Shown: piece after piece, positions 1 through 64,000 of the stretch
Position numbering within the stretch: position 1 is the stretch's first letter
Layout of the letters: every line of letters begins with the position of its first letter
DNA from: a phage
Sequence record: PZ295659.1
Reading direction: 5' to 3' (one strand)
Length of the DNA: 64,000 nucleotides
Notes under the pieces: model-generated
Databases searched by the model: none
The model's input: the letters and a program-made list of their open reading frames with translations, nothing else
Told to the model about the DNA's origin: nothing
Translations under genes and position numbers: made by a program

Positions 1-780
1 TTCTTTAAATGGTACCACATCTAAATCTATTGAGCCGCCTGTAATAGCGATTGCATTGGGTATGAATAAACTATCAATAGGGCCTTCCATTACCCAGACG
101 TCTCCTTCCTTAACACGTTCAACACCATAAATTTTTGTTGCAGACTCAAACGCTTTAATAGTGATATATTTCTGAGGAGCATCTTTACGAAGTGCACGTC
201 CTTGGAATGACTCGGCCTTCCCATCTTTATTAAAAATAGGAATCACTAAACGTGGTTCTGGAATCTCTTTCTTATACGTACCAGGTTGAATCTTGTTGAC
301 CAATTTGGGCCATTCTAATGTGAACCATAATCTGTTCCATGATTCTTTAGGAATGCATCGAGACTTAACATATTTCACAATAGGATGCTCTTCAGGCAGC
401 TTGTCCAGACGAGAACAAGACGGCAAAGAATTTATAGTCTTTTTCTCCGGTTCTGGTTTATGTTCAGGAACCTTTTCAATCTTTGGTTCCATTCTAGCTT
501 TTTCTTTACGAACTTCCATTAGATATTCGCGGTAAAGCTCTTCATCATACTCTTTTAAGTATCCGGAAATTGTATTGTGGTATTGACAATTATAGCAATG
601 TACATTACCAGGAGTACCGCCATAATACCATCCACGAGCTTTCATTACATCTGTCTGGGAGTCGCCACAAACTGGACAACGAAATGTTAATTTAAATGTG
701 CTTGAATTATTGATTTGTCTAAAACGAGGTAGGTGAGAAAACGCACGATAAGCAAATTCATTATCTATCCATTCAGCCAT
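1..780 (-). CDS. 61: DNA primase gp61, N-terminal ~260 aa (rest of gene lies beyond window start)
   Basis: Minus-strand translation from ATG 780-778 gives MAEWIDNEFAYRAF...RQINNSSTFKLTFRCPVCGDS, matching T4 gp61 zinc-ribbon N-terminus; absent from ORF track because it runs off the edge. Confidence 0.85.
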   Translation of the reverse strand, partial: MAEWIDNEFAYRAFSHLPRFRQINNSSTFKLTFRCPVCGDSQTDVMKARGWYYGGTPGNVHCYNCQYHNTISGYLKEYDEELYREYLMEVRKEKARMEPKIEKVPEHKPEPEKKTINSLPSCSRLDKLPEEHPIVKYVKSRCIPKESWNRLWFTLEWPKLVNKIQPGTYKKEIPEPRLVIPIFNKDGKAESFQGRALRKDAPQKYITIKAFESATKIYGVERVKEGDVWVMEGPIDSLFIPNAIAITGGSIDLDVVPFKE

Positions 781-819
781 AGTATTCTCCAGAGGCCTTA
801 AATTAATAAGGCCATCATA

Positions 820-1314
820 TCACAACTTATTAATATTTACTTTAATTCGCTTTCTTTTCTTGGAAGGAATTTGTTCTGGACCTTTATTTACGACTGCACC
901 TGTAGTTGTTCCTGATGCAATAGCTTGAGGACTACCGCCTGAATCACCAGCAACCATATCCTCAAATAAAGGGAGTTCTTTAAATATTTCTTTCTGTTGT
1001 TCTTCCGTAATGTTATAGCGTGAAGCTACAGCACTCCAGGCAGACATCATTGAGGCCATTCCATTAAGACCTGGAACAGTGCTCATCATTCGCTTCATTG
1101 AACGAACTGAAGCATGAAAAGGTGTATAAGCCGCTTTCTCTTCGGGAGTAGAAGGACGTTTAAGAACACTTCCACGTTCATCGATGATTTTGGCTTCGTA
1201 TGCTTTCCATTCGGTAAAAGGTTTTTGCATTAGTCGAATAAACTTATATGCATAAACAGAATCTATTGCAGTGTTAATAATACCCATAGGTACCTCCTGA
1301 GTATATTTAATCAA
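820..1314 (-). CDS. hypothetical protein (61.x region)
   Basis: 164-aa ORF in track, same strand as flanking genes; start may be an internal Met. Confidence 0.5.
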   Translation of the reverse strand: MIKYTQEVPMGIINTAIDSVYAYKFIRLMQKPFTEWKAYEAKIIDERGSVLKRPSTPEEKAAYTPFHASVRSMKRMMSTVPGLNGMASMMSAWSAVASRYNITEEQQKEIFKELPLFEDMVAGDSGGSPQAIASGTTTGAVVNKGPEQIPSKKRKRIKVNINKL

Positions 1315-1504
1315 TTACAAAGATTGCTTTGTCACCATTTATATCTGTGACTTCATATGTAGTGCCTTCATACTGTGGAATATTCCAAATTACACCATCA
1401 TTAGCTTTTACGCTAATATGGTATTGGTGTTTTGAAACAACTTCATAATCTTCAAAACTTGTAAAAACACTAATTTTAGAACCAGTGCAAATTGCAGTAG
1501 TCAT
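1307..1504 (-). CDS. hypothetical small protein
   Basis: 65-aa ORF packed between neighbours on the minus strand. Confidence 0.45.
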   Translation of the reverse strand: MTTAICTGSKISVFTSFEDYEVVSKHQYHISVKANDGVIWNIPQYEGTTYEVTDINGDKAIFVID

Positions 1505-1505
1505 T

Positions 1506-2165
1506 TTAACCTCGATTCATAAATGCATTAAATATTTGGTCATCAACAGAAATTTCTAATTCGACTTCAATTGTTTCAGCCTTTTCTTCAGGTGGTAATT
1601 CGTATCCACACACTACAATTTTTTCATCGATATCAAAATACACAGAAGCAATACGATTAATGTTATTTTCGGTTAAGTCTAAATCAACATCAACATCTTT
1701 TTGACCTACACTTAAAGGATAACTAATACGGGTTATTTTATTATCTTTAACAAAGAGACCACCAACATACTCTGTACTACGTTTGAAGTTTACACGTTTC
1801 CGAAATGAAAGATATGATGCATCTTTACCGTGAGCTCGGCTCATAGGACATAATGAATAGCTAGAATAAGAGATGTCAAATCCTACACCTTCAATATGAG
1901 CCAACGCGTCATGATTAAACCAATTATAATCATATGCCAAATCCATTATATTGTAATATGTGAAAGGCACCGGATTAACATCATACGTTGTACCTTTAAA
2001 ATCTGCCCAGGCAACGATTTCGTTATCTTTAACAATTACAAAAATTACACCAATATGATATCCGTTATTATTTTCATTCGGCGTTATATTATAACATTGT
2101 GCATTAGGAAATTTACCATATTTAAACGGCGCATTTTTGTGCATATAATAAATCATATTATTCAC
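1506..2165 (-). CDS. hypothetical protein
   Basis: 219-aa ORF, no recognisable motifs. Confidence 0.55.
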   Translation of the reverse strand: MNNMIYYMHKNAPFKYGKFPNAQCYNITPNENNNGYHIGVIFVIVKDNEIVAWADFKGTTYDVNPVPFTYYNIMDLAYDYNWFNHDALAHIEGVGFDISYSSYSLCPMSRAHGKDASYLSFRKRVNFKRSTEYVGGLFVKDNKITRISYPLSVGQKDVDVDLDLTENNINRIASVYFDIDEKIVVCGYELPPEEKAETIEVELEISVDDQIFNAFMNRG

Positions 2166-2451
2166 CTGTGATTTCGGTTACGATATCTTTGTTATCGAAA
2201 TTAGGGTCACAATACAAGACATAATTGTACTGCATGATACCACCGGACTTAAGTTGTTCAACAACTTTATTAACCATATTAGGACGGTCTCGTTTAGTGA
2301 TGTTCATGATATCAGAGAAAATTTGTTGTTCAACATCTTCTTGATTTGCAGTCATTGACCACTCACAGAGGTCTTTATCATAACCTGCCGTAACTGGAGC
2401 CGGTGCACATGATACTGCAAGTAAGATTGCTGCCAATGATAACTTTTTCAT
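2158..2451 (-). CDS. sp: Spackle, periplasmic inhibitor of tail lysozyme (superinfection exclusion)
   Basis: 97 aa, signal peptide MKKLSLAAILLAVSCA, then GYDKDLCEWSMTA...LKSGGIMQYNYVLYCD as in T4 Sp; AAGGAG SD upstream. Confidence 0.85.
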   Translation of the reverse strand: MKKLSLAAILLAVSCAPAPVTAGYDKDLCEWSMTANQEDVEQQIFSDIMNITKRDRPNMVNKVVEQLKSGGIMQYNYVLYCDPNFDNKDIVTEITGE

Positions 2452-2470
2452 TTTAACTCCTTAGTTGATT

Positions 2471-2510
2471 TGATAGGACTACTATACTATAGTCCATCTA
2501 TAATGTAAAC
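2471..2510 (-). promoter_or_regulatory. early promoter with stem-loop (PeSL type) upstream of sp
   Basis: Minus strand GTTTAC -35 (plus gtaaac 2505-2510), ~18-bp spacer, TATAGT -10 inside inverted repeat gataggact/agtcc. Confidence 0.5.
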
Positions 2511-2514
2511 AAGT

Positions 2515-2763
2515 TTATTCTTTTTCGCGAATAATAATTACTTGTTGAGGCTGCTGAGCAGATTTCTTTTCGGCAACGATAGACCAAATTAAAGTTCCAA
2601 TCCAACCAACCATCGTCCAGTTAAAGAGTAAAGATACAAAGAAGATTGCTGTTGTGCTTTTTGTGCCACGAATAAGTGCGATTACCCAAGGCAACATGTA
2701 AATGATGATTGAACCAATACCTGCGATTAAAACCGCTACTGAACTAGCTACGAATAATTCCAT
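2515..2763 (-). CDS. small membrane protein, superinfection-immunity (Imm)-like
   Basis: 82 aa, two hydrophobic helices; LPWVIALIRG...NWTMVGWIGTLIWSI resembles the Imm_superinfect family signature. Confidence 0.55.
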   Translation of the reverse strand: MELFVASSVAVLIAGIGSIIIYMLPWVIALIRGTKSTTAIFFVSLLFNWTMVGWIGTLIWSIVAEKKSAQQPQQVIIIREKE

Positions 2764-2824
2764 GTTAATTTCCTCTTGATTTGTTATGTTTATAATATCT
2801 TATTTTAACTTTGGCGTAAACCAA

Positions 2825-3193
2825 TTAATTAAATTTGTTTAAACGTTCAATACACTGGACGTAGTTATTTGCGATTTGTTTCTGGGTAGGCTCTTTACCA
2901 GTTGTTTCAATATAGCGAATGAATGCGATTTCAGTAGCCTGTAAGCAATGTTCTTTAACGCGCTGTTCTTTTGACATAGCTACGGTATCAGAATCACGAT
3001 AACGTTGAGCATGAGCATCAGCTTGAATCATTCGATTACCTACAGTAACCGGGTCTTCCACTTCAACTTTAGGTTGGTCATACTGTTTAACATTCGGATT
3101 GTAAATCAGTTGGCCAACGTTATTAGGGATAAAGCCGTGGGCACCACATCCGGTTAATCCAAATACCATTGCTAAAGCGATTAATTTTTTCAT
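2825..3193 (-). CDS. putative lipoprotein
   Basis: 122 aa; MKKLIALAMVFGLTGC signal peptide with lipobox LTGC. Confidence 0.55.
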   Translation of the reverse strand: MKKLIALAMVFGLTGCGAHGFIPNNVGQLIYNPNVKQYDQPKVEVEDPVTVGNRMIQADAHAQRYRDSDTVAMSKEQRVKEHCLQATEIAFIRYIETTGKEPTQKQIANNYVQCIERLNKFN

Positions 3194-3210
3194 TTCAATT
3201 TCCTCTGTAG

Positions 3211-3251
3211 TTGATAGAAAGATAGTAACACAGTATGCGATGCTTGTAAAC
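3211..3251 (-). promoter_or_regulatory. early promoter (GTTTAC -35 type) for lipoprotein gene
   Basis: plus gtaaac at 3246-3251, stem-loop-like gatagaaagatagtaacac, GAGGA SD and ATG at 3193. Confidence 0.45.
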
Positions 3252-3253
3252 AG

Positions 3254-3466
3254 CTATTTTAAACTTTTGCGAAATTTGCGTTTTTCTTGACGAATCTGTC
3301 GTTTAGTCGGACGTACAGCAAATTTAACGAAGTCCACTTTACCGTGTGGAAACTTTTCAGATGCTTCACAGTCCATCATTAGTTCCCATCCTTCCAGAAT
3401 AAGAGCTTTCCATTGTGTAGTTGATGCAAATTCGTATGTTGATGGTTTAAACACAGTTGAATACAT
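3254..3466 (-). CDS. hypothetical small basic protein (VRPTKRQ motif family)
   Basis: ORF 3254..3511 in track; start placed at internal ATG 3466 with GAGGA SD; C-terminus FAVRPTKRQIRQEKRKFRKSLK; paralog at 31249..31446. Confidence 0.5.
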   Translation of the reverse strand: MYSTVFKPSTYEFASTTQWKALILEGWELMMDCEASEKFPHGKVDFVKFAVRPTKRQIRQEKRKFRKSLK

Positions 3467-3467
3467 A

Positions 3468-3659
3468 TTATCCTCTGAAATCAGCTTCGAAAACTTTCTC
3501 GTCATTAACAAACGCTTTAACTAATGCGTTGTTCACTTCAGCAAGTTGTACCGCAACCCACTCGATTTCTTCGCTATCACCTGATAACATGATATCTTTA
3601 GTGAACATCTCGCCGCTTTTAAACCAACCGATAAAAGTAACTTTAGTTAATTTGCTCAT
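3468..3659 (-). CDS. dmd: Dmd, antitoxin against host RnlA/LsoA RNases
   Basis: MSKLTKVTFIGWFKSGEMFTKD...YAEVNNALVKAFVNDEKV matches T4 Dmd (gene 61.5); ATG overlaps upstream stop (ATGA). Confidence 0.8.
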   Translation of the reverse strand: MSKLTKVTFIGWFKSGEMFTKDIMLSGDSEEIEWVAVQLAEVNNALVKAFVNDEKVFEADFRG

Positions 3660-3973
3660 ATTTCCTCGCAAAATGCCCATTCAGCGTGATAAACTGTAGC
3701 ACCTTTAGTATTATTCATTTGAACTACGTCTACCGGAGAAATTACTCGATAGAGACGTGGTTCACCTCCATAAGAGCGTGCTGCTCGTCCTGCATAAATC
3801 TTTGCTAAACCGATATCTTCAGTAAAGAATACACGATCCAAGTTTTTCTTACGTCCAGTTTCAGACAGAACTCCTGTTTCTTCAGGAGGACAAAGTATAT
3901 TTTCGATGTTAGCTGAACTACTTGAACCGTGATAAAAAATCTTAAATTCTGCTTTACAATCGATGGTTTTCAT
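3656..3973 (-). CDS. hypothetical protein with HGS...Y...E motif
   Basis: 105-aa ORF between 41 and dmd; FYHGSSSS, YAGRAARSY, YHAEW motifs noted. Confidence 0.5.
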   Translation of the reverse strand: MKTIDCKAEFKIFYHGSSSSANIENILCPPEETGVLSETGRKKNLDRVFFTEDIGLAKIYAGRAARSYGGEPRLYRVISPVDVVQMNNTKGATVYHAEWAFCEEI

Positions 3974-4039
3974 TTTGTTCTCCTCTTGGTTGGTGTAAGT
4001 ACATCATATCATGCCTAGAGGAAGATGTAAACCCCGAAA

Positions 4040-4061
4040 GGAGACCGAAGTCTCCTTTTTA
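4040..4061. terminator. GC hairpin immediately 3' of gene 41 stop (orientation ambiguous)
   Basis: ggagac-cgaa-gtctcc at 4040-4055; T-run follows on plus strand, weaker U-tract on minus strand. Confidence 0.35.
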
Positions 4062-5504
4062 TTAAAATTTTAACTCATTGGCTAAGCTATCTAGGTCAGC
4101 ACGTGTTGTTTTGGCTTTACCTACGCGTTCCGTACGATTCATCTCTGCCTGACGCATCTGAGCACCTGCGTTTTCATTTACTGTGTTAGGTGTGTTCATG
4201 CCTTCTTGCTCAATCTCAACCCATTTCTGGTTGCCTTTACGTACACCCATCAGGAATTTATTCCACTTATTCTTATCACCGTATCGTGATTTGATTTGTT
4301 TGATAAGTTGTTGTTCAGCTTGTGCAAGTTCTTCGGTTTCAATTACGGCCAACATGAAATCTGCCGTTGCTGGTAAACCTGCTGATTCTGCAATATCGCT
4401 CATGTTCATATCCGAAGCATCCCATGCTGCACGTCCTACTTGAGCTGCAGTCCATAGAACTGTTTCAGATTCTACTGCTAATGCACGAAGTTCTTCTGCG
4501 ATAGCTTTAACTAATGTGTAGCTATTTTCAGTGTAAACTCTGATACGACAAGACCCACAAATACCTAAGTAATCAACCATGATTACAGATGGCACAAAGT
4601 TCTTCTTGAGTTTCAATTCATTAAGCAATGCACGGAATGTATTAGCATTAGCTCCACCAGTAGGATACTGTTTAACTACTAAACGTCCTAATGTGGATTT
4701 TGAACGCCATTTTTCCATCTTGGCTTTATATTCAGCATAAGATACGTTACCATCATCGATATCATCAAGTGATACGTCAAGCATGTTTGCATCTATACGC
4801 TTAGCACAAACTTCTTCAGCCATTTCCATGGAAATATAAAGAACATTATGACCTGTTTGAAGATAATCTGCAGCAAGTGAACAAAGGCCTAAAGATTTAC
4901 CAACGTTAACACCGGCCATTAAAACATTCAGTGTACCGGTTTCAGCACCACCTTTAGTGATTTTATTCAGAATGTTTAATTTGAACGGGACCTTACGTGC
5001 TTTGTTCAGATAAGAAAGCCAGCGGGCTTCATAGTCTTCCATCCAGTCGTGTCCAACATAACTATCAAACGAAATTGAAAGTGCTTGACGCATAATATCA
5101 GGAATAGCTCCTACGTCAGGCATTTTCTTGTTACGTTGTTCTGGAGGTAGTTCAGCATTAGACTGAATCTCAATGATTTTGGATGTAGCATTATACATCG
5201 CTTTTTGCTGGACATATTTCTCAGTTTCTTTAACCAACCATTCGTGGTCTTCAGGAGTATCAGCCAATTTTTCAATTAGGTCTGAAGTTCCTTTATATTC
5301 GGCTTCAGTTAAAGAACTGTTATCTAAAGCCACCTTTAATGCGTTGATAGACGGCATTGCATTATATTCGTTAACGTGGCTCTTTATAATTTTAAAGACG
5401 TTTTTTGCCGGTCCACGCTCAAAATACTCAGAATCCATATAAGGCCAAACCTTAGAAAAATAAGCCTGGTCATATACTAGATGAGACAAAATAATTTCTA
5501 CCAC
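4062..5504 (-). CDS. 41: replicative DNA helicase gp41 (DnaB-like)
   Basis: 480 aa, near-colinear with T4 gp41 (MVEIILSHL...Walker A GVNVGKS...). Confidence 0.95.
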   Translation of the reverse strand: MVEIILSHLVYDQAYFSKVWPYMDSEYFERGPAKNVFKIIKSHVNEYNAMPSINALKVALDNSSLTEAEYKGTSDLIEKLADTPEDHEWLVKETEKYVQQKAMYNATSKIIEIQSNAELPPEQRNKKMPDVGAIPDIMRQALSISFDSYVGHDWMEDYEARWLSYLNKARKVPFKLNILNKITKGGAETGTLNVLMAGVNVGKSLGLCSLAADYLQTGHNVLYISMEMAEEVCAKRIDANMLDVSLDDIDDGNVSYAEYKAKMEKWRSKSTLGRLVVKQYPTGGANANTFRALLNELKLKKNFVPSVIMVDYLGICGSCRIRVYTENSYTLVKAIAEELRALAVESETVLWTAAQVGRAAWDASDMNMSDIAESAGLPATADFMLAVIETEELAQAEQQLIKQIKSRYGDKNKWNKFLMGVRKGNQKWVEIEQEGMNTPNTVNENAGAQMRQAEMNRTERVGKAKTTRADLDSLANELKF

Positions 5505-5513
5505 GATAACTCC

Positions 5514-5855
5514 TTAAAAGAATTTAAATTTTTTCTTGGTCCGTTCATTAAAAGCTTGTTGTACTTGCATTGTAACACATTTTTCAACATGTGGTGCAAG
5601 TTCTGCTTTTCTGTCCTGGTCAAGAACTGCAAAGTCCATTACGATTTTACCATCAACCCAGTCTAGTTTTGTAATATAGACTATATGATGAGAACCATCT
5701 TCAAGCGTAATCAGAATCTCTTGAATGACATTTTCCATTGCTGAACGGATAATTTTAAGAGATTCATTAAACACTCGTTCTTTGCGAATGTCTTCCCCTT
5801 CCGAAGAAGGGGATTCATCAACGATTTCTAGATTTAAATCATCGAGATTATTCAT
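5514..5855 (-). CDS. 40: gp40 head vertex assembly chaperone
   Basis: Syntenic small ORF between uvsX and 41; track ORF starts at a TTG, ATG at 5855 preferred. Confidence 0.6.
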   Translation of the reverse strand: MNNLDDLNLEIVDESPSSEGEDIRKERVFNESLKIIRSAMENVIQEILITLEDGSHHIVYITKLDWVDGKIVMDFAVLDQDRKAELAPHVEKCVTMQVQQAFNERTKKKFKFF

Positions 5856-7020
5856 CGAAATCTTCCATTTCGTCAAGGTCGTTTTCTATATCTGCTGCAG
5901 ACGGAGCATCAGAAGTTTTAACCGGAACTTTAGTTGTTGCTTTGCAATTAATAAGGTCGTTAACAGCGTCATCAACTTCTTTAATAGAAGAGATAGCACC
6001 TAGTTTATATTTAGTTTCAATTGCATCTCGGAAAGGTTTGTGTTTAAACAACGGTCCCCAGAATTCTACACAATCAGTAGCTTTAGCACGCCATGATTTT
6101 TCTTCACGAATCATTTCACCTGTTTCTTCGTCAAGGAATTCACGAGCATACCAACCAGCTTTAGGCTTAACTACAAAACCAATTTCAGTTGCCATTTCTA
6201 ACAAGCCACTGAATGGGTCAATACCACCATCAAAATTAACTGTGATCGGAAAAGTAGATTTCTCTTTAACCGTACGAGATTTTTCTGCTTTCAACGTGAA
6301 GTCATAACCGGTCAATTCTGTACCTTCTTTAACCTGACGTTTAGAGATAAAGAATACAGTGTTAGCAGAGTAAAGAATACCTGTACCACCACCCATAATC
6401 TCTTTAGGATACAATCCGCCAATTTCCATTGCGGTATGGTTAATTGCAACACACGGAATATCTTTAATAGTCAGATACGGGGTCACAATGCGGAACAGAG
6501 ATTTAAGTGCCTTAGCACGAGACATATCACCTACAACTTTCTCGTTCAATGCATCTTCGGTTTCTTTCTTAGATGCAGTATTACCGATTGAATCGATAAA
6601 GATAATAACTTTATCACCGCGTTCAATCGCGTCAAGCTGATTAGTCATATCAACTTTAAGTTGTTCGACAGATTGAATCGGAGTATGAACTACACGGTCT
6701 AAATCAACACCCATTGAACGAAAATAAGATTCTGAAGCACCAAATTCTGAATCATAGAACAAACAAATTGCATCTTTATATTTCTTCATATATGCTGCAA
6801 CCATGGTCAGACCAAACAACGTTTTAAAGTGTTTAGAAGGAGCAGCAAAAATAGTTAAGCCTGATTGCAACCCGGCATTCAGTGCACCACCTAATGCAAT
6901 ATTCAACATCGGAATACGAGTAGGGACTTCATCACGATTATTAAACAGCTTAGACTTAGTCAAGTCTGCAGTCATTTTAGAAGTAGAAGCTTTAATCAGA
7001 CGAGATTTTAAATCAGACAT
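5848..7020 (-). CDS. uvsX: UvsX RecA-like recombinase
   Basis: 390 aa, MSDLKSRLIKASTSK... RecA fold motifs, colinear with T4 UvsX. Confidence 0.95.
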   Translation of the reverse strand: MSDLKSRLIKASTSKMTADLTKSKLFNNRDEVPTRIPMLNIALGGALNAGLQSGLTIFAAPSKHFKTLFGLTMVAAYMKKYKDAICLFYDSEFGASESYFRSMGVDLDRVVHTPIQSVEQLKVDMTNQLDAIERGDKVIIFIDSIGNTASKKETEDALNEKVVGDMSRAKALKSLFRIVTPYLTIKDIPCVAINHTAMEIGGLYPKEIMGGGTGILYSANTVFFISKRQVKEGTELTGYDFTLKAEKSRTVKEKSTFPITVNFDGGIDPFSGLLEMATEIGFVVKPKAGWYAREFLDEETGEMIREEKSWRAKATDCVEFWGPLFKHKPFRDAIETKYKLGAISSIKEVDDAVNDLINCKATTKVPVKTSDAPSAADIENDLDEMEDFDE

Positions 7021-7120
7021 TGTATTTTTTCCATAGGCATCATTATATTTTACTCATGTTTAAAAGATAAGACGATTATATACTAAGGGTTATACAGCAT
7101 TTAAAACTTTAAACAGGCTC

Positions 7121-7669
7121 TTAACGAGCCCATTTGATAATTTCTGTAATCAAATTATTACGTTCGCTTGCATTAAATCCTATAACTTTGTTAGCACCAT
7201 CATGATTAAGTAATTGATACGTTTGGATTTCGTTATGAATTGCAAACTCTTCAAAATATGAAATGACTGTATTAAAACCGAACGAAGACAAAGTAATAAG
7301 GTCGTCTTCAAAACTTTCAGTCATTTCGTTACGTGTTAAAATAATTGTGAACACATCATGGTTTTGGCAAAGACGAACATAATCCTGTTCATAAACGTCA
7401 AGAACCGAGTCCGCATCTTGTCGAATACGTCCATAAACCCAGTTACTAATATATCCACGGTCTAACAGATAAATCTTAGTAGGGTCTAAATAATTCAACA
7501 TCGTTTCGAAACAGCCAACTTCATTTCGAGACTTAACATCGAAACGTCCATCAACTGTTCGTTTAGGGAAATCAATCTTTACATATCTTTCGCTAATTTC
7601 CATTATGTCATTAATGAAAGTTGTTTTACCAGCATTATCCGGGCCATCTACTAAAATAATTTTAGCCAT
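7121..7669 (-). CDS. P-loop nucleoside-monophosphate-kinase-like protein (Tmk-like)
   Basis: 182 aa; Walker A ILVDGPDNAGKTT and LLDRGYIS (DRY-like) motif of thymidylate-kinase-type kinases. Confidence 0.6.
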   Translation of the reverse strand: MAKIILVDGPDNAGKTTFINDIMEISERYVKIDFPKRTVDGRFDVKSRNEVGCFETMLNYLDPTKIYLLDRGYISNWVYGRIRQDADSVLDVYEQDYVRLCQNHDVFTIILTRNEMTESFEDDLITLSSFGFNTVISYFEEFAIHNEIQTYQLLNHDGANKVIGFNASERNNLITEIIKWAR

Positions 7670-7670
7670 T

Positions 7671-8570
7671 TTATTCCTCGATTACGACATCTTCATATTT
7701 AGGTATATTATACGGCGAAGAAATTAAAGCATTAAAGTAGATGAACTCACCAAGACCTGGATGGAATACTTCTTCAGGATTTTCGAAATATTGAATCTTC
7801 GGTCGTCCTTTAAGAATTTGATAGTACTCAGTTTTAGTTGGGTTAAAAATTCGAATCAGCGCTTCTTCAGGATACTTATTTCTGTCGAAGCTATTATTTG
7901 GATCGGTTATATAAAGCGGTTGGCCTAATTGAATTGCACATTCAACCACTTGTTCAAAACGATAACACGGGTCACTAATTCGAAATGGATGAAAAATACC
8001 ATCTAGATGAATAGGAGCCAAATCACCTACAAGACGCTGCATGATGGAAGGACGTATAACTTTCTGCGTTACGATAATCTTATTACCATCTGCACCTGCG
8101 TTAACCAGCACTTCTTTTTGACGTTCATTCAACACAGTAGTTTGAAGTGAACGATTAACCGACAACATGTCGGTTTTTAAGAATTCGTCAATATAAAAAC
8201 GTGGTTTATTAGGGTCCGCAGTGATATTGAAATTGAATTCCACATCAAAAGCGCCGTCATATCCAGTGATATCTGTGATTAGAAAATCACAATCATAATA
8301 AGCAATTAATGAATCAACCACAAATTCATTTTCAGACCAGAAATATTTACGAGTGTTATATGCGTTATCTTTATACCATAATGGAACAAACTTAAATTCT
8401 GGGAAAAGACGTTCACATTCTTTAATATCAGATGCATTACGTGGATATGTAATCACATCACCCGGATTAGCACGGTGCAAATGAAGTTGGAAGTTGCCAT
8501 CCTTAAGGATAGCATACTGTCCAGTTTCATAAGACCGCATACTCAAGATAGGTACGCGGAAAATAGCCAT
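7671..8570 (-). CDS. hypothetical protein; candidate DNA glycosyl(arabinosyl)transferase
   Basis: 299-aa ORF at the position T4 uses for beta-gt, no clear T4 bgt similarity; HPGLGEF region faintly GT-B-like. Confidence 0.5.
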   Translation of the reverse strand: MAIFRVPILSMRSYETGQYAILKDGNFQLHLHRANPGDVITYPRNASDIKECERLFPEFKFVPLWYKDNAYNTRKYFWSENEFVVDSLIAYYDCDFLITDITGYDGAFDVEFNFNITADPNKPRFYIDEFLKTDMLSVNRSLQTTVLNERQKEVLVNAGADGNKIIVTQKVIRPSIMQRLVGDLAPIHLDGIFHPFRISDPCYRFEQVVECAIQLGQPLYITDPNNSFDRNKYPEEALIRIFNPTKTEYYQILKGRPKIQYFENPEEVFHPGLGEFIYFNALISSPYNIPKYEDVVIEE

Positions 8571-9286
8571 TAGTCAAGGAATCCTTTAACATAATCAAAA
8601 TCACGTTCAAACACATGGGCACTTACCATGGTATGAGTATAATCACCAACTTCTACACCACATTCGTTAGCGATATAATGAAGTAATTTTCCTTGGAGAT
8701 AAAAATCCAACTGCATAACAACAGCACAGTTCTGAGAACGCATATGACAGTGGGTATAAAGCTTACCATCACGAATATAATAAGTCACTGAGTCAGTACA
8801 TGGATATTCAAGTGTTTCGTCCGAATCAAGCAAAGCCTGATCTGAACTTTCTAGAATTTGGAACACAACTCTTCGGGAGTTAGGCTTCTCTTTAAGTTCT
8901 TTTAGAAGAGCTGGTAATTGAGCCGCAATGCGAGGACCGTAGAAAGTGTTGAAGTTTGCAGGCAAAGCGTCTGATTTAGGTTTAGAAATAAATTTAGCGA
9001 CATTAGGATATGCCTTAAATGCTTCTTCTGCATCAGTACCACCAGAAATCATAAACTTCCAGAAGTCTTCGGCATATTCATAAGAGATGCGATTAATACG
9101 TGGATCGGTCATTTTGAATGATGAAGGGGTATCAACAACTACTGTCATAGACCCAATTTCATTACAACGTCCAATACGAGAATCAGTAACGAACTGTGGA
9201 TTTTCTAAAATTTCACGATTAACAGCTTTAAATGCGGATTGAAAATCTGCGGCTTTAATATATTTCATTGTGTTATGTTTTCCCAT
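8570..9286 (-). CDS. 42: deoxypyrimidine (dCMP) hydroxymethylase, thymidylate-synthase family
   Basis: NSRRVV, catalytic YPCTDSVTYYIRDGKL, MRSQNCAVVMQLDFY, ECGVEVGDYTHTMVSAHVFERDF align with TS/gp42 core; Asp rather than TS Asn in the pyrimidine-recognition position. Confidence 0.75.
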   Translation of the reverse strand: MGKHNTMKYIKAADFQSAFKAVNREILENPQFVTDSRIGRCNEIGSMTVVVDTPSSFKMTDPRINRISYEYAEDFWKFMISGGTDAEEAFKAYPNVAKFISKPKSDALPANFNTFYGPRIAAQLPALLKELKEKPNSRRVVFQILESSDQALLDSDETLEYPCTDSVTYYIRDGKLYTHCHMRSQNCAVVMQLDFYLQGKLLHYIANECGVEVGDYTHTMVSAHVFERDFDYVKGFLD

Positions 9287-9302
9287 GTTTACCTCAATAC
9301 AG

Positions 9303-9330
9303 TTATTATATACTCAATTCATAAAGCTTA
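9303..9330 (-). promoter_or_regulatory. possible MotA-dependent middle promoter upstream of gene 42
   Basis: Minus strand AAGCTTTA (MotA-box-like) followed ~12 bp later by TATAAT. Confidence 0.35.
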
Positions 9331-9406
9331 TTTGAATTTCTTAGCAATGTTGATATAACGTAAAGCTTCAGCATCGATACTTCCAAGAACACTATGAAGA
9401 AATGCA

Positions 9407-9568
9407 TCAGCGTAGTATTCTAGTTGAACAGGTTTCTTTAATCACTTTAGCCGCTTTAGTTTCAAACAGGCCCATAAGGGCCTTTTTAAGAATTTGTTCG
9501 TTGCTGTTAATTTTCGTAGTCAAAATCTCTTCATTAAGTTGGTGGTTAAAAGTTTTTCTAGAAATCAT
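9407..9568 (-). CDS. micro-ORF (53 aa) translationally coupled to upstream gene
   Basis: ATG overlaps stop of 386-aa gene (ATGA), GAGGT SD; MISRKTFNHQLNEEILTTKINSNEQILKKALMGLFETKAAKVIKETCSTRILR. Confidence 0.35.
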   Translation of the reverse strand: MISRKTFNHQLNEEILTTKINSNEQILKKALMGLFETKAAKVIKETCSTRILR

Positions 9569-10725
9569 TCCGGGTACCTCAAAGCGTCGTCAGAGTTAGT
9601 TATATCAATAATAGATATAGAGTTTTCTGCTAACCCATTTTTAGATAACTGACGTTTATAATATCTTTCACAATATGTACACGTCGTCCCGCAGATTTCA
9701 TTAGCACAATCGAAATCTGGATGTCTGAACCACCTTTTTTCTAAAAAGCCATCTAACAAAGAGGTTTCAATATTTACCGTATGTGAAAACTCGGTCTCAT
9801 TTTCAAGAGTGAAAATAGTCTCTAAAGGCTTCCACAATTCCAACAAATTACCTTCAAATTTTTCAGAAGCATAAGCTTCAAGAACTTTCAAAATGTAGTC
9901 TGTGCTACCTGTACGTCCTGAAACTTTGAATTGAGTGATACCAATATCATTATAAAGTTTCAAATCTTGAGGACGAACAAAACGAGTTCTCAACCAGTTA
10001 AATGGGTCTGTATCACGAGCTTTAATACAGTGTTGCATTGGATAGCCATTTAAGGATTTGGCATCATCTACTGTAACGTCGGTGCTATGGAAAATATAGC
10101 AAGAGTCACGATAGCTACAATGTGTTGTATACCCTTTACCAGCATTAGAACAGAACTCATTTACAAGAACTTCAAATATTATATTGTTCTTATTGCAAAA
10201 CTCTGCTGCACGCTTCAGGAAAGAAACTGAACGGTTCTTATGAATTCCACAGCAGACCTTTTTGATATTATATTGGTCATGCAAGTATTTGATTTGAGTT
10301 ACAGCATCGACATGTAGAATTGTTGAAACTTCAATCTCAATGTCTTTATTAACTTCACGAACAATTTCCATAACAACAGGGTTAGCGATAGTAATACGCC
10401 ATACGCCTATTGACCAAAGATACTGAACATAATCCTGAATAGCTTTCTTCTTCCACTCAACTAGTTCTCTTTTTGAACCAGGATTTATCGTGTTGAGTGT
10501 ATAGTTAAAGCAAATACCTAATTCGTTACAACGTTTAACATAATCTTCTAACATCTTTTTGTCAACGTCAGGAAGCCTAAAATCAGGTCTGGCTGCTACA
10601 AAAGCCATTTCTCTTGTAGAGCCGTATACTTCATTTATCAAGCTATTAGGATAAGTTTTATTGAGCTCTACGATTTTATCAAGAAGAGCTAAATCAAAAT
10701 TCGTTCCGATTTTAAAAGTATTCAT
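9565..10725 (-). CDS. Cys-rich enzyme of unknown function (U32-like layout, C-terminal CX4CX3CX2C cluster)
   Basis: 386 aa; N-terminal region resembles peptidase-U32-type TIM-barrel proteins; C-terminal CANEICGTTCTYC; several central Cys. Confidence 0.5.
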   Translation of the reverse strand: MNTFKIGTNFDLALLDKIVELNKTYPNSLINEVYGSTREMAFVAARPDFRLPDVDKKMLEDYVKRCNELGICFNYTLNTINPGSKRELVEWKKKAIQDYVQYLWSIGVWRITIANPVVMEIVREVNKDIEIEVSTILHVDAVTQIKYLHDQYNIKKVCCGIHKNRSVSFLKRAAEFCNKNNIIFEVLVNEFCSNAGKGYTTHCSYRDSCYIFHSTDVTVDDAKSLNGYPMQHCIKARDTDPFNWLRTRFVRPQDLKLYNDIGITQFKVSGRTGSTDYILKVLEAYASEKFEGNLLELWKPLETIFTLENETEFSHTVNIETSLLDGFLEKRWFRHPDFDCANEICGTTCTYCERYYKRQLSKNGLAENSISIIDITNSDDALRYPE

Positions 10726-10779
10726 TTTTACATCTCGCGTTAATTGATGCGATGGTTTTTGCAGGTCTTACTTAAATTA

Positions 10780-11181
10780 TTATAGATTCGGTTTATATGA
10801 TTTAAATGTTTCGAATTCGCCTTTATTCATAAGAGCTTTGAATTCGTCAGGACGCATAGCTTTGTCGTCGATAATCCAATCATATACTGGTTTATGTGTT
10901 AGCAAATTATGGTACTTCAAGCCAATGTTTGCCAAGTTCTGAATCAGACTTGGGAGAATGTCAATTGCTATACGACCAGGACCTACTGACTTCATACCGC
11001 GAGCAGTGTAAAGCGTTATTGTATGCCCTGCATCATACAGGGCATTAATGGCAGACACCATTTCGACGTCTGGTTTGAAGTTCACGTAATCACGATTGTT
11101 ATTCCACTCGGTTATACAATCATCGACATCAAAACAAAGATTAAGCATGTTTTCTACACGGTGCATTAGATTCGTTCCCAT
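10780..11181 (-). CDS. HAD-superfamily phosphatase-like protein
   Basis: 133 aa; motif I FDVDDCIT, motif II LYTAR, motif IV IIDDK. Confidence 0.6.
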   Translation of the reverse strand: MGTNLMHRVENMLNLCFDVDDCITEWNNNRDYVNFKPDVEMVSAINALYDAGHTITLYTARGMKSVGPGRIAIDILPSLIQNLANIGLKYHNLLTHKPVYDWIIDDKAMRPDEFKALMNKGEFETFKSYKPNL

Positions 11182-12851
11182 TGATGAGTGATATCGCCAC
11201 CGATTGGACGATAGGAAACACCAGTTTCTTTATCAGTTAGTACCCATTTACCAGGATTTTTTGTAATCAGAGTAGCCGTTACAGGTTCTGCTACGTCATA
11301 ACTAATAGAGCCGTCTTGAAGTACACGGCCCATGTTACGTAATTGCTTAGTCAGAAGTTCCATACCTTTATAATATGCGGCTACCGCTTTAAGTGGATTA
11401 TTCTTGAAATAACCACCTAATGCAATCCAGATAATTGCTACAGCCAAATGATGATACTCGTTAAACGAACTCATCTTTCCATATTTGTAAACTAATGGAT
11501 TGATGTTAATAGTCACATTACAAGTTGTTTCATCAATAGTAAACTGACCCCAGGTCGGATTAGCGTTGAATTCATCATAACCTGAAACAGCGTAAAGCAC
11601 TTTAGCTTCATCATACAATTTTGGCCCGTAAATCTTGGTTTCACCAAAATATCCACGAGGGTCGATAAACTTGACTTCACCATTATCAGTAATCATAGTA
11701 TTACTGAAGTTCGGGTCACCATGAATAACAGAGTACTGTCCCTGAGAACGGTTATGATAACGAATAAGGTGTTCTAAAGCTTGTTTCAACATTGGCTTCA
11801 GACGTCCAATCTTAGTGTAGTTCACATGTGTGATTTTACCAAATGAATCAATCAATGGTTGAATACTTTCACAACGATCAATAACTTTCGTATAGAATTC
11901 TTTAGTGAAATCACGACGAACAGTTTCAGGACTTACAAAATAAGTGTCTGTGCTGAATTTCAGTGCATCTAAAATTGCATCAACAATTTGTGGACGAGCA
12001 AGACTCGATTTGGATTTAATATATTCAAATGCCGGCTTACCTTTAATGCGTTCCATTTCAAAGTTATTTTCATTAACAGAAACTAACTGAGGAACTGAAT
12101 CTGATTTCACTTTAAGATACCATGAAATCTCATCTTTCTGAAGAGCTCGACCCTGTTCGGTTAATGCGAATTTAGTTACAGTTTCTTCACCAATTTCAAC
12201 TGCATTAAAACTACGATTAAGTTCACGAACTTCATGAGCTTTTTCAAGTTTAGGCATATCACCTAAATCAATTAGATTCATAAGCTCTGATTTATTGAAT
12301 GCGCTGCCGTAAAGGAATTCTACGAAATCACGCCCTTTGCAGTATTCATGAATTTCCTCATCAGTAGAACCCATATAGAATTCCCAGTCTTTGAACTGAT
12401 AAATTCCTACAACATTACCACCTGTTGAACCTACGTTAGTGATATTTTCACCGTCGAAATTATATCGACATTCGTCACCCTTAACATAGATTGCGTTAAC
12501 ATTCCAAGACCATGAACCAAAATCAGGAATAATATCGCACCAGTTAACAATTACATTATGGCTGTCTAAATCTTTGTGTAATTTAGCAAGAGCATAAGCA
12601 GAACCATACGCTTCATCAACTGTACGAATAGTCACATTGAACCCTTCTTGCTCACAATAAGCTCGAACAGTTTCAGCAAATTTTGAATGAACTACTACAA
12701 TAATTTCATCTGCGCCAAGGTCAGAATAAATTGTATACAAATTGCTCAGAATAGTGTCTTGTTTATAGTTAACAAGCACCTTAGGAATATGATGCGTTAT
12801 TGGATACAAACGAGTTGCCAGTCCAGCACCAAGAATAACAGCTTTTTTCAT
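11166..12851 (-). CDS. bifunctional sugar-1-phosphate nucleotidyltransferase / APH-family anomeric sugar kinase
   Basis: 561 aa; N-terminal VILGAGLATRLYPIT (G-x-G-T-R-L NTase motif); C-terminal VIHGDPNFSN...KFIDPRG (Brenner motif and DxG of choline/aminoglycoside kinase fold). Confidence 0.8.
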   Translation of the reverse strand: MKKAVILGAGLATRLYPITHHIPKVLVNYKQDTILSNLYTIYSDLGADEIIVVVHSKFAETVRAYCEQEGFNVTIRTVDEAYGSAYALAKLHKDLDSHNVIVNWCDIIPDFGSWSWNVNAIYVKGDECRYNFDGENITNVGSTGGNVVGIYQFKDWEFYMGSTDEEIHEYCKGRDFVEFLYGSAFNKSELMNLIDLGDMPKLEKAHEVRELNRSFNAVEIGEETVTKFALTEQGRALQKDEISWYLKVKSDSVPQLVSVNENNFEMERIKGKPAFEYIKSKSSLARPQIVDAILDALKFSTDTYFVSPETVRRDFTKEFYTKVIDRCESIQPLIDSFGKITHVNYTKIGRLKPMLKQALEHLIRYHNRSQGQYSVIHGDPNFSNTMITDNGEVKFIDPRGYFGETKIYGPKLYDEAKVLYAVSGYDEFNANPTWGQFTIDETTCNVTININPLVYKYGKMSSFNEYHHLAVAIIWIALGGYFKNNPLKAVAAYYKGMELLTKQLRNMGRVLQDGSISYDVAEPVTATLITKNPGKWVLTDKETGVSYRPIGGDITHQWERI

Positions 12852-12892
12852 GTTGTGGTCCTCATTGGTAAGTAGGAGTATTGTACACTATT

Positions 12893-13036
12893 CTAGTTAA
12901 AGCATTCATACTTTGCTTGTAGTCCAATCATAATCCATCCGATTACAAGTGTTGGAATCATTACTGGAGCCGTTAAGCTCCAGTAGATAGTCATGACAAG
13001 CATCAATAGTAAAAGTCCTATTGTTATTGCTTTCAT
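12893..13036 (-). CDS. micro-ORF encoding 47-aa hydrophobic peptide
   Basis: ATG overlaps stop of SIS gene (ATGA); MKAITIGLLLLMLVMTIYWSLTAPVMIPTLVIGWIMIGLQAKYECFN; followed by GAGGA SD of NTase/kinase gene. Confidence 0.4.
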   Translation of the reverse strand: MKAITIGLLLLMLVMTIYWSLTAPVMIPTLVIGWIMIGLQAKYECFN

Positions 13037-13668
13037 TGTTCGCCTCGTAACATGGCACCTAGTGCACCGCCAGGGTGGAACTTAAGGAAGTCATTAGAGG
13101 TAAATCCACGTTCAGACGAAAGGTTGATAGCAAACGTATCGATAAGCGCTAACAACAATGTAGTGGACATGGTCGGAGCCAGAGAATTCTCATCAACCTC
13201 TACTGCGATGCCTGTACAGAACGTATAATCAAAAAGAGCTTCATATTCTTGTGGAATGTCTGGGTTACAATGCAACAGAATCTGTTTGACGTTCGGACGA
13301 ATCATTTTAAGATGCTTAGCCACGCCTATCATTTCTTCAGTTTTACCAGAACGACTAATATGAATCAACACATCATTAGGCGCAATGAATCCTGCATCAC
13401 CGTGAGAATAATGCCCGGTGTTCAAGTACATACTAGGGATACCGAGTGAAGCAAATGTTTCAGAAGCTTTAGTTGCAATATTAGCATTCTTACCAACACC
13501 TGTAATAATTACTCGGCTTTCATAATTACTAAGCCCTGGGCGTCGAAGAGTTTCTAGAATAGCATTATAACGAGCAGGGTTTTGACTAATTACTTTGGCC
13601 ATAGCGGCCAAAGAAGAAGCTTGTTTTATGATTGCGTCAATAGCGATAGTAATAGGAGTAGTTTTCAT
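13033..13668 (-). CDS. D-arabinose-5-phosphate isomerase (KdsD/GutQ-like, SIS domain only)
   Basis: 211 aa; IITGVGKNANIATKASETFASLGIPSMYLNTGHYSHGDAG parallels KdsD GMGKSGHIG.K.AATFASTGTPSFF.HPGEASHGDLG. Confidence 0.8.
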   Translation of the reverse strand: MKTTPITIAIDAIIKQASSLAAMAKVISQNPARYNAILETLRRPGLSNYESRVIITGVGKNANIATKASETFASLGIPSMYLNTGHYSHGDAGFIAPNDVLIHISRSGKTEEMIGVAKHLKMIRPNVKQILLHCNPDIPQEYEALFDYTFCTGIAVEVDENSLAPTMSTTLLLALIDTFAINLSSERGFTSNDFLKFHPGGALGAMLRGEQ

Positions 13669-13708
13669 ATTTCTCTCATTTAATTAGTTTACCGTCCATG
13701 ACATTATA

Positions 13709-16420
13709 TCAAAAATCGAACATATCGAAAAGAGATGCTTTCTTCTCGTAATCGAGTTTCGCTGCTGATGTGAATCCTTCAAGTGGTTTAATAAATGTCT
13801 TCTCAAGGAGAACAGTGTAGTCCATCCAATGAAGTACGTCGTCTTTAATTAAATCTGTGATTTCAGTACCAGAAGGCCATGCGATACATTTATCACCGAA
13901 TGGGTTTCCTTCACGTAAAGGCAGAACATATACTTTTTCACCTTCTACAACTTGCGGTGCATCGATATTACCTTTGATGGCCCGGTTATATGTCAGAATT
14001 CCACGAATATGGAACGGACATTTAGGACCAGGGAATCCACCTACGTCATATTTAGCGATGTTATTCGCAGAAGATACCGACGCGATGCTAATATAATTCA
14101 ATTGACGGAATTCTTTTTCAAACTCTTTAAAATATTCTTGTAATGATTCTTCACCTTCTTGAAGCATACGACGAATACATTCTTTAAGAGCTTTCTGTAC
14201 GGCTTTAGGAGTCGAAGATTTCTGCGTCTCTAGACCCATGATTTTGAGTTTAGGCTCAGCGTAACGAGTACCTTCCATATCCCACACGTTTAATGCATAA
14301 CGTTTCTTACCAGTCCAGAATCCACCAATACCTTTAGAACCAAGTGGAGGCCCAGCGATAGCTTCTCGGTCCATGAACATTAAGTGTTGTTTATTGTTCA
14401 TGTATTCACACATTTCACGGAAACCTCTATCAATAGCTGGTTCCATACGTTCACGTGCAAACTTATCTAAGAAGTCTACCCAGTGGTTGGTATCACGGAA
14501 TTTAGATTCACCAACCTTATCGATAATTTTATCAGCAGATACGTAAATAGAGTCTGTATCACCATAAAGAACGAAAGCTTCACCTTCTGTACCACAAACT
14601 TCGTTCAGATATTCATTAACTTTACGTTCAATCCACTGTAAAGCCATTTGCCCAAATGTTGTGATTGCAGTAGCATTACGCAAATCATAATAACGGAACC
14701 AAACGTTGCCAAGTGCACCATAAAGTGAGTTGATAAGCAATTTACGGTTAATTTGAGCAGTCATACCTGCAACTTCGGTACGTTGAGCTCTAAACAACAT
14801 TTCATTAAGAGATTTAGCAGACAACTTTTTAATCTTTTCTTTAATCTCATCACTGAAGTCGAAACGATAATCAACATCTAATGGTTCGTCAACAGAAAGA
14901 TTAGGATTATGCAATGCCTCTTTAATTATTTCACCGTTACGTTGAGCTGCAAGCATGTAACCTTTATGTTCTTTACGTTGATTAAAGACCTTAGTGATTT
15001 CAGTTGGAACTACACCATCACGGTCTTTATAATACATCATGCCGTTAGGAGAGCAACTGTACACATCTGAAGGACGTTCAGCAACAGCGTTAATATAATC
15101 ATGCAATGGAGCTACTTTAAACGTTCCTGCTATTGTTTCCGGGCTAATATTCACTTGGCGAATAATACTTGGATACAGAGATGTAAGGTCGAAACTCATT
15201 ACATATTTGTATCGATTTGGAATAGGTTCCTTAACAAAAGCACCAGGATAAGGTTGAACCGGGTGAGAACGACCTTGTGGAATCACCTTGTTCTGCTCTT
15301 TAAGGCTATTAAAAATAATAGCATCCCATGTTTTAATTGGGCTAAACACAGATTGAATCTGTATCTTAGCATAATAACCCATGTCCAAACTCAAGTTGAT
15401 GAACTGACGCTTAGCATCAATTTGCAATACACGATACACGTCGATAATGTTATAAGAAATATATCGTTGGTGATTGCTTTCACGAAGCTTAGAAATAGGG
15501 CCGTCATATTTCAGTTTACCAACGTTCAATTCAAATTCTGAAATGTAATCCAGAGAATATGACGGCTGATTGGTAAAAGAGAATTTTTTGTAAAGGTCAA
15601 TGTAATCAAGAACAGAGATACCGAACAATGTAATGATTTCACGAGAACCATACATGTTTTCGATAACTTTAACACGAGTTTTACGATGTGGTGATAAACG
15701 TTTCGCAGTAGATTCGCCAAAAATATTCTTGATTCGGTTATACACATATGGAATATCAAATGACTCAACGTTCCATCCAGTCAAAATGACAGGAGTTTTC
15801 TGTTGCCAGAAGTTGAGATATTCCATCAACAATTCTTTTTCGTTATCGAACGGCATATAAATGATTTTATCGATAATTTCGGATGGAACTTCATCACCGC
15901 CTTGTTCTTGAAGCTTGGCCGCAATTTCGATAGACCATTCTTCTACATTACCATATGGAGAATTCAATAGATCAAATACGTAGAACCTGTCGTCAATTGA
16001 GTCATAATGGGTGATAGCATCAATCGGATGTTTTGCTTGTGACGGCTCAGGGAACCCATCCGGGGATGTTACTTCGATGTCGAAGTTAGCCACACGAATT
16101 TTTGTATGGTCGTATTTGATTTCATAGTTATAAGTGTCAGACAAATACGCCAATTTGAAATCGTCCATGCCAAGTGCTTCAAGTCCGATATCTTCCATGC
16201 GTTTAATCCATTGGGAGGCATCACGCATATTGGCGAACAACTTACGAGTACACGGCTTACCATAGATATCAAAATATTTCGTGGCCTGACTTTCAGGACA
16301 ATGTGCAAACAATGATGGTTTATACTCTACTTCACGAGTACGTTCACGGCCGTTAGAATCGATGTAACGTTCAAAAATTGAATCACCAATCTGTTCAACC
16401 GTTAAGTAAAATTCTTTCAT
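13709..16420 (-). CDS. 43: DNA polymerase gp43 (family B)
   Basis: 903 aa; exo motifs FDIE, YNIIDV; pol motifs SLYPSII, YGDTDS; matches RB69 gp43 as I recall it. Confidence 0.97.
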   Translation of the reverse strand: MKEFYLTVEQIGDSIFERYIDSNGRERTREVEYKPSLFAHCPESQATKYFDIYGKPCTRKLFANMRDASQWIKRMEDIGLEALGMDDFKLAYLSDTYNYEIKYDHTKIRVANFDIEVTSPDGFPEPSQAKHPIDAITHYDSIDDRFYVFDLLNSPYGNVEEWSIEIAAKLQEQGGDEVPSEIIDKIIYMPFDNEKELLMEYLNFWQQKTPVILTGWNVESFDIPYVYNRIKNIFGESTAKRLSPHRKTRVKVIENMYGSREIITLFGISVLDYIDLYKKFSFTNQPSYSLDYISEFELNVGKLKYDGPISKLRESNHQRYISYNIIDVYRVLQIDAKRQFINLSLDMGYYAKIQIQSVFSPIKTWDAIIFNSLKEQNKVIPQGRSHPVQPYPGAFVKEPIPNRYKYVMSFDLTSLYPSIIRQVNISPETIAGTFKVAPLHDYINAVAERPSDVYSCSPNGMMYYKDRDGVVPTEITKVFNQRKEHKGYMLAAQRNGEIIKEALHNPNLSVDEPLDVDYRFDFSDEIKEKIKKLSAKSLNEMLFRAQRTEVAGMTAQINRKLLINSLYGALGNVWFRYYDLRNATAITTFGQMALQWIERKVNEYLNEVCGTEGEAFVLYGDTDSIYVSADKIIDKVGESKFRDTNHWVDFLDKFARERMEPAIDRGFREMCEYMNNKQHLMFMDREAIAGPPLGSKGIGGFWTGKKRYALNVWDMEGTRYAEPKLKIMGLETQKSSTPKAVQKALKECIRRMLQEGEESLQEYFKEFEKEFRQLNYISIASVSSANNIAKYDVGGFPGPKCPFHIRGILTYNRAIKGNIDAPQVVEGEKVYVLPLREGNPFGDKCIAWPSGTEITDLIKDDVLHWMDYTVLLEKTFIKPLEGFTSAAKLDYEKKASLFDMFDF

Positions 16421-16447
16421 TTAATTTCCTTTAGACGAGTTATTGTC
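16421..16447 (-). promoter_or_regulatory. gene 43 translational operator-like hairpin plus SD
   Basis: Minus strand GAC-AAUAACUC-GUC hairpin followed by UAAAGGAAAUUAA AUG; loop resembles the T4/RB69 gp43 autoregulatory operator. Confidence 0.5.
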
Positions 16448-16501
16448 TTTTGTTTGTTGATGAACTTATTATACTCCAAATGGGACCGAAGTCCCATTGC
16501 T

Positions 16502-16870
16502 TTAATTACCAATTGTATATTTTGCTTTCAAAGTCCAGTCATCTTTCTGTTTAAAAGAGATAACTCGGAAGTTATTAGTCAGGCTAAATAGATCTTCACG
16601 AGCAGAGTCTTCAATAATAATCAATCCCCAGTCTTCAAGCAACTGAGCAATCGAATCACGTCGCTGATAGTCTTCACCATCAATATCAACCTGACGTCCG
16701 TCCATACGCAGCATTTCTTTAAAGTGGACGATATAGTACTTACCTTGCTTTTGGAGGATATGACAAGACTGGTAAAGGACTTTATCCTTGTTATTAGCGA
16801 TGCCCATACGGGTCAAAGTCTCTTTGACTTTCAGAAAATCTTCAGGGTTCTTCAATTTAATTTCAATCAT
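16502..16870 (-). CDS. regA: RegA translational repressor
   Basis: MIEIKLKNPEDFLKVKETLTRMGIANNKDKVLYQSCHILQK... matches T4 RegA; start at ATG 16870. Confidence 0.9.
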   Translation of the reverse strand: MIEIKLKNPEDFLKVKETLTRMGIANNKDKVLYQSCHILQKQGKYYIVHFKEMLRMDGRQVDIDGEDYQRRDSIAQLLEDWGLIIIEDSAREDLFSLTNNFRVISFKQKDDWTLKAKYTIGN

Positions 16871-16872
16871 TT

Positions 16873-17436
16873 TTACCATTCCAATGCTAATTTTTTAAAT
16901 TGTTTTTGTTCTTTCACATTTTTTGTAACTTCTTTGAGAAACTCATCGGTGACCATGGCCTTCAGTTCTTTAAGGACTATTGGCAACTTGTTATTTTTTT
17001 CAAGGAGCCGCTTATACTCAGTAGCATCATTCATGTTGATTGTGTAATGTTTCATCAACAGTTTGATAACTAGTAACTCTGAAGTGTCTTCGACTAGTTT
17101 AGCCCATTTAGAGAATCGACGACCACGTGGAATTGCCGCCATCATATAGTTGAAGTGCGCTTCATCACTTAATTCAGAACCGACTAAGTTCATCATGTAA
17201 ACAGCTGGCATACATTCTGGGAACTGGGATAATGAGTTCTCAACCATAAATTTTGAGTAGTCGACCTGAGCAATTGACATAGATTTCTTTTCATTAATAG
17301 CATTAATGATTTTAAAGAATTCATTCTCAGGTTTTTCTTTAAACATATCAGCACATTTTTGAATCGCATCAGCGTCATTAGACTTCCATGCAATTTGGTG
17401 CTCGTTAAGCCGGACGTCATCATCGAATAAGTTCAT
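16873..17436 (-). CDS. 62: clamp loader small subunit gp62
   Basis: 187 aa, syntenic and colinear with T4 gp62. Confidence 0.9.
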
Positions 17437-17437
17437 A

Positions 17438-18400
17438 TTATTTCCAAGTCAGTTCGCAGGTCAGTTGAAGAAGCATATACATAACATGTAATTCAATATT
17501 ACTTGCTAATCCATGAAACTTATTGTTTTCGCCTGCAATTTCATAAAGCGAAATAATACTTTTACCAGGTGCAACTTGGTCATAACATTCTGAAACTAAT
17601 TTATCGATGAACCATGAATAATCTGCGGCATATTTTGGAGCTAATGCACGAAGCTGTTTGATATCTTTGTTCTTCATTGCTTCGATAACATCAGAGACTG
17701 TGCCACGGTCATTAGTTACGATAGACAAAATACCCGCATCAAGAACACCTTTAGACGAGTACTGGTCTAATTGACCAATTGTACGACGAAAGTCCGGGAA
17801 GTTCTTTTTAACCAGAGCTGCAACAACTTTCATATCAGCGATTTCGATATTTTCGTTCTTACAGATTTCAACCATACGATGAATCATTTTCTTCATCATC
17901 GAGATTTTATCTTCTTCGGTTGGACGTCCGAATTCGATAACTCGACAACGACTACGTAACGGTTCGATAATTCCATCGATGTTGTTGGCAGTAATAATAA
18001 TAGAACAGTTACTAGAGAATTCTTCCATGAATGTACGAAGGTGTCGTTGTGATTCGGCAAGGCCACTACGGTCAAATTCATCAATAACAATAACTTTCGG
18101 CTTGCCTTCCATTGAGACTGAACGAGCAAATGCAGTTAACGGTCCACGTACAAAATCAATCTTACAATCAGAACCGTTGACGAACATCATTTCGGCATTG
18201 ATATCATTACATAATGCTTTTGCTACGGTTGTTTTACCTGTACCAGGAGAAGGAGAGTGCAAAATAATATGAGGAAGTTTTCCTTTAGATACTAAAGACT
18301 TGAATGTTTCATGGTCATACGCAGGCAGAATACATTCGTCAATGGAAGAAGGACGATATTTCTGTTCTAGAATGTGTTCTTTGGAATTGATAGTAATCAT
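17438..18400 (-). CDS. 44: clamp loader AAA+ subunit gp44
   Basis: 320 aa, Walker [11 protein letters not shown], colinear with T4 gp44. Confidence 0.95.
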
Positions 18401-18475
18401 GTAATTTTCCTCATTATCATTAAACTGGAGGATTTCTCCTCCATAATCGTATCACAATAAACGTAAAGCTTTGAC

Positions 18476-19162
18476 TTAGAAGTCGTGAGTAGAATCAGCT
18501 TCCATCGCAATAACATAACTTACTTGAGAGCTTTCAAACTTAGCTGCAACTTTATCACCAGCTCCCCACAACATTACTTTATAGTTACCTGGCTGGATTT
18601 TCATATTAGCCATATTGATTACGAAGTTAAAGTTATTAGAACCATCATAATCGGTAAGAGTCAAAGAATACTTAGGACGGGTTAGTCTAGAATCTTCAAC
18701 TTTATTATAGCCATTGATAACAATTTTACCATCTTTATTTGTAATAGCAATTGTATCAATCTGAAGACCACGTGAAACTCGAAGCAATTGTTGAAGGTCT
18801 TCAGCTTTAATTTCAGTAATCACAGAAGCCACTGGGAATTGAATTGGCTTATTAGGAAAAACAATGGTGCTCTTGTCAGCGGCAGGCCAATAAACCGTGG
18901 AACGTGTATCTGCAATTTTAATATTGCCATCAGTGTGCATTGAAATTTCAGCATCATCAGACACTAGACTCAAAATGCTTAAGAAGCTATTCAAATCATA
19001 AAGTGCTACGTCAAAATCAATTTCATCAGAGATATTTGCTTCTGCATAAGTGGTGCCATTAACTGCACGAGTCATAATAAATTTACCTTGACTCAGCAGA
19101 ATGCCGGAGTTAATAGAGGCAAAGTTTTTCAGAATAGCGATAGTATCTTTAGACAGTTTCAT
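18476..19162 (-). CDS. 45: sliding clamp gp45
   Basis: MKLSKDTIAILKNFASINSGI... matches T4 gp45; start at second Met of track ORF. Confidence 0.9.
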   Translation of the reverse strand: MKLSKDTIAILKNFASINSGILLSQGKFIMTRAVNGTTYAEANISDEIDFDVALYDLNSFLSILSLVSDDAEISMHTDGNIKIADTRSTVYWPAADKSTIVFPNKPIQFPVASVITEIKAEDLQQLLRVSRGLQIDTIAITNKDGKIVINGYNKVEDSRLTRPKYSLTLTDYDGSNNFNFVINMANMKIQPGNYKVMLWGAGDKVAAKFESSQVSYVIAMEADSTHDF

Positions 19163-19202
19163 TTTATTTCCTTTCAAGACAATTCAAAGTTTAACAAATT
19201 TA

Positions 19203-19619
19203 TTATGCAGCAGCCATTTGCTTTTTAATAGCTTCAGGCAGTGATTCAATATATTCTGGAATTTTAGAAGCAACAATTTCGCCAGCTGCAATTAGTTGTT
19301 CGTCGGCATCAACACAGTAGAAATCTTCCAGACGCTCAGAACCATCTTTATCAAGAACGATTTTTCCGCCGGCTTCAATAGAATCTTTATAGTGCTTACG
19401 CATCAGATGAATCCACATATCAGATACATCGTTATCAATAAAACCATAAATCATAAAACGAGTTTCTTGTGGCAAAGATTGGAGTTTTTTAGCACTTGCG
19501 TCATCACAATGCAGGACCCATGCTTTACGAACACGATTATGGTTATGTGGGTTAGCGTCAGTACGGATAGAAGTAACTTTCAGATCAGCAGCAGTGAAAC
19601 CTTTAGCAGTAGTAAACAT
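19203..19619 (-). CDS. rpbA: RNA polymerase binding protein RpbA
   Basis: 138-aa ORF at the T4 rpbA position between 45 and 46. Confidence 0.7.
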   Translation of the reverse strand: MFTTAKGFTAADLKVTSIRTDANPHNHNRVRKAWVLHCDDASAKKLQSLPQETRFMIYGFIDNDVSDMWIHLMRKHYKDSIEAGGKIVLDKDGSERLEDFYCVDADEQLIAAGEIVASKIPEYIESLPEAIKKQMAAA

Positions 19620-19631
19620 ATTATTTCTCTC

Positions 19632-19832
19632 TTATTCGTAGAAGTCGGTAACTGTCCATGCGGAATTGCGATTAGACATTATTTTATTATACTCATCTTT
19701 AAAAGCAGATTTGAGCATTTGTTCAGTAACAATATGTTCTTCACCTGAAAACGTATTGGTCAAAACATATTTTTTAATTTCAGGGACAACGAGAAGATGT
19801 TGGCCAGTTGAATACTCCATGTTGTTCTCCAT
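19632..19832 (-). CDS. hypothetical protein (45.2 position)
   Basis: 66-aa ORF. Confidence 0.5.
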   Translation of the reverse strand: MENNMEYSTGQHLLVVPEIKKYVLTNTFSGEEHIVTEQMLKSAFKDEYNKIMSNRNSAWTVTDFYE

Positions 19833-19874
19833 TTAATTTGATGTGGTCATTATAACCACATCGTGTTAAAGCAT

Positions 19875-21563
19875 TTATGAAACAGTCATTACAGTAAATC
19901 GTCCAACTTTGCTCATCTGAAGATGTTGTCCATAACGTTGAGGGTCATGGTCTCGATGAGAGATAATGAACACGTTAGTATTTTGTAAACTTCCAAGAAT
20001 GGTATCTATAGCCTTAACAGCCTCAGAATCGACAGCACCATCAAAAACCTCATCAAGAATCAGAGTGTTGATTTTAACACCAGAGACCTTTTCAGCAATA
20101 TCTCGCCATGTAAACAACAATGCGATATCGATACGTGCCTTTTCACCTTGACTAAATGAAGCATAACTGAAATCTTCACGGCCACGTGATTTTATAGATT
20201 CATTGAATTCTTCGTCAATAGAAAACACGTAATCAGCTTCCATGATTTTAAGATAATAGTTAATCTGCTTGTTGAACAGAGGCACATATTTTTTAATGAT
20301 AGCACCTTTAATACCAGAATCTTTTAACATATCTGTGATAATACCACGATGGTATTTTTCAAGAACGATATCCGATTTTGTTTTAATGATTTTATCAAGT
20401 TCTTTTTGAAGCAAAGCTATCTCATCGGCATGGTCGATAAATTCCGCCGAGGCTTGTTCTATTGCAGCTTTAACTTTCTTAGCTTTATCAATAGTGGCAA
20501 TCATTGCTTGTTTCTTGGTACGAATATCAGATGCAAGGTCCTGTTTAGTCTTAACATTAGCTCTATATTCGTCCACTAGGACACTCAGATTATCTCTGTG
20601 ACATGTAAGTTGCTCGAATGAGTGATTACATTCATGAAGCTTATCGGTAATCTTAGAGACAATAGGGTCACCCTGGTGCAACTGTGACGCACAAGTAGGA
20701 CATGTGCCACCGTCATGATACATCTTAATAACTTTGTTATATGAGTCGATTTTAGATTTAATCAAGAATGCTTCTTGTCCGATCTTGTTGAATGCCTCAG
20801 TAGGGTCTTCATCAAGAACGATATTAAGTAGTCGCTCATTAGCTTCTTCGATTTCTGCTTTTAATGAACGAGCTTCTTTGGCTAGGTCGTCATACATATT
20901 CTGTAGACGCGCTACATTATCACCAGATAATTTCTTTTGACGTTCGATATTCTCGTTATAAATCTTAATTTGTTGGATAATACCATCTTTCTTGGCATCG
21001 AGAACTTGTCCCTGGGAATTAAGTTCTCGAACTTGAGACTTATTGATTTTATCCATTTCAGCGAGTGTGCCGACTTCTAAAAGGTCTTCGACAAGTTTTC
21101 TACGAGCAGGGGTGCTAAGAGCCATGAAAGGGGTATACCCTGCCGTCCCAAGCACAACGATTTGTTTAAAAGACGCGTATGACATTCCGATGCTACGTTC
21201 AAATTCTTCTTGGAAGTCACGACTGCTGGCAGATTCATCAAGACGAACACCGTCAACGGAGATTTCGAAAATATTGGGCTTTTGGCCACGTTTAATGAAG
21301 TATTTTTTACCATCGAATTCCATCCAAAGCTCAACTAAGAGCTCTTTCTTGTTCGTGCTATTAATGATTTGCCCTTTCTTAACATCACGAAATGGTTTAC
21401 CGAAAAGTCCGAAAGTAATGGCTTCTAACATCGTAGATTTACCACCGCCGTTTTTACCAGTGATTAATGTCTTTTGGACTTTATCTAATTGGATGTCAAT
21501 AGGATTCCCACCTACCGACATGATGTTTTGATAACGAACACGATTTAATTTAAATGATTTCAT
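19875..21563 (-). CDS. 46: recombination endonuclease subunit gp46 (Rad50/SbcC-like)
   Basis: 562 aa, Walker A GKNGGGKST, coiled-coil middle, signature and D-loop; colinear with T4 gp46. Confidence 0.95.
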   Translation of the reverse strand: MKSFKLNRVRYQNIMSVGGNPIDIQLDKVQKTLITGKNGGGKSTMLEAITFGLFGKPFRDVKKGQIINSTNKKELLVELWMEFDGKKYFIKRGQKPNIFEISVDGVRLDESASSRDFQEEFERSIGMSYASFKQIVVLGTAGYTPFMALSTPARRKLVEDLLEVGTLAEMDKINKSQVRELNSQGQVLDAKKDGIIQQIKIYNENIERQKKLSGDNVARLQNMYDDLAKEARSLKAEIEEANERLLNIVLDEDPTEAFNKIGQEAFLIKSKIDSYNKVIKMYHDGGTCPTCASQLHQGDPIVSKITDKLHECNHSFEQLTCHRDNLSVLVDEYRANVKTKQDLASDIRTKKQAMIATIDKAKKVKAAIEQASAEFIDHADEIALLQKELDKIIKTKSDIVLEKYHRGIITDMLKDSGIKGAIIKKYVPLFNKQINYYLKIMEADYVFSIDEEFNESIKSRGREDFSYASFSQGEKARIDIALLFTWRDIAEKVSGVKINTLILDEVFDGAVDSEAVKAIDTILGSLQNTNVFIISHRDHDPQRYGQHLQMSKVGRFTVMTVS

Positions 21564-21814
21564 ATGTATTCTCTTCGAATGAAGTCCTCTACATATTTTA
21601 ACATGTTATCTCTATCAGCAAAATATTCATCTAGTTCTGCATACATAACAACACCTGGTGCGTACTCACAGGTAACATACATTGTTCCAAAGAAACGAGG
21701 AGTTGATTCCTCGTAATTCTCGGTCCATTCAACGATACCAATATAACCGTCACCAATACTAAATTCATGACGATGGATTTCATAATCAGTCTTCGTCATT
21801 ATACGCGTCCTCAA
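21560..21814 (-). CDS. hypothetical protein (46.1 position)
   Basis: 84-aa ORF overlapping stops/starts with neighbours. Confidence 0.5.
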   Translation of the reverse strand: MRTRIMTKTDYEIHRHEFSIGDGYIGIVEWTENYEESTPRFFGTMYVTCEYAPGVVMYAELDEYFADRDNMLKYVEDFIRREYI

Positions 21815-22043
21815 TACACGCTTCAGCCATTTTAAGAATAGAGCCAGGAGTATCGTTGTCCATTATATTAAAGCTAAATTCAATAGCCCAGTCTGTGCAG
21901 ACATGAACTGCTTTAACTTCATTGCCTTCAACGCGTAATGGCTCAATCCAATACTTGATAGTGTTCTCGAATCCATCATCATCTTTAACGTCCATTTCAA
22001 CTTCAAGCCCAAGCCCAGCATTGTTAAATTCATCTAAAGTCAT
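21786..22043 (-). CDS. hypothetical protein (46.2 position)
   Basis: 85-aa ORF. Confidence 0.5.
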   Translation of the reverse strand: MTLDEFNNAGLGLEVEMDVKDDDGFENTIKYWIEPLRVEGNEVKAVHVCTDWAIEFSFNIMDNDTPGSILKMAEACIEDAYNDED

Positions 22044-23059
22044 TGTGTTGCCTCAATATAAAGTTCATTGGAATATTTGACCAGCGCTTCTCTTTCTTCG
22101 TCTGAGATATCTGGAATCGCGTCAATATATTCTTTAATGATATCTTGAAGTGATTTAATCTCGATTTCCTGGTCATCATCAGATTCAACACTGTTATCAA
22201 CTTTAGAAACCATACGAAGAGAGTGAACTACTTTTTCAAGTTCAGATTCAAACTTAGTCAACTCTGAATCAATTTCTGATACTATAACACGTACGGCTAG
22301 ATTAGTATAATCAGAATAATTGATTTTGCCTTTAAACGGATAAGTGATTCGTCGATGCCATGTTGTTTCATTAGGAATAAATTCCATACGTTCAACATCA
22401 GTGTCAAATACCCAGAATCCGCGCGGGTCGTTCTCATCGCCTGCAGTAAGGGTCCATGGTGTCCCAATATATTTAACGTTAGCAGCTTCAGAGATTGTGT
22501 GGAAGTGGCCAGACCAGACTTGTTTATAGGTCTTTAAGAAATCAGGTTCAAGCCCATGAGACTTCATTCCTTTATAGAAATAAAAGCCATTCAGTTCCCA
22601 GTGACCAACACAATACGCCGCAGAAGAAGTCTTGATGTGCTCTAAGATTTCACCTGTATTTTCTTCACACATCCATGGAACGATATCAATAAGACATCCG
22701 TCAAAATCTACAGTAGTTGGATGTTCGTAAATAGTAAAGTTTTCAAATTGAGTTAACAATTCAGAAACAGTGTTAGGTGTTATTGTATTCTTAAACGCCA
22801 TGTCATGATTTCCTATCGTGACATGAACGTGAATGCCTGCTTTAGAAATCATATCAACGATTTCACGATTGAATTCCATTGTACGATGTGTTATTGCTTT
22901 ACGGACGTCAAACCAATCACCGTACTGAATCCAAGTTTTAATCCCGTGTTTCTTAGAGTATTCAATTGCTTGACGAATACCATCACGTTGAATATCTTGA
23001 ACCCATGGGTCGTCTTGTTTGACTCCGATATGGAAGTCGCCTAAGTGCAAAATTTTCAT
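22040..23059 (-). CDS. 47: recombination endonuclease subunit gp47 (Mre11/SbcD-like)
   Basis: 339 aa, phosphoesterase motifs GDFH, GNHD, GHFH; colinear with T4 gp47. Confidence 0.95.
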   Translation of the reverse strand: MKILHLGDFHIGVKQDDPWVQDIQRDGIRQAIEYSKKHGIKTWIQYGDWFDVRKAITHRTMEFNREIVDMISKAGIHVHVTIGNHDMAFKNTITPNTVSELLTQFENFTIYEHPTTVDFDGCLIDIVPWMCEENTGEILEHIKTSSAAYCVGHWELNGFYFYKGMKSHGLEPDFLKTYKQVWSGHFHTISEAANVKYIGTPWTLTAGDENDPRGFWVFDTDVERMEFIPNETTWHRRITYPFKGKINYSDYTNLAVRVIVSEIDSELTKFESELEKVVHSLRMVSKVDNSVESDDDQEIEIKSLQDIIKEYIDAIPDISDEEREALVKYSNELYIEATQ

Positions 23060-23100
23060 ATTATTTCCTCATTAGTTAATTCATTCTATCATCCGTTTAT

Positions 23101-23132
23101 AAAGCAAAAAAAAAGGAACTCCGAAGAGTTCC
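23101..23132 (-). terminator. rho-independent terminator
   Basis: Minus strand GGAACUC-UUCG-GAGUUCC followed by U9. Confidence 0.6.
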
Positions 23133-23290
23133 TATCCACATAGTACACCGTACAGAGGCTCACGGTTCGATTTGAACTTGATCGGCCTACGGGTAATAGT
23201 ACCTTCTGCTTTAGCTTTTTCATATGATGCGTTAAAACGCTTAATCATATTAGTTTTGCTTTCTCTAATCTTGTTGAAATCGATGTCCAT
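23132..23290 (-). CDS. small ORF (52 aa) ending in the terminator
   Basis: AAGGA SD, MDIDFNKIRESKTNMIKRFNASYEKAKAEGTITRRPIKFKSNREPLYGVLCG; below track length cutoff. Confidence 0.35.
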   Translation of the reverse strand: MDIDFNKIRESKTNMIKRFNASYEKAKAEGTITRRPIKFKSNREPLYGVLCG

Positions 23291-23344
23291 AGGAGTCCTT
23301 AGAAATCTGGATGTTCGTCATTCATTAACCAGCGGTCCATGTTA

Positions 23345-23560
23345 TCACCGTTGCCACCATTTTTTAAGTTGATGTGAATCTACCCACACCTTCGCTACAG
23401 GTTCAATCTGAAAAATACCATCAGACGTACGTCCAATCATTTTGTATTCGGTCTCAGATTGTTTGACACAAATATCACCGTAAGAGCGAAGTCTAAAAGC
23501 GGCTCCTACTAGAAGCCGTTTAAATGGTTTATTTACTAGCGCCATTAATGATGTCCTCAA
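23345..23560 (-). CDS. hypothetical protein
   Basis: 71-aa ORF. Confidence 0.45.
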   Translation of the reverse strand: MRTSLMALVNKPFKRLLVGAAFRLRSYGDICVKQSETEYKMIGRTSDGIFQIEPVAKVWVDSHQLKKWWQR

Positions 23561-23852
23561 TAGCCTGACGAGTAGTAACCCACTGAATTTTAATCAATTC
23601 GTCAGTGTAGGGTTGACGCAGAATATCACGAGATTTTTTAATAGCGTATTCGTAAGCTTCGAAGTTATTTTGAATTGCAGCTTCTTGCGCGTGAGCATAA
23701 AGACGATTAAGTTCGCTACGATTCTTTTTAAGAATCTTTTCGGCTTTCTTAACCGCTTCTGCTTCATTTTTCTTTTGAATTTCTTGTAGCATTTTAGCTA
23801 CTTTATCTTCGGCTTCTTTGTTTTCAGCTCTTTCAATAATCTCAGTATTCAT
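23529..23852 (-). CDS. hypothetical helical protein
   Basis: 107-aa ORF, Lys/Glu/Ala rich. Confidence 0.45.
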   Translation of the reverse strand: MNTEIIERAENKEAEDKVAKMLQEIQKKNEAEAVKKAEKILKKNRSELNRLYAHAQEAAIQNNFEAYEYAIKKSRDILRQPYTDELIKIQWVTTRQAIEDIINGASK

Positions 23853-23853
23853 A

Positions 23854-24147
23854 TTATCTCATTAAATTAAAATAAAAACGTCCGTCCTCTTCAATACAGA
23901 ACTCATACTCAACCGGAGTCCCATTTATCGAAAATGACACGTCATGTGGGTTCAAAGGGTCGATGTCAAAATTAATTTTAAATTCTCGACCCAACAGTTT
24001 TACCAAATAAGGGATTGCTTCGTCAAAAGGTTCTTCTAAGTAGTTAGAGATGTCAATTGTCATCCTCATATAAAAAATCCAAACTAGGCGAATCGCTAAC
24101 AACTTCCTTCTTTTCAGCCCCAGGAGCTTTATAAGCGGATTCTTCAT
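23854..24147 (-). CDS. hypothetical protein (start uncertain, overlaps 3' end of gene 55 in track)
   Basis: 97-aa track ORF; internal Met (MRMTIDIS) more likely start. Confidence 0.4.
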
Positions 24148-24610
24148 AATGCGTCATTTTATCGTAGATGTCTTGAATAAACGTTTCATCTACCAACGCT
24201 ACCATATCATCGTCATGACTGTCGTAGACATTATGAACGAAGTAACTATATTTCTTTGCAACTTCCTTACGTTCTTTTTTGATACGTTGGACAAAAGCAT
24301 TAAAACAAGCTCGAGTTATGTATGCATGTGGGTTATTGTACTTAGTTTCGTCGAAATTATGAAGTCCCTTAATAGAGGCTTCAATCCCATCTGCAATCAT
24401 CTCCTGCTTCCAAGACTGGGTATATCCTGAAAAGTTGAAACGTTTGGACAGGCCTTCGGCGATAAGCATAATTGCTAAACCGATGGTATCATTCTGACGA
24501 ATAATTTTGTTTGGGTCTTTATTATTTAAGAGCTCCTTTTTCCACTCGATTATAGCGGCGAGAAGCTCTTTATTATTCACATAGTTATTTTTAGGTTTTT
24601 GTTCAGTCAT
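24053..24610 (-). CDS. 55: late-transcription sigma factor gp55
   Basis: 185 aa; ...[27 protein letters not shown]...[31 protein letters not shown] colinear with T4 gp55. Confidence 0.95.
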
Positions 24611-24682
24611 AAGTACCTCTTAGCTCAATTCATAGGTCTATTATATCATAATATTTAGAGACCTATCTTAAAGCACGAGATA

Positions 24683-24952
24683 CTATCGGAGCAAACAATA
24701 AGCCTGAAACACTTTTTCCATTAAACGTTTGAACTCATGGATATCGATATAAAGCTCAGTAAGACCGGCATTATAAAGAAAATCTAAAAAGTTCTCATGT
24801 GTTTCATTATAGTCGCCTTCGTTTAATTGAGATACATGAGTTTCCCAAAAACCAACACCTTTAACAAATGGAAAATACGTGACTTTCATGTATTCGTCAA
24901 CATAAAATTCGCCCAGCTTTTCTTCAGTTATACTGATTCGAGTTAATTTCAT
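24683..24952 (-). CDS. hypothetical protein
   Basis: 89-aa ORF. Confidence 0.45.
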   Translation of the reverse strand: MKLTRISITEEKLGEFYVDEYMKVTYFPFVKGVGFWETHVSQLNEGDYNETHENFLDFLYNAGLTELYIDIHEFKRLMEKVFQAYCLLR

Positions 24953-25176
24953 TCTAGTTCCTTTGCTGCTTCAAGAGCAGCATCCAGCGAATCAAATTGG
25001 TCAACGAAATCAATATTCAACGCATCGTCAACCGTAGCATATAACCACCATTGTTTGAATTCATATTCTAGGATAAATCCAGGACCTTCAATCTGAGGAA
25101 GACCTAGGCTATTTGTACCAACTTCGTAACCAGCTAGACGCAGGTCGTTAATCAAAGTTTCTGTTAATACGCTCAT
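24949..25176 (-). CDS. hypothetical acidic protein
   Basis: 75-aa ORF. Confidence 0.45.
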   Translation of the reverse strand: MSVLTETLINDLRLAGYEVGTNSLGLPQIEGPGFILEYEFKQWWLYATVDDALNIDFVDQFDSLDAALEAAKELE

Positions 25177-25505
25177 TTTACCGCCTTAACAATTTTCAGG
25201 TCAACGAATTTTTTCTTACGTTGATTTTTCATACGACGGATAGTCTTTTCAGAGATTTCATGTTTCTGATAAGCTTTAGATTCAACACCAAATGCAGCAA
25301 CGTCAAATTCAGAAAGAATATATTGTACTAGAATTTCACGAATAGAATTACGTCCAATTTTCTGGTCGTGTTTTTGCATGATTTCATAAAGACGGAATTC
25401 CCACGCGTCAAGAACTTGAGGAGTAACAATATTGCCGGATTCCAGAAGAGCAACAACTTTATCGAAAGCGAAAGAATTAACTACGTTTTTGATTTTAGTA
25501 GACAT
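25173..25505 (-). CDS. hypothetical protein
   Basis: 110-aa ORF; preceded by promoter repeat 25536-25570. Confidence 0.5.
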   Translation of the reverse strand: MSTKIKNVVNSFAFDKVVALLESGNIVTPQVLDAWEFRLYEIMQKHDQKIGRNSIREILVQYILSEFDVAAFGVESKAYQKHEISEKTIRRMKNQRKKKFVDLKIVKAVK

Positions 25506-25535
25506 ATTATTTTCCTAGGTTATTTTATTATCCAA

Positions 25536-25570
25536 TGAGAGAATTATACTTTGCTCTCAAGAGTTTGTAT
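25536..25570 (-). promoter_or_regulatory. early promoter stem-loop (TTTACA-17-TATAAT), copy A
   Basis: ~45 nt about 90 percent identical to 55700-55748; inverted repeat gagagaa.../...ttgctctc brackets the -10. Confidence 0.45.
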
Positions 25571-25571
25571 A

Positions 25572-25811
25572 CTATTTTTTAAGCATGAAAAGTAAGTAAT
25601 TTGTATCACGTGGAGTAATATCAACACCCATATCAAAGATGCCTTTATAGATTGGGTATTTGTTTTCGGTTGTATCGAAGCTGAAACTATTTCCATCGCA
25701 TCTAACAGTAATAGCATCTGTTAAAATGTCATACTCAATCCTAACAATTGAATCCCCAATTTTAACGTCGAGGTGTTTTTTGAATTTGATAAAATCTAAT
25801 TCTTGGGCCAT
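25572..25811 (-). CDS. hypothetical protein
   Basis: 79-aa ORF. Confidence 0.45.
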   Translation of the reverse strand: MAQELDFIKFKKHLDVKIGDSIVRIEYDILTDAITVRCDGNSFSFDTTENKYPIYKGIFDMGVDITPRDTNYLLFMLKK

Positions 25812-25874
25812 GATATTTTCCTCGTTTTAAGACGATAGGAAGACATGTTATTATCTTCCTATCGTTGTACATTA

Positions 25875-26087
25875 TTAACCGAACTTTTTAGCGCCTTTCC
25901 AGCCTTCGTACATAACTGCACAAGTCAGTAGTACAGCGTGCTGGCATTCTTTGTATTTGTAAATCCAGAACCAGCGTAAGAAGTCTTCGTCCTCAACGCC
26001 GTTGAGTTTCATATTGGCAAAGAATTCGGCACGTTCTTCACGAAGTTGCCATGACACAATATTTTCAGGATTCATTTTGTGTTCCAC
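25875..26087 (-). CDS. hypothetical protein
   Basis: 70-aa ORF. Confidence 0.4.
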   Translation of the reverse strand: MEHKMNPENIVSWQLREERAEFFANMKLNGVEDEDFLRWFWIYKYKECQHAVLLTCAVMYEGWKGAKKFG

Positions 26088-26299
26088 GCCCCGTTTTCGT
26101 CGATGAACTTAATCCAGTCATTTACAGACCATTTAGTTGTATCATCCTTTGGATTAACATTTAAAGTATATAATCCCTGCTTAAAAAGCATTCGTTTGAT
26201 ATTCATAATTTCCTCAACTGTAACGATAACATTCGTTAGCTTTACGTTTGGCTTCAGTATGAGAAGTATTATAATCATAATCTTCTTTACTGTAAACAT
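26072..26299 (-). CDS. hypothetical protein
   Basis: 75-aa ORF. Confidence 0.4.
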   Translation of the reverse strand: MFTVKKIMIIILLILKPNVKLTNVIVTVEEIMNIKRMLFKQGLYTLNVNPKDDTTKWSVNDWIKFIDENGAWNTK

Positions 26300-26534
26300 C
26301 TTTTTTCAACTTACGAACTTCTTTGCGAAGTTGTCGATTCATTTCGTTCTTGACTTCAGAATCAACCCCGCTCATACGCTTCCATTTATCTGAGCGGAAT
26401 ATGTTTTCAACCATGTCTTTGTGGCTAACACCGTCAGGAGCTTTACGTTTACCAAAATAGTCGTAATCACGAACTTTCAAATCTTTACGACGATACGTTT
26501 TACCCATAAGTACCTCAGAGGTTGATTGATACAA
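26214..26534 (-). CDS. hypothetical basic protein
   Basis: 106-aa ORF, Lys/Arg rich. Confidence 0.4.
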   Translation of the reverse strand: MYQSTSEVLMGKTYRRKDLKVRDYDYFGKRKAPDGVSHKDMVENIFRSDKWKRMSGVDSEVKNEMNRQLRKEVRKLKKDVYSKEDYDYNTSHTEAKRKANECYRYS

Positions 26535-26763
26535 TGCGTTTGATAAAATTCACTTCACTTACTGAAAGGTCTTTGAGACCGATTGATTCTAAACGTTGAG
26601 TAAGCGTCAACATTGGGATATAGTCCCATTGTGTTTTAGACGTTTGATAAGTACGGACGCCATTAGCAATTTCAACATGCAAATCGGAAATGGTAACGAA
26701 TACTGGACGCTCATCATTAACTTTAAGGGTTAGAACAACTTTCTTTGAATCTAAACTAATCAT
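26515..26763 (-). CDS. hypothetical protein
   Basis: 82-aa ORF. Confidence 0.45.
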   Translation of the reverse strand: MISLDSKKVVLTLKVNDERPVFVTISDLHVEIANGVRTYQTSKTQWDYIPMLTLTQRLESIGLKDLSVSEVNFIKRIVSINL

Positions 26764-26942
26764 GGCTTAATTTCCTTTGCAATTGAACAGAAGATACCAC
26801 GGTCACAAAGCATTTCACCAATTTCTGGATATTTGATTGAACGGTACCAAACATCCAGGCTTGAAACTCTGGTTATCTGTACTGCATTACCGTTGACAGA
26901 ATAGTACTGGTCGACCTTAATTTCTTTATCTTCAATTGTCAT
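26760..26942 (-). CDS. hypothetical protein
   Basis: Track ORF 26760..27062 trimmed to ATG 26942 (GAGG SD) downstream of promoter. Confidence 0.45.
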   Translation of the reverse strand: MTIEDKEIKVDQYYSVNGNAVQITRVSSLDVWYRSIKYPEIGEMLCDRGIFCSIAKEIKP

Positions 26943-26955
26943 TTTATTTTCCTCT

Positions 26956-26999
26956 ATAGTAGATGGCTTAATCTTAACACATCTATTGAGGATGTAAAC
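26956..26999 (-). promoter_or_regulatory. early promoter (GTTTAC -35)
   Basis: plus gtaaac 26994-26999; -10-like TAAGAT; sits between terminator and next gene. Confidence 0.45.
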
Positions 27000-27070
27000 T
27001 GTTTTATGAAAATATTTTCGATTTGAGAGGGGCACAAGGAGATAGTGAAGTGAAGATTCCAATGGATTAT

Positions 27071-27109
27071 ATTAGAAATGAGATAAAGAAGACCAGGCGG
27101 CACCTGGTC
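27071..27109 (-). terminator. rho-independent terminator after nrdH
   Basis: Perfect hairpin gaccagg-cggca-cctggtc (27091-27109), then U-rich tract on minus strand. Confidence 0.6.
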
Positions 27110-27431
27110 AATCTTCTATAATATCAGAGTCATATCCTAATGAAATCAAGGACTTTTTAAACTCTGCAATATTCTTTTGTTTCTTATCATTTAAAAATAT
27201 GACAGGATAACGAATATTAAGTGAAGTGAATCCTGCACGTTTAGCAAGAGATACGATTAAAGGACGGTCATATTCAATCTTACCATTATTAGTGAGGACT
27301 TTATAAAATGTATAAGGAGCATTGAGCTCCTTTAAAAGTTTTGTAACAGTATAACATCCCGGACAACGTCCTACTTCTTCAGGGATGCCGTAAATTTCAA
27401 TCTTATTCTTTAAGTTCGAGTTTTGTTCCAC
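27108..27431 (-). CDS. nrdH: glutaredoxin-like protein NrdH
   Basis: ...IEIYGIPEEVGRCPGCYTVTKLL... CPGC redox motif; start set at GTG 27431 with AAGGAA SD (track ORF extends to 27560). Confidence 0.6.
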   Translation of the reverse strand: MEQNSNLKNKIEIYGIPEEVGRCPGCYTVTKLLKELNAPYTFYKVLTNNGKIEYDRPLIVSLAKRAGFTSLNIRYPVIFLNDKKQKNIAEFKKSLISLGYDSDIIED

Positions 27432-27714
27432 GAGAAATAATTCCTTGGTAAGCCCAATAAGGAGGATTAACAGAATCCTCGCCAGAGTTTTCTTCAGGAA
27501 AATAAACCTGGATAACAAATCCAGATTCATCAAAGGTAAAATAAACTGTAGGCAGTTCACCTAACAATTCGGCACGAGCATTAATTTCTTCGAGATCTCG
27601 TTCACGTCCAGCCCAAAAACTAGGATTTAGATTACATTCGTAAAAATAATAGTCATTACCGAACATATCAAAACCTTTCCAACTCTCTACCACATACCGC
27701 TCAAAACTAATCAT
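27403..27714 (-). CDS. hypothetical protein
   Basis: 103-aa ORF. Confidence 0.5.
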   Translation of the reverse strand: MISFERYVVESWKGFDMFGNDYYFYECNLNPSFWAGRERDLEEINARAELLGELPTVYFTFDESGFVIQVYFPEENSGEDSVNPPYWAYQGIISRGTKLELKE

Positions 27715-27716
27715 AA

Positions 27717-27932
27717 TTAAGCCTTTTTATCAAGAACAGAATTCAGTTTATTAGTAATTTTGTCCAAACGTTCATTGAATTCGCTGGAGGATAATCCCTT
27801 TTCCGGAGAAATTAAACTAATCACGAAAAATACACCAGTAAAAGGAATAAGAAAAATAGCTCCAACTGCCATAAACAAAAAGAATGTTACGGTTGTAAGA
27901 AAATCAGCTAAACCTTTACGAAATTTATACAT
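27717..27932 (-). CDS. small membrane protein
   Basis: Hydrophobic stretch FLTTVTFFLFMAVGAIFLIPFTGVFFVISLI; ATG 27932 with AAGGG SD. Confidence 0.5.
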   Translation of the reverse strand: MYKFRKGLADFLTTVTFFLFMAVGAIFLIPFTGVFFVISLISPEKGLSSSEFNERLDKITNKLNSVLDKKA

Positions 27933-28046
27933 ATTTACCCTTAATTGATTAACCAAGCATTGATAAGCACTAAACTATATTGCGAATAAAATTCTGGACC
28001 AAAATGAAAAATCATATCATTTATAGTATCCATAATATAATTCAAT

Positions 28047-28517
28047 TTAATCATGTTTCCACACCCCATCGGTATTTGACCAAAGTCGCTGATTATCTGA
28101 TCCTCGCCACAGTTTTTTGGTCGGAAGATTTTTCTCATACTTCCCATCAATAATAACATCAACATATTTAAGCATTTCTAGTTGTTTAATATCTTCAAAC
28201 TTATATCCTGTCCACAACCAAATGCTTTTATTGGGATAAAGATTTTTTACTGTTTGAACAATGCAATGAACAACATCTCGGTTATCAGGATAGAGAGGGT
28301 CTCCTCCAGTTATAGTTAATCCTTCTATATAATCATTATTCAAACATTCAATTAATTGTTCTAGCGTTTCACCAGTGAATGGAACGCCATTTCTAGCATT
28401 CCATGTTGATTTATTATAACACCCTTCGCATTTATGCAAACAACCGGTAACGAAAAGAACGACCCTGCAACCAGGGCCATTCACAAAATCACAGGGATAA
28501 AATCTATCATAATTCAT
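28047..28517 (-). CDS. nrdG: anaerobic ribonucleotide reductase activating protein NrdG (radical SAM)
   Basis: 156 aa; CX3CX2C-like GCRVVLFVTGCLHKCEGC; syntenic with nrdD. Confidence 0.9.
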   Translation of the reverse strand: MNYDRFYPCDFVNGPGCRVVLFVTGCLHKCEGCYNKSTWNARNGVPFTGETLEQLIECLNNDYIEGLTITGGDPLYPDNRDVVHCIVQTVKNLYPNKSIWLWTGYKFEDIKQLEMLKYVDVIIDGKYEKNLPTKKLWRGSDNQRLWSNTDGVWKHD

Positions 28518-30331
28518 TGGTGTTTAACCCTATGCATGATTTCTTTATTTTTGCCGAGATTAAATCCACGTTCGTTCGGATTTCCAAGATAACCGCATGT
28601 TCTTCTTATGGTGTTCATCTTTTTAGGATCAGTTTCTCCACAAATAGAACAAACAAATCCGTTTTCAGTAGGAGTCATTTCATGGGTACTTCCACACGTA
28701 AAACATTTATCTACTGGCATATTAACACCAAAATAATCTAAATGTTGCGCAGCATAATCCCATACAGCCTCAAGACCTTTTAGGTTATTTTTCATATCAG
28801 GAAGTTCAACATAAGAAATGTGACCGCCAGTCGCAATGAAATGATATGGGGCTTCGCGAGAAATCTTTTCAAACGGAGTAATATTTTCTTCTACTGAAAC
28901 ATGGAAACTATTAGTGTACCATCCTTTATCAGTAACATCTTTTACACTTCCATATTTTTCAGTATCGAGTTTACAGAAGCGATAGCACAGGTTTTCAGCA
29001 GGAGTAGAATACAAGCTAAAAGCAAAACCGGTTCTTTCAGTCCACTGCTTAAGACGAGCATTCATTTTAGTTAAAATTTCTTGTCCAATATCACGACCGA
29101 CAAGAATATTCAATTCGTGAATACCAATGTATCCTAGGGACACTGAACTTCTACCGTTTTTAAATAACTCAATTATGTCGTCGTCAGGTTTAAGACGAAC
29201 CCCGAATGCACCTTCTTGGTAAAGAATAGGAGCAACAGTCGCTTTAACTCCTTTTAAGGAACTAATTCTACACATCAAAGCTTCAAAACATAAATCCATT
29301 CGTTCATTGAACAATTCGGTAAATTTCTGTTCATTGAACTGTGTTCCAATATAAGAATCTAACGCAATACGAGGAAGATTCAGTGTTACAACACCAAGAT
29401 TATTACGTCCATCAAGAATTTCATTACCAGTCGAATCTTTCCATACACTCAAGAAACTACGACAACCCATTGGAGAAACAGGAATAGATGAACCGGTGAT
29501 AGCTTTATTATTCTTAACTGAAATAATATCAGGATACATTCTTTTGCTTGCACACTCTAGAGCAAGCTGCTTAATATCATAGTTCGGGTCGTCTTTATAA
29601 AGATTGACACCCTCTTCAACGAACATAACAAGTTTAGGGAAAATAGGAGTTATTCCATCACGACCAAGGCCTTTAATACGGTTTTTAAGAATTGCCTTCT
29701 GAATAATTCGTTCAGTCCAGTCAGTTCCAGTACCAAATGTAATTGTTACAAAAGGCGTTTGCCCGTTTGAACTAAAGAGAGTATTTACTTCGTATTCATA
29801 CGCTTGGAATGCATCGTATACGTCTTTTTCTGTTTTAGATTGGGCATAATTCAACGCATCAGCGATTTGCCATTTTTCTGCATCCTCAATATGTTTTGCA
29901 TAGGTGCGTTTAACATAAGGAGAAAGTACTTTATCTACATTCGCAAAAGTCGTTCCGCCATATTGATGGGAAGCAACCTGTGCAGTAATTTGTGCCATAA
30001 TTGCAGTAGCAACGCCGATTGATTTAGGAGTTTCAATCTGTGCATTACCTAGCTTAAATCCGTTTTCAAGCATTCCTTTTAAATCTACTAAACAGCAATT
30101 AGTAAATGGAAGAGCAGGGGAATAATCAATATCATGGAAATGGATAATTCCGCTTTCATGTGCTTTCATAATAAAAGACGGGACCATATTTTTGGCAATG
30201 TGCTTAGACACAATACCAGCCATAAGGTCCCGTTGAGTTGGAAAAACACGAGAATCTTTATTAGCATTCTCGTTCAAAAGATCTTTATTAGTTTTATGAA
30301 TTAATCCTTCAATTTCTTTTTCAATTTTCAT
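28514..30331 (-). CDS. nrdD: anaerobic ribonucleoside-triphosphate reductase NrdD
   Basis: 605 aa; C-terminal glycyl-radical motif RRTCGYLGNP; colinear with T4 NrdD. Confidence 0.95.
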   Translation of the reverse strand: MKIEKEIEGLIHKTNKDLLNENANKDSRVFPTQRDLMAGIVSKHIAKNMVPSFIMKAHESGIIHFHDIDYSPALPFTNCCLVDLKGMLENGFKLGNAQIETPKSIGVATAIMAQITAQVASHQYGGTTFANVDKVLSPYVKRTYAKHIEDAEKWQIADALNYAQSKTEKDVYDAFQAYEYEVNTLFSSNGQTPFVTITFGTGTDWTERIIQKAILKNRIKGLGRDGITPIFPKLVMFVEEGVNLYKDDPNYDIKQLALECASKRMYPDIISVKNNKAITGSSIPVSPMGCRSFLSVWKDSTGNEILDGRNNLGVVTLNLPRIALDSYIGTQFNEQKFTELFNERMDLCFEALMCRISSLKGVKATVAPILYQEGAFGVRLKPDDDIIELFKNGRSSVSLGYIGIHELNILVGRDIGQEILTKMNARLKQWTERTGFAFSLYSTPAENLCYRFCKLDTEKYGSVKDVTDKGWYTNSFHVSVEENITPFEKISREAPYHFIATGGHISYVELPDMKNNLKGLEAVWDYAAQHLDYFGVNMPVDKCFTCGSTHEMTPTENGFVCSICGETDPKKMNTIRRTCGYLGNPNERGFNLGKNKEIMHRVKHQ

Positions 30332-30801
30332 TTTAAACTCTTTCTAAGCTGCTTTTTGAATGAAGCTATTAATTGTGTTTTGGTATCAGATTCATTATAT
30401 TCAAATCCTCTTTGAAGCATCTCAGCCATCATTTCCTCTTTACCTAGTCTTGAGAACTCTTTAGTTTTGTCTGGAACAAAATTAGGATGGATATTATTAT
30501 CAGAATAATCTTGTTTCAAATAAGCAAGAAGAGCTTCAAGCCATTCGAGGTAGTCGACATCACGTCCTTTAAGACCGGAACGGTTGAACTTATGCTTCAT
30601 TTGACCTTCTGCTGCGTTGCACAGATTACAGAGTAACCCACGAACTCTACCTGCTTTTGGCCCGTTTAATTCGTGGTCGTGGTCAAGATGGTTACCTTGA
30701 ACATCAGGGTCTAATTCACGGTGGCAAATAGGACACTTACCATTCTGTGCATCATAAAATTTTTGTTTTTCTTCTTTATATTTTGTGCCTGATAATAACA
30801 T
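30328..30801 (-). CDS. 49: endonuclease VII (Holliday junction resolvase) gp49
   Basis: 157 aa; CPICHRELDPDVQGNHLDHDHELNGPKAGRVRGLLCNLCN as in T4 endo VII. Confidence 0.95.
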   Translation of the reverse strand: MLLSGTKYKEEKQKFYDAQNGKCPICHRELDPDVQGNHLDHDHELNGPKAGRVRGLLCNLCNAAEGQMKHKFNRSGLKGRDVDYLEWLEALLAYLKQDYSDNNIHPNFVPDKTKEFSRLGKEEMMAEMLQRGFEYNESDTKTQLIASFKKQLRKSLK

Positions 30802-30836
30802 GATAAACCCTTACCTTAAATAGATAAGGGTATTTA

Positions 30837-31247
30837 TTAACTTAAACGTCTTTCTAAATATTCAATGTATTCTGCGGCTGCTTGCATCAGGTTACCTTCA
30901 TAGCCGTCGTTATTTTCTTGTCCGGCTAATTTAGCTAATGCATAAGAAATTCGTTCACCTTCGAATTCACCAAGTTTACTGCCACAAACTACTTGATCAA
31001 TTTCTTCGAGTTCATCTATTGAATTGGATTCCCAGAAACACCAAAAACCAATATCACGGTCGTGAATGCAAAGTTTCTCGCCGGTAGACAACATCACTTC
31101 AACGATGCCGCCGTCAAGGTCAGCCGTTGTTGAAATACCAATTACCTTGATTATTGTTCCTTTCTTTAATTCAGGAAACTTGACTTGTAGTTCTTCATCT
31201 TCTTTAACAATCTTGAACCATTTACCGCGAGTTTCAGAAATATTCAT
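30837..31247 (-). CDS. hypothetical protein (syntenic with T4 pin region)
   Basis: Track ORF trimmed to ATG 31247 (MNISETRGKW...). Confidence 0.45.
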   Translation of the reverse strand: MNISETRGKWFKIVKEDEELQVKFPELKKGTIIKVIGISTTADLDGGIVEVMLSTGEKLCIHDRDIGFWCFWESNSIDELEEIDQVVCGSKLGEFEGERISYALAKLAGQENNDGYEGNLMQAAAEYIEYLERRLS

Positions 31248-31248
31248 A

Positions 31249-31446
31249 TCAATATTCTCTATAAAAGTTACGATGAGAACGTTTAGCTTTGCGAAGCTGA
31301 CGTTTAGTAGGACGAACTGTAAACGGTTGTCCAGAGAAAAAATTCGGATCGGTTTTAATAAGCAAATACCAATCATGCTTGCCATTTTTTAATAAACGGT
31401 ACAATAATTTAACTTGCATAATAATCTCTTCCCATTTCCATATCAA
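31249..31446 (-). CDS. hypothetical small basic protein (VRPTKRQ motif family)
   Basis: C-terminus FTVRPTKRQLRKAKRSHRNFYREY, paralogous to 3254..3466. Confidence 0.45.
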   Translation of the reverse strand: MIWKWEEIIMQVKLLYRLLKNGKHDWYLLIKTDPNFFSGQPFTVRPTKRQLRKAKRSHRNFYREY

Positions 31447-31547
31447 TTAATTCATTTATTGAAGGTTCATCATAACATGGTTCTTCGTAGTTGTAAACCG
31501 TTTCGACGTCTGGCTCGACAGTTTCCCATCGAGCCGAATACCATGGT

Positions 31548-31904
31548 TTAACCCCGGAGTTTATTGAGCTCTTCATAATCAATCCAGGATTCTAGCCCTG
31601 ATGGCAAATCAGATTCAACATCCCACAGAAGCTCTTCAATGGCTTGCAGGCGATTATATTCTTCAACGGTAATGGTAACCATTGGTGCAACCGGTTCCGC
31701 CTTTTTAACCATCATATCGTTCATCAGGACGTAAAGGTCATCACGAACGACAGTGTCGTTCCAACCCCATGATTTGGCTTCGTAAGCTAACGATGAAGGG
31801 AGCACATTTAAAACTTCAATAATAGTTGGAGCATCAGGACCAAGTTCATTGGCACAAACTTCGTATACATCTTGGAAATCTTTAAGATTTAATGAATATG
31901 TCAT
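31548..31904 (-). CDS. hypothetical protein
   Basis: 118-aa ORF. Confidence 0.5.
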   Translation of the reverse strand: MTYSLNLKDFQDVYEVCANELGPDAPTIIEVLNVLPSSLAYEAKSWGWNDTVVRDDLYVLMNDMMVKKAEPVAPMVTITVEEYNRLQAIEELLWDVESDLPSGLESWIDYEELNKLRG

Positions 31905-32164
31905 TTAAAATATTCTCGTAGTTGGTCAAATCCACCAATGTGACTTCCGTCAGGAGCAAACACTTGAGGCATAGTCAATCCGACTTGTGATTCACGTCCA
32001 AGCTTAACCAGAAGCTCAGCAATTTTCTCATCATCGAACACACCTTTTTCTGGCATAACATTAATGAATTCGAATGGCTGTTTCTTAACAGTCAGCAATC
32101 GTTTCGCATTATCGCAATAAATGCATTTATGAATAGTAGAGTCATACCCGTACACTTTAAACAT
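31901..32164 (-). CDS. nrdC: thioredoxin/glutaredoxin NrdC
   Basis: MFKVYGYDSTIHKCIYCDNAKRLL... CIYC redox motif, matches T4 NrdC. Confidence 0.9.
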   Translation of the reverse strand: MFKVYGYDSTIHKCIYCDNAKRLLTVKKQPFEFINVMPEKGVFDDEKIAELLVKLGRESQVGLTMPQVFAPDGSHIGGFDQLREYFK

Positions 32165-32570
32165 TATTTTTCCTTTCATCAATTAAATATGCAACGCCAA
32201 ATACAATACATGTAATAAAACCTGTGATACAGATAGAAACCAACAACACTGTACCAAAGAACCAAATCAAGTTATCTTTAGTAGTTTGTTTGATATCCAT
32301 CTCACGAATTTCTATAGCTATCGTATCACCTTTATTCAGAAGCGTATAAAACGATGGCGATACACGCCTGTCAAAAACTCGTCCTTGTTCATCTTTATAA
32401 ACTGCAATAAATTCCAATTTAGAATATTTTCCTGTAGATTGACCTGAAATTAACTCCACTACCTCCACAGGAATTACTTTAGTTTCCATGTAAGTATTCT
32501 GGCTGTTCCAAATGAATGGAATGATGGCAAAAACTAAAGCTGCAATAAAACAACGAAGGCTATATCTCAT
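32157..32570 (-). CDS. membrane protein
   Basis: 137 aa with N- and C-terminal TM helices. Confidence 0.5.
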   Translation of the reverse strand: MRYSLRCFIAALVFAIIPFIWNSQNTYMETKVIPVEVVELISGQSTGKYSKLEFIAVYKDEQGRVFDRRVSPSFYTLLNKGDTIAIEIREMDIKQTTKDNLIWFFGTVLLVSICITGFITCIVFGVAYLIDERKNNV

Positions 32571-32875
32571 TATAATGTTCTCTCAAATTTGTGGAAGCAT
32601 TTACGGCATTTCAATTTCAAGTTATCAGTTGTCCAGTTAACCAGTTGGACTTGGATAGTTCCACATTCCGGGCATGGATGTTTTGCTGCCGATTTGGCAG
32701 CATTTTCACGTCGTTCAACCATTTTCATTATTTCGTTCCATGCCGGAGGAACGAACTCTTCTTCACCGTGGATTTTATCTCGCTGAACAAATTCAATCTT
32801 TGAACTATCGTCAATAAACTTAACCAAGCTGTGATTAGTGCTCATGTCAATATCCTCTAAAAGACGTAGTTTCAT
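32570..32875 (-). CDS. zinc-ribbon protein
   Basis: 101 aa; CPECG...CRKC. Confidence 0.5.
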   Translation of the reverse strand: MKLRLLEDIDMSTNHSLVKFIDDSSKIEFVQRDKIHGEEEFVPPAWNEIMKMVERRENAAKSAAKHPCPECGTIQVQLVNWTTDNLKLKCRKCFHKFERTL

Positions 32876-33825
32876 TATAAAACCTCAATTGCATTTCGTA
32901 AACCATCCGCTTTTGCATTCAGAGCTTTTAACGATTTAGTTTGTTCTGCAATCTGGGCTTCGACTTCTTTCAGACGAGATTTGAGATATTCGCGTTCTTC
33001 TCTTAAGTTATCAACTTTTTCTGCTTTAGGCTCTTTAATAGGCTTAGGCTTATACTCGTTAGGGTTCTTCAACTTAATTTGAATGCGAGAACTGTATAAC
33101 ATTGAACCATTATCTTCGGTTTCATCATACATTTCTACCACGTCCATGATTCTTAACATCATGCGAAGTTTATAAGACAGCGAACGAATGGTTTTGTTGC
33201 GCTTATTAATTTCTTCGGCTTTCATGGTACCGAGATTACGTGAGTAGTAATAAGGAACCTGGATATCAATTGACAATGATGCGTTACCATTACCAGTTGG
33301 TTTGAATACTGCAGTAACCCAATCTTTAACATGAACTTTATTTGTACGACCATCACCGCCTGTGAATAATTTACGTGAATGTTTAAAAAGCATATTCACT
33401 TGGTTATTGAATTCACAAGCAAATTTATCAGCGAATTTAGTTTCAGGAATGGTAGATAACCAATCAGCCAAATGAGTCTTTTTAACATCGTTAATAATAG
33501 TAAATTCAACCAAATCAGTTTTAGATGTCACAGATTTAATAAAGCTCGGCTTCATAAAGTTTTTAATGTTATCACGAGCTACAGTAGAAGATAATAAACG
33601 AGAACGTTTAAACCATTGAAGCAGCGTCCCTAATGAATGAGAATACGCATTCTGAGTATCTTTACAGATATGATTTTCTTGGCCTGTGTATGTACCAAAA
33701 TCGCGAAGAATACCACTTACTACAACTCGGTGTGGAACATCAAATCCTAGTGCACCAGTAGCGCGCTGAGCATGAACGTTAGCGATAAGACCTGCAAAAT
33801 AATCAATGTAATGTGAACGTGTCAT
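32875..33825 (-). CDS. hypothetical protein with C-terminal coiled coil
   Basis: 316-aa ORF; own promoter 33850-33883. Confidence 0.55.
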   Translation of the reverse strand: MTRSHYIDYFAGLIANVHAQRATGALGFDVPHRVVVSGILRDFGTYTGQENHICKDTQNAYSHSLGTLLQWFKRSRLLSSTVARDNIKNFMKPSFIKSVTSKTDLVEFTIINDVKKTHLADWLSTIPETKFADKFACEFNNQVNMLFKHSRKLFTGGDGRTNKVHVKDWVTAVFKPTGNGNASLSIDIQVPYYYSRNLGTMKAEEINKRNKTIRSLSYKLRMMLRIMDVVEMYDETEDNGSMLYSSRIQIKLKNPNEYKPKPIKEPKAEKVDNLREEREYLKSRLKEVEAQIAEQTKSLKALNAKADGLRNAIEVL

Positions 33826-33849
33826 AATATTTTCCTCTCGTTAAGATAG

Positions 33850-33883
33850 ATTCATTATACTCCAACCATCCTTGGTTGTAAAC
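33850..33883 (-). promoter_or_regulatory. early promoter GTTTAC-18-TATAAT with internal inverted repeat
   Basis: minus CAGTTTACAACCAAGGATGGTTGGAGTATAATGAATC; similar element at 34845-34876. Confidence 0.5.
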
Positions 33884-33887
33884 TGAT

Positions 33888-34820
33888 TTATGATTTTAAT
33901 GCATTCATTGCGTTAAAAAGTTTAGAGTACTGCAACTGGAGCTTGGTAACTACTTGTTGAGCATCATGAAGCTTAGCTTGTGCTTTGTCAAGTTCAACAG
34001 ACAGTTGGTCCACAGTGGCTTTGATTTGATTATAATAGTAATCTTCTGCAGGAAGAAGACCGTTAGAGATTTCCAGTTTAGACGACGGTGTACCGTTAAA
34101 CATAACAGGTTGTGCTGAAGCTGAATTAATCTTACCGATAGTCGGGGCGACAATAATTGACGCTTCAAACGTTGCATTTTCCTTTTTAAGATTTTTATAA
34201 TATTCAGAGTCTTTGTGCCACCATGGCGCAGGAACCTTTTTACCAATAGATACACGAGCCTGGATAGCGATATGGCCCTTATTCTTGATAGGGTCGATAA
34301 TATTAAGCTCACGAGAATAAATTGCTTTAATCTGGTGGATATTATCACCTAACACTTCCAACGCTTGGTGGAATACACGAGCAACGTTATCATTCTTAGG
34401 TTTATACGTAAGAGTGAACTCGTTCTCACTGATAACCATGATTTCTAACTTATCGTAAGTATATTTCAAATGTTTCATGTTAATTGCTTGAGGACGAATA
34501 CGAGAAGCAATGGCCATCAGATTGTTAAGGTTATTCCGGAACTGCTTAGCGAAATATTGTCCTTCACCACCAATACAAAAATTACGAAGTTTCTGTTTGG
34601 CTAATAAACGGCTGAACTCACCATTTTTAATGAACTCTTTAACGGGTGTGTTAGTAACGCATTCAAATTGAGTAAACTTACGAGAAGTAATCCCATAATA
34701 TGAACAGATTTCCTCAATCTCTTCAGGAGTCTTTACAGGCATACGGATAGGATTAGGACCTGGGGTATATGCGTTAGAGGTAAATTCTTTGATAAGTTCT
34801 CTACGTGTAATAGAAGCCAT
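33888..34820 (-). CDS. hypothetical protein with C-terminal coiled coil
   Basis: 310-aa ORF. Confidence 0.55.
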   Translation of the reverse strand: MASITRRELIKEFTSNAYTPGPNPIRMPVKTPEEIEEICSYYGITSRKFTQFECVTNTPVKEFIKNGEFSRLLAKQKLRNFCIGGEGQYFAKQFRNNLNNLMAIASRIRPQAINMKHLKYTYDKLEIMVISENEFTLTYKPKNDNVARVFHQALEVLGDNIHQIKAIYSRELNIIDPIKNKGHIAIQARVSIGKKVPAPWWHKDSEYYKNLKKENATFEASIIVAPTIGKINSASAQPVMFNGTPSSKLEISNGLLPAEDYYYNQIKATVDQLSVELDKAQAKLHDAQQVVTKLQLQYSKLFNAMNALKS

Positions 34821-34844
34821 TTTATATTCCTCATGTTGAAAAAT

Positions 34845-34876
34845 TTATTATACTCCAACCATCCTTGGTTGTACAT
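34845..34876 (-). promoter_or_regulatory. early promoter, second copy of CCAAGGATGGTTGG type
   Basis: ttatactccaaccatccttggttgtaca shared with 33850-33883. Confidence 0.45.
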
Positions 34877-35871
34877 CATTCCTTAAGAAGTTTTACTACT
34901 TGAATAAGATTAGCTCGTTCTGTTTTATTTTTACCATTTAAGCCTGCTAATCGTGAGATTTCATCGTCAGTTTGTTGAATAGTTACATTAAGTTCGTTAA
35001 TCAAAGCTTCAAAGTATTTGATTTGCTCAGCATGTTTTGATTCAAATTTCTGAACCGGAATAACGTCTTGGTTTAGTTCATCAATAAGGTCTTTAAGAGC
35101 ATCTTCTTGGTTGATGTCATATTCAACTTCTTTTATTTCTTCAACGAGCTCGTCTTTATATCTAACGTCTTTTAGTCCTGGTGCTGGTCCTGAAATCTCT
35201 TCTTTAAGAGTACAAACATATCCAATACGATATCCAATGCCGTCTCGCTTGATAACAACTTCGTCAATAAATCCACAATGTTTAAGACCAGAGCCGATTA
35301 AGTCAAAATATCCTTGACGTCGTCCTTCAAACGTTACACGAACTACTAAGACAGTTTTACCTGCAACCTTTTGAAGCTCACATTTATAAAAGTCTGTTGA
35401 ACCTGAATAACGTGGATGAGTTTTAAAGTTCATCTGACGATCTAGGCCCATTTGTAAGCGTGCTGATACGGCCATAAAACGTGTTTGGTTCTCGTTAAGA
35501 TGAGCAACAATCCATTTCAAAGGCATTTTACCTTGTTCACGACCGAACAAATCAGTATATCCTAGATTACGCAGGATGTTGTTAGAGTTAATCATCGACA
35601 GAACGTTAAGTTTATTCAGCGCGCTGAAGATTCCATCAGCCATTGATTTTCCGTAACCTTTACACGCTTTAATAAGCGCTCGCGGTAGATTAGTATAGAT
35701 TTCAGACGGCATATGAAAATCAAATTTACTAGTCAGTAATTGATGGACTTGGATAGCAATTTGCTCATAATTAAGTGCTCTGCGATCATTATGGTCTTTA
35801 AACCACACTTTAATCTGTGAAGCACATAAACCGTTAATTTCATGTTTTACCGCATCAGATGTAATGCTCAT
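34876..35871 (-). CDS. hypothetical protein with C-terminal coiled coil
   Basis: 331-aa ORF. Confidence 0.55.
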   Translation of the reverse strand: MSITSDAVKHEINGLCASQIKVWFKDHNDRRALNYEQIAIQVHQLLTSKFDFHMPSEIYTNLPRALIKACKGYGKSMADGIFSALNKLNVLSMINSNNILRNLGYTDLFGREQGKMPLKWIVAHLNENQTRFMAVSARLQMGLDRQMNFKTHPRYSGSTDFYKCELQKVAGKTVLVVRVTFEGRRQGYFDLIGSGLKHCGFIDEVVIKRDGIGYRIGYVCTLKEEISGPAPGLKDVRYKDELVEEIKEVEYDINQEDALKDLIDELNQDVIPVQKFESKHAEQIKYFEALINELNVTIQQTDDEISRLAGLNGKNKTERANLIQVVKLLKE

Positions 35872-35933
35872 AACTATTTCCTCAGATTGAATTGGAACTC
35901 AAAACCATTATAACCCGTCCTTGGGTAAAGCGT

Positions 35934-36461
35934 TTATGCGTGAACCGTCTTTAAACGTTCTTCAAATTTCCGAAGAGTACTAATACGTTCTGCTTTCTGT
36001 TTTGTATAGTTTGCAATACGTTCTGAAGTGAGAGCGTATCGTTCGTTTACTGTTTCTTTCATGAAGTCAGGGATTTCACGAGAAGCTTTAATTTCATCAA
36101 ACTTATCGAGTACTGCCTGGTCTTCAGCGATTAAATTTTCATACATCTCGATATCTTTCTTGATAAACTCGATATCTTCCTGGGTTACTTTGGATAAACG
36201 AGATGCTTTATCCTTTTTGTACTGCTCGTTAGTTTCACGAGACCAGAATAATGTACGTTTTTTGTTAGTGTTTTTGTAGACTTCCACAATTCCAACTGAA
36301 TCGATGATAGCAATCCAATTCCAGCGAGATTTGAAAATCTGACCTCCGTCCACGGTAATCTCGTTACCATAAGCAATGTCATTAAAGAACTTGCTTTGTG
36401 CTTCAGATTTAAATTTACCGTCGTTATAATTTACCAGGTTGAAAATATCTTTAGCGTTCAT
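35934..36461 (-). CDS. hypothetical protein
   Basis: 175-aa ORF. Confidence 0.5.
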   Translation of the reverse strand: MNAKDIFNLVNYNDGKFKSEAQSKFFNDIAYGNEITVDGGQIFKSRWNWIAIIDSVGIVEVYKNTNKKRTLFWSRETNEQYKKDKASRLSKVTQEDIEFIKKDIEMYENLIAEDQAVLDKFDEIKASREIPDFMKETVNERYALTSERIANYTKQKAERISTLRKFEERLKTVHA

Positions 36462-36475
36462 GTTTTACCTCCAGT

Positions 36476-36517
36476 AGTTGATAGGTCTATAATAACATAA
36501 CCATAGACCTTGTAAAC
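36476..36517 (-). promoter_or_regulatory. early promoter stem-loop (PeSL)
   Basis: plus gtaaac 36512-36517; inverted repeat ataggtctat...atagacct around TATTAT -10; GGAGGT SD. Confidence 0.5.
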
Positions 36518-36519
36518 AA

Positions 36520-36807
36520 CTAAAAGAAACTTTTTTCGGTATTTTTTCCACTGAACCAAACCGATTTCGGAATTTTCTGTGATTTTTCAGATTTAAGTTT
36601 CTCTTCCTGTTCTTTCTTATATGCATCCTTGTCGTACTGGAACAACTCTAGGGCATTCTTTTGTAGACGGTCTAAGGTAATTAAGGCTTTAGTTTTTCCT
36701 TTCAAGGAAGAGTCCTGGCGAACCTCCTCGCTATATTGCATCGTAGAACTAACCATACGATGAGCATAGAGTTCTACTGCGGCTTTAATTTTTTGCATAA
36801 AATCCAT
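36520..36807 (-). CDS. hypothetical protein
   Basis: 95-aa ORF. Confidence 0.45.
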   Translation of the reverse strand: MDFMQKIKAAVELYAHRMVSSTMQYSEEVRQDSSLKGKTKALITLDRLQKNALELFQYDKDAYKKEQEEKLKSEKSQKIPKSVWFSGKNTEKSFF

Positions 36808-36945
36808 AACATATCCTCTTTGATTTGTACATCATTATTTTTAAATATTTCTATGCCCTCAGTAGGTTCCTGGTGTCCTTCTTTGAGGTAAGCCATATGA
36901 TTATTCATCTTTATGGCTTTTGTTACCTCAGAACTTCCTATAAGC

Positions 36946-37947
36946 TTATTTCAGTAAAGTAACTTCAGAGATTTCCTCCCAACCATCTTTATCAGTTGAA
37001 ATAAAATCTGCTACATAAAGAGCCGTACGTAATGATACATTGCGAAGACGAGATACGTTAGCCTTCATCCAGGACAATGCTTTATACGTTTCTGCATCTG
37101 TCAGACCACGTTTCTGCATCATGTCAGTAGATAATATTACATCTTCAACTCGAACCATAATCTCTTCATTAGAGTGTACTCCAAGGTCGAGATACACTGA
37201 ACGAGATACTAAAGCTTGAAGGTGTGGGGCAAGTTTCGAACCGCGTTCTAACTCTTTATCGATATCAACGTTTGTAATGAAAACGATAGTACCTTCAAAC
37301 TCAAATTCTTTATCAATACCCTTATCATCGAGATAAGATGACGCAGTGCTCCAGCAAACTTTGCGTTTATCTCCGGTATCTAATGCTGCTTTAAGAAGGT
37401 TCAAGATGTCCATATCTGAGAATACGTCAACGTCGTCGATTAAGAGAACGCTGTCTGCATCACGGTTGAGCCAAAGTTGTTCGTAAAGACCAATACCAGA
37501 GATTTTACCATTAATGCTTTTGTATTTGATGAAACCGTTATCATTAGCATTATTAAGCGCTTTATCCAGAGAATACGTCTTACCAATACCTGCTGCACCT
37601 GAAATAATGAGTGAACGAATTTTGCCATCGATAATGCCATTCGTCATCATGTTCATTACTTTAAAGCGTTTGTTGATACGAGTTTTCATATCTTCAGTGC
37701 TTTCAACAACTGCAACTGGTGATGTCTCAGCTCCTTCCATTATGATGTCTGATTTGAAGACCCATACTCCACGTTCAGAACCATCGATCATAACGAAAAT
37801 TTTACCGTCACCTAAGTGGGAACATTCAGGATTAAGCTTTGCCGGGAACCATGTCTTTGTGGCAACATAAGAACCAGAGATTTCGTTATTACGATAGATA
37901 CCTTTTTTGATTTGAACGTTGAACATTTTATTCTCCAATTTACTCAT
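36946..37947 (-). CDS. P-loop ATPase (AAA-like)
   Basis: 333 aa; Walker A ISGAAGIGKT, Walker B-like VLLIDDVD. Confidence 0.55.
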   Translation of the reverse strand: MSKLENKMFNVQIKKGIYRNNEISGSYVATKTWFPAKLNPECSHLGDGKIFVMIDGSERGVWVFKSDIIMEGAETSPVAVVESTEDMKTRINKRFKVMNMMTNGIIDGKIRSLIISGAAGIGKTYSLDKALNNANDNGFIKYKSINGKISGIGLYEQLWLNRDADSVLLIDDVDVFSDMDILNLLKAALDTGDKRKVCWSTASSYLDDKGIDKEFEFEGTIVFITNVDIDKELERGSKLAPHLQALVSRSVYLDLGVHSNEEIMVRVEDVILSTDMMQKRGLTDAETYKALSWMKANVSRLRNVSLRTALYVADFISTDKDGWEEISEVTLLK

Positions 37948-37954
37948 TTCGTTT

Positions 37955-37993
37955 CGATAGGTCTATAATAACATGTTTAAAGCAAAAGTAAAC
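37955..37993 (-). promoter_or_regulatory. early promoter stem-loop (PeSL)
   Basis: cgataggtctataataacat...gtaaac (37988-37993). Confidence 0.5.
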
Positions 37994-37995
37994 AA

Positions 37996-38214
37996 TTATT
38001 TGCGACGAGATTTTTTGGTAAGAGGTTGAAAGAACACTGCTTTACCTGCAGGAGTCAAAGTAACTCGTAATGCATTACCGATTCCCAAGGATGCTTTAAC
38101 AAGACCTTTAGATTTCAGTTCACCGAATGCTTGACGTTGGTCTGCATCACGAGTGTTAACCATAAGACCTTTATCACCAGCTTCACGAATCATTTCTAAC
38201 ATTTTGGTTTTCAT
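37996..38214 (-). CDS. hypothetical small protein
   Basis: Track ORF trimmed to ATG 38214 (GAGGAG SD) so it no longer overlaps its promoter. Confidence 0.45.
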   Translation of the reverse strand: MKTKMLEMIREAGDKGLMVNTRDADQRQAFGELKSKGLVKASLGIGNALRVTLTPAGKAVFFQPLTKKSRRK

Positions 38215-38230
38215 TTTGTTCTCCTCTTGT

Positions 38231-38271
38231 TTTGATAGGTCTATAATAACATATCCTAAAAGCATGTACAC
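38231..38271 (-). promoter_or_regulatory. early promoter stem-loop (PeSL)
   Basis: ttgataggtctataataacat with GTGTAC -35-like box. Confidence 0.45.
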
Positions 38272-38301
38272 TACTTTTTAAAAATATTTTGACCCCCTAA
38301 A

Positions 38302-38315
38302 GGGCCCGAAGGCCC
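38302..38315 (-). terminator. GC hairpin 3' of NTase-like gene (weak terminator)
   Basis: gggcc-cgaa-ggccc directly after stop codon; short U-tract only. Confidence 0.35.
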
Positions 38316-38318
38316 TTA

Positions 38319-39308
38319 TCATTTATAGTATGAATTGTGGTTTTCTAAGTAGACTTGCTCAAGGAAGTCATCCCAGAAACTCATATCTACTTTTTGCTGC
38401 ATACCATTCTTGGCAGCTTGTTCTGATGCTTGTTCAACTTGGTCAACGATATCTTCTAGGAATTCTTGTACAGTTTTAAATGTATGTTTACCAAGCTTAA
38501 CATCGAGAATAAATGGAGCATCCTGAAGTGGGTAAACCAGGTCGCCTGTTTTGTAAATTTCCAATAATTGAAGTCCACCACGACATGCATGACTCAATGC
38601 TTTCCAGTCAATACCTTCGTTAGCTTCTGCCTTACGAGCACGTTCACCATAGTTCTCTTCCAGTTTAACTAGGATGGCATTGAACTCTTTATTGGTTAAC
38701 GTGTCTTGGAATTTACGGTCTAACAGATTATAGAATGTTTGCTTACCTGTTTTCTCGTTTTCAGTTTCAACCCACGAAGCAAATTCACCTACAGGCAGAA
38801 CATTCTTCATATGTGATAAACGAATTACTGCACCATTATCAAAGTATTGTCCCCATTCGTTAGAACGTTTAAGGGCTTGACGAAGAACAGCCAGTCGAGA
38901 ACCCTTGACACCGTATTTAGAAGCTTGCTTACGGACATACCCTAAATAAGATTTCATGTTAGTAGTATAGAAACGAGACCTGTTATCTTGAATATACTTC
39001 CATACATCAGGCAAATCAGATTTAACTACTAAACTTGGTGGAGTGTGAAGCATATCTAATGCGACGGTTTCACCATCCGCAGCTAGTTTAAAGAAATATT
39101 TGAGACTATACAACTCATGGTCAACGTCGTCTTTTGTGTTCTTAGAAGATGTGTTATTCGTGTTCTTGCTCATGTGTTCTTTAACGTTACCGGTCAAGAT
39201 GTCACGAGCATGAGGGACATAAATTTCTTTAAAATCAACGTCAGATTCAGGAGTAGACGTTCCATAAAGGTGGCTACCAAAGTAGCCTTTCATAATTGTT
39301 TTCATCAT
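38319..39308 (-). CDS. Pol-beta-superfamily nucleotidyltransferase-fold protein
   Basis: 329 aa; N-terminal YFGSHLYGTSTPESDVDF (GS...DxD NTase motif). Confidence 0.55.
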   Translation of the reverse strand: MMKTIMKGYFGSHLYGTSTPESDVDFKEIYVPHARDILTGNVKEHMSKNTNNTSSKNTKDDVDHELYSLKYFFKLAADGETVALDMLHTPPSLVVKSDLPDVWKYIQDNRSRFYTTNMKSYLGYVRKQASKYGVKGSRLAVLRQALKRSNEWGQYFDNGAVIRLSHMKNVLPVGEFASWVETENEKTGKQTFYNLLDRKFQDTLTNKEFNAILVKLEENYGERARKAEANEGIDWKALSHACRGGLQLLEIYKTGDLVYPLQDAPFILDVKLGKHTFKTVQEFLEDIVDQVEQASEQAAKNGMQQKVDMSFWDDFLEQVYLENHNSYYK

Positions 39309-39778
39309 TTAGCCTTATATTCAAGAGTAGGACAGACTTTTTCTTTACGAGCTTTAAGGTATTCGCCTATTAATGATTTCTTACGTTCAATAGGCTCAAG
39401 TCCATTTTTAATTCGTTCTTGGTTTTGCGCAATGAGCTCAATTTCTTTATAATATTTTCTGTCGTTATATTTGTCTAACAACCAAGACGGACCAATTATC
39501 AACCCGGCAGAAATAAAAGCCATGACTGATACCATTAAAATGCCTACGCCAATTGAGGCTGGAACTAATGTCCATAGACTGCTAAAAACAAAGAATCTAG
39601 TTAAAATTTCCTGGCCAATGATTACGACTGCTGCTAAAATAGCAAATCCGATAATTGAAACAGACAATACCGGGATTAACGTTTTCCAAAAATAAGCACA
39701 CAACGTTTTAGGGCGATTCCATGTACTATTGAACGCGGCATAAATTTTAAAGTGCCAAGAGTTTTCATTGATAATCAT
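39305..39778 (-). CDS. polytopic membrane protein
   Basis: 157 aa, 3-4 predicted TM helices; stop overlaps NTase-like gene start. Confidence 0.55.
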   Translation of the reverse strand: MIINENSWHFKIYAAFNSTWNRPKTLCAYFWKTLIPVLSVSIIGFAILAAVVIIGQEILTRFFVFSSLWTLVPASIGVGILMVSVMAFISAGLIIGPSWLLDKYNDRKYYKEIELIAQNQERIKNGLEPIERKKSLIGEYLKARKEKVCPTLEYKAK

Positions 39779-39787
39779 AATAATTCC

Positions 39788-40330
39788 TTATTTCAAAGTC
39801 GGGATAATGGAATCAAGATAAGCTTTAAGAGCAACTGCTTCATCTTTGTCTAATGTAACGATATGTTGACGAAGGTCATCAATTTGACGAATAACTACGA
39901 CATCACCATCTTCATAAGAAGGATTAACGCCTAGGACTGTTGTATAGTCAGGGCGGTCCTGATTTGTAATAAAAGCATTACGGCATTTAGCCCATTGAAG
40001 TTTGGCCTTTTTGGCTGTTTCAGATTCCACGAATTCTTTCACCTTAGTGACGAATGTTTTCCAATTATTAATAGAAAAACATTCGTCTTCAGTTTCGATA
40101 TTAACCCCACTATAAAGTCCACGATAAAAACGAACTTGAAGGTCTTCGTCAATGTTAATTACAGATGCATGGCCCGGTGGATTGAGTTTCAAAATCTTGT
40201 CCAGTTCCATAGGAAGAATAGTAACCGCATCATCTTCTTGCGTCAGAACGTAAGCACAACCACGTTTTTCTATACATAAATCACCAAACAACTCAGTCGT
40301 TTCAATTACAGTTTTCATATTATTCACCAA
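39788..40330 (-). CDS. hypothetical protein
   Basis: 180-aa ORF. Confidence 0.5.
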   Translation of the reverse strand: MVNNMKTVIETTELFGDLCIEKRGCAYVLTQEDDAVTILPMELDKILKLNPPGHASVINIDEDLQVRFYRGLYSGVNIETEDECFSINNWKTFVTKVKEFVESETAKKAKLQWAKCRNAFITNQDRPDYTTVLGVNPSYEDGDVVVIRQIDDLRQHIVTLDKDEAVALKAYLDSIIPTLK

Positions 40331-40499
40331 TTAAAGTTTCAACAAAATTCACCAAAGCATTCTGGCAAGCATCAACCTGATTTTCATAAAAGTCTCCGTT
40401 ATCATTTACCGCATGATAAGCTACATCATTCAAATCTGAATCGGCTTCACGTAAGTCACGGATAAGGTCCATCAATTTATTAGCTTGTTCACGGGTCAT
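40320..40499 (-). CDS. small ORF (59 aa)
   Basis: MTREQANKLMDLIRDLREADSDLNDVAYHAVNDNGDFYENQVDACQNALVNFVETLIGE; just below track cutoff. Confidence 0.35.
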   Translation of the reverse strand: MTREQANKLMDLIRDLREADSDLNDVAYHAVNDNGDFYENQVDACQNALVNFVETLIGE

Positions 40500-40623
40500 T
40501 TTACCATACTCGTTTCAATAAGATTCACTATGCCGTTTACCATGTTATAAGTAAACATCGGATAATTGTATTGTACTACAACATAAGCGATAAGCAAAAG
40601 TTTCATTTTGTTCTCCATTTGTT

Positions 40624-40664
40624 TTGGTAGGATTACTATATCATAGTCCTACCAAGACGTAAAC
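40624..40664 (-). promoter_or_regulatory. early promoter stem-loop (PeSL)
   Basis: gtaggattactatatcatagtcctac inverted repeat with GTTTAC -35. Confidence 0.5.
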
Positions 40665-40879
40665 TACCGATTGTGTTTTAAAATACTATAAAGAGCTTCT
40701 ACTTGGCTTGCATCCAGGTAAATAACAACATCATCTTGCTCAATGGAAATTCCGCCAGTATTACCTTCAACGAAATTACATTCGCATACTTCAACGGTGC
40801 GATATACATCACCAACTGGATGCTCAGGCTCCAGAACAATCACACCATCTTCAGAACAACCGCTTGGGTCATATAACAT
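40664..40879 (-). CDS. small Cys-containing protein (MLYD family)
   Basis: MLYDPSGCSEDGVIVLEPEHP...; tandem paralog of 40971..41135. Confidence 0.45.
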   Translation of the reverse strand: MLYDPSGCSEDGVIVLEPEHPVGDVYRTVEVCECNFVEGNTGGISIEQDDVVIYLDASQVEALYSILKHNR

Positions 40880-40970
40880 TACAGTTTCCTCGCTAACCAT
40901 GAAAAGAATAAACCAATTAAAACAGGTCCTACAGCCATTGTTAACCAAGCCCAAGGTTCAAGATAATAAA

Positions 40971-41135
40971 TCATCTCATGCTCCTGTGCCAACAGTTTCT
41001 TGGTTCACGTTTAAAAATTTCATCATGCATTGATTGACAACCAACACAATATATCATCACCATATCATCTTCAGCGCTTTCAGGTAAAAGTTCAAGTACG
41101 CCGTCTTCAGATTTTCCAGTATAATCGTAAAGCAT
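40971..41135 (-). CDS. small Cys-containing protein (MLYD family)
   Basis: MLYDYTGKSEDGVLELLPESAEDD...CVGC. Confidence 0.45.
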   Translation of the reverse strand: MLYDYTGKSEDGVLELLPESAEDDMVMIYCVGCQSMHDEIFKREPRNCWHRSMR

Positions 41136-41142
41136 AATATCC

Positions 41143-41322
41143 TCACATAATCTCGTTAACATACATTTGCAATTCGGTGTGGGCTTCGGCCATCTTTTTC
41201 ATAGCTCTGTTAATGTCGATGTCTCCATCTTCGCAACCATGAGCATTTTCCCAATCAGACACCGCATTAGCATACTCTTCAATCAAAAACATTAACTTAG
41301 AAATTTTTTCTTTACGTGTCAT
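41143..41322 (-). CDS. small acidic helical protein
   Basis: MTRKEKISKLMFLIEEYANAV...; GAGGAG SD. Confidence 0.45.
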   Translation of the reverse strand: MTRKEKISKLMFLIEEYANAVSDWENAHGCEDGDIDINRAMKKMAEAHTELQMYVNEIM

Positions 41323-41337
41323 AACGTTCTCCTCTAG

Positions 41338-41378
41338 TAAGTAAAGACTACTATAACACAACCTGAGGAGAAGTAAAC
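41338..41378 (-). promoter_or_regulatory. early promoter stem-loop (PeSL)
   Basis: gtaaac 41373-41378; inverted repeat tcctc...gaggag around TATAGT. Confidence 0.5.
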
Positions 41379-41386
41379 TGCTAAAT

Positions 41387-41416
41387 GCAAAAAAGCCCCA
41401 ACCTTTCGGAAGGGGC
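41387..41416 (-). terminator. rho-independent terminator (copy 1 of a repeated hairpin)
   Basis: Minus strand GCCCCUUCCGAAAGGUUGGGGC then U6; same hairpin recurs at 57493-57521. Confidence 0.55.
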
Positions 41417-41423
41417 AGGTAAA

Positions 41424-41726
41424 TTAGATAGATTTAGGCTCTAATTTTATTTTCATGAACTCGGCAAATTGTCTGGCAGTTTTTATGCCTTGTTCATGAC
41501 ATTCAAATGCATCATCACAGGGGCTATTTTTGTAATGCTTTGCCATATACTTATAAAATTTTTCAGAATTCTCAACATTTTGAATTTCGAACAAAGTATA
41601 TACGTTTTTAATCCCTGATTCCATAAAGTTGTCAAAGTACGGGTCAACATATGCAGTGCCAACGATAGGAGTTGTTGCTGCAAAAAACCCCAGCATCGCC
41701 ACAATGGCTATCGCTCTTAAGGCCAT
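41424..41726 (-). CDS. secreted/periplasmic protein
   Basis: 100 aa with N-terminal signal-peptide-like hydrophobic segment. Confidence 0.5.
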   Translation of the reverse strand: MALRAIAIVAMLGFFAATTPIVGTAYVDPYFDNFMESGIKNVYTLFEIQNVENSEKFYKYMAKHYKNSPCDDAFECHEQGIKTARQFAEFMKIKLEPKSI

Positions 41727-41738
41727 ATAGGCCTCCTG

Positions 41739-41951
41739 TTAATTTTGGCCAGTATTTATTTTTCGCCTTTGGACGGCCTTAACATCTGCGAGGTATTTTT
41801 CCAGCTTGCGCTTGCGTGTATAATCTGCTTTAGAACCAGTTTGACGGATATCCTCGTTTAAATGAGAAATAGAATGTCCTAATTCTCTTCGGATTTCATC
41901 CAATTGGGTTACAGTAAGATTACGAAGTTGTTTTTCGTTTAATTGCTGCAT
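41739..41951 (-). CDS. hypothetical protein
   Basis: 70-aa ORF. Confidence 0.45.
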
Positions 41952-41978
41952 ATATACCTCTTGGTTAGATATTAGTAT

Positions 41979-42560
41979 TTATAACAACCCTGTCAAATCA
42001 TTCCAATGCTTCCGGCATAATGACACATATCTATCGGTGTCACCAATTTCAATTTGACTGCCATCTGTAATTGGAAGTCCGTCTTCCGTGACTCTAGCTA
42101 CCATTGTGGCCTTTTTACCACAATGACAGACACCTTTAAGTTCAACAAGCTTATCGGCAATAGCCATTAATGCTTGAGAACCTTCAAATAGATTACCTTT
42201 AAAATCTGTTCGTAGTCCATATGCCATTACCGGCACATTGTATACGTCAACAATACGACTAAGTTGATACACCTTTTCAGTAGTTAAGAATTGAGCTTCA
42301 TCAACAAATACACAATGAATATCCTTTTGTGCTGCAGCCCATTTATAGAATTCAAAGATATCCATGTCTTTTGTAATTATATTGGCGTCCTGACGAATAC
42401 CAATACGAGAGACTATTTCACCTTTTGAATCGCGAGTATCAATAGCCGGTTTAAGAACTAATACACTCATGCCACGTTCTTTATAGTTATGAGCGGCAGT
42501 AAGTAATGAAGCAGACTTACCAGCGTTCATAGCGGCATATGTAAAAATTAAACTAGCCAT
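41979..42560 (-). CDS. tk: thymidine kinase
   Basis: 193 aa; P-loop YAAMNAGKS, zinc-ligand Cys pairs CHCGKK...SLCRKH; colinear with T4 Tk. Confidence 0.95.
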   Translation of the reverse strand: MASLIFTYAAMNAGKSASLLTAAHNYKERGMSVLVLKPAIDTRDSKGEIVSRIGIRQDANIITKDMDIFEFYKWAAAQKDIHCVFVDEAQFLTTEKVYQLSRIVDVYNVPVMAYGLRTDFKGNLFEGSQALMAIADKLVELKGVCHCGKKATMVARVTEDGLPITDGSQIEIGDTDRYVSLCRKHWNDLTGLL

Positions 42561-42750
42561 AAGAGTCCTTAGTTAAATTTTCTAAATATGTTTCTAAATC
42601 ATTTTCAGCTTTATCGATAGATTTTACTAATTCGTAGTATGTTTCAGCATCTCCATAATCCGAAGCCAATTCAAAAGATAAATCTCGTTCTAAACTAATA
42701 ATTTCGCTGATTAAAAATCGTATTTCATTCTTTTGTTCGCGAGTAATCAT
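42553..42750 (-). CDS. hypothetical small acidic protein
   Basis: 65-aa ORF. Confidence 0.45.
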   Translation of the reverse strand: MITREQKNEIRFLISEIISLERDLSFELASDYGDAETYYELVKSIDKAENDLETYLENLTKDSYG

Positions 42751-42953
42751 AAGGAATTTATATAATCAATAAGTTCTTGTTCTTTATCGTCGAAATCTTT
42801 ACACAGTTCTTCGTATTCGTCGGTATTAAAAGGACCGCATTCATCGTAAACTTTTTCCAATTCACTATTTTTATCCATAACTTCGTGAATAAGAGAAAAT
42901 AGTCTGTCTTTTTGTTCTTTACTTAAACTCATAACCATGTAACCTTTAAGCAA
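42747..42953 (-). CDS. hypothetical small acidic protein
   Basis: 68-aa ORF. Confidence 0.45.
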   Translation of the reverse strand: MLKGYMVMSLSKEQKDRLFSLIHEVMDKNSELEKVYDECGPFNTDEYEELCKDFDDKEQELIDYINSL

Positions 42954-43141
42954 TATTCTTCTACATGTTGTTTACGACCTTTCTTATCAATAAAGGTATA
43001 TTCAACGAATGTTCCGATGTAGTCTTTATCTACGTCATGTGGACTATTAATTGGGCATTTAGTACGGCAAATGCGTTCCCATTGACGAATAATTACTGCC
43101 TTATTCTTTGGGTCATATGGATGTGGATAATGTATATTCAT
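42929..43141 (-). CDS. hypothetical protein
   Basis: Track ORF trimmed to ATG 43141 (MNIHYPHPY...). Confidence 0.45.
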   Translation of the reverse strand: MNIHYPHPYDPKNKAVIIRQWERICRTKCPINSPHDVDKDYIGTFVEYTFIDKKGRKQHVEEYCLKVTWL

Positions 43142-43635
43142 AATAATGGTTCCCAATCAACAATCACAATTTCTAGTTTAGTGGAATACGTATCTAAAAT
43201 CTCTTCGATGATATCCCAGTTTCCGCCACCGATACCTGCACCAATTCTTGGCATATAAATTACAGGCTTTGTTATCTTATTCTTTCCGAATTCATTTAAT
43301 TCTATTATACAATTCATTAAAGCAGAGTACTCAAAATTAGGTCCTGGCTCAAACTGTGTATAAAGATTAAAGCAATAAGCTTTATGTGTCTTAAAATATT
43401 TTTCATAAACCGAATAAGTCCCGAGTTTAGACTCGTCTCCGAATTCGGTTTGAAGTTTATCGGCTTCTAGAATTTTTGGATAAGCCTTTGCTAATTGTCC
43501 TGCCACACCAGCGCCCATTGTATGAAAACAATTACACCCATGAGCGATATTATTACCTTTAGAAAACAGGGCGACAATATCGCCCTTGATATAGTTTTTA
43601 ATCACTTGCTGCAAGTCCTCTAGTATAAGAGTCAA
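43138..43635 (-). CDS. macrodomain protein (ADP-ribose binding/hydrolase fold)
   Basis: 165 aa; IAHGCNCFHTMGAGVAGQL and MPRIGAGIGGGNWD glycine-rich macrodomain motifs. Confidence 0.75.
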   Translation of the reverse strand: MTLILEDLQQVIKNYIKGDIVALFSKGNNIAHGCNCFHTMGAGVAGQLAKAYPKILEADKLQTEFGDESKLGTYSVYEKYFKTHKAYCFNLYTQFEPGPNFEYSALMNCIIELNEFGKNKITKPVIYMPRIGAGIGGGNWDIIEEILDTYSTKLEIVIVDWEPLL

Positions 43636-43945
43636 CTAGACGGTCCACCATAGAATTGCATGCTGCCTTATCTTTAGGTTCCGCCACCGAGCATTCTAAT
43701 ATTTGCCATTTTTTATGATATCGTTTAATTAAGGTAGACGCCTTGAACCTACTAGACGCCCCATCTTTTTCTCCGTCTTTATACGCATATAACAATTTTT
43801 GTGAAAAATCTACTTTACACTCTTGACTTTTACCACAATAATCAGACGCCGTTCTGTTTGTATACTCCGTTACATCAGTATATGTAGTATTAGCAAGAGC
43901 GTTAAATGAAACCAAGCCAACTATTAAAGCCAACATTTTGGTCAT
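43598..43945 (-). CDS. secreted Cys-containing protein
   Basis: 115 aa; signal peptide MTKMLALIVGLVSFNALA. Confidence 0.5.
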   Translation of the reverse strand: MTKMLALIVGLVSFNALANTTYTDVTEYTNRTASDYCGKSQECKVDFSQKLLYAYKDGEKDGASSRFKASTLIKRYHKKWQILECSVAEPKDKAACNSMVDRLVDSYTRGLAASD

Positions 43946-44484
43946 TCTTTTATTTCCAGTAGTTTGTTTGATTTAAGGTAATTAGCCTTTTCTAGGACTT
44001 CAGAAGCATATTTACTTCCAGCACTTGTCTTCCATCCCGCATTATATGAGGATATAGCTTTTCTTATATCCCCGTTATGTATATTTAACCAATAAGAAAA
44101 TTCGATATAAGCCCATCTGGCTGAATTAGACCGCTTAGATAGCATTTTCTTAATTTGGGCATCAGACATATTATAACCAAGCTGGTTAATTCTTGCCCTC
44201 ATTGTTGGTAGATAATTTTGGAACATTCCATACGCATGGTGACCTTTCTTATCTTTAAGATTAATACCAGCAGATGATTCCTGCCATAGTATTGCGGCCA
44301 TTATGTATCCAAGTCCTTTCTTATGCATATTTTCATGCGTTTTAAATTTTCCATCCTTAGAAAACTGTTCCCCAAACTGATAAGCATAATTCAAGTTATC
44401 GAGTTGGACATTACTAAAAGTATGCTCGGAGCTATGTGCTGATAAAGAAAGAGCAAATAGACCAGCGAGTAGTGCTTTTCTCAT
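43942..44484 (-). CDS. secreted lytic-transglycosylase-like protein (SLT domain)
   Basis: 180 aa; signal peptide; WQESSAG...AYGMFQ resembles SLT catalytic Glu and AYGLMQ motif. Confidence 0.55.
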   Translation of the reverse strand: MRKALLAGLFALSLSAHSSEHTFSNVQLDNLNYAYQFGEQFSKDGKFKTHENMHKKGLGYIMAAILWQESSAGINLKDKKGHHAYGMFQNYLPTMRARINQLGYNMSDAQIKKMLSKRSNSARWAYIEFSYWLNIHNGDIRKAISSYNAGWKTSAGSKYASEVLEKANYLKSNKLLEIKE

Positions 44485-44492
44485 GTTTACCT

Positions 44493-44951
44493 CTAGATTT
44501 TAATCACTGCTTTAGAAGCTTTTCCTGGTAGTCGTTTACTGTTAATAATAGCCATTCTGCATTGAAGAGTCTTCATTTTGAATGCTGGATTTTCGCGACA
44601 AACTGTAAGTCCTAACCAAAGATTTCCATCAGTTATTTCTAAACGGCCTGGGCGATATTCGACGCCTTCGACAAAATCTTCATCAACATCTGGACGTGCC
44701 GGCATTGATAAAAATTCTGCAACTTCTTTAACATGATTTTTTACTTTACGAAATAATTCAAAAACGTAGTTCTCATCTATTTCCCTCTGGATGGCACGAT
44801 CTAAGAGATGTTGAGAATACTTGATATGAAAGCCTGGTAGTCCAAGAGACTTTGCAGCATCTTTTATACCGGCATTTATTTTGCGGAACTCCGTTTCAAA
44901 GATTCGACGGAGTTTATTACGGCGGATAAAAACGTCTGAATTGATAGTCAT
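44493..44951 (-). CDS. regB: RegB endoribonuclease
   Basis: MTINSDVFIRRNKLRR...KYSQHLLDRAIQREIDENYVFELF...GVEYRPGRLEITDGNLWLG colinear with T4 RegB. Confidence 0.9.
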   Translation of the reverse strand: MTINSDVFIRRNKLRRIFETEFRKINAGIKDAAKSLGLPGFHIKYSQHLLDRAIQREIDENYVFELFRKVKNHVKEVAEFLSMPARPDVDEDFVEGVEYRPGRLEITDGNLWLGLTVCRENPAFKMKTLQCRMAIINSKRLPGKASKAVIKI

Positions 44952-44960
44952 TTTGATTTC

Positions 44961-45008
44961 TCCTCTAGTTGACAGGTCTATAGTAACACAACTAGAGGAG
45001 AAGTAAAC
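44961..45008 (-). promoter_or_regulatory. early promoter stem-loop (PeSL) upstream of regB
   Basis: 12-bp inverted repeat ctcctctagttg/caactagaggag around TATAGT, gtaaac at 45003-45008. Confidence 0.5.
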
Positions 45009-45012
45009 TACT

Positions 45013-45228
45013 TTATTGATAAAATGGAGTTAAAGCCCAAGATTCTTTAGATACCATATCGGCGAAATGCCTCATCTCTTCGATTTGGCGACGACGCTGG
45101 TCAGCGTAGTCTTCTTCGCCTTCTTCCTTACAATCTTCAAGGTCTTCTTCAAGATACTTTAAGTATTCACTACAAATTTTGTTGACCTTTTCTTGAAAGT
45201 CTAATAACCCTGTAATAGTAGAAGCCAT
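45013..45228 (-). CDS. hypothetical acidic protein
   Basis: 71-aa ORF. Confidence 0.45.
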   Translation of the reverse strand: MASTITGLLDFQEKVNKICSEYLKYLEEDLEDCKEEGEEDYADQRRRQIEEMRHFADMVSKESWALTPFYQ

Positions 45229-45662
45229 TAGTATTTTTCCTCAGGTCGAAATACTGCACGACACGCCCACATGCTGGCTTCTTTTAGATGTTGCTTAGCA
45301 TACTTAAGAGCCTGCACTGCATCCATATCTTCTTTGGTTTGTTGCTCTGTTTCGTTTTCTTTCAAGATATATGCTTCTTCAATCAGAGCATCAAACATCA
45401 ATCCAAGACGGACTTCTGCATCTTTAATAGCATTCACTTTACTGATTTTATCGTCGGTATGCGGCTTGTAGCCTTTGATGTCTTCAATCGACATAAGGAA
45501 TTTCCTCATCGGTGGCAAGGTCATATTCGACCAATTGGATAGGCTCATTAATACCATATCCACGTACAGTGATATCGGTTGACGGATATTTTCCAGTAAT
45601 ATCACCCGTTCTAAATGATTCAATGAATGATTGCTCGCCTGAGCAACTAAACCAGGCGGCAA
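45228..45662 (-). CDS. hypothetical protein (start uncertain)
   Basis: 144-aa track ORF; an internal Met (MSIEDIKG) may be the true start. Confidence 0.4.
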   Translation of the reverse strand: MPPGLVAQASNHSLNHLERVILLENIRQPISLYVDMVLMSLSNWSNMTLPPMRKFLMSIEDIKGYKPHTDDKISKVNAIKDAEVRLGLMFDALIEEAYILKENETEQQTKEDMDAVQALKYAKQHLKEASMWACRAVFRPEEKY

Positions 45663-45708
45663 AACATTTTAAAACATCTTCAGACCCTTCTATAATCAAT
45701 TTAGCCAT
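45484..45708 (-). CDS. hypothetical protein
   Basis: 74-aa ORF. Confidence 0.4.
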   Translation of the reverse strand: MAKLIIEGSEDVLKCFAAWFSCSGEQSFIESFRTGDITGKYPSTDITVRGYGINEPIQLVEYDLATDEEIPYVD

Positions 45709-46070
45709 TATAGACTCTCAGTAAAGGTACGAGCGATAACGTCACGCTGCTGTTCCGGAGTCAGAGAGTTAAAGCGAACTGCATAACCGGATACACGGAT
45801 GGTCAGCTGCGGATATTTTTCAGGATGCTTAACTGCATCTTCCAGAGTTTCGCGACGCAGAACGTTAACGTTCAGGTGTTGACCACCTTCAATTTTAACT
45901 TTAGGTTGATGTTCAATTTCAATTTCACGAGCATTAAAACCGTAGAAAATTTCCGGGTCTACAATAGCGTCTTCTTTAAAAGTCTTAGAGACAATAATCC
46001 GGGCTTGAGTATCGTCTTCAAAATAAATAGTGCCTTTATGTGCACCTTCAAGAATTTGATATGCTTTCAT
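45708..46070 (-). CDS. grcA: autonomous glycyl-radical cofactor (GrcA/YfiD-like)
   Basis: C-terminal [59 protein letters not shown] carries the glycyl-radical motif RVSGYAV; 3' half visibly more GC-rich than phage average. Confidence 0.8.
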
Positions 46071-46076
46071 ATAACC

Positions 46077-46385
46077 TCAATTAGAAAATAAATTTATCCA
46101 AGATTTTTCTTTAATCAAAAATGGGTCGGAATTATACGCCATTAAACTTTGAGTGATTAATCCCTTAAATGGTCCATCAATAAATTCCATTTTGAAATGT
46201 GGAATACTAGTCATCAACCGTGCATTAGGAGCAGTACAAAGAACCTGCTGCCCTGCGAACGGACCTTTAGTCAAACGATATCGTTTAGGTTTAAAATGGT
46301 AAATCTCGTAATTTTCTACAAGAGCCCTTTTATTGCATACTGGGCTGTTATAACAATACTCAAAAACTTCAATAGTGGTCATCAT
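46077..46385 (-). CDS. hypothetical protein
   Basis: Track ORF trimmed to ATG 46385, which overlaps upstream stop. Confidence 0.45.
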   Translation of the reverse strand: MMTTIEVFEYCYNSPVCNKRALVENYEIYHFKPKRYRLTKGPFAGQQVLCTAPNARLMTSIPHFKMEFIDGPFKGLITQSLMAYNSDPFLIKEKSWINLFSN

Positions 46386-46921
46386 TGCATTCCAATCACA
46401 AAAAATTGAGGACGAGCAATACCGCCGATGCAATATTTGCTTTTGCAGCAGTGCTGTACTGATTTAATATGGACATTGTAAATCTTATCCATATCAGGAG
46501 CTTTAATAGGCTCGTCAATTATATACAGAATACGAGAAAGCATTAATCCACGGAATTTAGAACCTTCATTGCCAATAAAACTACGGACAGAATCAGTAAA
46601 TAAACGGAATCGAATATCATCGCTAGAATAACGAGAAAATTCTTTTTTAATGTTGCCAACAGAAATTTTAGCATAAGCTGAAGTATTAGAAAGAACAATA
46701 ACTGTTCCACCGTCGTACAGCCAATTAACCGCAAAATTAGTTACTGCGGTCGATTTACCTGATTGTCTGCCACCATCTAAACGAAGTGTACAGTACTGCT
46801 TGAGTACGTCTTCAAATGGCGGGGCATAACCGTTCTTACAAATTTCTTCTACTCTAGCATCAGAATGGTGTGTAAAAGCATTCATCAGGGATAGATAAGG
46901 TCCAGTTAAAAATGTTCTCAT
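46382..46921 (-). CDS. P-loop NTPase-like protein
   Basis: 179 aa; Walker A-like GGRQSGKST. Confidence 0.5.
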   Translation of the reverse strand: MRTFLTGPYLSLMNAFTHHSDARVEEICKNGYAPPFEDVLKQYCTLRLDGGRQSGKSTAVTNFAVNWLYDGGTVIVLSNTSAYAKISVGNIKKEFSRYSSDDIRFRLFTDSVRSFIGNEGSKFRGLMLSRILYIIDEPIKAPDMDKIYNVHIKSVQHCCKSKYCIGGIARPQFFVIGMQ

Positions 46922-47094
46922 TTAGTTTCTCTTAAGGTTGGGGGCCATTCCGTGGCACATGTTAGGTCCTTCGACTCGCTATGTAAACCCATTACCGCAT
47001 TGCGCTCGACCTTATTACAGGTTGGAAAAGGTACATCACTCAGAGGACTCGACGTTCATAAGGAGAGGTTGCGTTTCCCTTTATTAGGCAAGAA

Positions 47095-47424
47095 TTATAC
47101 TCTAGGCTTTTGAGCTTGTTTGGTATTGGATTCCCATGCGGCTTTGGTAATTTTGTTAGCGGCATAACCAAAGGCACTAGATAGAACACCTTTAGAGTTG
47201 AATACATCCAATCCAATAAGTACACCGGCTGTGTTAAATTTAGGAGCAAAGTACGCATTAGTTTTAGAAAGAGCTTTTTTCAATTCAGGGTCTTGAACCA
47301 AGCCATCAAAAACGCCTTTACTATTTACTTTATATGTTACTTTGGGATTTTTAGCTTCTTCGATAGCAGCTTTCTGTTCCGCAGATAATGTAACTTCAGT
47401 GATAAACTCTTGATATGTTTTCAT
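47095..47424 (-). CDS. internal-protein-like (Ip) with capsid targeting sequence
   Basis: N-terminus MKTYQEFITE matches T4 internal protein CTS (MKTYQEFIAEA) with LxE-type gp21 cleavage context. Confidence 0.65.
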   Translation of the reverse strand: MKTYQEFITEVTLSAEQKAAIEEAKNPKVTYKVNSKGVFDGLVQDPELKKALSKTNAYFAPKFNTAGVLIGLDVFNSKGVLSSAFGYAANKITKAAWESNTKQAQKPRV

Positions 47425-47465
47425 ATGTTTCCTTTAAATGTAAATAGGCCTAAGTATAGGCCTTA

Positions 47466-48044
47466 TTAATTACCACGGGCTGCATTAGCAACGGCATAAG
47501 CGTACTGAACATTAGCGTCTTTAAACGTACCTTTAGAGGTATCTATTTCTGCCTTAAAGCCGCCTTTAGCCATAACATCGGCAAATTCTTTACGGAAAGC
47601 CATTGCATCAAGACCTTTCCATGATGATTTGTGCTTGGCGAATTCAAGACCAGCGTAGTTGACAGCCTTAGCTAATTTATTATCAATAACCCATTTACCG
47701 GCTTTAGGCACAAACTTCGGGCCTTTTTGTTTAGAGAACAGTTTTAAATTCCAGCGACGAAGATCACTGTCGGCTTTAACAAAAGCTGCGTCTAAGTTAC
47801 TAGCAACAACATCTTCAATATGAGCAAATTTAAGTCCGTCAACTTCAATATTTAGATCGTTACGCCAGCGAAGTCCTTCCCAAGCGAAGGCTTTAAAATC
47901 AGAAGCTTTTGTGGCTAGATATCGTTCAATTGGAGCAGTTTTAGGGTCAAAGCCGTTTCCACCACGATAAGTCCACTCGTCCTTATTAATGCCTTGAGCT
48001 TTTCCTGCAAAGGCCTCGGCGATAAATTCTTTATACGTTTTCAT
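47466..48044 (-). CDS. internal-protein-like (Ip) with capsid targeting sequence
   Basis: N-terminus MKTYKEFIAEA; 192 aa. Confidence 0.65.
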   Translation of the reverse strand: MKTYKEFIAEAFAGKAQGINKDEWTYRGGNGFDPKTAPIERYLATKASDFKAFAWEGLRWRNDLNIEVDGLKFAHIEDVVASNLDAAFVKADSDLRRWNLKLFSKQKGPKFVPKAGKWVIDNKLAKAVNYAGLEFAKHKSSWKGLDAMAFRKEFADVMAKGGFKAEIDTSKGTFKDANVQYAYAVANAARGN

Positions 48045-48169
48045 TTTTGTTTCCTTGTTTGTTTTGATAGAGTAATTATACCATATTAATACTTAAGCGT
48101 AAACTGTTTAAGCTTTACCGCCGGAAATAATTCCGAAGTTGTTAAAATCGTATCCAATATCGTCAACAT

Positions 48170-48367
48170 CTACTTTAGGCTTGCTACAACATAAGCAATT
48201 TCACTACGTTTTGCATAGGTGTTGATTTCTTTACCATCGCCACCTAAGAAAAAATACCCATTACGTTTTAATGAGCCAAAGTCTTCCGCATCACCAATGA
48301 AAGCTTTAACTTTAAATTTAGGACCTTTGGCATCTGCTTCAGCGATAAATTCTTGATACATTTTCAT
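48170..48367 (-). CDS. internal-protein-like (Ip) with capsid targeting sequence
   Basis: N-terminus MKMYQEFIAEA; 65 aa. Confidence 0.55.
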   Translation of the reverse strand: MKMYQEFIAEADAKGPKFKVKAFIGDAEDFGSLKRNGYFFLGGDGKEINTYAKRSEIAYVVASLK

Positions 48368-48373
48368 TTTTCC

Positions 48374-48787
48374 TTAGTAAATTGATTTACCATAGTATTT
48401 GTACCAAGTAGGACGTTGAGCAATTTTTTCATCTAAGCGTGCTTGACTTATCGCAATGGACGCTTCTGACGGGACATAATTATTACGAAATTCGGCAGGG
48501 ATGTCAGAAATATCCTGAACAGTCGTGTCCTTGATTTTGAAACCACGTTTCAAGCATTCAGCGATTAGCTCGATTTGTCGTAAACGTAAAAATTCGAGTT
48601 TGTCGTAAAAGAATGTTACGTGACCTGTGCCTAAGATAAATGTTGGAGAGATTTTAAAATCCTTTACACGTTTACCGTTTTGAACATGTTTACGGACCGC
48701 ACCAAATACGCGTGGTAATTCACGATACTCAGCCATAAGATGTTGGTCGGTCAGTTCAGAAACAAGTGTTAAATTGATACGAGTCAT
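48374..48787 (-). CDS. denV: endonuclease V (pyrimidine dimer DNA glycosylase) DenV
   Basis: [35 protein letters not shown]... colinear with T4 DenV; start at ATG 48787. Confidence 0.9.
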
Positions 48788-48794
48788 AATTTCC

Positions 48795-48844
48795 TCCAAG
48801 TAGTTGATGAATGTATAGTATCAAAGTCCTTGGAGGAAGTAAAC
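48795..48844 (-). promoter_or_regulatory. early promoter stem-loop (PeSL) upstream of denV
   Basis: inverted repeat cctccaag.../...cttggagg, gtaaac at 48839-48844. Confidence 0.45.
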
Positions 48845-48845
48845 A

Positions 48846-49127
48846 CTATTTTTCTGAAGCGCCCGAAATATATTTTTCAAGACGTTGTTTCATCAGCGAA
48901 CCGTTCTTGGCGATTTCTTCCGGTTTATCACACATACGCAACAAGGCTTCAAGCTTAACGATATCACTGGTACGTTCAAATTTGCGAGTATCTATCTTAC
49001 TAGCAAGTTCAGAAATACGTGCTAATAGACTTTCAGCTTCAACCAAAGCTGCACCTAGCTTAGTTGCAAATGTGTCAGTAGCTTCGTTAAGAATAGATTC
49101 TGATAAAAATTCACTATATGTTTTCAT
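48846..49127 (-). CDS. internal-protein-like (Ip) with capsid targeting sequence
   Basis: [11 protein letters not shown]-terminus; ATG overlaps stop of lysozyme gene. Confidence 0.6.
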
Positions 49128-49612
49128 ATATACGCTTTCCAAGTTCCTGTTTTAAATGTTGAGATTACGCGTTTCGCACGATTAGGTGTCTGACGATACC
49201 ATTTAGATTGGGCTAGATTTACTGCCGCTTCGTCCCAACGTTTCTGTTGAAGCATACGAAGAGAATTAGTAAAACCAGCGACGCCTGCTACACCCATTTG
49301 GAAGACCATATTAACCAATGCACATCGACGAACTGCATCTAAAGAATCATATACCGGTTTAAGTTTAGCATTACCCAAGATTCCGCGAACGGCTTTATCA
49401 ACGTCTTCATTAAATAGCTTTTCGGCCTCATCAAGGGTAATTGTACCGTTGCATTTACGTCCGATCATTCTGTCAAGTTCAGCTTTAGCTACGGCTAAAG
49501 ACGGGTTCTTTGTTACTAAATGACCTATGCCAATCGTCCAAAAGCCTTCAGTGTCTTTGTATAAAGTCAGTCTAAGACCTTCGTCATTACGAAGCATTTC
49601 AAATATATTCAT
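49124..49612 (-). CDS. e: lysozyme (endolysin) E
   Basis: [32 protein letters not shown]... catalytic E11/D20/T26 context as T4 lysozyme. Confidence 0.95.
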
Positions 49613-49646
49613 AATACCTCCCACGTTTATAGGAGGTATTTATTAC

Positions 49647-50120
49647 TTATAGGATGGTAGTGAGCACCTTATATAATGATTTGCCCATTACATATTCCCA
49701 TTGAGAAGGTTTAATTAAAGCGAATGCATCAAATTCAGGAATCTGTCGTCCGTCTGGGAATGTATGATAGGAATTACAAACACTGTTTCTGAATTGCTCG
49801 TGCTCTACAGGGATGGTATATAGGAACAGATGAATATTCTTATTGTCTGAGTAATGATGTTCACCTAGGTCTTTCAGGAAGGCAGGGTCATATTGTGTAA
49901 ACCCAGTTTCTTCTTCGCATTCACGAATAGCGGCTTCGATAGGAGATTCACCGGGCTCGACACGACCTTTAGGAATATCCCACCGATGAGCTAAAGAACC
50001 TTTAGGACGAGAACCAGTTACACGCCCCATGAATAATTCTTTATCTTCGGTAAGGAAAATAATACCAGCTGATAGTTCTTTCACTTTATTTTTCTTACTC
50101 ATCATCTCAAATTCCTGCAT
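49647..50120 (-). CDS. nudE: Nudix hydrolase NudE
   Basis: Nudix box GRVEPGESPIEAAIRECEEETGF. Confidence 0.8.
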   Translation of the reverse strand: MQEFEMMSKKNKVKELSAGIIFLTEDKELFMGRVTGSRPKGSLAHRWDIPKGRVEPGESPIEAAIRECEEETGFTQYDPAFLKDLGEHHYSDNKNIHLFLYTIPVEHEQFRNSVCNSYHTFPDGRQIPEFDAFALIKPSQWEYVMGKSLYKVLTTIL

Positions 50121-50593
50121 TCGGTAATAAAACGTTCAACTTCATTATTCTTGGCCTTTATCTTGTCTTTATGTTCTTGTAAACTACTTTTAATAAGATT
50201 AATAATGATGGCGGCGGTACCGCCGCCAATGATGCCACCAACAACACTTATGATAATAGATACTAATAAGATAGCAATAATATCAACAAAACCGAAAGAA
50301 CTCACCTTAGTACTGAAAAACCATATAGATGGTACAAATATAATCCATCCTGTTATCCATTGGCACTTATTGAAAAACTTTTCAAGCTCAGCTTGAGTTG
50401 TTCGTATTACTTCATCAATAGGTTGATATCCATTAATGTATCTGTTCACGATAATACCTGCTGGCTGGTCGATTTTAAATTCTTGGCAAATACGTTTCAC
50501 TAAGTAGGATGGACAGGATGTCCAATCTACTGAATAGTATGAAATACCTTCATTGCCGTCGTCTATATTAGACCAATATGTTTTGTTAATCAT
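50102..50593 (-). CDS. membrane protein with C-terminal FITECR motif
   Basis: 163 aa, two TM helices, C-terminus ...ERFITECRNLR. Confidence 0.5.
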   Translation of the reverse strand: MINKTYWSNIDDGNEGISYYSVDWTSCPSYLVKRICQEFKIDQPAGIIVNRYINGYQPIDEVIRTTQAELEKFFNKCQWITGWIIFVPSIWFFSTKVSSFGFVDIIAILLVSIIISVVGGIIGGGTAAIIINLIKSSLQEHKDKIKAKNNEVERFITECRNLR

Positions 50594-51279
50594 TACCAGC
50601 CTTCCATAGGGAATTCCAGATAAACTTGAGCATTGACACGAATTTCATTGGTAATCTTTTTAACTCGGTCTGTATTACGAGATACACGTCCGAACCAACG
50701 CCATCCATTACTAATTGCACGAGAACCAGTGTGCCATGTTTGCCAATCAAACTGAAGAAGAGTACGATCTGGAGCTTCCCATTTCTCTAGTTCACCTTTT
50801 TCAATTTTTTCGAGGACTTCTTTGTGCCACTGACGATAGATAAGTTCGCCATCAGGAATCTGACTGAACTCTGCAGTTCCTGTTGCAAAATGAGTAGGAC
50901 ACACATCAGCGTTAACAAGACCAAGAATATGTTCAGACAAATAGCGAGGATTGTCATAATCAGGTTGTCCTGCAGTAATAAAGTGCTGACCAACTGGAAT
51001 ATCTGGGCGTGGTACGTCATCATGGTGATATCCAGGAATAGCAGGATACCAACCAGGCATCAGCATGTGGACTCGTGAATCAAATACTACATCCGAGTCT
51101 TTCCAATTATCAGGAAGATTTTGGATAAAGCTACGAGTAATTGGGCCGCCATTATCAAAAGCAAAATTCAAATCACAGTTAAAGAACATAGGCTCGTTTT
51201 TAATCTGGTCGTTTTTAATCGCATGAGCAAAACCACCTACTGCACGAGCTTGGCTATTAAACACTTTAGAACTATTCAT
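50593..51279 (-). CDS. hypothetical protein
   Basis: 228-aa ORF. Confidence 0.5.
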   Translation of the reverse strand: MNSSKVFNSQARAVGGFAHAIKNDQIKNEPMFFNCDLNFAFDNGGPITRSFIQNLPDNWKDSDVVFDSRVHMLMPGWYPAIPGYHHDDVPRPDIPVGQHFITAGQPDYDNPRYLSEHILGLVNADVCPTHFATGTAEFSQIPDGELIYRQWHKEVLEKIEKGELEKWEAPDRTLLQFDWQTWHTGSRAISNGWRWFGRVSRNTDRVKKITNEIRVNAQVYLEFPMEGW

Positions 51280-51280
51280 A

Positions 51281-51586
51281 TTATTTTCCTCGACATTCTT
51301 TAATGAAATTTTCTAGATTGGTAGATTCAATAGCTTTTTTACGAGCTTCTGCGTGTTCTTCTTCAGACAATTTACATTTATAATTGACCCAGACATTATG
51401 GTCGAAACTAGTCGTGGCATATAATAACAATGCTCCGACGAATAATAAAAACGGTGATAAGAATACAAAACCGGGAACACCATCCATATCGTAAGCCTTT
51501 TGTAATACTGCAACAGAAAGGGCTGCGTAAAAAGGTGATGCAAATATTGTTAAAAGACCAATTCGGTTGGTTTCGCCTAATTTCAT
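51281..51586 (-). CDS. membrane protein with C-terminal FIKECR motif
   Basis: 101 aa, two TM helices, C-terminus ...ENFIKECRGK whose codons contain the SD of the next gene. Confidence 0.5.
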   Translation of the reverse strand: MKLGETNRIGLLTIFASPFYAALSVAVLQKAYDMDGVPGFVFLSPFLLFVGALLLYATTSFDHNVWVNYKCKLSEEEHAEARKKAIESTNLENFIKECRGK

Positions 51587-51605
51587 AATATTCTCCTCAT
51601 GTTTT

Positions 51606-51644
51606 AATAGGACTACTATAACATAATCCTATAATTGTGTAAAC
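51606..51644 (-). promoter_or_regulatory. early promoter stem-loop (PeSL)
   Basis: ataggactactataacataatcctat with gtaaac at 51639-51644. Confidence 0.5.
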
Positions 51645-51656
51645 AGTTTTGTGAAG

Positions 51657-52613
51657 TTATTTGAAAGGTTTCACCATATGAAAATTTTCTTTAAACCGTT
51701 TGATGTAATCATCATGTCCTAAGCTTTGGTACATACTTACTACTTTGCTGTAGTTTTCCCAGGCGTATTCACGGAACCAACCGGAGGTGATGCTTGTACA
51801 GACTTTTTCCAATGCCATCATGAAACTGGCTTCAGGATTAATTTTAAAGTCATTAGGAATCTGAGAACGTTCTAATGCTAGTACACATGATTCTTCATAT
51901 ACACCGGCCAATTTGACCATTTCTGGTAAAGATTCGAACTTCTCGCGTGAGGTCATGACTTCAGAACCGTCTTTCATATAAAATGTATATGCTGGACGGT
52001 CTGTTAGTGCAATGGCTTCATGAATAGTATCATGGTCATATGTATAGATGTCATCTTTAAAGAACGCACTTTTAGAAGTGTCAAGAACTGGGTGAGCATA
52101 GTTCAAGGTTTCTTTCTGGCGTTTCAGCATAATTTCAGTAAGTTCATCGTTCAGTGTAACACCTTTACCACGAAGATACTGAATATGGTTCATAGTCTTT
52201 AAAAAGAATGGATTATTTTTCTTGAAACGATGAGACATCTTAATTGCAAGACATATCTCAGGAGTTGCCCAGTAAAACCCGTTCAAACGGTCTTTAGTCA
52301 AATTTTTCTTGGCGTATTTTAAAAGGTCATAAGAAGACGTGAAATCTTCAGGAGTGAGTTCACCGACTAATTCACGGACATTAGTGATTGCCGGAACAAT
52401 ATATGCTTCAAAATGAGTTTCGCGTCCATTATGGAAGCATTTGAAAACTTGGACATCAGGGTTATCTTGATGAACATATACACCCATCATTTGATTTTTG
52501 AACACATTCCAAGAACATTGGTCCGCAATAAAGTCCCAATCACTATTTTTGATAGCACTAGAATCAATAAGACCGTGATAGTGAAGTGCACGAGAACCAA
52601 TAACTAACATCAT
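51657..52613 (-). CDS. nucleotidyltransferase-fold-like protein
   Basis: 318 aa; N-terminal MMLVIGSRALHYHGLIDSSAIKNSDWDF resembles the GS...DxD start of 38319..39308. Confidence 0.45.
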   Translation of the reverse strand: MMLVIGSRALHYHGLIDSSAIKNSDWDFIADQCSWNVFKNQMMGVYVHQDNPDVQVFKCFHNGRETHFEAYIVPAITNVRELVGELTPEDFTSSYDLLKYAKKNLTKDRLNGFYWATPEICLAIKMSHRFKKNNPFFLKTMNHIQYLRGKGVTLNDELTEIMLKRQKETLNYAHPVLDTSKSAFFKDDIYTYDHDTIHEAIALTDRPAYTFYMKDGSEVMTSREKFESLPEMVKLAGVYEESCVLALERSQIPNDFKINPEASFMMALEKVCTSITSGWFREYAWENYSKVVSMYQSLGHDDYIKRFKENFHMVKPFK

Positions 52614-52641
52614 AATATTTTCCTCGGATTAATTCATTAAC

Positions 52642-52893
52642 TTAAATTTCACGACATGCGGTATCATATTCATCCCAGAGGTCATCGTGTGAAGCCTCTA
52701 CCAATGGAACGATTGTACCATTTATATCTTCATTATAAGGACAAATTGTACAATGTGCATCTTCGAATCGGATGCCTTTGTGTTCAGATTTTTTATAACG
52801 CATATCGAATATCTTTGCAAACTTTTCACGAGTAATGGTTTTAGCAACCACTTCGGTTCTAATACTTTCGTAATAAATCATTGTGGGCTCCAT
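52642..52893 (-). CDS. hypothetical protein
   Basis: 83-aa ORF. Confidence 0.45.
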   Translation of the reverse strand: MEPTMIYYESIRTEVVAKTITREKFAKIFDMRYKKSEHKGIRFEDAHCTICPYNEDINGTIVPLVEASHDDLWDEYDTACREI

Positions 52894-52898
52894 TTAAT

Positions 52899-52939
52899 TT
52901 GATAGGACTACTATAACATAGCCCTATCTTGTTGTAAAC
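52899..52939 (-). promoter_or_regulatory. early promoter stem-loop (PeSL)
   Basis: gataggactactataacatagccctatc with gtaaac at 52934-52939. Confidence 0.5.
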
Positions 52940-52944
52940 TGTTT

Positions 52945-53142
52945 TTAGCAAGAATAACTAGATGATACCCAGCCTTGAACAGTAATACTATTATTTGATA
53001 CCGAGATTGCGTTCTGGAGATTCAGACCTGCGTTATCTTCAATCCATAATGTAACTTCTTCGCGTTCTTCTGTTGCAATTTGGAACAGGTTTTCCAGGGC
53101 AGCTACTGCCGTACGTACAGCACAATCTAATTCACGAGACAT
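52945..53142 (-). CDS. small protein, C-terminal WxSSxxC family (member 1)
   Basis: 65 aa ending QGWVSSSYSC. Confidence 0.45.
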   Translation of the reverse strand: MSRELDCAVRTAVAALENLFQIATEEREEVTLWIEDNAGLNLQNAISVSNNSITVQGWVSSSYSC

Positions 53143-53151
53143 ATGATTTCC

Positions 53152-53424
53152 TTAACAAGTGTGAGAAGATGCAATCCAACCACCGGTTTCGAGGCTTAGG
53201 TTGTAGTCGTATTGGTAAACGTCAGCCCATTCAGCATAGCCGTTTTTTGTACAACGTTCAAGGTCGGCTTTAAGCTGTCCGGGTGAATGATAGGTTCCAC
53301 CCATACCATAAGCTGGATACAAGTCGAATGTTGTGTTTTGTTTATCAGCAATTTCTTTGGCGGCCTCAATAGCTGCATAGATTTTTGCTACAGCTTCAGC
53401 CAGTTCGGTTTGTTCTTTAGACAT
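53152..53424 (-). CDS. small protein, C-terminal WxSSxxC family (member 2)
   Basis: 90 aa ending GGWIASSHTC. Confidence 0.45.
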   Translation of the reverse strand: MSKEQTELAEAVAKIYAAIEAAKEIADKQNTTFDLYPAYGMGGTYHSPGQLKADLERCTKNGYAEWADVYQYDYNLSLETGGWIASSHTC

Positions 53425-53433
53425 AGTGATTCC

Positions 53434-53739
53434 TTAGCACAACGCAGAAGACGAAACCCAAGCACCTTCAGTAATAACGTAACCATTACCTTCACGCTTA
53501 ACATCGCCACCATTATTTTCAATTTCATTTTTCATCCACTGGGATACGATTTCACCCTTAGGATAATAAGTACGACCGCTACCATAATCACCTACAGAAA
53601 ATGATACGGCATATTGGTCTGCGATCTTTGTTGCTTCTTCTTCGATACGTTCAGCTTGATTCAGAAGTTTATAAATTGCATCTGAAGCGGATTTGGCATC
53701 ATTAAACTCTGGTACTTTAATTTCAATAATCTTACTCAT
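53434..53739 (-). CDS. small protein, C-terminal WxSSxxC family (member 3)
   Basis: 101 aa ending GAWVSSSALC; internal similarity to member 2. Confidence 0.45.
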   Translation of the reverse strand: MSKIIEIKVPEFNDAKSASDAIYKLLNQAERIEEEATKIADQYAVSFSVGDYGSGRTYYPKGEIVSQWMKNEIENNGGDVKREGNGYVITEGAWVSSSALC

Positions 53740-54095
53740 TTTCTACATTCCTTAATAAAGTTTTTGATTGTTTCATTTTCACGTCTAGATAAGAGTTCAT
53801 TATAACTAATCATTTGAGAAGCGTAAACCTTTTTATTTTTCTTGTTATGGTTTATAAAATCGTAGTAAAAATAGACTACAGTACAAAATGATGCGATGGA
53901 TGCAAAGGCTTGGGTATACCGTAAGTCCTGCCATTGGTCTGTGAATCCACCAGTGTTCCCTATAAATCCTAACACAACGCCGTCAATAAGAAATCCAACT
54001 AATCCAAAGGCAAATCCCATGCCAATACTCATAATAAAAATTAGAATGTTCTCACCAAGAGAAGGCCATACGGTTAAGAGTTCAGGCTTTTGCAT
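53736..54095 (-). CDS. membrane protein with C-terminal FIKECR motif
   Basis: 119 aa, TM helices, ends NFIKECRK. Confidence 0.5.
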   Translation of the reverse strand: MQKPELLTVWPSLGENILIFIMSIGMGFAFGLVGFLIDGVVLGFIGNTGGFTDQWQDLRYTQAFASIASFCTVVYFYYDFINHNKKNKKVYASQMISYNELLSRRENETIKNFIKECRK

Positions 54096-54469
54096 CTTAT
54101 CTCCTTAACGAATTCCATGGCTTCTTCATATTCATACTTTTTAACAGCTTCATCATACTGAGCTTGGGCTTTTGCGCACTGAACTTTCCATTCTCTTAAT
54201 CGGGCTCTGTGATGACGGCCTTGGTACCAATATCCCACCCAGTTAATAGGCATTAATAAAAACGGTACAATAAGTGGTGCGACGAACATTAATGAAAATG
54301 CTGCATCAGACGATATAACTTCACTAGAATCTAAAACAGCTCCTATAATCATAAAGATTAAAAATGCTAAAGCTAAAATAGGGCCAAATAGTACTTCGTT
54401 TGGGATTAATTTACGTTTGTATTCATACGCCCAGGGCTTAATTGGCATGTATAGGGTTGGCTTTGACAT
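54074..54469 (-). CDS. membrane protein with C-terminal FVKEIR motif
   Basis: Track ORF trimmed to ATG 54469 (MSKPTLYMP...); ends ...EFVKEIRCKSLNS. Confidence 0.5.
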   Translation of the reverse strand: MSKPTLYMPIKPWAYEYKRKLIPNEVLFGPILALAFLIFMIIGAVLDSSEVISSDAAFSLMFVAPLIVPFLLMPINWVGYWYQGRHHRARLREWKVQCAKAQAQYDEAVKKYEYEEAMEFVKEIRCKSLNS

Positions 54470-55034
54470 ATTCTCTACATTCCATAATAAATTGCTCAAG
54501 GATTAAATTGTTAGTGAAATTAGGACTAACAACCATGGTTTCATAAAGCGCATCAATAGCACTTAAAGCATCAACTCTTTTAAGCAAAGGCTTGCCTTCA
54601 TACATAGTTTCAGAATCGACGATTAACGTAAAGTAATATTTTTTATTATTGACCAGAACTTCTGTATCAATATAAAACATGTTAGATCTTAAAAGCTTGT
54701 CTCTAAAACCATAATAATCTTCAGAGCGTTCGCTGATATATTCCCATTCAGTGTTTAAACAACAAACAGACCACGTAGGAGCAACGAAATCAGTGAATCT
54801 AATATCATGGTCTGCAACTAGTTTAGCAATAGCTCCGATATCATGAATCATAATACCTGGGGCTAATAAAGATTTTCGGTTATTTGCATATTCAGTTGTC
54901 TCATAAGAAGACGACCAGTACCATTTACGTCCAGTTGCAACATATCGTAATGAATCAACTAAAGACGTAGGTGGATTTACCTTATTTCGGAACTCTTCGA
55001 ACATTGAGTCAATATCATTATTTTGGTTTCGCAT
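54438..55034 (-). CDS. hypothetical protein with C-terminal FIMECR motif
   Basis: Track ORF starts at TTG; ATG 55034 with AAGGA SD preferred. Confidence 0.5.
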   Translation of the reverse strand: MRNQNNDIDSMFEEFRNKVNPPTSLVDSLRYVATGRKWYWSSSYETTEYANNRKSLLAPGIMIHDIGAIAKLVADHDIRFTDFVAPTWSVCCLNTEWEYISERSEDYYGFRDKLLRSNMFYIDTEVLVNNKKYYFTLIVDSETMYEGKPLLKRVDALSAIDALYETMVVSPNFTNNLILEQFIMECREYVKANPIHAN

Positions 55035-55051
55035 GTTAACTCCTTTATTAT

Positions 55052-55075
55052 CCAAAAGGAGGACCGGAGTCCTCC
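55052..55075 (-). terminator. hairpin terminator
   Basis: ggaggac-cgga-gtcctcc; U4 follows on minus strand. Confidence 0.45.
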
Positions 55076-55083
55076 GTATTATT

Positions 55084-55677
55084 TTATTTCAAAGAGTTAA
55101 TATATTCTTGTACATCAGCAGAAGTGGTTTCGACACCAGCTGGAGTGCCATTGAACGTTTCAACACGAGTCAGAGTGTCTTCGATATCAACCTTAGTTAG
55201 TGCAGCGATTTCAATTACATCATCAGCCGTAGAGATACCAAGGGCATTGGCTGCTCGAGTTTCACGAATGTATTCGAGTTTGATTGCCAGATTCTGACGA
55301 GCATCGTCAAGTTCAACCACCTTACGAGCAATTTCAATTCGCATAGCGGCATACCCGTCAGCTTTTGTATTAAGTTGTTCGGCAGTTCGACGATACAGAA
55401 GACCAAGCTTAGCATGCATGGTAACATCTTGTCCTTCAGCCAGGAGCTTACGAATTTCACGTTCCTTAGAAGCGGCTTGCTTATTCTTTTCAATAACAAG
55501 TTCGCGAATACGTTTTTCTTCATTAATAGATTTAACAGAAGCCGTTTTTAGTTCTTTGATTTGGGTAATCAACTTATCTGCAGCTGCGTTATACTGTTCT
55601 TCAACAGTCAGATTTTTAGCCATAGCAGTACCCAGTTTAGTGCGGATGAATTCAACAAGTTTCTTCAGTGTGTTCAT
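55084..55677 (-). CDS. coiled-coil protein (possible PspA/IM30-like)
   Basis: ~197 aa, almost entirely helical heptad-like sequence; ATG 55677 with AAGG SD. Confidence 0.45.
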
Positions 55678-55711
55678 ATTATTACCTTTCAATTGGTGGT
55701 TTATTATCCAA

Positions 55712-55748
55712 TGAGAGCATTATACTCTGCTCTCAAGAGTTTGTAAAT
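55712..55748 (-). promoter_or_regulatory. early promoter stem-loop (TTTACA-17-TATAAT), copy B
   Basis: Near-identical to 25536-25570. Confidence 0.45.
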
Positions 55749-55975
55749 TATTTTTTAATCAAATTGACATAAAACTTGGCGTCTTCCGGATGCATGCCTT
55801 CACAGTATTCTTCAACCATGAACTTCTTAACGGCTTCATAAGGACCACTCAGATTAAGCTCAGTTGTCCAGAACTTGGAATCTTGGACTGAATCGATACG
55901 AACTTCAGGGTGACGGTTGCGAATAACTTCTTCAGTGTATTCATAATCAACGACATCAATACTAACTGTAGCCAT
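55748..55975 (-). CDS. hypothetical protein
   Basis: 75-aa ORF. Confidence 0.45.
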   Translation of the reverse strand: MATVSIDVVDYEYTEEVIRNRHPEVRIDSVQDSKFWTTELNLSGPYEAVKKFMVEEYCEGMHPEDAKFYVNLIKK

Positions 55976-55989
55976 TTTGTTTCTCCTCT

Positions 55990-56034
55990 GTAGTTGATAA
56001 GTCTATAGTATCACCATCCTTGGTGCTTGTACAT
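55990..56034 (-). promoter_or_regulatory. early promoter with CACCAAGGATGGTG inverted repeat
   Basis: Hybrid of PeSL and CCAAGGATGG promoter types. Confidence 0.4.
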
Positions 56035-56042
56035 CATTATTT

Positions 56043-56348
56043 TTAATTTTTCCAACTTAACAACTTGTAGTGCCCTTCATTCGTACGAGGTTTATCCCAA
56101 GAAATACTAATATATGATTCACTGTCAATAGAAGTCGCCGGGTTTTTCTCTACCGTAAGACCTTCACTTTCCAGCCATTCAATAGTATTTGCGCATAAAT
56201 CAGAAGAACACCTCATCGGAAACCTGCAAGATTTTTCACCTTTAGCTGCAGTGTTATACATCTTTTCTAAAATACGCTTTTGCACGTTTTTAAAAATAGT
56301 TTCAGCGGATTCTTCAGATTTTTTATTCAGTTCAGTATAAAGACTCAT
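56043..56348 (-). CDS. hypothetical protein
   Basis: Track ORF trimmed to ATG 56348. Confidence 0.45.
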   Translation of the reverse strand: MSLYTELNKKSEESAETIFKNVQKRILEKMYNTAAKGEKSCRFPMRCSSDLCANTIEWLESEGLTVEKNPATSIDSESYISISWDKPRTNEGHYKLLSWKN

Positions 56349-56405
56349 AACATTCTTCTCATTAATAGGGCTCATAATATCTCAATCATAAGCCCATGTA
56401 AACAA

Positions 56406-56669
56406 TTATTTCATATTATTGAAATAATCTTCCGCATCAAAATCGTTATCATGGTAAACTTTGGTAGACGATTTGGCGTAGCCTTCAGCCGAGAACATAT
56501 TAATCACAACTTTAATTGTATACCACTGTCCGTCTTCATTACCCATTACTGCATAGGTTTCATACACAGGGTGTTCAGGACCGATAACTTTAATATCATT
56601 CACCGTACGTCCGAAATCTTCTGGAACGCATTTCATAAAGAAGTTGAACAGTTCACCGTAATTATCCAT
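56406..56669 (-). CDS. hypothetical protein
   Basis: Track ORF trimmed to ATG 56669 (GGAG SD) so it no longer overlaps its promoter. Confidence 0.45.
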   Translation of the reverse strand: MDNYGELFNFFMKCVPEDFGRTVNDIKVIGPEHPVYETYAVMGNEDGQWYTIKVVINMFSAEGYAKSSTKVYHDNDFDAEDYFNNMK

Positions 56670-56699
56670 TTCATTCTCCAAGTTTTTCTGTATCGGTAG

Positions 56700-56740
56700 T
56701 TGATAGTTGTATAGTACCACAGAAGAACAGGGATGTAAAC
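56700..56740 (-). promoter_or_regulatory. early promoter stem-loop (PeSL)
   Basis: gtaaac at 56735-56740. Confidence 0.45.
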
Positions 56741-56840
56741 AGTTTTGTGAAAAAATTTTTAAAAAGTTTTGTGGAATTCTAGGACATGGAGAGGAAAGGC
56801 CTAGATACCAAAAAGCCCTATCTAAATGATAGGGCTAAAA

Positions 56841-57404
56841 TTATTTACCTAGTTTAGTTATTATAGCTTCGGCAGCAGCTTTTAGCTTAGATGCAGTGTT
56901 AATACGATTTTTAATTTCAGTATACGCATCGCCAAGAACATCAAGGCTATCAGAATAAACACTTACACTATTGCGTTCGCTATTTGAAATAGAACCTTTA
57001 GTTTTACGATCAAAATCAGTGTACACGTCTTGAAGATCACGGGCTGCCTTCTTTGCATCATCCAATGCATCAAGAGCTTTATTCAAAGCATTGACATATT
57101 TTTTAGTGTCAAACATATTCTTAGAAATTTTAACAGGTGCACGTTCAGGAGTAGCTAAGGCGGATTTAGGAACCTGCGTGCCAGATGCCAGTTTCTTAGA
57201 AATTTTGAAAAACGCTTTATTGAAACTATTTTCTTGACTCATCGTAAAAGAACTAGTATCGATGTTATACATTTCAATAGCTTTAGCTTTCCACTTAAGA
57301 AAATCGCCACGGTCTTTTGGATCCAAGTGGAAGAATACTTTAGTAAGATCTGCTTCAGATGGTAATTTTGCTGCTTCTGTTAAAAATTCGGCATAGGTTT
57401 TCAT
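56841..57404 (-). CDS. internal-protein-like (Ip) with capsid targeting sequence
   Basis: N-terminus MKTYAEFLTEA; 187 aa. Confidence 0.6.
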   Translation of the reverse strand: MKTYAEFLTEAAKLPSEADLTKVFFHLDPKDRGDFLKWKAKAIEMYNIDTSSFTMSQENSFNKAFFKISKKLASGTQVPKSALATPERAPVKISKNMFDTKKYVNALNKALDALDDAKKAARDLQDVYTDFDRKTKGSISNSERNSVSVYSDSLDVLGDAYTEIKNRINTASKLKAAAEAIITKLGK

Positions 57405-57492
57405 TTAAAATCCTTGAAATAATTTATCGGTTTGTTATTAATTATTTATTACTTTGGTATTATTAGTAACAGCATTCTCTGAGTGATTCAAA

Positions 57493-57521
57493 CTAAAAAG
57501 CCCCAACCTTTCGGAAGGGGC
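57493..57521 (-). terminator. rho-independent terminator (copy 2 of repeated hairpin)
   Basis: Same GCCCCUUCCGAAAGGUUGGGGC + U-tract as 41387-41416. Confidence 0.55.
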
Positions 57522-57833
57522 TAAGCCTTGCGGCAACCTTGTCGGGGTTCCACCTGCTAAGGCAAGTGTTTGTACGAAACGCCGGGATTCGAACCCGGTT
57601 ATTAAGCAGTTGACGCTACTCAATATTTTTAAAAGGCCATATCTCGACCATATCCGAACGTTCCGTCAAAAACGCTACTCGGCTTACGGCAAAGATATTT
57701 CCTCGAATCGATAATTCTGTGCGCCGTTTCTGCTGTGATGTAAGGGGATATTAACAAATCATAAAGATTTATTAAGACCAGTCCTTACGCAGGGAACATC
57801 AGTCCGACGACTTACCGGTAGCGACCCGGCTTC
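57522..57833 (-). ncRNA. possible small stable RNA / degenerate tRNA region
   Basis: ~310 nt without convincing ORF, relatively GC-rich, canonical T-arm CCGGG-TTCGAAT-CCCGG (plus 57582-57598) but no full cloverleaf found; ends at a terminator. Confidence 0.25.
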
Positions 57834-58178
57834 TTATTTTGGCATATCATCAATTTGCTCTCGACGCCGACGCCATAGATTAATCGCTTCATTAGCACAT
57901 TCGGCGTTTGGTATATGGCGGCAATAATATAATGATTCGCGTTTCTGGAACCGATGTTGCAACGGGATTTCGTTTAAAAGGTCTTTACGGTCAAAGTATT
58001 CAAAACTAGTTAACCCGGAACGATTTTTAAGGAACTTCCAATGGCCGAATTCATTTTGAACATAGATGTAATCTGCATGTTGGTATAACAAATTAATCAA
58101 TCGGTCTGAAATAACTGTATCATATTCGTTAAAATAAAACGTTAAATCATGAACTACCAGATAAATATTGCCTTTCAT
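57834..58178 (-). CDS. hypothetical protein
   Basis: Track ORF trimmed to ATG 58178 to avoid overlapping tRNA. Confidence 0.45.
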   Translation of the reverse strand: MKGNIYLVVHDLTFYFNEYDTVISDRLINLLYQHADYIYVQNEFGHWKFLKNRSGLTSFEYFDRKDLLNEIPLQHRFQKRESLYYCRHIPNAECANEAINLWRRRREQIDDMPK

Positions 58179-58196
58179 ATTTTCCTCACTTAAAGT

Positions 58197-58273
<77 letters not shown>

Positions 58274-58279
58274 AATATA

Positions 58280-58353
58280 TGACCCAGACCAGATTCGAAC
58301 TGGTAACCTTTCCCTTATGAGGGGACTGCTGCTAACCGTTGAGCTACAGGGCC
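58280..58353 (-). tRNA. tRNA with anticodon CAU (Ile2 or Met)
   Basis: Acceptor GGCCCTG/CTGGGTC (one U-U mismatch), T-arm ACCAG-TTCGAAT-CTGGT, anticodon loop CTCATAA; D-stem weak. Confidence 0.5.
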
Positions 58354-58432
58354 TAAATAACTTTCTATTATTAAAGGCACTTTAGAGCACCTTTGGTAAT
58401 AGAGGGTATGAATTAATAATAACACATAATTC

Positions 58433-58948
58433 TTAAAGCAAATCAATCATTTTAACGGTTGGCAAAACGATTTCTTCTTCAATATAAGCAAATTCGACAC
58501 GTTCAACTACACGCAAGAAATCATAATCATAATATTCAGAAGCATAGCCAAGAATATCAGTGAGACCTTCTGATACCAAATATCCATTCTCACGGAACAG
58601 GTCAAATACACGTGATTCGTCTTCTTCAGATTTATTACCGAGGTCGACTTCAATATCAAAGACCTTTTTAATGAATTCTGGATAAAGCTGGTCTGAGAAC
58701 AGTCCTTCAACCAAGTATTCATAGATTAAAAGCGAGCAATCACTGAATAGTGTATTACCACAGTAACGTTCAACTTTAGTACTAGAATGACGACTCTTAA
58801 ATTTCTTCAAGAGATATTTAAACTGTTGGAGCTCATGCTCTTCTACACCAAATAATGTTTTGGTTTTATAGTTGTCGCCGTCATTTTCCCAAGTAGTGAC
58901 ATCAATTACATAACCTTTAGGAATTGTACTGCCTAAACAAATATTCAT
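58433..58948 (-). CDS. hypothetical protein
   Basis: 171-aa ORF. Confidence 0.5.
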   Translation of the reverse strand: MNICLGSTIPKGYVIDVTTWENDGDNYKTKTLFGVEEHELQQFKYLLKKFKSRHSSTKVERYCGNTLFSDCSLLIYEYLVEGLFSDQLYPEFIKKVFDIEVDLGNKSEEDESRVFDLFRENGYLVSEGLTDILGYASEYYDYDFLRVVERVEFAYIEEEIVLPTVKMIDLL

Positions 58949-58952
58949 TTAA

Positions 58953-59243
58953 TCACCGTACCATATTAATGTAGTTATATTCAATGCAACGTAATTTCAA
59001 AGGGTTCTTGAAAATATCATATTCAAGAGGGCCTGATTCAGTTTCAATAAAGAAATCAAAGTTAACTGTGTTAAATTTATCATCTTCACAGAGTAATTTA
59101 ACCTGTGAAGACGAACGGTCGATGTAAACCTTTTCAACTTCAAAACATGTTAAAATGCCATAATCATCAATCAAGGCTTTAGCTGCTTCTTGATCATATT
59201 TATATCCATTTTCAATGGATGATACTTTCGCATAAAGAATCAT
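58953..59243 (-). CDS. hypothetical protein
   Basis: 96-aa ORF. Confidence 0.45.
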   Translation of the reverse strand: MILYAKVSSIENGYKYDQEAAKALIDDYGILTCFEVEKVYIDRSSSQVKLLCEDDKFNTVNFDFFIETESGPLEYDIFKNPLKLRCIEYNYINMVR

Positions 59244-59245
59244 TA

Positions 59246-59620
59246 TTAACCTTTATCAACAATAGTATGTGTATGGGCATTTACGATTTGCCACCAGTCA
59301 AAACTATCGCCAAATCGTTTTGATTTATTGTCTTCAATAATTTGGCGTAATTCATCTTCAGTAGCGGCTTTCGCGATTAAATCAGCATATCCACCACGAG
59401 GATAATAATTATCACCTGCAAAAAGTAAAAAGTTTGGTTTAATATTATTAAACTCTTCAAGAGTAATAACTGTTCCACCAGGTTGAACAATATCTACATA
59501 ACTATATCCTAATTTTTGAGCAGCATCTACTGCTTCAAGCAGGGTATCATGAGCCCATCCAATTTGGCAATCTGGCTTTTCAGATGGATTAGCCTGATAA
59601 TCCGCGTACACTTTATACAT
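59246..59620 (-). CDS. hypothetical protein
   Basis: Track ORF trimmed to ATG 59620. Confidence 0.45.
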   Translation of the reverse strand: MYKVYADYQANPSEKPDCQIGWAHDTLLEAVDAAQKLGYSYVDIVQPGGTVITLEEFNNIKPNFLLFAGDNYYPRGGYADLIAKAATEDELRQIIEDNKSKRFGDSFDWWQIVNAHTHTIVDKG

Positions 59621-59621
59621 T

Positions 59622-59828
59622 CTATTCACCTTTTGCAATTTTATCCATAACGATAGCGATTAAGCCGATTAGAAATGCTACTACCAATGAGATAGAATTT
59701 TCTGTTGTTGTCAGTAGTCCGCAAATGAATCCTACAAACATCGAAAAACTAAAAGCCATTGAAGCAATTACTACAGCAACATTACGAATCAGTTCAGCGC
59801 GTTTCATTTTATTTCTCCATTTACTCAT
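59622..59828 (-). CDS. small membrane protein
   Basis: 68 aa, two hydrophobic helices. Confidence 0.5.
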   Translation of the reverse strand: MSKWRNKMKRAELIRNVAVVIASMAFSFSMFVGFICGLLTTTENSISLVVAFLIGLIAIVMDKIAKGE

Positions 59829-59834
59829 TTGATT

Positions 59835-59874
59835 TGATAGGACTACTATAACATAGTCCTATCAGCATGTAAAC
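59835..59874 (-). promoter_or_regulatory. early promoter stem-loop (PeSL)
   Basis: 10-bp inverted repeat gataggacta/tagtcctatc around TGTTATAG, gtaaac at 59869-59874. Confidence 0.55.
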
Positions 59875-59877
59875 TAC

Positions 59878-60165
59878 TTACAGAAGAGTTTTTGCAATAA
59901 TTTTAAGCTGAGCTACAGAAATATGCTTAGCTTTAAACAGTGCAGTCTCTTCAGCCGGAGAGATAACAATAGTAGCGCCATCTTTCTTAGCAGACCATCC
60001 ATCCCCTAAGTAAACAGTACCTTTTACTTCTTCGCCGTCAACCAGACTAATCATTGGTTTACCCTCGCGTCCTTTATTTGCTTTAATAACTTCAGAAGTA
60101 AGGGTTGCTTCGGTCAGAGTAGAAACGTTAGCAACAGGTGATATAAATTCTTTAAATGTTTTCAT
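59878..60165 (-). CDS. internal-protein-like (Ip) at the ipI locus next to 57B
   Basis: N-terminus MKTFKEFISP...LTEA; sits where T4 carries ipI. Confidence 0.55.
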   Translation of the reverse strand: MKTFKEFISPVANVSTLTEATLTSEVIKANKGREGKPMISLVDGEEVKGTVYLGDGWSAKKDGATIVISPAEETALFKAKHISVAQLKIIAKTLL

Positions 60166-60189
60166 TTTATTTCCTTGAGGTCGTTTATT

Positions 60190-60229
60190 TGATAGGATGA
60201 TAGTAACACACCATCATCCTTATGTAAAC
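60190..60229 (-). promoter_or_regulatory. early promoter stem-loop (PeSL)
   Basis: gataggatgatagtaacacaccatcatcc, gtaaac at 60224-60229. Confidence 0.5.
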
Positions 60230-60242
60230 TGTTTTGTGAAAA

Positions 60243-60928
<686 letters not shown>

Positions 60929-60932
60929 TTTA

Positions 60933-61667
60933 TTACCTTAAGATTTTTTCAATTTTAGAATAAAGCTCTTCTAAAGAGCCGTCGTTTGTAATAACTAAGT
61001 CGCCTTCTTCAATAGGCAACCCAGCTTCTGTAATATGTTTATCAGTGGATTCAGTACCAGAGCGAACCACATGAATAACTGTAGCACCCATCGCTCTAGC
61101 GGTTTCCATTTCATGGACTTGGCGTGTATCGGTCACAACGTAGTAATCGAAATCACTTCCAATATAATCCATATAGTTTAATGCAAAAAGCTTAACCCAA
61201 TACATACGGTCAAATAAATTAACGACAACATCCGTACCGAGGGCTTGCATAAGACGGCGGATTGACCACGTGTCGTTGATATTATTTATAGCTTCACGCA
61301 GGGCTTCATACGGTTTAATATCTAGATATGAATATCCACCTTCTAGTGATGATAATACGTTAACACCATTAATTGGCAGGTATTGTCGCTGTAAATAAAT
61401 TAGCGTTTCTTCCATTAATTCAATAACATCCAATTTATTGAGATTTAATGGTGTTTCACGGTCGTATCCAATGCCTTCAAAGTATTCATATTTCAACTCG
61501 GTGAATACATCAGGGTTTTCGGCATGTTTACGCTCCCAAGCTATTGCTAGAGCGTCTTTAATTGGATATGCTAATTGATATTTTATGGATTTAAAGTTTG
61601 AATTGATGTAATCAGCAGTAGTGTCTTTACCACTACGTTTGATGCCGCTTAAAAAGATTAGCTCCAT
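60933..61667 (-). CDS. 1: deoxynucleoside monophosphate kinase gp1
   Basis: MELIFLSGIKRSGKDTTADYINS...DRMYWVKLFALNY...AMGATVIHVVR colinear with T4 gp1. Confidence 0.95.
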   Translation of the reverse strand: MELIFLSGIKRSGKDTTADYINSNFKSIKYQLAYPIKDALAIAWERKHAENPDVFTELKYEYFEGIGYDRETPLNLNKLDVIELMEETLIYLQRQYLPINGVNVLSSLEGGYSYLDIKPYEALREAINNINDTWSIRRLMQALGTDVVVNLFDRMYWVKLFALNYMDYIGSDFDYYVVTDTRQVHEMETARAMGATVIHVVRSGTESTDKHITEAGLPIEEGDLVITNDGSLEELYSKIEKILR

Positions 61668-61721
61668 AGGTTTTTCCTCATATAATTTATGAACGATTAT
61701 AACATATGGAGCTAGAAGCGA

Positions 61722-62312
61722 TTAACGCAAGGAAGGGTGTCTAGAAATGGATTTAGATTCGACCGCTTGACGTGGCTGTTGAGATACAATGACTTCGCCA
61801 TCCTTTTCTATCGTCATATACGCGTAGTGAATAGTTGCTACGCACGTAACGGCAGGGTCAGAGTCTTCGGTGTAACTAAATTCAATTTCACTCAAATCAG
61901 AAATCCATGGTTTATAGAAATTTGCCGTCAAAACTACTTCGGTCTTATTGTTGTTTAAAATGTGCAAAGTAACAAACTCAGGACCATCTGAGTGGGCCGT
62001 ATTATGTCCGGTTATATAGTTATTAGTGCTGAGCATCCATTTATACATGTTCATCCAGGACGTCATGTCTTCATCAACTATAAATCGTACAACAAAAGGG
62101 TCATATTCAAATGTGGTGCCTGCACGCATTGCACGTCCTAACCCCATTGTGCCTGTCACAGTTTCAACAACAGGAATTCTCACACCTGGTAATGGAGCCG
62201 TTTGGGCATTGAGCACAAAACCTGAAGTTCGTGTACTATCTGGGATATCCACAACAAAGTTTGTTATATTTGTTTGGTTAAAAATCTGTCTCGTTGGACG
62301 AGTCATAAGCAC
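61722..62312 (-). CDS. 3: tail completion / sheath stabiliser gp3
   Basis: 196-aa ORF at the T4 gene 3 position between 1 and 2. Confidence 0.65.
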   Translation of the reverse strand: MLMTRPTRQIFNQTNITNFVVDIPDSTRTSGFVLNAQTAPLPGVRIPVVETVTGTMGLGRAMRAGTTFEYDPFVVRFIVDEDMTSWMNMYKWMLSTNNYITGHNTAHSDGPEFVTLHILNNNKTEVVLTANFYKPWISDLSEIEFSYTEDSDPAVTCVATIHYAYMTIEKDGEVIVSQQPRQAVESKSISRHPSLR

Positions 62313-62408
62313 CTCAAAAACGCTTTAATAAAAATGCAGTATAATGGTTTTAGGTCTCTTCCATTAATCTGGTTCAACAGAATATCAGAAGAACGGAAGA
62401 GAATAGAA

Positions 62409-63230
62409 TTAAGATTTCCAAACAGTATTCGCAGAGAAACGTTTTCCTTTTGACATAAACTGCTGAGTAGGTAACATGATTATGTTAGCCCAGTCTTTGG
62501 GAGCTATTTCTGTTATTGTTCCTCTAATGTGGCCTGGCAGGTATGCTTTAATCATTTTGTCAGCACCTTGAAATCCTTTCACCTTGCTCCAGTCTATCTT
62601 CAACTTTGTGTTATTAGTAATAGTAGTTGTGCTAGCATATTGCTTCAGCAATTCTTCAAGAAACTGTTGACGTGCTTTAGGTGGGATATAGTGCAAGTTT
62701 AGCCCATACATCAAATTATGTTTACCTAATCCTAAATAAATAATCAAAGGATATCGGTCCCAGTATGGCAGAGTATCTTTATGTTTAGCATCATACACGT
62801 AAGTATAAATTTTGCCTGGCGTAGGCTTGACTACTTTATGACCTTTTACACTTTTCTTAATTGTTTCAACGAACCACTTGGATGATTTGTTGTTTACTGC
62901 TGCGCCTTCATTTCTAATCTTTTCTCGTATTGAACTGCGAAACGAGTTTATCATCAGAAGCTGGCGTTCTTGCTTATTGAGTTTATTTTTAGGTTTAGAT
63001 TCAAGCGTTTCAATTTTCTGTGCAGTCTTAATAGATGATGCGTATCTAGACATTGCAGATGTAAACGACGAGTATTTTATTCCTTTTGATTCTGCAAATG
63101 CTTTTGCAGTGATTCCTTTCTCTTTAGCTTTCTTGTATTCTAATCCTATCTCAATCCATTTTCTTTCATTCATAGACTGAGTAATCTTAGGGGCTTGTAC
63201 GCCTTCAGATATAATTTGGAATATGCTCAT
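62409..63230 (-). CDS. 2: DNA end protector gp2
   Basis: 273-aa ORF at the T4 gene 2 position. Confidence 0.75.
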
Positions 63231-63232
63231 AA

Positions 63233-63682
63233 TTACCCCTTGTATCCGAGTTTCCTAAGCCCGTCTTCGGTTAGAACTCGAAATTTTATATTTCTCTTTT
63301 CTGCGACAGCAGAAGCAGCTTTCCATTTGTCACAGTTCACAGACCAGGTATATATTTCATTCATATAACGTTTCTTTGCTGCAGTCGTAAGATTTACAGG
63401 CTTAATAGGCGGCTGAGTTTCTTTCTTTGGTTTTATTTCTACAAAGAACTCTTGACCTGATGCATCTTTCATCCATATATCCATAAAGTATCGACGTTTT
63501 TTACCTTCTGCGTTACAGAAATATGGAATTACTGCTGTTTCGCTGCCCCACGCAATAATTTCTGGATTTTTATCTAACCATTCGAAAAAGAATTTTTCCC
63601 AGTTTGAACGATACGTTATTTTGGTATGGTCTCCACGGTATTTTTTTAAATTTTTCGGGACCCATTTACCAGAGTAGGCCAT
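63233..63682 (-). CDS. 4: head completion protein gp4
   Basis: [42 protein letters not shown]...; ATG 63682 downstream of late promoter. Confidence 0.8.
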
Positions 63683-63693
63683 GTTGTCCTCCT

Positions 63694-63701
63694 TATAAAT
63701 A
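63694..63701 (+). promoter_or_regulatory. late promoter TATAAATA for gene 53
   Basis: Exact T4 late-promoter octamer on plus strand ~40 nt upstream of gp53 start. Confidence 0.6.
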
Positions 63702-63708
63702 GTATTAT

Positions 63709-63716
63709 TATTTATA
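63709..63716 (-). promoter_or_regulatory. late promoter TATAAATA for gene 4
   Basis: plus tatttata = minus TATAAATA, ~27 nt upstream of gp4 ATG; divergent from the gene 53 promoter. Confidence 0.6.
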
Positions 63717-63742
63717 CCAATTTCATATTGGAAGGAGACTAT

Positions 63743-64000
63743 CTTGTTATTTACATTCTTCGACCCAATAGGATATAGTGCTAAAACAGTTAATAAGAAC
63801 GCACCTACTATTCCTATGACAGACATATTTCGTAACTATAAAGAGTACTTTAAGCGTGTTGCTGCCAATTATAGATTACGTTCTTATTATATTAAAGGCT
63901 CTCCACGTCCTGAAGAACTAGCAAACATAATTTATGGCAACCCTCAATTATACTGGGTCCTTTTGATGTGTAATGATAACTATGATCCGTATTATGGTTG
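63743..64000 (+). CDS. 53: baseplate wedge protein gp53, N-terminal part (continues beyond window end)
   Basis: Only plus-strand gene; AAGGAGA SD then TTG 63743 (or ATG 63815); ...MTDIFRNYKEYFKRVAANYRLRSYYIKGSPRPEELANIIYGNPQLYWVLLMCNDNYDPYYG. Confidence 0.6.

What the first reader, a model, noticed from the sequence alone, without database searches (positions are those of the whole stretch)
38319..39778. Nucleotidyltransferase-fold protein coupled to a polytopic membrane protein; possible paralog at 51657-52613
The 329-aa protein begins with a GS-x10-DxD motif typical of Pol-beta-superfamily nucleotidyltransferases, a superfamily that includes cGAS-like signalling enzymes, and its start overlaps the stop of a 3-4 TM membrane protein. 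A second protein (51657-52613) starts with a similar MM..IGS...SDWDF pattern. NTase plus membrane protein pairs resemble minimal signalling or effector modules; in a phage this could be an anti-defense or host-takeover activity.
Basis: inference. Interest (0 to 1): 0.55.

Follow-up and report, generated by a model that had tools for sequence, protein, structure and literature searches.

The report
T-even phage RlaP-type RNA nucleotidyltransferase (NrdC.11)
The 329-residue protein is the RB69-group copy of phage T4 NrdC.11, a member of the described RlaP family of enzymes that add one or two nucleotides to damaged RNA ends; the membrane-protein gene next to it is a neighbour in only some phages, so the finding is real but largely ordinary.

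Summary
A 329-aa ORF (38319-39308, minus strand) carries G11-S12-x10-D23-x-D25, and its ATG overlaps (ATGA) the stop of a 157-aa membrane-protein ORF (39305-39778).

The window is a Mosigvirus (RB69-like T-even phage). The protein is the ortholog of T4 NrdC.11. It matches Pfam PF10127 RlaP above threshold and phrog_388 'nucleotidyltransferase'. A 2025 preprint shows that bacterial RlaP enzymes add 1-2 NMP to RNA 3'-OH ends, and it names T4 NrdC.11 as a family member.

Cellular homologs of the phage clade sit next to Pnkp/Hen1, a kinase-phosphatase-Rnl1-type ligase fusion, RtcA/RtcB and Ro60. This supports an RNA-repair role.

The cGAS/CBASS-like reading is not supported. There are no CD-NTase or defence-model matches. 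The membrane gene abuts the NTase in 13 of 80 related loci, lies 0.35-1.8 kb upstream in 32, and is absent in 35. In T4 the slot holds mobD.

The 'paralog' at 51657-52613 (RB69ORF134c, DUF7277+DUF7275) shows no detectable sequence relationship (hhalign below 1%). It does have an NTase fold of the MenT/ANT(2'') type, fused to a strongly conserved uncharacterised domain. That is the more open lead.

The parts
38319..39308 (-). Gene for the 329-aa RlaP-family nucleotidyltransferase, ortholog of T4 NrdC.11
   Evidence: Pfam PF10127 RlaP 48.5 bits, E 1.2e-12. phrog_388 'nucleotidyltransferase' E 2.4e-126. About 79% identical to Tequatrovirus (T4-group) NrdC.11 homologs and 80% to T4 NrdC.11 in the alignment; T4 NrdC.11 is annotated nucleotidyltransferase in RefSeq. 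The same gene is annotated nucleotidyltransferase in Shigella phage phi25-307.
39234..39278 (-). Codons for G11-S12...D23-x-D25, the NTP/metal-binding signature of Pol-beta NTases
   Evidence: Read directly. Invariant or at least 90% conserved in alignments A1 and A5.
39054..39122 (-). Codons D63 to D85, which hold the candidate third catalytic carboxylate (D63 before strand 65-68; D85 in ALDM)
   Evidence: Both positions are D in 9 and E in 1 of 10 phage homologs, and at least 90% conserved in 68 diverse relatives. Which one is catalytic was not resolved: the model has low confidence in this region.
39305..39778 (-). Gene for a 157-aa membrane protein (phrog_944): 2-3 TM segments, conserved N-terminal NxNSWH...P.TLC.YFW motif and C-terminal YLKARK.KVCP motif
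   Evidence: phrog_944 E 3.8e-52, with no Pfam, NCBIfam or PADLOC family. Hydropathy and charge. Conserved motifs seen in the 4-sequence alignment. Homologs in 1005 phage records.
39305..39308 (-). ATGA start/stop overlap between the membrane-protein gene and the NTase gene (translational coupling)
   Evidence: The same -4 overlap is present in 13 of 80 related viral loci.
38300..38317 (-). GC-rich hairpin with a UUCG loop (AAGGGCC-UUCG-GGCCCUU) immediately after the NTase stop, followed by a promoter-like site for the next gene
   Evidence: The terminator or stabiliser role is inferred, not tested.
51657..52613 (-). Second, unrelated NTase-fold protein (RB69ORF134c homolog): DUF7277 N-domain (G6 S7 D25 D27 E69) plus the highly conserved DUF7275 C-domain

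Best explanation
The 329-aa protein is the Mosigvirus ortholog of T4 NrdC.11, a phage-clade member of the RlaP (PF10127) family of Pol-beta-fold nucleotidyltransferases. [quoted passage not shown] It would use G11-S12 and the carboxylates D23, D25 and D63 or D85 to hold NTP and divalent metal, probably Mn2+. Its likely biological role is an accessory step of phage RNA (tRNA) repair. It would restore nucleotides that host ribotoxins such as wobble-excising anticodon nucleases remove, so that the phage's own polynucleotide kinase and RNA ligase 1, encoded elsewhere in the genome, can reseal a functional tRNA. That makes it a counter-defence enzyme that repairs RNA, not a signalling enzyme. Shown here: family membership, conserved catalytic residues, and the gene neighbourhoods. 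Inferred from relatives: the RNA substrate and the 1-2 nt addition. Hypothesis: the role against nucleotide-excising ribotoxins. The upstream membrane protein is co-translated with the NTase in this lineage, but it is a dispensable and movable neighbour, and its function is unknown.
For: The protein scores above the Pfam RlaP threshold, matches phrog_388, and is orthologous and syntenic with T4 nrdC.11. The catalytic signature is conserved across 68 relatives of 33-52% identity. The family is large: 3936 cluster representatives at E<=1e-3. Preprint PMC12776372 shows that two Pseudomonas RlaP enzymes label only RNA, need a 3'-OH, add 1-2 NMP, prefer Mn2+, and restore aminoacylation of a tRNA missing one anticodon-loop nucleotide. 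It places T4 NrdC.11 in cluster 5 of the PF10127 network. PMC7824862 records the prediction that RlaP restores nucleotides lost to RloC-type nucleases before ligation. New here: full-length cellular homologs of the phage clade (33-52% identity) lie directly beside bacterial Pnkp (L132, L154, L178), with a Hen1 gene two positions from the NTase in three loci. One lies beside a kinase-phosphatase-T4-Rnl1-type ligase fusion (L147). Others lie beside RtcA (2 loci), RtcB (1) and Ro60/TROVE (2), and 16 of 69 have a second, canonical RlaP immediately downstream. In Vibrio phage R16F the homolog overlaps a CCA-adding/repair enzyme gene. A 97.6%-identical relative of this phage encodes polynucleotide kinase and RNA ligase 1. 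The AF2 model has an N-terminal alpha/beta domain plus a C-terminal helical domain. Its weak structural matches include two-domain NTases (HalB, LinB, ANT(3'')(9), AAD(9), ANT(6)) and HEPN-type helical domains. This agrees with the published description of the PfRlaP structure.
Confidence: 0.6

Rival explanations
1. A minimal cGAS/CD-NTase-like signalling pair: the NTase makes a (cyclic) nucleotide second messenger that gates or is sensed by the co-translated membrane protein, as in CBASS with TM effectors.
For: ATGA translational coupling of a Pol-beta NTase and a small membrane protein. The same overlap is kept in 13 related loci spanning 68-99% identity.
Against: There are no PADLOC (CBASS and other defence) matches and no SMODS, Mab-21 or OAS Pfam match; the only significant family is RlaP. 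The membrane protein has no recognisable nucleotide-sensing domain. The NTase occurs without the membrane gene in 35 of 80 loci and with other genes between them in 32 of 80. T4 lacks the membrane gene. In Aeromonas phage G2 the two genes are more than 150 kb apart. Characterised RlaP enzymes extend RNA rather than cyclise NTPs.
Confidence: 0.03
2. The enzyme nucleotidylylates a protein or small molecule rather than RNA. Examples would be AMPylating and neutralising a host HEPN-type toxin as MntA antitoxins do, or modifying a metabolite or antibiotic-like compound as ANT/Lnu enzymes do.
For: The best weak structural neighbours include MNT antitoxins, HEPN domains, LinB, ANT(3'')(9), AAD(9) and ANT(6). 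The C-terminal half is not covered by the RlaP Pfam model. There is a marginal MntA motif hit.
Confidence: 0.12
3. The enzyme works on tRNA 3' (acceptor/CCA) ends rather than on anticodon-loop breaks. It would patch or tail tRNAs whose 3' ends were trimmed or blocked by host defences, alongside CCA-adding enzymes.
For: In Vibrio phage R16F the homolog overlaps a CCA-adding/repair enzyme gene. RlaP labelled full-length tRNA-sized and rRNA-sized species in total RNA.
Against: PfRlaP preferred the 3' end of the 5' half of a cleaved tRNA over the acceptor end when both were offered. The cellular neighbours are ligase/Pnkp/Hen1/RtcAB systems that seal internal breaks. The CCA association was seen in one phage only: among the 80 viral loci there was one weak CCA-like hit.
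Confidence: 0.15
4. The membrane protein and the NTase form a physical complex in the Mosigvirus/Dhakavirus/some-Tequatrovirus lineage. The complex would localise RNA repair to the inner membrane or regulate the NTase.
For: A conserved ATGA overlap in 13 loci across 68-99% NTase identity. A long charged cytoplasmic tail with the invariant YLKARK.KVCP motif could be a docking site. The membrane gene lies upstream on the same strand in 45 of 80 loci.
Against: Gene order in T-even early regions is conserved by descent, so synteny alone is weak evidence. Small ORFs are inserted between the two genes in 32 loci. The membrane gene has been lost (T4), frameshifted (HMD-9) or relocated (Aeromonas G2) without loss of the NTase.
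Confidence: 0.1

Closest known systems
T4 NrdC.11 (T4p095, NP_049709, 336 aa)
   Same: It is the ortholog: 80% identical in the alignment, in the same position between nrdC.10 and the mobD.1 (y05I) homolog, on the same strand, in the same early region. It is annotated nucleotidyltransferase.
   Different: T4 has the HNH homing endonuclease gene mobD immediately upstream, where this phage has the membrane-protein gene. The window protein lacks a 7-residue stretch in the variable region around residues 150-170.
[quoted passage not shown]
   Same: An above-threshold Pfam match, the same GS/DxD/D catalytic signature, an N-terminal NTase domain plus a C-terminal helical domain, and cellular homologs beside RNA ligases, Pnkp, Hen1 and RtcAB.
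   Different: Only the N-terminal 140 residues align to the Pfam model. The phage clade is about 320-340 aa, against about 250-290 aa for the canonical RlaP found next to it in 16 cellular loci. It has an extra beta-hairpin region (residues 177-201 of the model) and a conserved KNT.DD.D loop. It is not adjacent to an RNA ligase in this phage. Its activity is untested.
CD-NTases / cGAS of CBASS with transmembrane effectors
   Same: The Pol-beta-superfamily GS...DxD motif, and a small membrane protein encoded next to the NTase.
   Different: No profile match to CD-NTase/SMODS or to any PADLOC model, no sensor domain in the membrane protein, and a pairing that is not conserved.
MenT / AbiEii / ANT(2'') / Lnu-type NTases (relevant to the second protein, 51657-52613)
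   Different: No sequence-profile membership: Pfam files it as DUF7277, not DUF1814/AbiEii. It is fused to DUF7275, a domain with many invariant charged residues and no known relative. It is phage-encoded with no adjacent antitoxin-like gene annotated.

Membership tests
RlaP (Pfam PF10127) | Sequence matches the family HMM above the curated gathering score | tested here: met
   48.5 bits against a cutoff of 23, E 1.2e-12, residues 7-140 on profile positions 23-147 of 249. All database relatives carry the precomputed PF10127 assignment.
RlaP (Pfam PF10127) | Pol-beta NTase catalytic signature: G-S, DxD and a third carboxylate | tested here: met
   G11 and S12 are invariant. D23, D25, D63 and D85 are at least 90% conserved in 68 diverse relatives. 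Which of D63 or D85 is the third ligand is unresolved.
RlaP (Pfam PF10127) | Two-domain fold: N-terminal NTase domain, C-terminal helical domain, and a terminal helix packing back (per the PfRlaP crystal structure) | tested here: inconclusive
RlaP (Pfam PF10127) | Gene neighbourhood with RNA ligases or RNA-repair genes | tested here: inconclusive
   Not met in the window: the neighbours are a membrane protein, the y05I/MobD.1 homolog and small ORFs. Pnkp and Rnl1 genes lie about 80 kb away in the 97.6%-identical relative. Met for cellular homologs of the same clade: Pnkp, Hen1, an Rnl1-type fusion, RtcA, RtcB and Ro60.
RlaP (Pfam PF10127) | Adds 1-2 NMP to the RNA 3'-OH, Mn2+-preferring, with no activity on DNA or protein | not testable with these tools
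   Known only for PfRlaP and PaRlaP.
CD-NTase / CBASS | cGAS/DncV-like NTase recognised by CD-NTase (SMODS) or PADLOC CBASS models | tested here: not met
   No PADLOC family at E<=1. No SMODS, Mab-21 or OAS hit in Pfam at E<=0.1.
CD-NTase / CBASS | Effector co-conserved in the operon with the NTase | tested here: not met
   The membrane gene abuts the NTase in 13 of 80 loci, is separated from it in 32 and is absent in 35. It is absent from T4 and more than 150 kb away in Aeromonas phage G2.
MNT (MntA) antitoxin of MNT-HEPN systems | Match to the MntA/minimal NTase family model | tested here: not met
   NF047752 scores 12.9 bits against a cutoff of 60, over 18 residues around the GS motif only.
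CCA-adding enzymes / poly(A) polymerases (class II NTases) | Match to the PolyA_pol head-domain family | tested here: not met
   No such Pfam hit at E<=0.1.
Paralogy of 51657-52613 with the NrdC.11 homolog | Detectable sequence or profile similarity beyond the superfamily motif | tested here: not met
   BLASTP E 5.7. hhalign probability 0.23% over 12 columns and 0.47% over 25 columns. Different Pfam and PHROG families.
MenT/AbiEii-type NTases (for 51657-52613) | NTase fold of this type with catalytic G-S, DxD and a third acid | tested here: met
MenT/AbiEii-type NTases (for 51657-52613) | Sequence membership in DUF1814/AbiEii, and pairing with an antitoxin | tested here: not met
   Pfam gives only DUF7277 and DUF7275, for all 52 members. 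No antitoxin-like neighbour is annotated in RB69.

The most novel reading that the evidence does not exclude
In the Mosigvirus/Dhakavirus/part-Tequatrovirus lineage, the translationally coupled membrane protein is a true partner. Through its conserved cytoplasmic YLKARK.KVCP tail it would recruit or regulate the RlaP-type NTase at the inner membrane, for example to meet imported tRNase toxins or membrane-associated defence nucleases where they act. That would make it a membrane-tethered RNA-repair module not described before. A separate open lead is RB69ORF134c (51657-52613), which may be a phage-borne MenT-like tRNA-modifying NTase fused to a new catalytic domain.
Probability: 0.08. Interest if true: 0.6.

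Novelty: already known. Interest (0 to 1): 0.25.

Why it matters
T4 was the first system in which RNA repair was shown to defeat a host anticodon nuclease. Hosts then appear to have answered with nucleases that also remove a nucleotide, such as RloC. An RlaP-type enzyme in T-even phages is the obvious candidate for the phage's next move. That idea is already in the literature, and the enzyme family has been characterised in bacteria, so this finding adds no new kind of system. Its remaining value is practical. The phage-clade enzyme has never been assayed. Its C-terminal half differs from the characterised RlaPs. The cellular neighbourhoods found here (Pnkp/Hen1, an Rnl1-type fusion, tandem RlaP pairs) give concrete partners to test.

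Tried and rejected
1. Sequence searches of the PDB with the single protein, a 10-sequence profile and a 68-sequence profile found no solved relative. The PfRlaP crystal structure could therefore not be used for a direct comparison.

3. The first homologous-protein run, with the single protein, returned only 98-100% identical sequences and was useless for a diverse alignment.

4. The CBASS/cGAS idea was rejected on the PADLOC and Pfam results and on the non-conserved pairing.

5. The MntA, CCA-adding and OAS families were rejected on missing or sub-threshold matches.

6. Paralogy of the two NTases was rejected.

8. A weak RNase L KEN-domain hit for DUF7275 (E 0.14) was judged chance.

9. The literature search found no paper on DUF7275 or DUF7277, and no functional study of NrdC.11.

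Full report
**What is there.** On the minus strand, ORF 39305-39778 encodes a 157-aa protein and ORF 38319-39308 encodes a 329-aa protein. The upstream gene ends GCT AAA TGA, and the downstream ATG overlaps that stop as ATGA. Both genes have an AAGG element a few bases upstream. Directly after its stop lies a GC-rich hairpin with a UUCG loop (38300-38317), followed by a promoter-like site for the next gene. So the pair ends a transcription or translation unit.

**Where the window comes from.** The 3.5-kb region is 96-98% identical to Mosigvirus genomes, meaning RB69-like T-even phages such as Shigella phage phi25-307. Gene order matches the T4 nrdC-tk early region. It runs from thymidine kinase and rI through small ORFs and the y05I/MobD.1 homolog (39788-40330), then the membrane protein, the NTase, small ORFs, and the NrdC.10 ATPase homolog at 36946-37947. 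The 329-aa protein is the ortholog of T4 NrdC.11. It is 80% identical to T4 NrdC.11 in the alignment, and NrdC.11 is annotated 'nucleotidyltransferase' in RefSeq. Homologs occur in 1536 phage records.

**Family assignment.**
- The protein scores 48.5 bits (E 1.2e-12, cutoff 23) on Pfam PF10127 'RlaP, RNA repair pathway DNA polymerase beta family', and E 2.4e-126 on phrog_388 'nucleotidyltransferase'.
- In ten phage homologs down to 27% identity, G11, S12, D23 and D25 are invariant, and D63 and D85 are always acidic.
- A full HMMER scan of 1.84 billion cluster representatives found 3936 relatives, 1151 of them at E<=1e-30. The best 150 are mostly full-length proteins of 305-390 aa, apart from three fragments.
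- In 68 of these relatives (33-52% identity), G11, S12, Y15, G16, G79, Q128, Y132, R223, D234, H240, R243, P260 and K271 are invariant. D23, D25, D61, D63 and D85 are at least 90% conserved.
- The motif is therefore a real, selected active-site signature and not a chance pattern.

**What the family does.**
- A December 2025 preprint (PMC12776372) characterised two Pseudomonas RlaP enzymes. Among E. coli macromolecules only RNA is labelled. A 3'-OH is required, one or two NMP are added, Mn2+ is preferred, and DNA and protein are not substrates. The 3' end of the 5' half of a cleaved tRNA is preferred.
- In the same study, treatment with RlaP before ligation partly restored aminoacylation of a tRNA that lacked one anticodon-loop nucleotide.
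- The crystal structure is an N-terminal NTase domain plus a C-terminal helical domain.
- The authors place T4 NrdC.11 in cluster 5 of the PF10127 network and describe its function as unknown.
- Iyer et al. (PMC7824862) state the earlier prediction: RlaP restores nucleotides removed by RloC-type nucleases before ligation. They also report that its distribution in jumbo phages mirrors that of RNA ligases.

**Evidence specific to the phage clade.** The Pfam model covers only residues 7-140, so I asked whether the phage-type full-length protein is itself tied to RNA repair. A scan of one genome per prokaryotic species found 156 relatives, and 80 loci were kept (33-52% identity). They lie in Desulfobacterales, Nitrospirota, Alphaproteobacteria and archaea, many on megabase contigs. 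Pfam scans of the neighbouring ORFs showed the following:
- The gene immediately downstream is a second, canonical RlaP in 16 of 69 loci.
- Bacterial Pnkp (kinase-phosphatase-ligase) lies directly upstream in L132, L154 and L178, and a Hen1 gene lies two positions from the NTase in three loci.
- A kinase-phosphatase-T4-Rnl1-type ligase fusion lies directly upstream in L147.
- RtcA is adjacent in two loci, RtcB lies two genes away in one, and Ro60/TROVE is nearby in two.

These are rare genes, so their recurrence next to the phage-type NTase supports an RNA-repair role for this clade specifically. Two further observations fit. In Vibrio phage R16F the homolog overlaps a CCA-adding/repair enzyme gene. 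The close relative phi25-307 encodes polynucleotide kinase and RNA ligase 1 about 80 kb away, so the ligation partners exist in this phage, though they are not linked to the NTase gene.

**The membrane protein.**
- It matches phrog_944 ('membrane protein') and nothing in Pfam, NCBIfam or PADLOC.
- Hydropathy shows hydrophobic blocks at 32-55 and 62-101, which means 2 or possibly 3 TM segments rather than 3-4. A 56-residue tail with 15 K/R and 10 D/E follows. Conserved motifs are NxNSWH...P.TLC.YFW at the N-terminus and YLKARK.KVCP at the C-terminus.
- Among 80 IMG/VR loci encoding NrdC.11 homologs (40-99% identity), a homolog of the membrane gene abuts the NTase with the same -4 overlap in 13. 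It lies 349-1833 nt upstream, with other ORFs between, in 32. It is absent within the available upstream flank in 35.
- T4 has the homing endonuclease mobD in that slot and no trace of the membrane gene. Tequatrovirus HMD-9 has a frameshifted copy. In Aeromonas phage G2 the two genes are more than 150 kb apart.
- The membrane protein is found in 1005 phage records, against 1536 for the NTase.
- The coupling is real in this lineage, but the NTase plainly works without this neighbour. Shared descent of gene order in T-even early regions explains the synteny.

**Rejection of the signalling interpretation.** Nothing links the NTase to CD-NTases, OAS, MntA or CCA-adding enzymes beyond the superfamily motif. 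The membrane protein has no sensor domain, and the pairing is not conserved. I rate a CBASS-like module at about 3%.

**The proposed paralog (51657-52613).**
- This 318-aa protein is 98.7% identical to RB69ORF134c. It lies in the e.2-e.3 variable region and consists of Pfam DUF7277 plus DUF7275.
- BLASTP and two profile-profile comparisons with the NrdC.11 family show no relationship beyond 12-25 columns around GS..DxD, at 0.2-0.5% probability. It is not a paralog in any detectable sense.
- The C-terminal DUF7275 is unusually conserved. It carries K125, H128, R129, H174, D193-H194-D195, H198, E240, E241, E248, R249 and the block KVCTSITSGWFRE, and it has no identified relative. No paper mentions either DUF.
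- This is a phage MenT-like NTase fused to an unknown, probably catalytic, domain. It is a more open question than the main finding.

**Verdict.**
- The gene is a known, already annotated member of a family whose biochemistry was recently described and for which T4 NrdC.11 is explicitly cited.
- The best-supported mechanism is untemplated 1-2-nt addition to broken RNA 3' ends as an accessory to phage Pnkp/Rnl1 tRNA repair. I put that at about 0.6. The enzymatic class is more secure than the biological role.
- No phage-clade enzyme has been assayed, and T4 tolerates loss of the nrdC.11-mobD.3 segment on laboratory hosts.
- Interest is low to moderate (0.25).

Noticed in passing
window 51657-52613 (-): RB69ORF134c homolog: a confidently modelled MenT/ANT(2'')-like NTase domain (G6 S7 D25 D27 E69) fused to DUF7275. 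DUF7275 has many invariant charged residues (H128, H174, D193-H194-D195, H198, E240/E241, E248-R249, KVCTSITSGWFRE) and no known relative or literature. It may be a metal-dependent hydrolase, but this is untested.
   Followed up: partly
L102-L181 (cellular loci), e.g. L154 5001-5984 + 5981-6802; L125; L130; L165: In 16 of 69 bacterial or archaeal loci, the NrdC.11-type (about 320 aa) RlaP is immediately followed, often with overlapping stop and start, by a second, canonical (about 255-290 aa) RlaP gene. This tandem pair of two different RlaP NTases is sometimes placed downstream of Hen1-Pnkp. It suggests the two NTases act together, which I did not find described in the papers I read.
   Followed up: partly
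L147 2760-4994 (+): A single 745-aa protein fuses a P-loop kinase, a calcineurin-type phosphatase and a T4 Rnl1-type RNA ligase domain. It lies directly upstream of an NrdC.11-type NTase in an uncultured Rickettsiales MAG, so T4 Pnkp-like and Rnl1-like functions sit in one polypeptide next to the NTase.
   Followed up: no
window 38300-38317 (-): A stable GGGCC-UUCG-GGCCC hairpin lies right after the NTase stop codon, followed by UUU and then a promoter-like TGTACA...TATTAT site (38270-38243). It is the T4-style UUCG-tetraloop hairpin that could act as a terminator or mRNA stabiliser.
   Followed up: partly
L002 4541-5004 (Escherichia phage HMD-9); L003 12430-13209 (T4 mobD): The membrane-protein gene upstream of nrdC.11 is frameshifted and unannotated in Tequatrovirus HMD-9. 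In T4 the HNH homing endonuclease mobD occupies its place. This is an example of a homing-endonuclease insertion site coinciding with loss of a neighbouring gene.
   Followed up: partly
phage GenBank records listed: Many GenBank phage records label NrdC.11, NrdC.10 and other nrdC.x homologs as 'thioredoxin'; one NrdC.11 homolog is labelled 'putative HNH homing endonuclease' and one RB69ORF134c homolog 'prohead assembly scaffold protein'. The 'thioredoxin' label has evidently propagated from the gene name nrdC.N, and UniRef cluster names carry it as well.
   Followed up: no
L011 1144-3418 (Vibrio phage vB_VpaM_R16F): A distant NrdC.11 homolog (29% identity) overlaps the 3' end of a gene annotated 'multifunctional CCA addition/repair protein'. 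The two tRNA-end NTases sit in one operon between the portal and terminase genes.
   Followed up: no
window 36946-37947 (-): The NrdC.10 homolog is a 333-aa P-loop protein (GAAGIGKT Walker A) with only sub-threshold AAA_22, AAA_16 and STAND NTPase Pfam hits, and it matches phrog_1250 of unknown function. It is conserved next to nrdC.11 in T4, MX01, a Klebsiella phage (Lion_ER11) and an Acinetobacter phage (Tonic).
   Followed up: no
L060 2709-3592; L074 2928-3416 and 5288-5737: Some T4-like phage contigs carry two copies of the phrog_944 membrane-protein gene, in tandem in L060 or flanking the NTase gene in L074. This suggests the small membrane gene duplicates and moves independently of the NTase.
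   Followed up: no

Follow-up and report, generated by a model that had tools for sequence, protein, structure and literature searches.

The region 43138-44484, on the minus strand of the phage window analysed here (the whole stretch of 64,000 nucleotides from PZ295659.1), consists of three orthologues of T4 early genes, namely tk.4, vs and vs.1 (Table 1). Three open reading frames had been placed here, on one strand, in an earlier note on this DNA, and all three lie where it put them. The PHROG matches of the cluster ORFs have E-values from 1e-35 to 1e-67, far beyond chance, and Mosigvirus phages share 99% DNA identity with the region, their annotations matching tk.4, vs, vs.1 and regB. The source of the window is an RB69/HX01-like T-even phage of this genus. 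The cluster itself is ordinary, its genes having long been annotated in T4 and hundreds of relatives; 644 phage records could be aligned over at least 80% of 2.1 kb. The wider conserved block is regB-vs.1-vs-tk.4-tk.3-tk.2-tk.1-tk, and identical gene order was found in T4, VR26, dhabil, F48, Jiaodavirus, one Acinetobacter phage and two metagenomic contigs.

Table 1. Positions of the cluster genes, their flanks and internal features in the window.
Feature	Position	Strand	Description
regB (upstream flank)	44493..44951	-	site-specific endoribonuclease; Pfam REGB_T4 at 8.8e-69
vs.1	43942..44484	-	ATG at 44484; 180-aa candidate exported GH23/SLT-like lytic transglycosylase
vs.1 signal peptide (predicted)	44431..44484	-	residues 1-18, MRKALLAGLFALSLSAHS|SEH; positive n-region, hydrophobic core, small residues at -3/-1
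vs.1 catalytic domain (putative)	43969..44310	-	residues about 59-172; catalytic Glu69 at 44278-44280, G86MFQ, Y147NAG
vs	43598..43945	-	115-aa orthologue of the 'valyl-tRNA synthetase modifier'; predicted exported four-helix protein
vs signal peptide (predicted)	43892..43945	-	residues 1-18, MTKMLALIVGLVSFNALA|NTT; KD10 2.77, A-L-A cleavage motif
tk.4 (adfM orthologue)	43138..43605	-	155-aa cytoplasmic macrodomain; GTG start
RNA stem-loop within tk.4	43568..43586	-	AGGGCGAUAUUGUCGCCCU then GUUUUCU, 20 nt into the gene; from a terminator-like scan
tk.3 (downstream flank)	42929..43141	-	DUF7202; Pfam DUF7202 at 2e-38

The genes form a coupled minus-strand string, regB > vs.1 > vs > tk.4 > tk.3. 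The regB stop overlaps the Shine-Dalgarno sequence of vs.1 (GAGG), the vs.1 stop and the vs ATG share an ATGA, the vs stop overlaps the tk.4 GTG at 43605 (GTGATTAA), and the tk.4 stop (43138) shares a further ATGA with the tk.3 ATG. The start-stop coupling described in the earlier note therefore holds at all three junctions (vs.1/vs, vs/tk.4 and tk.4/tk.3), because the tk.4 GTG overlaps the vs stop. That note had drawn the macrodomain gene from 43138 to 43635; its end stands and its start does not, since the annotated and conserved start is the GTG at 43605 and 43635 is merely the first in-frame TTG of a mechanically called ORF. With such overlapping stop and start codons, ribosomes would pass from vs.1 to vs to tk.4 along a single minus-strand message, giving what are predicted to be two exported proteins and one cytoplasmic protein. 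In a promoter scan, sigma-70-like sites were rarer than in shuffled sequence (16 vs 20.7), so boundaries of transcription units cannot be drawn from it. ORFs of the plus strand that overlap the region (e.g. 43495-43623) were rejected as genes, being short and without support.

A stem-loop lies early in tk.4 (Table 1). T4 and VR26 share all 19 nt of it and dhabil differs by one loop base, while the flanking synonymous sites vary; its fold z-score is -2.4. Rfam gave no match within 42800-45200.

The macrodomain protein Tk.4

The assignment of a macrodomain by the earlier note is borne out by profile comparisons. Tk.4 matches Pfam Macro PF01661 at 28.4 bits (E 1.7e-6), above the cut-off of 22 and over profile positions 2-117 of 118, and its profile matches in the PDB comprise BT1257 (8e-14), Poa1p (5e-12), TARG1 (1.5e-8), the Mtb DarG macrodomain (5m3i; 3.6e-5) and also SCO6735. 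Its glycine-rich loops, H22-G-C-N25-C...M30-G-A-G-V-A-G36 and I121-G-A-G-I-G-G-G128, vary little or not at all among seven orthologues, and the ADP-ribose phosphate-binding loops, together with the Asn before loop 1, align with those of BT1257, Poa1p and TARG1. The PADLOC DarG profile is matched at 1.4e-8 in its macro part only (positions 4-145 of 329), and the NCBIfam DarG equivalog reaches 30.8 bits where the cut-off is 250, again over a part only (positions 4-146 of 338). The C-terminal DarT-binding domain of DarG is absent from the 155-aa Tk.4. Because profile coverage is partial and the score falls far below the equivalog cut-off, Tk.4 is taken as an orphan macrodomain and not as a DarG; by sequence, it is a stand-alone Macro domain of the TARG1/Poa1p/DarG clade.

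In T4, tk.4 has been named AdfM (anti-DarT factor Macrodomain) and is needed against DarTG2; under DarTG2 it was the single significant gene, and a clean knockout was sensitised (HIDEN-SEQ preprint 10.1101/2025.11.20.689424). This anti-DarTG2 role of the macrodomain was thus already published in 2025. The AdfM of PhiKZ strips ADP-ribose from DarT2-modified ssDNA in vitro (Cell Rep 2026, PMC13309987). By orthology with T4 AdfM, Tk.4 would shield phage DNA from the host toxin DarT2, the likely mechanism being that it binds ADP-ribose on thymidines of single-stranded DNA and takes it off. DarT2 protection is a genetic result for the T4 protein; ADP-ribose hydrolysis is inferred for the Tk.4 family. 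Reversal of ADP-ribosylation, which had been suggested for this macrodomain from its sequence, agrees with the published T4 genetics (tk.4 = adfM); nothing was found in support of the companion suggestion that it degrades ADP-ribose-derived signals.

How the reaction would be catalysed is a separate matter. In an hhalign comparison with a hand-entered TARG1 sequence (probability 96%), whose K84/D125 numbering checked out, the family-invariant Q84 of Tk.4 lies opposite the catalytic K84 and G126 opposite D125. In this alignment, made to TARG1 only, no lysine matching TARG1 K84 or the DarG catalytic Lys stands at the aligned Tk.4 position. It would therefore be unsafe to ascribe a DarG/TARG1-type mechanism to Tk.4, and the Gln-for-Lys replacement bears on the mechanism of AdfM-type macrodomains in general. 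The loss of the TARG1/DarG-type lysine also speaks for another substrate: Tk.4 might mainly process ADP-ribose-1''-phosphate or O-acetyl-ADP-ribose, or might reverse the protein or RNA ADP-ribosylation made by phage Alt, ModA and ModB. Its closest solved relatives, BT1257 and yeast Poa1p (ADP-ribose-1''-phosphatase), rank ahead of DarG, and a legacy annotation reads 'A1pp phosphatase'. Such a main role is nonetheless considered improbable, since it sits poorly with the DarTG2 genetics of T4 tk.4 given above, with the lack of any fitness effect of T4 tk.4 in LB, in M9 or on CFE299, and with DarG HMMs that match Tk.4 over the whole macrodomain.

Vs.1, a predicted exported GH23 protein

Signal peptides of Vs.1 and Vs were called with our own heuristic, not with SignalP, from a positive n-region, a KD10 hydrophobic core and small residues at -3 and -1; the same rule fails in the four cytoplasmic neighbours Tk.4, RegB, Tk and Tk.3. 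The N-terminus of Vs.1 has a KD10 of 2.42 and a predicted cleavage site AHS|S, the fold model is of low confidence there, and the layout is kept in 31/32 homologues despite sequence drift. Neither Vs.1 nor Vs of this phage has a lipobox Cys, and a lipoprotein reading was rejected for both.

The remainder of Vs.1 resembles soluble lytic transglycosylases. Across 32 sequences with identities of 41-83%, nine residues (E69, S71, G86, Q89, N90, Y147, N148, G150 and Y159) do not vary. Vs.1 matches Pfam SLT PF01464 over residues 61-154 at 18.3 bits, under the gathering threshold of 21.3 (E 0.0017), and 30 of the 32 family members match it at E<=0.01, the best at 1.3e-7. Searches of PDB sequences with the single sequence and with the 32-sequence profile gave nothing significant, so Vs.1 is identified by fold comparison only, which returned a confident alpha-helical GH23 fold (Slt/MltF/goose-lysozyme). 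Similarity of Vs.1 to SLT had been reported by 2006. The earlier note had likewise recognised an SLT-like protein with a signal peptide, apart from the endolysin; the invariant E69-S, G86MFQ and Y147NAG motifs and the GH23 fold uphold that reading, and a T4-lysozyme-type endolysin, e, is encoded separately at 49124-49624. Some 2,000 phage genomes of the Straboviridae, Ackermannviridae and Ounavirinae encode Vs.1, and more distant Vs.1-like proteins (from Ackermannviridae, Ounavirinae, and phages of Vibrio and Aeromonas) also keep the E-S/E-T motif.

From these features, export and lytic transglycosylase activity are both very probable for Vs.1, which is distinct from endolysin e. It would leave the cytoplasm by the Sec pathway, lose its 18-residue signal peptide and, as a small and soluble GH23 enzyme of the periplasm, cut MurNAc-GlcNAc bonds with Glu69 as the single acid, like family-1 lytic transglycosylases. 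Its action would fall early in infection and be independent of the holin-endolysin pathway. The fold and motifs were computed here directly; we infer export, activity and physiological role. GH23 also includes hydrolytic lysozymes and a chitinase, and the fold therefore cannot separate a transglycosylase from a hydrolase; still, there is little likelihood that Vs.1 is a hydrolytic goose-type lysozyme, a chitinase-like GH23 enzyme or a non-catalytic peptidoglycan-binding protein. A part in superinfection or envelope remodelling, as put forward in the earlier note, is pure conjecture. The interest of Vs.1 lies in its being a widespread early phage GH23 enzyme, predicted to be exported and encoded outside the lysis cassette.

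Vs: predicted export and valyl-tRNA synthetase

The one oddity of the cluster is that Vs, which has long been labelled as modifying a cytoplasmic tRNA synthetase, bears predicted features of secretion. Vs belongs to PHROG 1256 (1.8e-35), and all its homologues carry Pfam PF26829 (ValRS_modifier). Searching for homologues with the single sequence gave 4 proteins, and an alignment was therefore used as the query; when 1.84 billion representatives were searched exhaustively with a profile, 8 clusters and no bacterial relatives came up, and a PDB sequence search with Vs found nothing significant. The AF2 model (pLDDT 86.8, below 55 at residues 1-19) has helices at 20-37, 41-64, 69-85 and 90-114. 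The C-terminal motif SMVDRLVDSYxRGL is conserved, and four cysteines (C37, C43, C85 and C96) are invariant, with spacings that vary across homologues (CX5-6C, CX8-10C). The signal-peptide layout is present in 35 of 36 homologues, with cleavage predicted at ALA|N, and the charge distribution predicts an N-in/C-out topology. Among the more distant homologues, P0162 has a signal peptide and P0164 a lipobox (LSGC), and both keep the four Cys.

Judging from these features, Vs looks like a secreted, disulfide-bonded protein, and the secreted Cys-containing product foreseen in the earlier note holds up as a prediction. Like Vs.1, it would be exported, and the mature protein (predicted at 11.0 kDa) would be a four-helix bundle in which disulfides probably link C37 to C43 and C85 to C96. 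In nine T4-type loci, representing eight lineages, the gene directly follows vs.1. The stop and start codons overlap or abut, and this fixed position suggests a joint or parallel action of Vs and Vs.1 in the envelope.

The established label points elsewhere. Classical genetics and biochemistry (Marchin, Mueller, Neidhardt), in the form in which later papers cite them, put Vs on cytoplasmic ValRS. On that basis, Vs would bind and stabilise host ValRS in the cytoplasm, its N-terminus serving in export partially or not at all and its Cys being metal-binding or structural. Judged by the helix order of the model, both Cys pairs lie in loops at one end of an up-down four-helix bundle, so that a Cys4 metal site is geometrically conceivable, although variable spacing would be unusual for one. 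The predicted mature mass is also close to that of the factor that Mueller and Marchin reportedly described in 1977, about 10 kDa. A working signal peptide has the signature seen here, namely a positive-hydrophobic-AXA N-terminus kept while the sequence drifts, and together with the predicted topology, the four Cys and the change of one distant homologue to a lipoprotein it argues against the cytoplasmic location that suits ValRS binding. Full-length His-tagged T4 Vs formed insoluble inclusion bodies in the E. coli cytoplasm, which a secreted Vs, if true, would account for, and in the loci examined vs is always coupled to the gene of a predicted exported enzyme. The reading of Vs as a cytoplasmic ValRS binder is on the doubtful side.

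T4 insertion-mutant data bear on both views. In LB liquid, insertion counts are similarly low for vs and vs.1 (26.6 and 22.6, vs 179-652 for neighbouring genes). In M9-glucose relative to LB, vs is the most depleted gene (log2FC -2.19, q 0), which is plausible for an aminoacylation factor; a role in translation or amino acids accommodates this M9-specific defect no less well than one in the envelope. Insertions in vs.1 are depleted on the UPEC isolate CFE299 (log2FC -1.20, q 0.015), and vs.1 phenotypes may reflect polar effects on vs.

Tentatively, and at less than even odds, we propose that modifying ValRS in the cytoplasm is either no role of Vs or just one of its roles, and that Vs is a Sec-exported, disulfide-stapled four-helix protein and periplasmic partner of Vs.1 (for example a regulator, inhibitor or targeting factor). 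The two would form a phage module that remodels the envelope early and is important in minimal medium and on wild hosts. What purpose Vs serves has long been asked, and predicted secretion together with coupling to Vs.1 offers a concrete alternative answer. If Vs were a periplasmic partner of Vs.1, the 50-year-old vs label would need to be revised or extended.

Comparison with known systems

Altogether, a probability of about 0.8 is given to the whole account, in which a coupled cluster encodes Tk.4 as an anti-DarT2 protein, Vs.1 as a periplasmic GH23 enzyme and Vs as an exported disulfide-bonded protein. T4 provides the closest counterpart of each product. T4 Tk.4/AdfM is 85% identical to the protein described here, is likewise a stand-alone macrodomain of 155 aa and lies between vs and tk.3; it differs in coming from Tequatrovirus and not Mosigvirus, and in having K127 in the second Gly-rich loop, where Tk.4 here has G127. 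DarG of DarTG2 and human TARG1/OARD1 belong to the same macrodomain clade; DarG has in addition the DarT-binding domain that Tk.4 lacks, and TARG1 the Lys84 and Asp125 that are replaced by Gln84 and Gly126. PhiKZ gp104 AdfM is, by description, also a phage-encoded orphan macrodomain that counters DarTG2, but its phage is a chimallivirus, into whose phage nucleus the protein is imported.

T4 Vs.1 is 83% identical to Vs.1 here. Slt70, MltE, MltF and EtgA, the family-1 lytic transglycosylases of GH23, share with it the fold and the E-S, GxxQ and YNxG motifs, and EtgA and MltE are also small, single-domain and exported, as is predicted for Vs.1. Unlike these enzymes, Vs.1 is very divergent, has no PDB sequence match, is soluble and not a lipoprotein, is encoded by an early gene outside the virion and the lysis cassette, and has a putative activity. 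T4 Vs (PF26829) is 67% identical to Vs here, with equal length and position; its label implies the cytoplasm, whereas the signal peptide, four Cys and lipoprotein variant described here point to the periplasm. If these predictions are right, Vs and Vs.1 would resemble T4 Spackle (gp61.3) and RI, which are small, early, Sec-dependent periplasmic proteins related to the cell wall or lysis.

Layout of the cluster and its neighbours

The window is AT-rich (~37% GC) and carries almost all of its genes on the minus strand. The 2.1 kb around the cluster share 99% identity with Escherichia phage vB_EcoM_SQ17 and 97-99% with Mosigvirus (RB69-like) T-even phages such as HX01, PHB12 and moskry; used as a query, they match 657 phage records, with at least 80% of the query covered in 644 of them. 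The order regB - vs.1 - vs - tk.4 - tk.3 - tk.2 - tk.1 - tk, found in annotated relatives and T4, together with the relatives' annotation, identifies the cluster as orthologues of T4 tk.4, vs and vs.1. The structural reading in an earlier note (macrodomain, secreted Cys-containing protein, SLT-like protein) was correct, and the start-stop coupling that it described is present, as ATGA at vs.1/vs and tk.4/tk.3 and as GTGATTAA where the GTG start of tk.4 overlaps the vs stop. Its end for the macrodomain gene (43138) stands, but its upper coordinate, 43635, is merely the first in-frame TTG; the GTG at 43605 is the start annotated in relatives and yields the conserved length of 155 aa. Short plus-strand ORFs in the region were rejected as genes for want of support, and no Rfam family matched in the cluster region.

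Features of the cluster, its surroundings and related loci
Feature	Position	Strand	Remarks
vs.1	44484..43942	minus	ATG start; GAGG ahead overlaps regB stop codon
vs	43945..43598	minus	ATG overlaps vs.1 stop
tk.4	43605..43138	minus	GTG start; stop overlaps tk.3 ATG
tk.4 hairpin	43568-43586	minus	G+C-rich 8-bp stem-loop AGGGCGAUAUUGUCGCCCU, then GUUUUCU; 20 nt inside tk.4
RI antiholin	41424-41726	minus	4.3e-24
tk.1	42553-42750	minus	DUF7438, 2e-14
tk.2	42747-42932	minus	DUF7438, 8.8e-19
vs.4 orthologue	45228-45494	minus	Pfam Acb2/Tad1 hairpin domain, 9.6e-18
vs.6 orthologue	45708-46070	minus	stand-alone GrcA-like glycyl-radical cofactor; Gly_radical 2e-18
vs.8-position ORF	46382-46921	minus	179 aa; Walker-A-like GGRQSGKST motif
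Endolysin	49124-49624		T4-lysozyme type
Third exported protein, locus L009 (outside window)	2309-2701
Third exported protein, locus L006 (outside window)	4324-4743
Third exported protein, locus L007 (outside window)	778-1185

The 19-nt hairpin within tk.4 is identical in T4 and VR26 and differs by one loop base in dhabil, while synonymous sites flanking it vary; Klebsiella phage F48 lacks it. Attenuation or termination, RNA stability and tk.4 translation are its possible roles.

Acb2/Tad1 is a family of anti-CBASS/anti-Thoeris nucleotide sponges, so, with the match of the vs.4 orthologue, the early block holds two or more genes for counter-defence, Acb2 and AdfM (the anti-DarT factor macrodomain encoded by tk.4), alongside RegB and exported proteins. 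The vs.8-position ORF has no Pfam match and, judging from its motif, may encode an unrecognised P-loop protein. tk.1 and tk.2 are tandem paralogues with overlapping stop and start codons, and RI, 1.9 kb downstream of tk.4, is another exported early protein.

The whole cluster maps to already annotated genes, and the macrodomain function is published. Three points are of residual value: the conserved RNA hairpin just within tk.4, the predicted periplasmic nature of Vs with its coupling to an uncharacterised exported candidate transglycosylase, and a Gln-for-Lys substitution across the AdfM family.

Vs.1 and Vs as predicted exported proteins

Marginal SLT similarity of Vs.1 in T4-like phages was published in 2006. 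Identity of the window protein is 83% to T4 Vs.1 and 100% to a phage AV115 protein. Alone, it scores 18.3 bits against Pfam SLT, slightly under the threshold of 21.3; SLT is matched by 30 of 32 diverse homologues (best 1.3e-7). Across the 32-sequence alignment (41-83% identity), E69 and S71 (QESSAG), G86, Q89 and N90 (YGMFQN), Y147, N148 and G150 (SYNAG) and Y159 are invariant, in agreement with the SLT-like motifs of the earlier note; these residues match the motifs of family-1 lytic transglycosylases. The signal peptide proposed for this protein is likewise predicted: its N-terminus, MRKALLAGLFALSLSAHS ahead of SEH, shows the n/h/c organisation typical of Sec signal peptides and no lipobox. 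A Sec-type layout is seen in 31/32 homologues, and the same check found none in Tk.4, RegB, Tk or Tk.3. Proteins resembling Vs.1 are present in 2,053 phage records, including those of Ackermannviridae, Felix-O1-like, Vibrio and Aeromonas phages; a hydrophobic N-terminus and the E-S/T motif persist in the distant representatives examined. The endolysin is encoded apart, as had been claimed, making Vs.1 an additional muralytic candidate. Vs.1 has an SLT-like fold and motifs; we infer its export, its chemistry (transglycosylase or hydrolase) and its physiological role. Its probable action would be cleavage, via Glu69, of periplasmic glycan strands from an early stage of infection, independently of holin and endolysin.

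The protein read earlier as secreted and Cys-containing is the product of the classical vs gene (PHROG 1256, 1.8e-35), 67% identical to T4 Vs and 100% identical to a phage PTK protein. Its family is tiny: a profile searched against 1.84 billion representative proteins reached only 8 clusters, all phage-like. A signal-peptide-like N-terminus is present in 35 of 36 homologues, consistent with the secretion proposed earlier; in the distant homologue P0164 it has switched to a lipoprotein lipobox (LSGC). The four Cys are retained in two distant members, of which P0164 is one, and divergent Vs-like proteins of an Acinetobacter phage and Klebsiella Jiaodavirus have a signal peptide, CX5-6C and then CX8-10C. 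Variable Cys spacing, the lipobox variant and the negatively charged stretch that follows the hydrophobic core together point to an exported, disulfide-bonded protein (predicted mature mass 11.0 kDa), which probably undergoes oxidative folding in the periplasm. In a published attempt, full-length His-tagged T4 Vs expressed in the cytoplasm formed inclusion bodies. Predicted export is hard to square with "valyl-tRNA synthetase modifier", a name that points to a target in the cytoplasm; the literature searched makes no mention of a Vs signal peptide. Vs may modulate Vs.1, act elsewhere in the envelope or also reach ValRS.

In all T4-type loci examined (T4, the window, VR26, dhabil, F48, Jiaodavirus, an Acinetobacter phage and two metagenomic contigs), vs immediately follows vs.1, with stop and start codons overlapping or abutting. 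A single early message would probably encode RegB, then two exported proteins, then the cytoplasmic macrodomain. Three of those lineages (Jiaodavirus and the two metagenomic T4-like contigs) have a third exported protein of 130-139 aa directly after vs and before tk.4, with a signal peptide ending ..VNA ahead of WEKLPGYP and two Cys in its mature portion. With this gene, missing from the window and T4, three genes for secreted proteins stand in a row. Vs.1-like genes of Pseudotevenvirus, Slopekvirus, Kuttervirus, Felixounavirus and Vibrio/Aeromonas phages have no Vs partner, so Vs.1 does not depend on Vs; the 796 records for Vs, against those for Vs.1, fit this.

Published transposon data from T4

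Transposon values all come from T4, a different phage from that of the window. In LB, vs.1, vs and tk.4 are non-essential; mean insertion counts after liquid competition were similarly low for vs (26.6) and vs.1 (22.6), against 179-652 for neighbouring genes (10.1101/2025.11.20.689424). In M9-glucose, vs was strongly depleted (log2FC -2.19, q 0), vs.1 mildly (-0.87, p 0.0055, q 0.155) and tk.4 was unaffected, and on the uropathogenic isolate CFE299 depletion was significant for vs.1 (-1.20, q 0.015) and non-significant for vs (-1.04) (10.1101/2025.11.20.689424). These data are suggestive, and effects of vs.1 insertions may be polar on vs. Between K-12 and UPEC CFE299, pseT, cef, nrdC.1 and cd.4 were strongly depleted alongside vs.1, and between LB and M9 regA was depleted and td enriched (supplementary table 6, 10.1101/2025.11.20.689424); these other hits have nothing to do with the cluster, and they show that the need for several "non-essential" early genes is host-specific.

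The Tk.4 macrodomain and its relatives

Tk.4 is 85% identical to T4 Tk.4 and matches Pfam Macro at 28.4 bits (curated threshold 22). In a T4 transposon screen under DarTG2, tk.4 was the sole significant gene, and its clean knockout was sensitised to DarTG2; the gene was renamed adfM (10.1101/2025.11.20.689424); a PhiKZ macrodomain, also named AdfM, strips ADP-ribose off DarT2-modified ssDNA in vitro (PMC13309987). This published work settles the biology of tk.4 in T4.

A seven-orthologue profile searched against PDB found Bacteroides BT1257 as the closest solved relative (8e-14), followed by the yeast ADP-ribose-1''-phosphatase Poa1p (5e-12), human TARG1/OARD1 (1.5e-8), Streptomyces SCO6735 (7e-8) and the M. 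tuberculosis DarG macrodomain (3.6e-5). Conserved Asn25 and both glycine-rich loops are retained. In an alignment of the family profile with a human TARG1 sequence of consistent K84/D125 numbering, the family-invariant Gln84 faces catalytic Lys84 and Gly126 faces Asp125, so hydrolysis through a lysine mechanism of the TARG1/DarG type cannot be assumed for Tk.4. Its probable mode of action is to bind ADP-ribosylated thymidine within phage ssDNA and to take off, or otherwise neutralise, the DarT2 modification; the genetics are from T4, and the chemistry we infer. DarG HMMs match Tk.4 (PADLOC 1.4e-8, NCBIfam 1.8e-7) solely in the N-terminal macrodomain and far under the equivalog cut-off, and the toxin-binding domain of DarG is missing; by its sequence, Tk.4 is an orphan macrodomain.

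Follow-up and report, generated by a model that had tools for sequence, protein, structure and literature searches.

Host grcA DNA inside the phage gene vs.6: probable gene conversion of a glycyl-radical domain in T-even phages

Introduction

Escherichia coli YfiD (GrcA) and the phage T4 protein Y06I are the only two validated spare parts for pyruvate formate-lyase (PFL) (PMC8683613). PFL activase puts a glycyl radical on either protein, and the complex that it forms with Gly734-cleaved PFL restores activity; residues 1-60 of YfiD are needed for binding to cleaved PFL and for efficient activation, not for catalysis (PMC8683613). In the case of T4, the finding that Y06I restored the activity of cleaved PFL in vitro is that of Wagner et al. 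(2001), in the form in which PMC8683613 relays it. The gene, its family and its biochemical role are already known and, since the T4 gene and its role are textbook-level, nothing presented here is new on function. Repeated host-to-phage conversion is a modest evolutionary addition.

Other phage copies of host metabolic genes provide a second comparison. Host-phage intragenic recombination in psbA and psbD of marine cyanophages is described by Sullivan et al. 2006 (PMC1484495). The gene vs.6, the subject of this work, resembles psbA and psbD in being a phage copy of a host metabolic gene and a mosaic with host patches. It differs from them in its carriers, which are virulent enterobacterial T-even phages with modified DNA, and in its patch, which is single, about 170 nt long, limited by homology, fixed at its left edge and up to 100% identical to the host. 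The cyanophage genes reportedly keep exchanging segments with the host copy, leaving mosaics with patches of host-like GC content. Closer to vs.6 in family are the GrcA homologs of T5-like phages (Demerecviridae) and of the Straboviridae genera Karamvirus and Pseudotevenvirus, which are likewise small stand-alone proteins with the same conserved C-terminal domain, but whose 3′ halves are only 72-88% identical to the sampled host alleles, compared with 98% for the tract described below.

Here we analysed vs.6 in a 64,000-nt stretch of phage DNA (sequence record PZ295659.1), hereafter the window. Its closest described counterpart is vs.6 of T4 (Y06I), which likewise lies between vs.7 and vs.5 in the regB-denV region, encodes a protein of the same length (120 aa) with 93% amino-acid identity and has a 3′ tract that also derives from E. 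coli and begins at the identical left boundary. The two genes differ in the phage genus (Mosigvirus for the window, Tequatrovirus for T4), in 12% of the DNA of the 5′ half (dS ~0.45), in three synonymous changes private to the tract of the window and in the codons near the stop (GAG AGT CTA in the window, GAA AGT TTG in T4). A full-text search, outside the reach of which lie key older T4 papers, found no paper on the DNA-level mosaic of vs.6.

Results

The gene and its neighbourhood

The window phage was a Mosigvirus, that is, an RB69/JS09-like T-even phage. The vs.6 open reading frame was a clean ATG-to-TAA frame, and the features that define it and its immediate surroundings were located from the ORF list and the sequence as follows:

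45708..46070, (-) strand: vs.6 ortholog, complete CDS, 120 aa plus stop (ORF list)
46075..46078, (-) strand: Shine-Dalgarno-like GAGG, 4 nt 5′ of the ATG, overlapping the vs.7 stop (sequence and ORF coordinates)
45484-45708: vs.5 ORF, downstream of vs.6 (ORF list)

The stop of vs.6 and the ATG of vs.5 overlapped as TAATG. Because the GAGG overlaps the vs.7 stop, vs.7 and vs.6 are tightly packed and their co-transcription is probable. No convincing sigma-70 promoter was found directly 5′ of vs.6 on the (-) strand, and the promoter scan returned no more sites than shuffled controls did.

According to the JS09 annotation, denV-ipII-vs.8-vs.7-vs.6-vs.5-vs.4-vs.3-regB is a conserved block, and the synteny of the window from vs.8 through vs.7, vs.6, vs.5, vs.4 and vs.3 to regB matched both JS09 and T4. 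The presence of a colinear 363-nt gene between vs.7 and vs.5 in the regB-denV block places the window gene in the T4 vs.6 orthologous group of the Straboviridae. At the nucleotide level it was 97-98% identical to vs.6 of the Mosigvirus phages DCP548 and JS09; JS09_063 is annotated as vs.6/GrcA, so that databases already label this gene GrcA. In T4, vs.6 (NP_049730.1; NC_000866, 63557-63919; 363 nt) encodes a product of 13.8 kDa and was the sole GrcA-like match in T4 records among the matches listed, which give one place per record. On the basis of this size and of this sole match we took T4 vs.6 to be the Y06I of Wagner et al. 2001. Judged by sequence, the window gene is thus the Mosigvirus ortholog of T4 vs.6 (Y06I), of the autonomous glycyl-radical cofactor type.

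Two neighbours of vs.6 in the window had recognisable families. The frame at 44493-44951 (-) encoded the RegB endoribonuclease (Pfam REGB_T4, 9e-69), which confirms the T-even regB-denV block. The one at 45228-45494 (-), two genes 3′ of vs.6, was a vs.4 homolog matching Acb2_Tad1_hairpin (Pfam, 1e-17), a family of phage sponges for cyclic-nucleotide immune signals.

The protein and its radical site

Vs.6 of the window is a protein of 120 aa and 13.9 kDa in which Gly_radical (PF01228, residues 59-101, 2e-18) was the only Pfam domain, and PHROG 1209 covered its full length (6e-63). The top solved structure in a phmmer search of the PDB was E. coli GrcA (6OWR, 3e-42). Residues 57-120 also matched residues 696-759 of PFL (1H16 and others; phmmer, E 3e-26, coordinates only); this segment, approximately 696-759, is the PflB fragment lost on oxygen cleavage, a match expected of a GrcA-type spare part. 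The radical site was placed as follows:

45786..45788, (-) strand: codon of Gly95, predicted glycyl-radical site in RVSG95YAV (sequence, computed position)

In a residue-by-residue alignment to 6OWR, Gly95 corresponded to Gly102 of GrcA and, from the PFL match, it would be equivalent to Gly734 of PflB. The original prediction, made from the letters of the sequence, had recognised both the RVSGYAV motif and the identity of the last ~60 residues to E. coli GrcA. Both were borne out: the motif is the same as in E. coli GrcA, with residue 95 as the radical glycine, and the C-terminal residues were identical at 60 out of 60 positions. By contrast, the first 60 residues shared 18 identities with GrcA (~30%), and lacked the conserved SFWLLD motif; the phage protein was 7 residues shorter overall. 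The promoter and regulatory context is also the phage's, not the host's. With the GrcA equivalog model TIGR04365 (NCBIfam), Vs.6 of the window scored 160.9 bits over residues 18-120 and so fell narrowly short of the 170-bit cut-off, compared with 233.9 bits for E. coli GrcA. The shortfall is due to the diverged N-terminus, and Vs.6 is therefore best filed as a phage subfamily (PHROG 1209) of GrcA-like proteins, not as a strict equivalog.

A 173-nt tract of host-like DNA

Comparison with E. coli grcA and with other phages divided the gene into three parts:

45891..46070, (-) strand: 5′ half, codons 1-60, AT-rich, strongly diverged GrcA N-terminal region of the phage lineage (nucleotide comparison, hhalign)
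45718..45890, (-) strand: host-derived conversion tract, gene nt 181-353, codons 61-117 plus 2 nt (170/173 vs E. coli grcA)
45708..45717, (-) strand: phage-type tail, last 7 coding nt plus stop, G AGT CTA TAA (phage/host comparison)

The tract, which encodes the structured glycyl-radical domain, shared 170 of its 173 bases with grcA of E. coli strain 1190 (98.3%), and the best E. coli alleles reached 98.9%, whereas the codon-aligned 5′ half shared 88 out of 180 (49%; Fisher p = 1e-29 vs the tract). The last 183 nt as a whole were 96.7% identical to E. coli grcA. The identity profile was a step, not a gradient: it stood at 96.7% from codon 61 (GAA GGT GGT...) to the stop and collapsed upstream. 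A blastn comparison with E. coli grcA, which had been proposed as a check, found a match in all 5,426 complete E. coli genomes searched (91% over the last 222 nt). The GC-richer, host-like composition that had been noticed by eye held up as well, GC being 0.49 in the tract, 0.33 in the 5′ half and 0.37 in the whole window, while GC3 was 0.40 in the tract and 0.20 in the 5′ half, compared with 0.42 in the tract of E. coli.

The window was one of many carriers. T4 differed from E. coli at one site of the tract, two IMG/VR relatives (L085 and L087) at none, and 639 phage records matched the 3′ end of E. coli grcA at 95% or more. Citrobacter, the next host genus after Escherichia, was ~89% identical to the phage tract. 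A laboratory or assembly artefact was rejected given the presence of the tract in these 639 independent records and in IMG/VR contigs. PflB and TdcE were likewise rejected as donors, as their C-termini differ in amino acids (MNREMLLDAME...TQSM) and the tract encodes GrcA exactly.

Protein constraint and the direction of transfer

In order to place the tract we compared 80 bacterial grcA loci (GTDB species representatives) and 80 viral loci (IMG/VR). Over the last 180 nt, other genera were at most 92.8% identical to E. coli (Citrobacter), with most Enterobacteriaceae at 85-89%. No other genus came as close to E. coli as did the window (96.7%), T4 (98.3%) and six IMG/VR relatives (96.7-98.9%), meaning that the phage tract nests inside Escherichia.

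High identity of this kind could in principle arise without any recent transfer, if extreme purifying selection together with codon-usage selection had kept the 3′ half host-like. The C-terminal 60 residues are indeed near-invariant across bacteria and phages, and host grcA is a strongly expressed gene. The synonymous sites refute this explanation, which we regard as having almost no chance of being correct. The same 60 amino acids were encoded by the phage orthologs L095-L097 and by Enterobacter phage PF-CE2 with only 82.8% identity to E. coli over the last 180 nt, corresponding to 31 synonymous differences at ~45 synonymous sites (dS ~2). Over the same 180 nt the window had 6 (binomial P ~1e-14), and some sister phages had 0 in the tract. 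Since orthologs with the identical 60 residues reach only ~83%, protein constraint cannot explain 98-100%, and the tract is recent Escherichia DNA. The tract also tracks the host genus, the E. coli and Klebsiella alleles being only ~87% identical to each other. An anciently diverged phage gene, the outcome that would have spoken against the original prediction, was likewise not what we found: the tract was 98% identical to the host and 76-84% identical to the tracts of phage orthologs without a host-like tract.

Identity alone gives no direction, and nothing specific was found in favour of the reverse transfer, in which E. coli (and Klebsiella) would have received the 3′ half of grcA from T4-like phages. 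We give this direction hardly any credence. The 3′ halves of the host genes follow the host phylogeny (Escherichia sp. 98.9%, Citrobacter 92.8%, Salmonella 83.9%), and E. coli grcA had diverged from its relatives to a concordant degree in both halves, as would fit vertical inheritance in the host. Moreover, in GC and GC3 the tract is on a par with the host gene and clearly exceeds the phage's own values, and the phage tracts are mosaics of the alleles of host species. Host 3′ halves that track the host phylogeny in step with the 5′ halves, together with the host-like composition of the tract, establish a host-to-phage direction.

Conversion within an older phage gene

The original prediction had described the N-terminal half as AT-rich and unlike GrcA, and had proposed that capture of the 3′ part of host grcA produced a chimera. 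In this form, illegitimate recombination would have joined the 3′ end of host grcA to a phage ORF with no relation to it, making a new gene, as might be suggested by the abrupt change of identity and GC right at codon 61 and by an N-terminal half that, by eye, shares only ~30% of its residues with GrcA. The half is AT-rich, but it is not unrelated. When profiles of nine phage and 19 bacterial N-termini were compared with hhalign, they aligned over 47 columns with a probability of 94% (E 1.2e-7), and the phmmer alignment to 6OWR and the match to the NCBIfam model TIGR04365 both began at Vs.6 residue 18-20. The phage region is thus a diverged homolog of the N-terminal half of GrcA; codons 1-60 correspond to the part of E. 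coli GrcA that is disordered in solution. In the window this 5′ half was 74-76% identical to Karamvirus-type orthologs and 88% identical to T4, with dN/dS ~0.16 between the N-terminal halves of the window and T4, indicating purifying selection.

The architecture of the gene also precedes the tract. All 27 T4-like orthologs extracted, from every Straboviridae lineage examined, were colinear at 363 nt/120 aa. They include genes of the Karamvirus type (L090-L094, fGh-Ecl01) and of the Pseudotevenvirus type (L095-L101, PF-CE2), in which the 3′ half separated long ago from that of all sampled hosts (dS above 1). The 120-aa architecture therefore exists in phages without a host-like 3′ half. At the other end of the gene, the final 10 nt of the window were identical (10/10) to those of the unconverted phages L095, L100 and PF-CE2 and shared 7/10 with E. 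coli (GAA AGC CTG TAA), although this right-hand boundary rests on three informative bases, which selection on the overlapping vs.5 start could also hold in place. The left edge was uniform: apart from one end-of-record fragment in each set, it fell at nt 199-200 of E. coli grcA (all 60 matches listed) and at nt 202 of the Klebsiella-type allele (all 40 matches listed). It coincides with the end of host-phage similarity, as homology-limited gene conversion predicts.

A homologous N-terminus, colinear unconverted orthologs and a phage-type tail together indicate that no fusion took place and that a grcA already present in the phage was converted. The window gene accordingly combines host-like synonymous sites, diverged phage flanks (the right one defined by 3 sites) and a pre-existing gene. 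A fusion origin was already disfavoured by these data and we now consider it very improbable. What stands of the proposed capture is the recent Escherichia DNA (98%); what falls is the making of a chimera. We put at roughly 85% the probability that vs.6 is an older phage gene for a PFL spare part, whose 3′ radical-domain segment was overwritten by E. coli grcA via gene conversion.

As a mechanism we infer homologous recombination, in the form of gene conversion. The recombination enzymes of T-even phages work readily on short stretches of homology, and T4 genetics makes routine use of crosses between the phage and homologous DNA cloned in the host. An AT-rich, phage-adapted 120-aa copy of grcA would already have been present in T4-like phages. 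In the Tequatrovirus and Mosigvirus lineages, which infect E. coli, a host grcA fragment would have invaded the 173-nt segment of vs.6, the only part similar enough to recombine, and the E. coli allele would have overwritten it. The 5′ half, being diverged, and the final 10 nt would have stayed as they were. Once converted, the segment would be a better target for the next event.

Age of the tract

Between the window and the T4 group, dS ranged from 0.40 to 0.53 for the 5′ half and from 0.09 to 0.20 for the 3′ half, with synonymous differences of 13/37 and 6/45, respectively (p = 0.03). The lower dS of the 3′ half implies that the tract is younger than the split between the two phage genera in vs.6, or that it has been refreshed since. 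Three variable sites of the phage tract shared their base with polymorphic E. coli metagenome alleles, one of them by a transversion. As a sign of recurrence, this overlap of phage variants with E. coli polymorphisms is only suggestive.

Separate events in Klebsiella phages

Recurrence was clearest in Jiaodavirus, a group of T4-like Klebsiella phages, for which megablast with E. coli grcA gave identities of only 85-89%. A metagenome scan with Klebsiella-type GrcA found full-length 127-aa bacterial genes (L168-L171) on gut metagenome contigs of up to 122 kb, whose nearest reference was a Klebsiella MAG (86-88% over the locus). The Jiaodavirus tracts (L164-L167, L250, L251) were 95-98% identical to these bacterial genes and shared with them unbroken runs of 98-129 bases from the common left edge onwards. 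In all, 105 phage records carried the Klebsiella-type tract at 95% or more.

Within the tract, the host allele L171 differed from L168-L170 by six synonymous substitutions, and these sites could be followed in the phages. Merci had all six in the L170 state. Nispero and AM_K4 combined two L170 with four L171 states, and JD18 had four L171 and two L170 states. Hence, different Jiaodavirus phages hold different combinations of the sites that separate two host alleles. The right edge of the tract was longer in Nispero. Compared with VMC05, Nispero had 0/180 differences in the 5′ half and 9/173 in the tract (p = 0.0015), and 4 of these 9 fell on the diagnostic host-polymorphic sites.

Independent events have thus tracked different host alleles, of the E. 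coli type in Tequatrovirus and Mosigvirus and of the Klebsiella type in Jiaodavirus. To account for these sequence patterns, no fewer than three host-to-phage events are needed, of which one has E. coli as its source and the others at least two Klebsiella alleles, and conversion looks ongoing. Klebsiella phages have undergone this process independently of the E. coli phages, and repeatedly, with alleles of Klebsiella as donors.

Other phage lineages

The recent tract was absent from Karamvirus-type, Pseudotevenvirus and T5-like homologs, which were 72-88% identical to any sampled host allele; on these grounds, repeated host tracking in every phage lineage was rejected. When 20 host grcA 3′ ends were joined into one megablast query, no phage record averaged 95% or more, a figure in which pieces were merged and their identities averaged.

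Some individual homologs had features of their own. T5-like IMG/VR contigs (L126-L150 and L163, 104-121 kb) carried a full-length 127-aa GrcA homolog whose 3′ module was only 72-75% identical to any sampled host allele, which points to an old acquisition with no recent conversion. The tract of the Pseudotevenvirus PF-CE2 (L248) was 88% identical to a bacterial metagenome allele (L243/L244), with a more similar central stretch, and may be what is left of an earlier conversion by DNA of a different host. On a 19-kb IMG/VR contig (L113), ORF 1291-1797 encoded a host-type GrcA of 168 aa with a 3′ module 91% identical to Yersinia grcA; the contig, although classed as viral, probably holds bacterial DNA here and not a phage gene. 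Finally, in a 167-kb T4-like contig (L110, IMG/VR_UViG_2974754850), the vs.6 frame at 1489-1650 stopped after ~50 codons while tblastn gave 89% across the gene. A frameshifted or pseudogenised vs.6, or a sequencing error, is possible there.

Discussion

The first reading of this locus was partly supported: its observation was confirmed and its interpretation was changed from the capture of a host fragment to the probable overwriting of a segment in a gene that the phage already had. The sequences show the mosaic, where its boundaries lie, its origin in the host and its recurrence. Its proposal that the product is a spare part for PFL agrees with what has been established for the T4 ortholog Y06I, in the account of Wagner et al. 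2001 that PMC8683613 provides. By orthology (93% amino-acid identity to Y06I), Vs.6 of the window would be a PFL spare part too, and by analogy with GrcA it presumably shares the spare-part mechanism with PflA and oxygen-cleaved PflB. The host activase PflA would install the radical on Gly95, and the C-terminal domain would slot into the oxygen-damaged PFL in place of the fragment lost by cleavage at Gly734. Production of acetyl-CoA and formate would be restored, and an infected cell in the microaerobic gut could keep fermenting; we infer this role during infection in vivo. Since the radical domain is unchanged, Gly95 included, its catalytic fit to host PflB should be assured. The N-terminal half differs, so any phage-specific behaviour would be expected in recognition or activation.

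The window also contains a second glycyl-radical system. At 28514-30331 (-), 15 kb away from vs.6, lies a gene for NrdD, an anaerobic ribonucleotide reductase (605 aa; Pfam NRDD, 1e-170, plus Gly_radical), and directly downstream of it, at 28047-28517 (-), one for a 156-aa NrdG-like radical-SAM/4Fe-4S protein (Fer4_12, 1e-48). Vs.6 might therefore mainly serve the phage NrdD or, through its N-terminus, act as a competitor or decoy for host GrcA, PflA or PflB. The presence of NrdD and of an NrdG-like radical-SAM activase in the phage speaks for such a role, and nucleotide metabolism has been suggested as its field of action in early comparative work (PMC1524935). Furthermore, the half of GrcA that governs binding to cleaved PFL and activation (PMC8683613) is exactly the half that diverges in the phage. 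On the other hand, the radical domain is the same as that of GrcA and closest to PflB 696-759 (3e-26), not to NrdD, and T4 Y06I revived cleaved PFL in vitro (Wagner et al. 2001, as relayed by PMC8683613). Repeated conversion to the grcA allele of the current host also suits a protein that fits host PflB and PflA. We consider a main role with NrdD or as a decoy unlikely, and favour the PFL spare part.

Beyond the single tract of the window, vs.6 of enterobacterial T-even phages may be a hotspot in which the radical domain is repeatedly overwritten by the grcA allele of the current host (that of E. coli, or one of at least two from Klebsiella) while the N-terminal half evolves independently, a generalisation towards which we lean. 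If so, the hotspot would keep the phage spare part an exact fit for host PflB and PflA, and the phage-specific N-terminal half may tune when and how it is used. It would also be a rare measurable case of chromosomal host DNA entering virulent phages with modified DNA, and a natural marker of this flux.

T-even phages break down the DNA of their host and carry modifications on their own, and little exchange with the host chromosome is usually attributed to them. They nevertheless bear a patch of 173 nt whose identity to the host gene reaches 100% and which was apparently acquired repeatedly from different hosts. vs.6 thus provides a clear-cut case, found in nature, of an auxiliary metabolic gene that undergoes homology-limited conversion by host DNA, and a simple, amplicon-scale system for measuring the frequency of conversion. 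The protein splits into a host-matched radical domain and a phage-specific N-terminal half, and it is in the latter, which in GrcA controls the binding of damaged PFL, that phage-specific behaviour should be sought.
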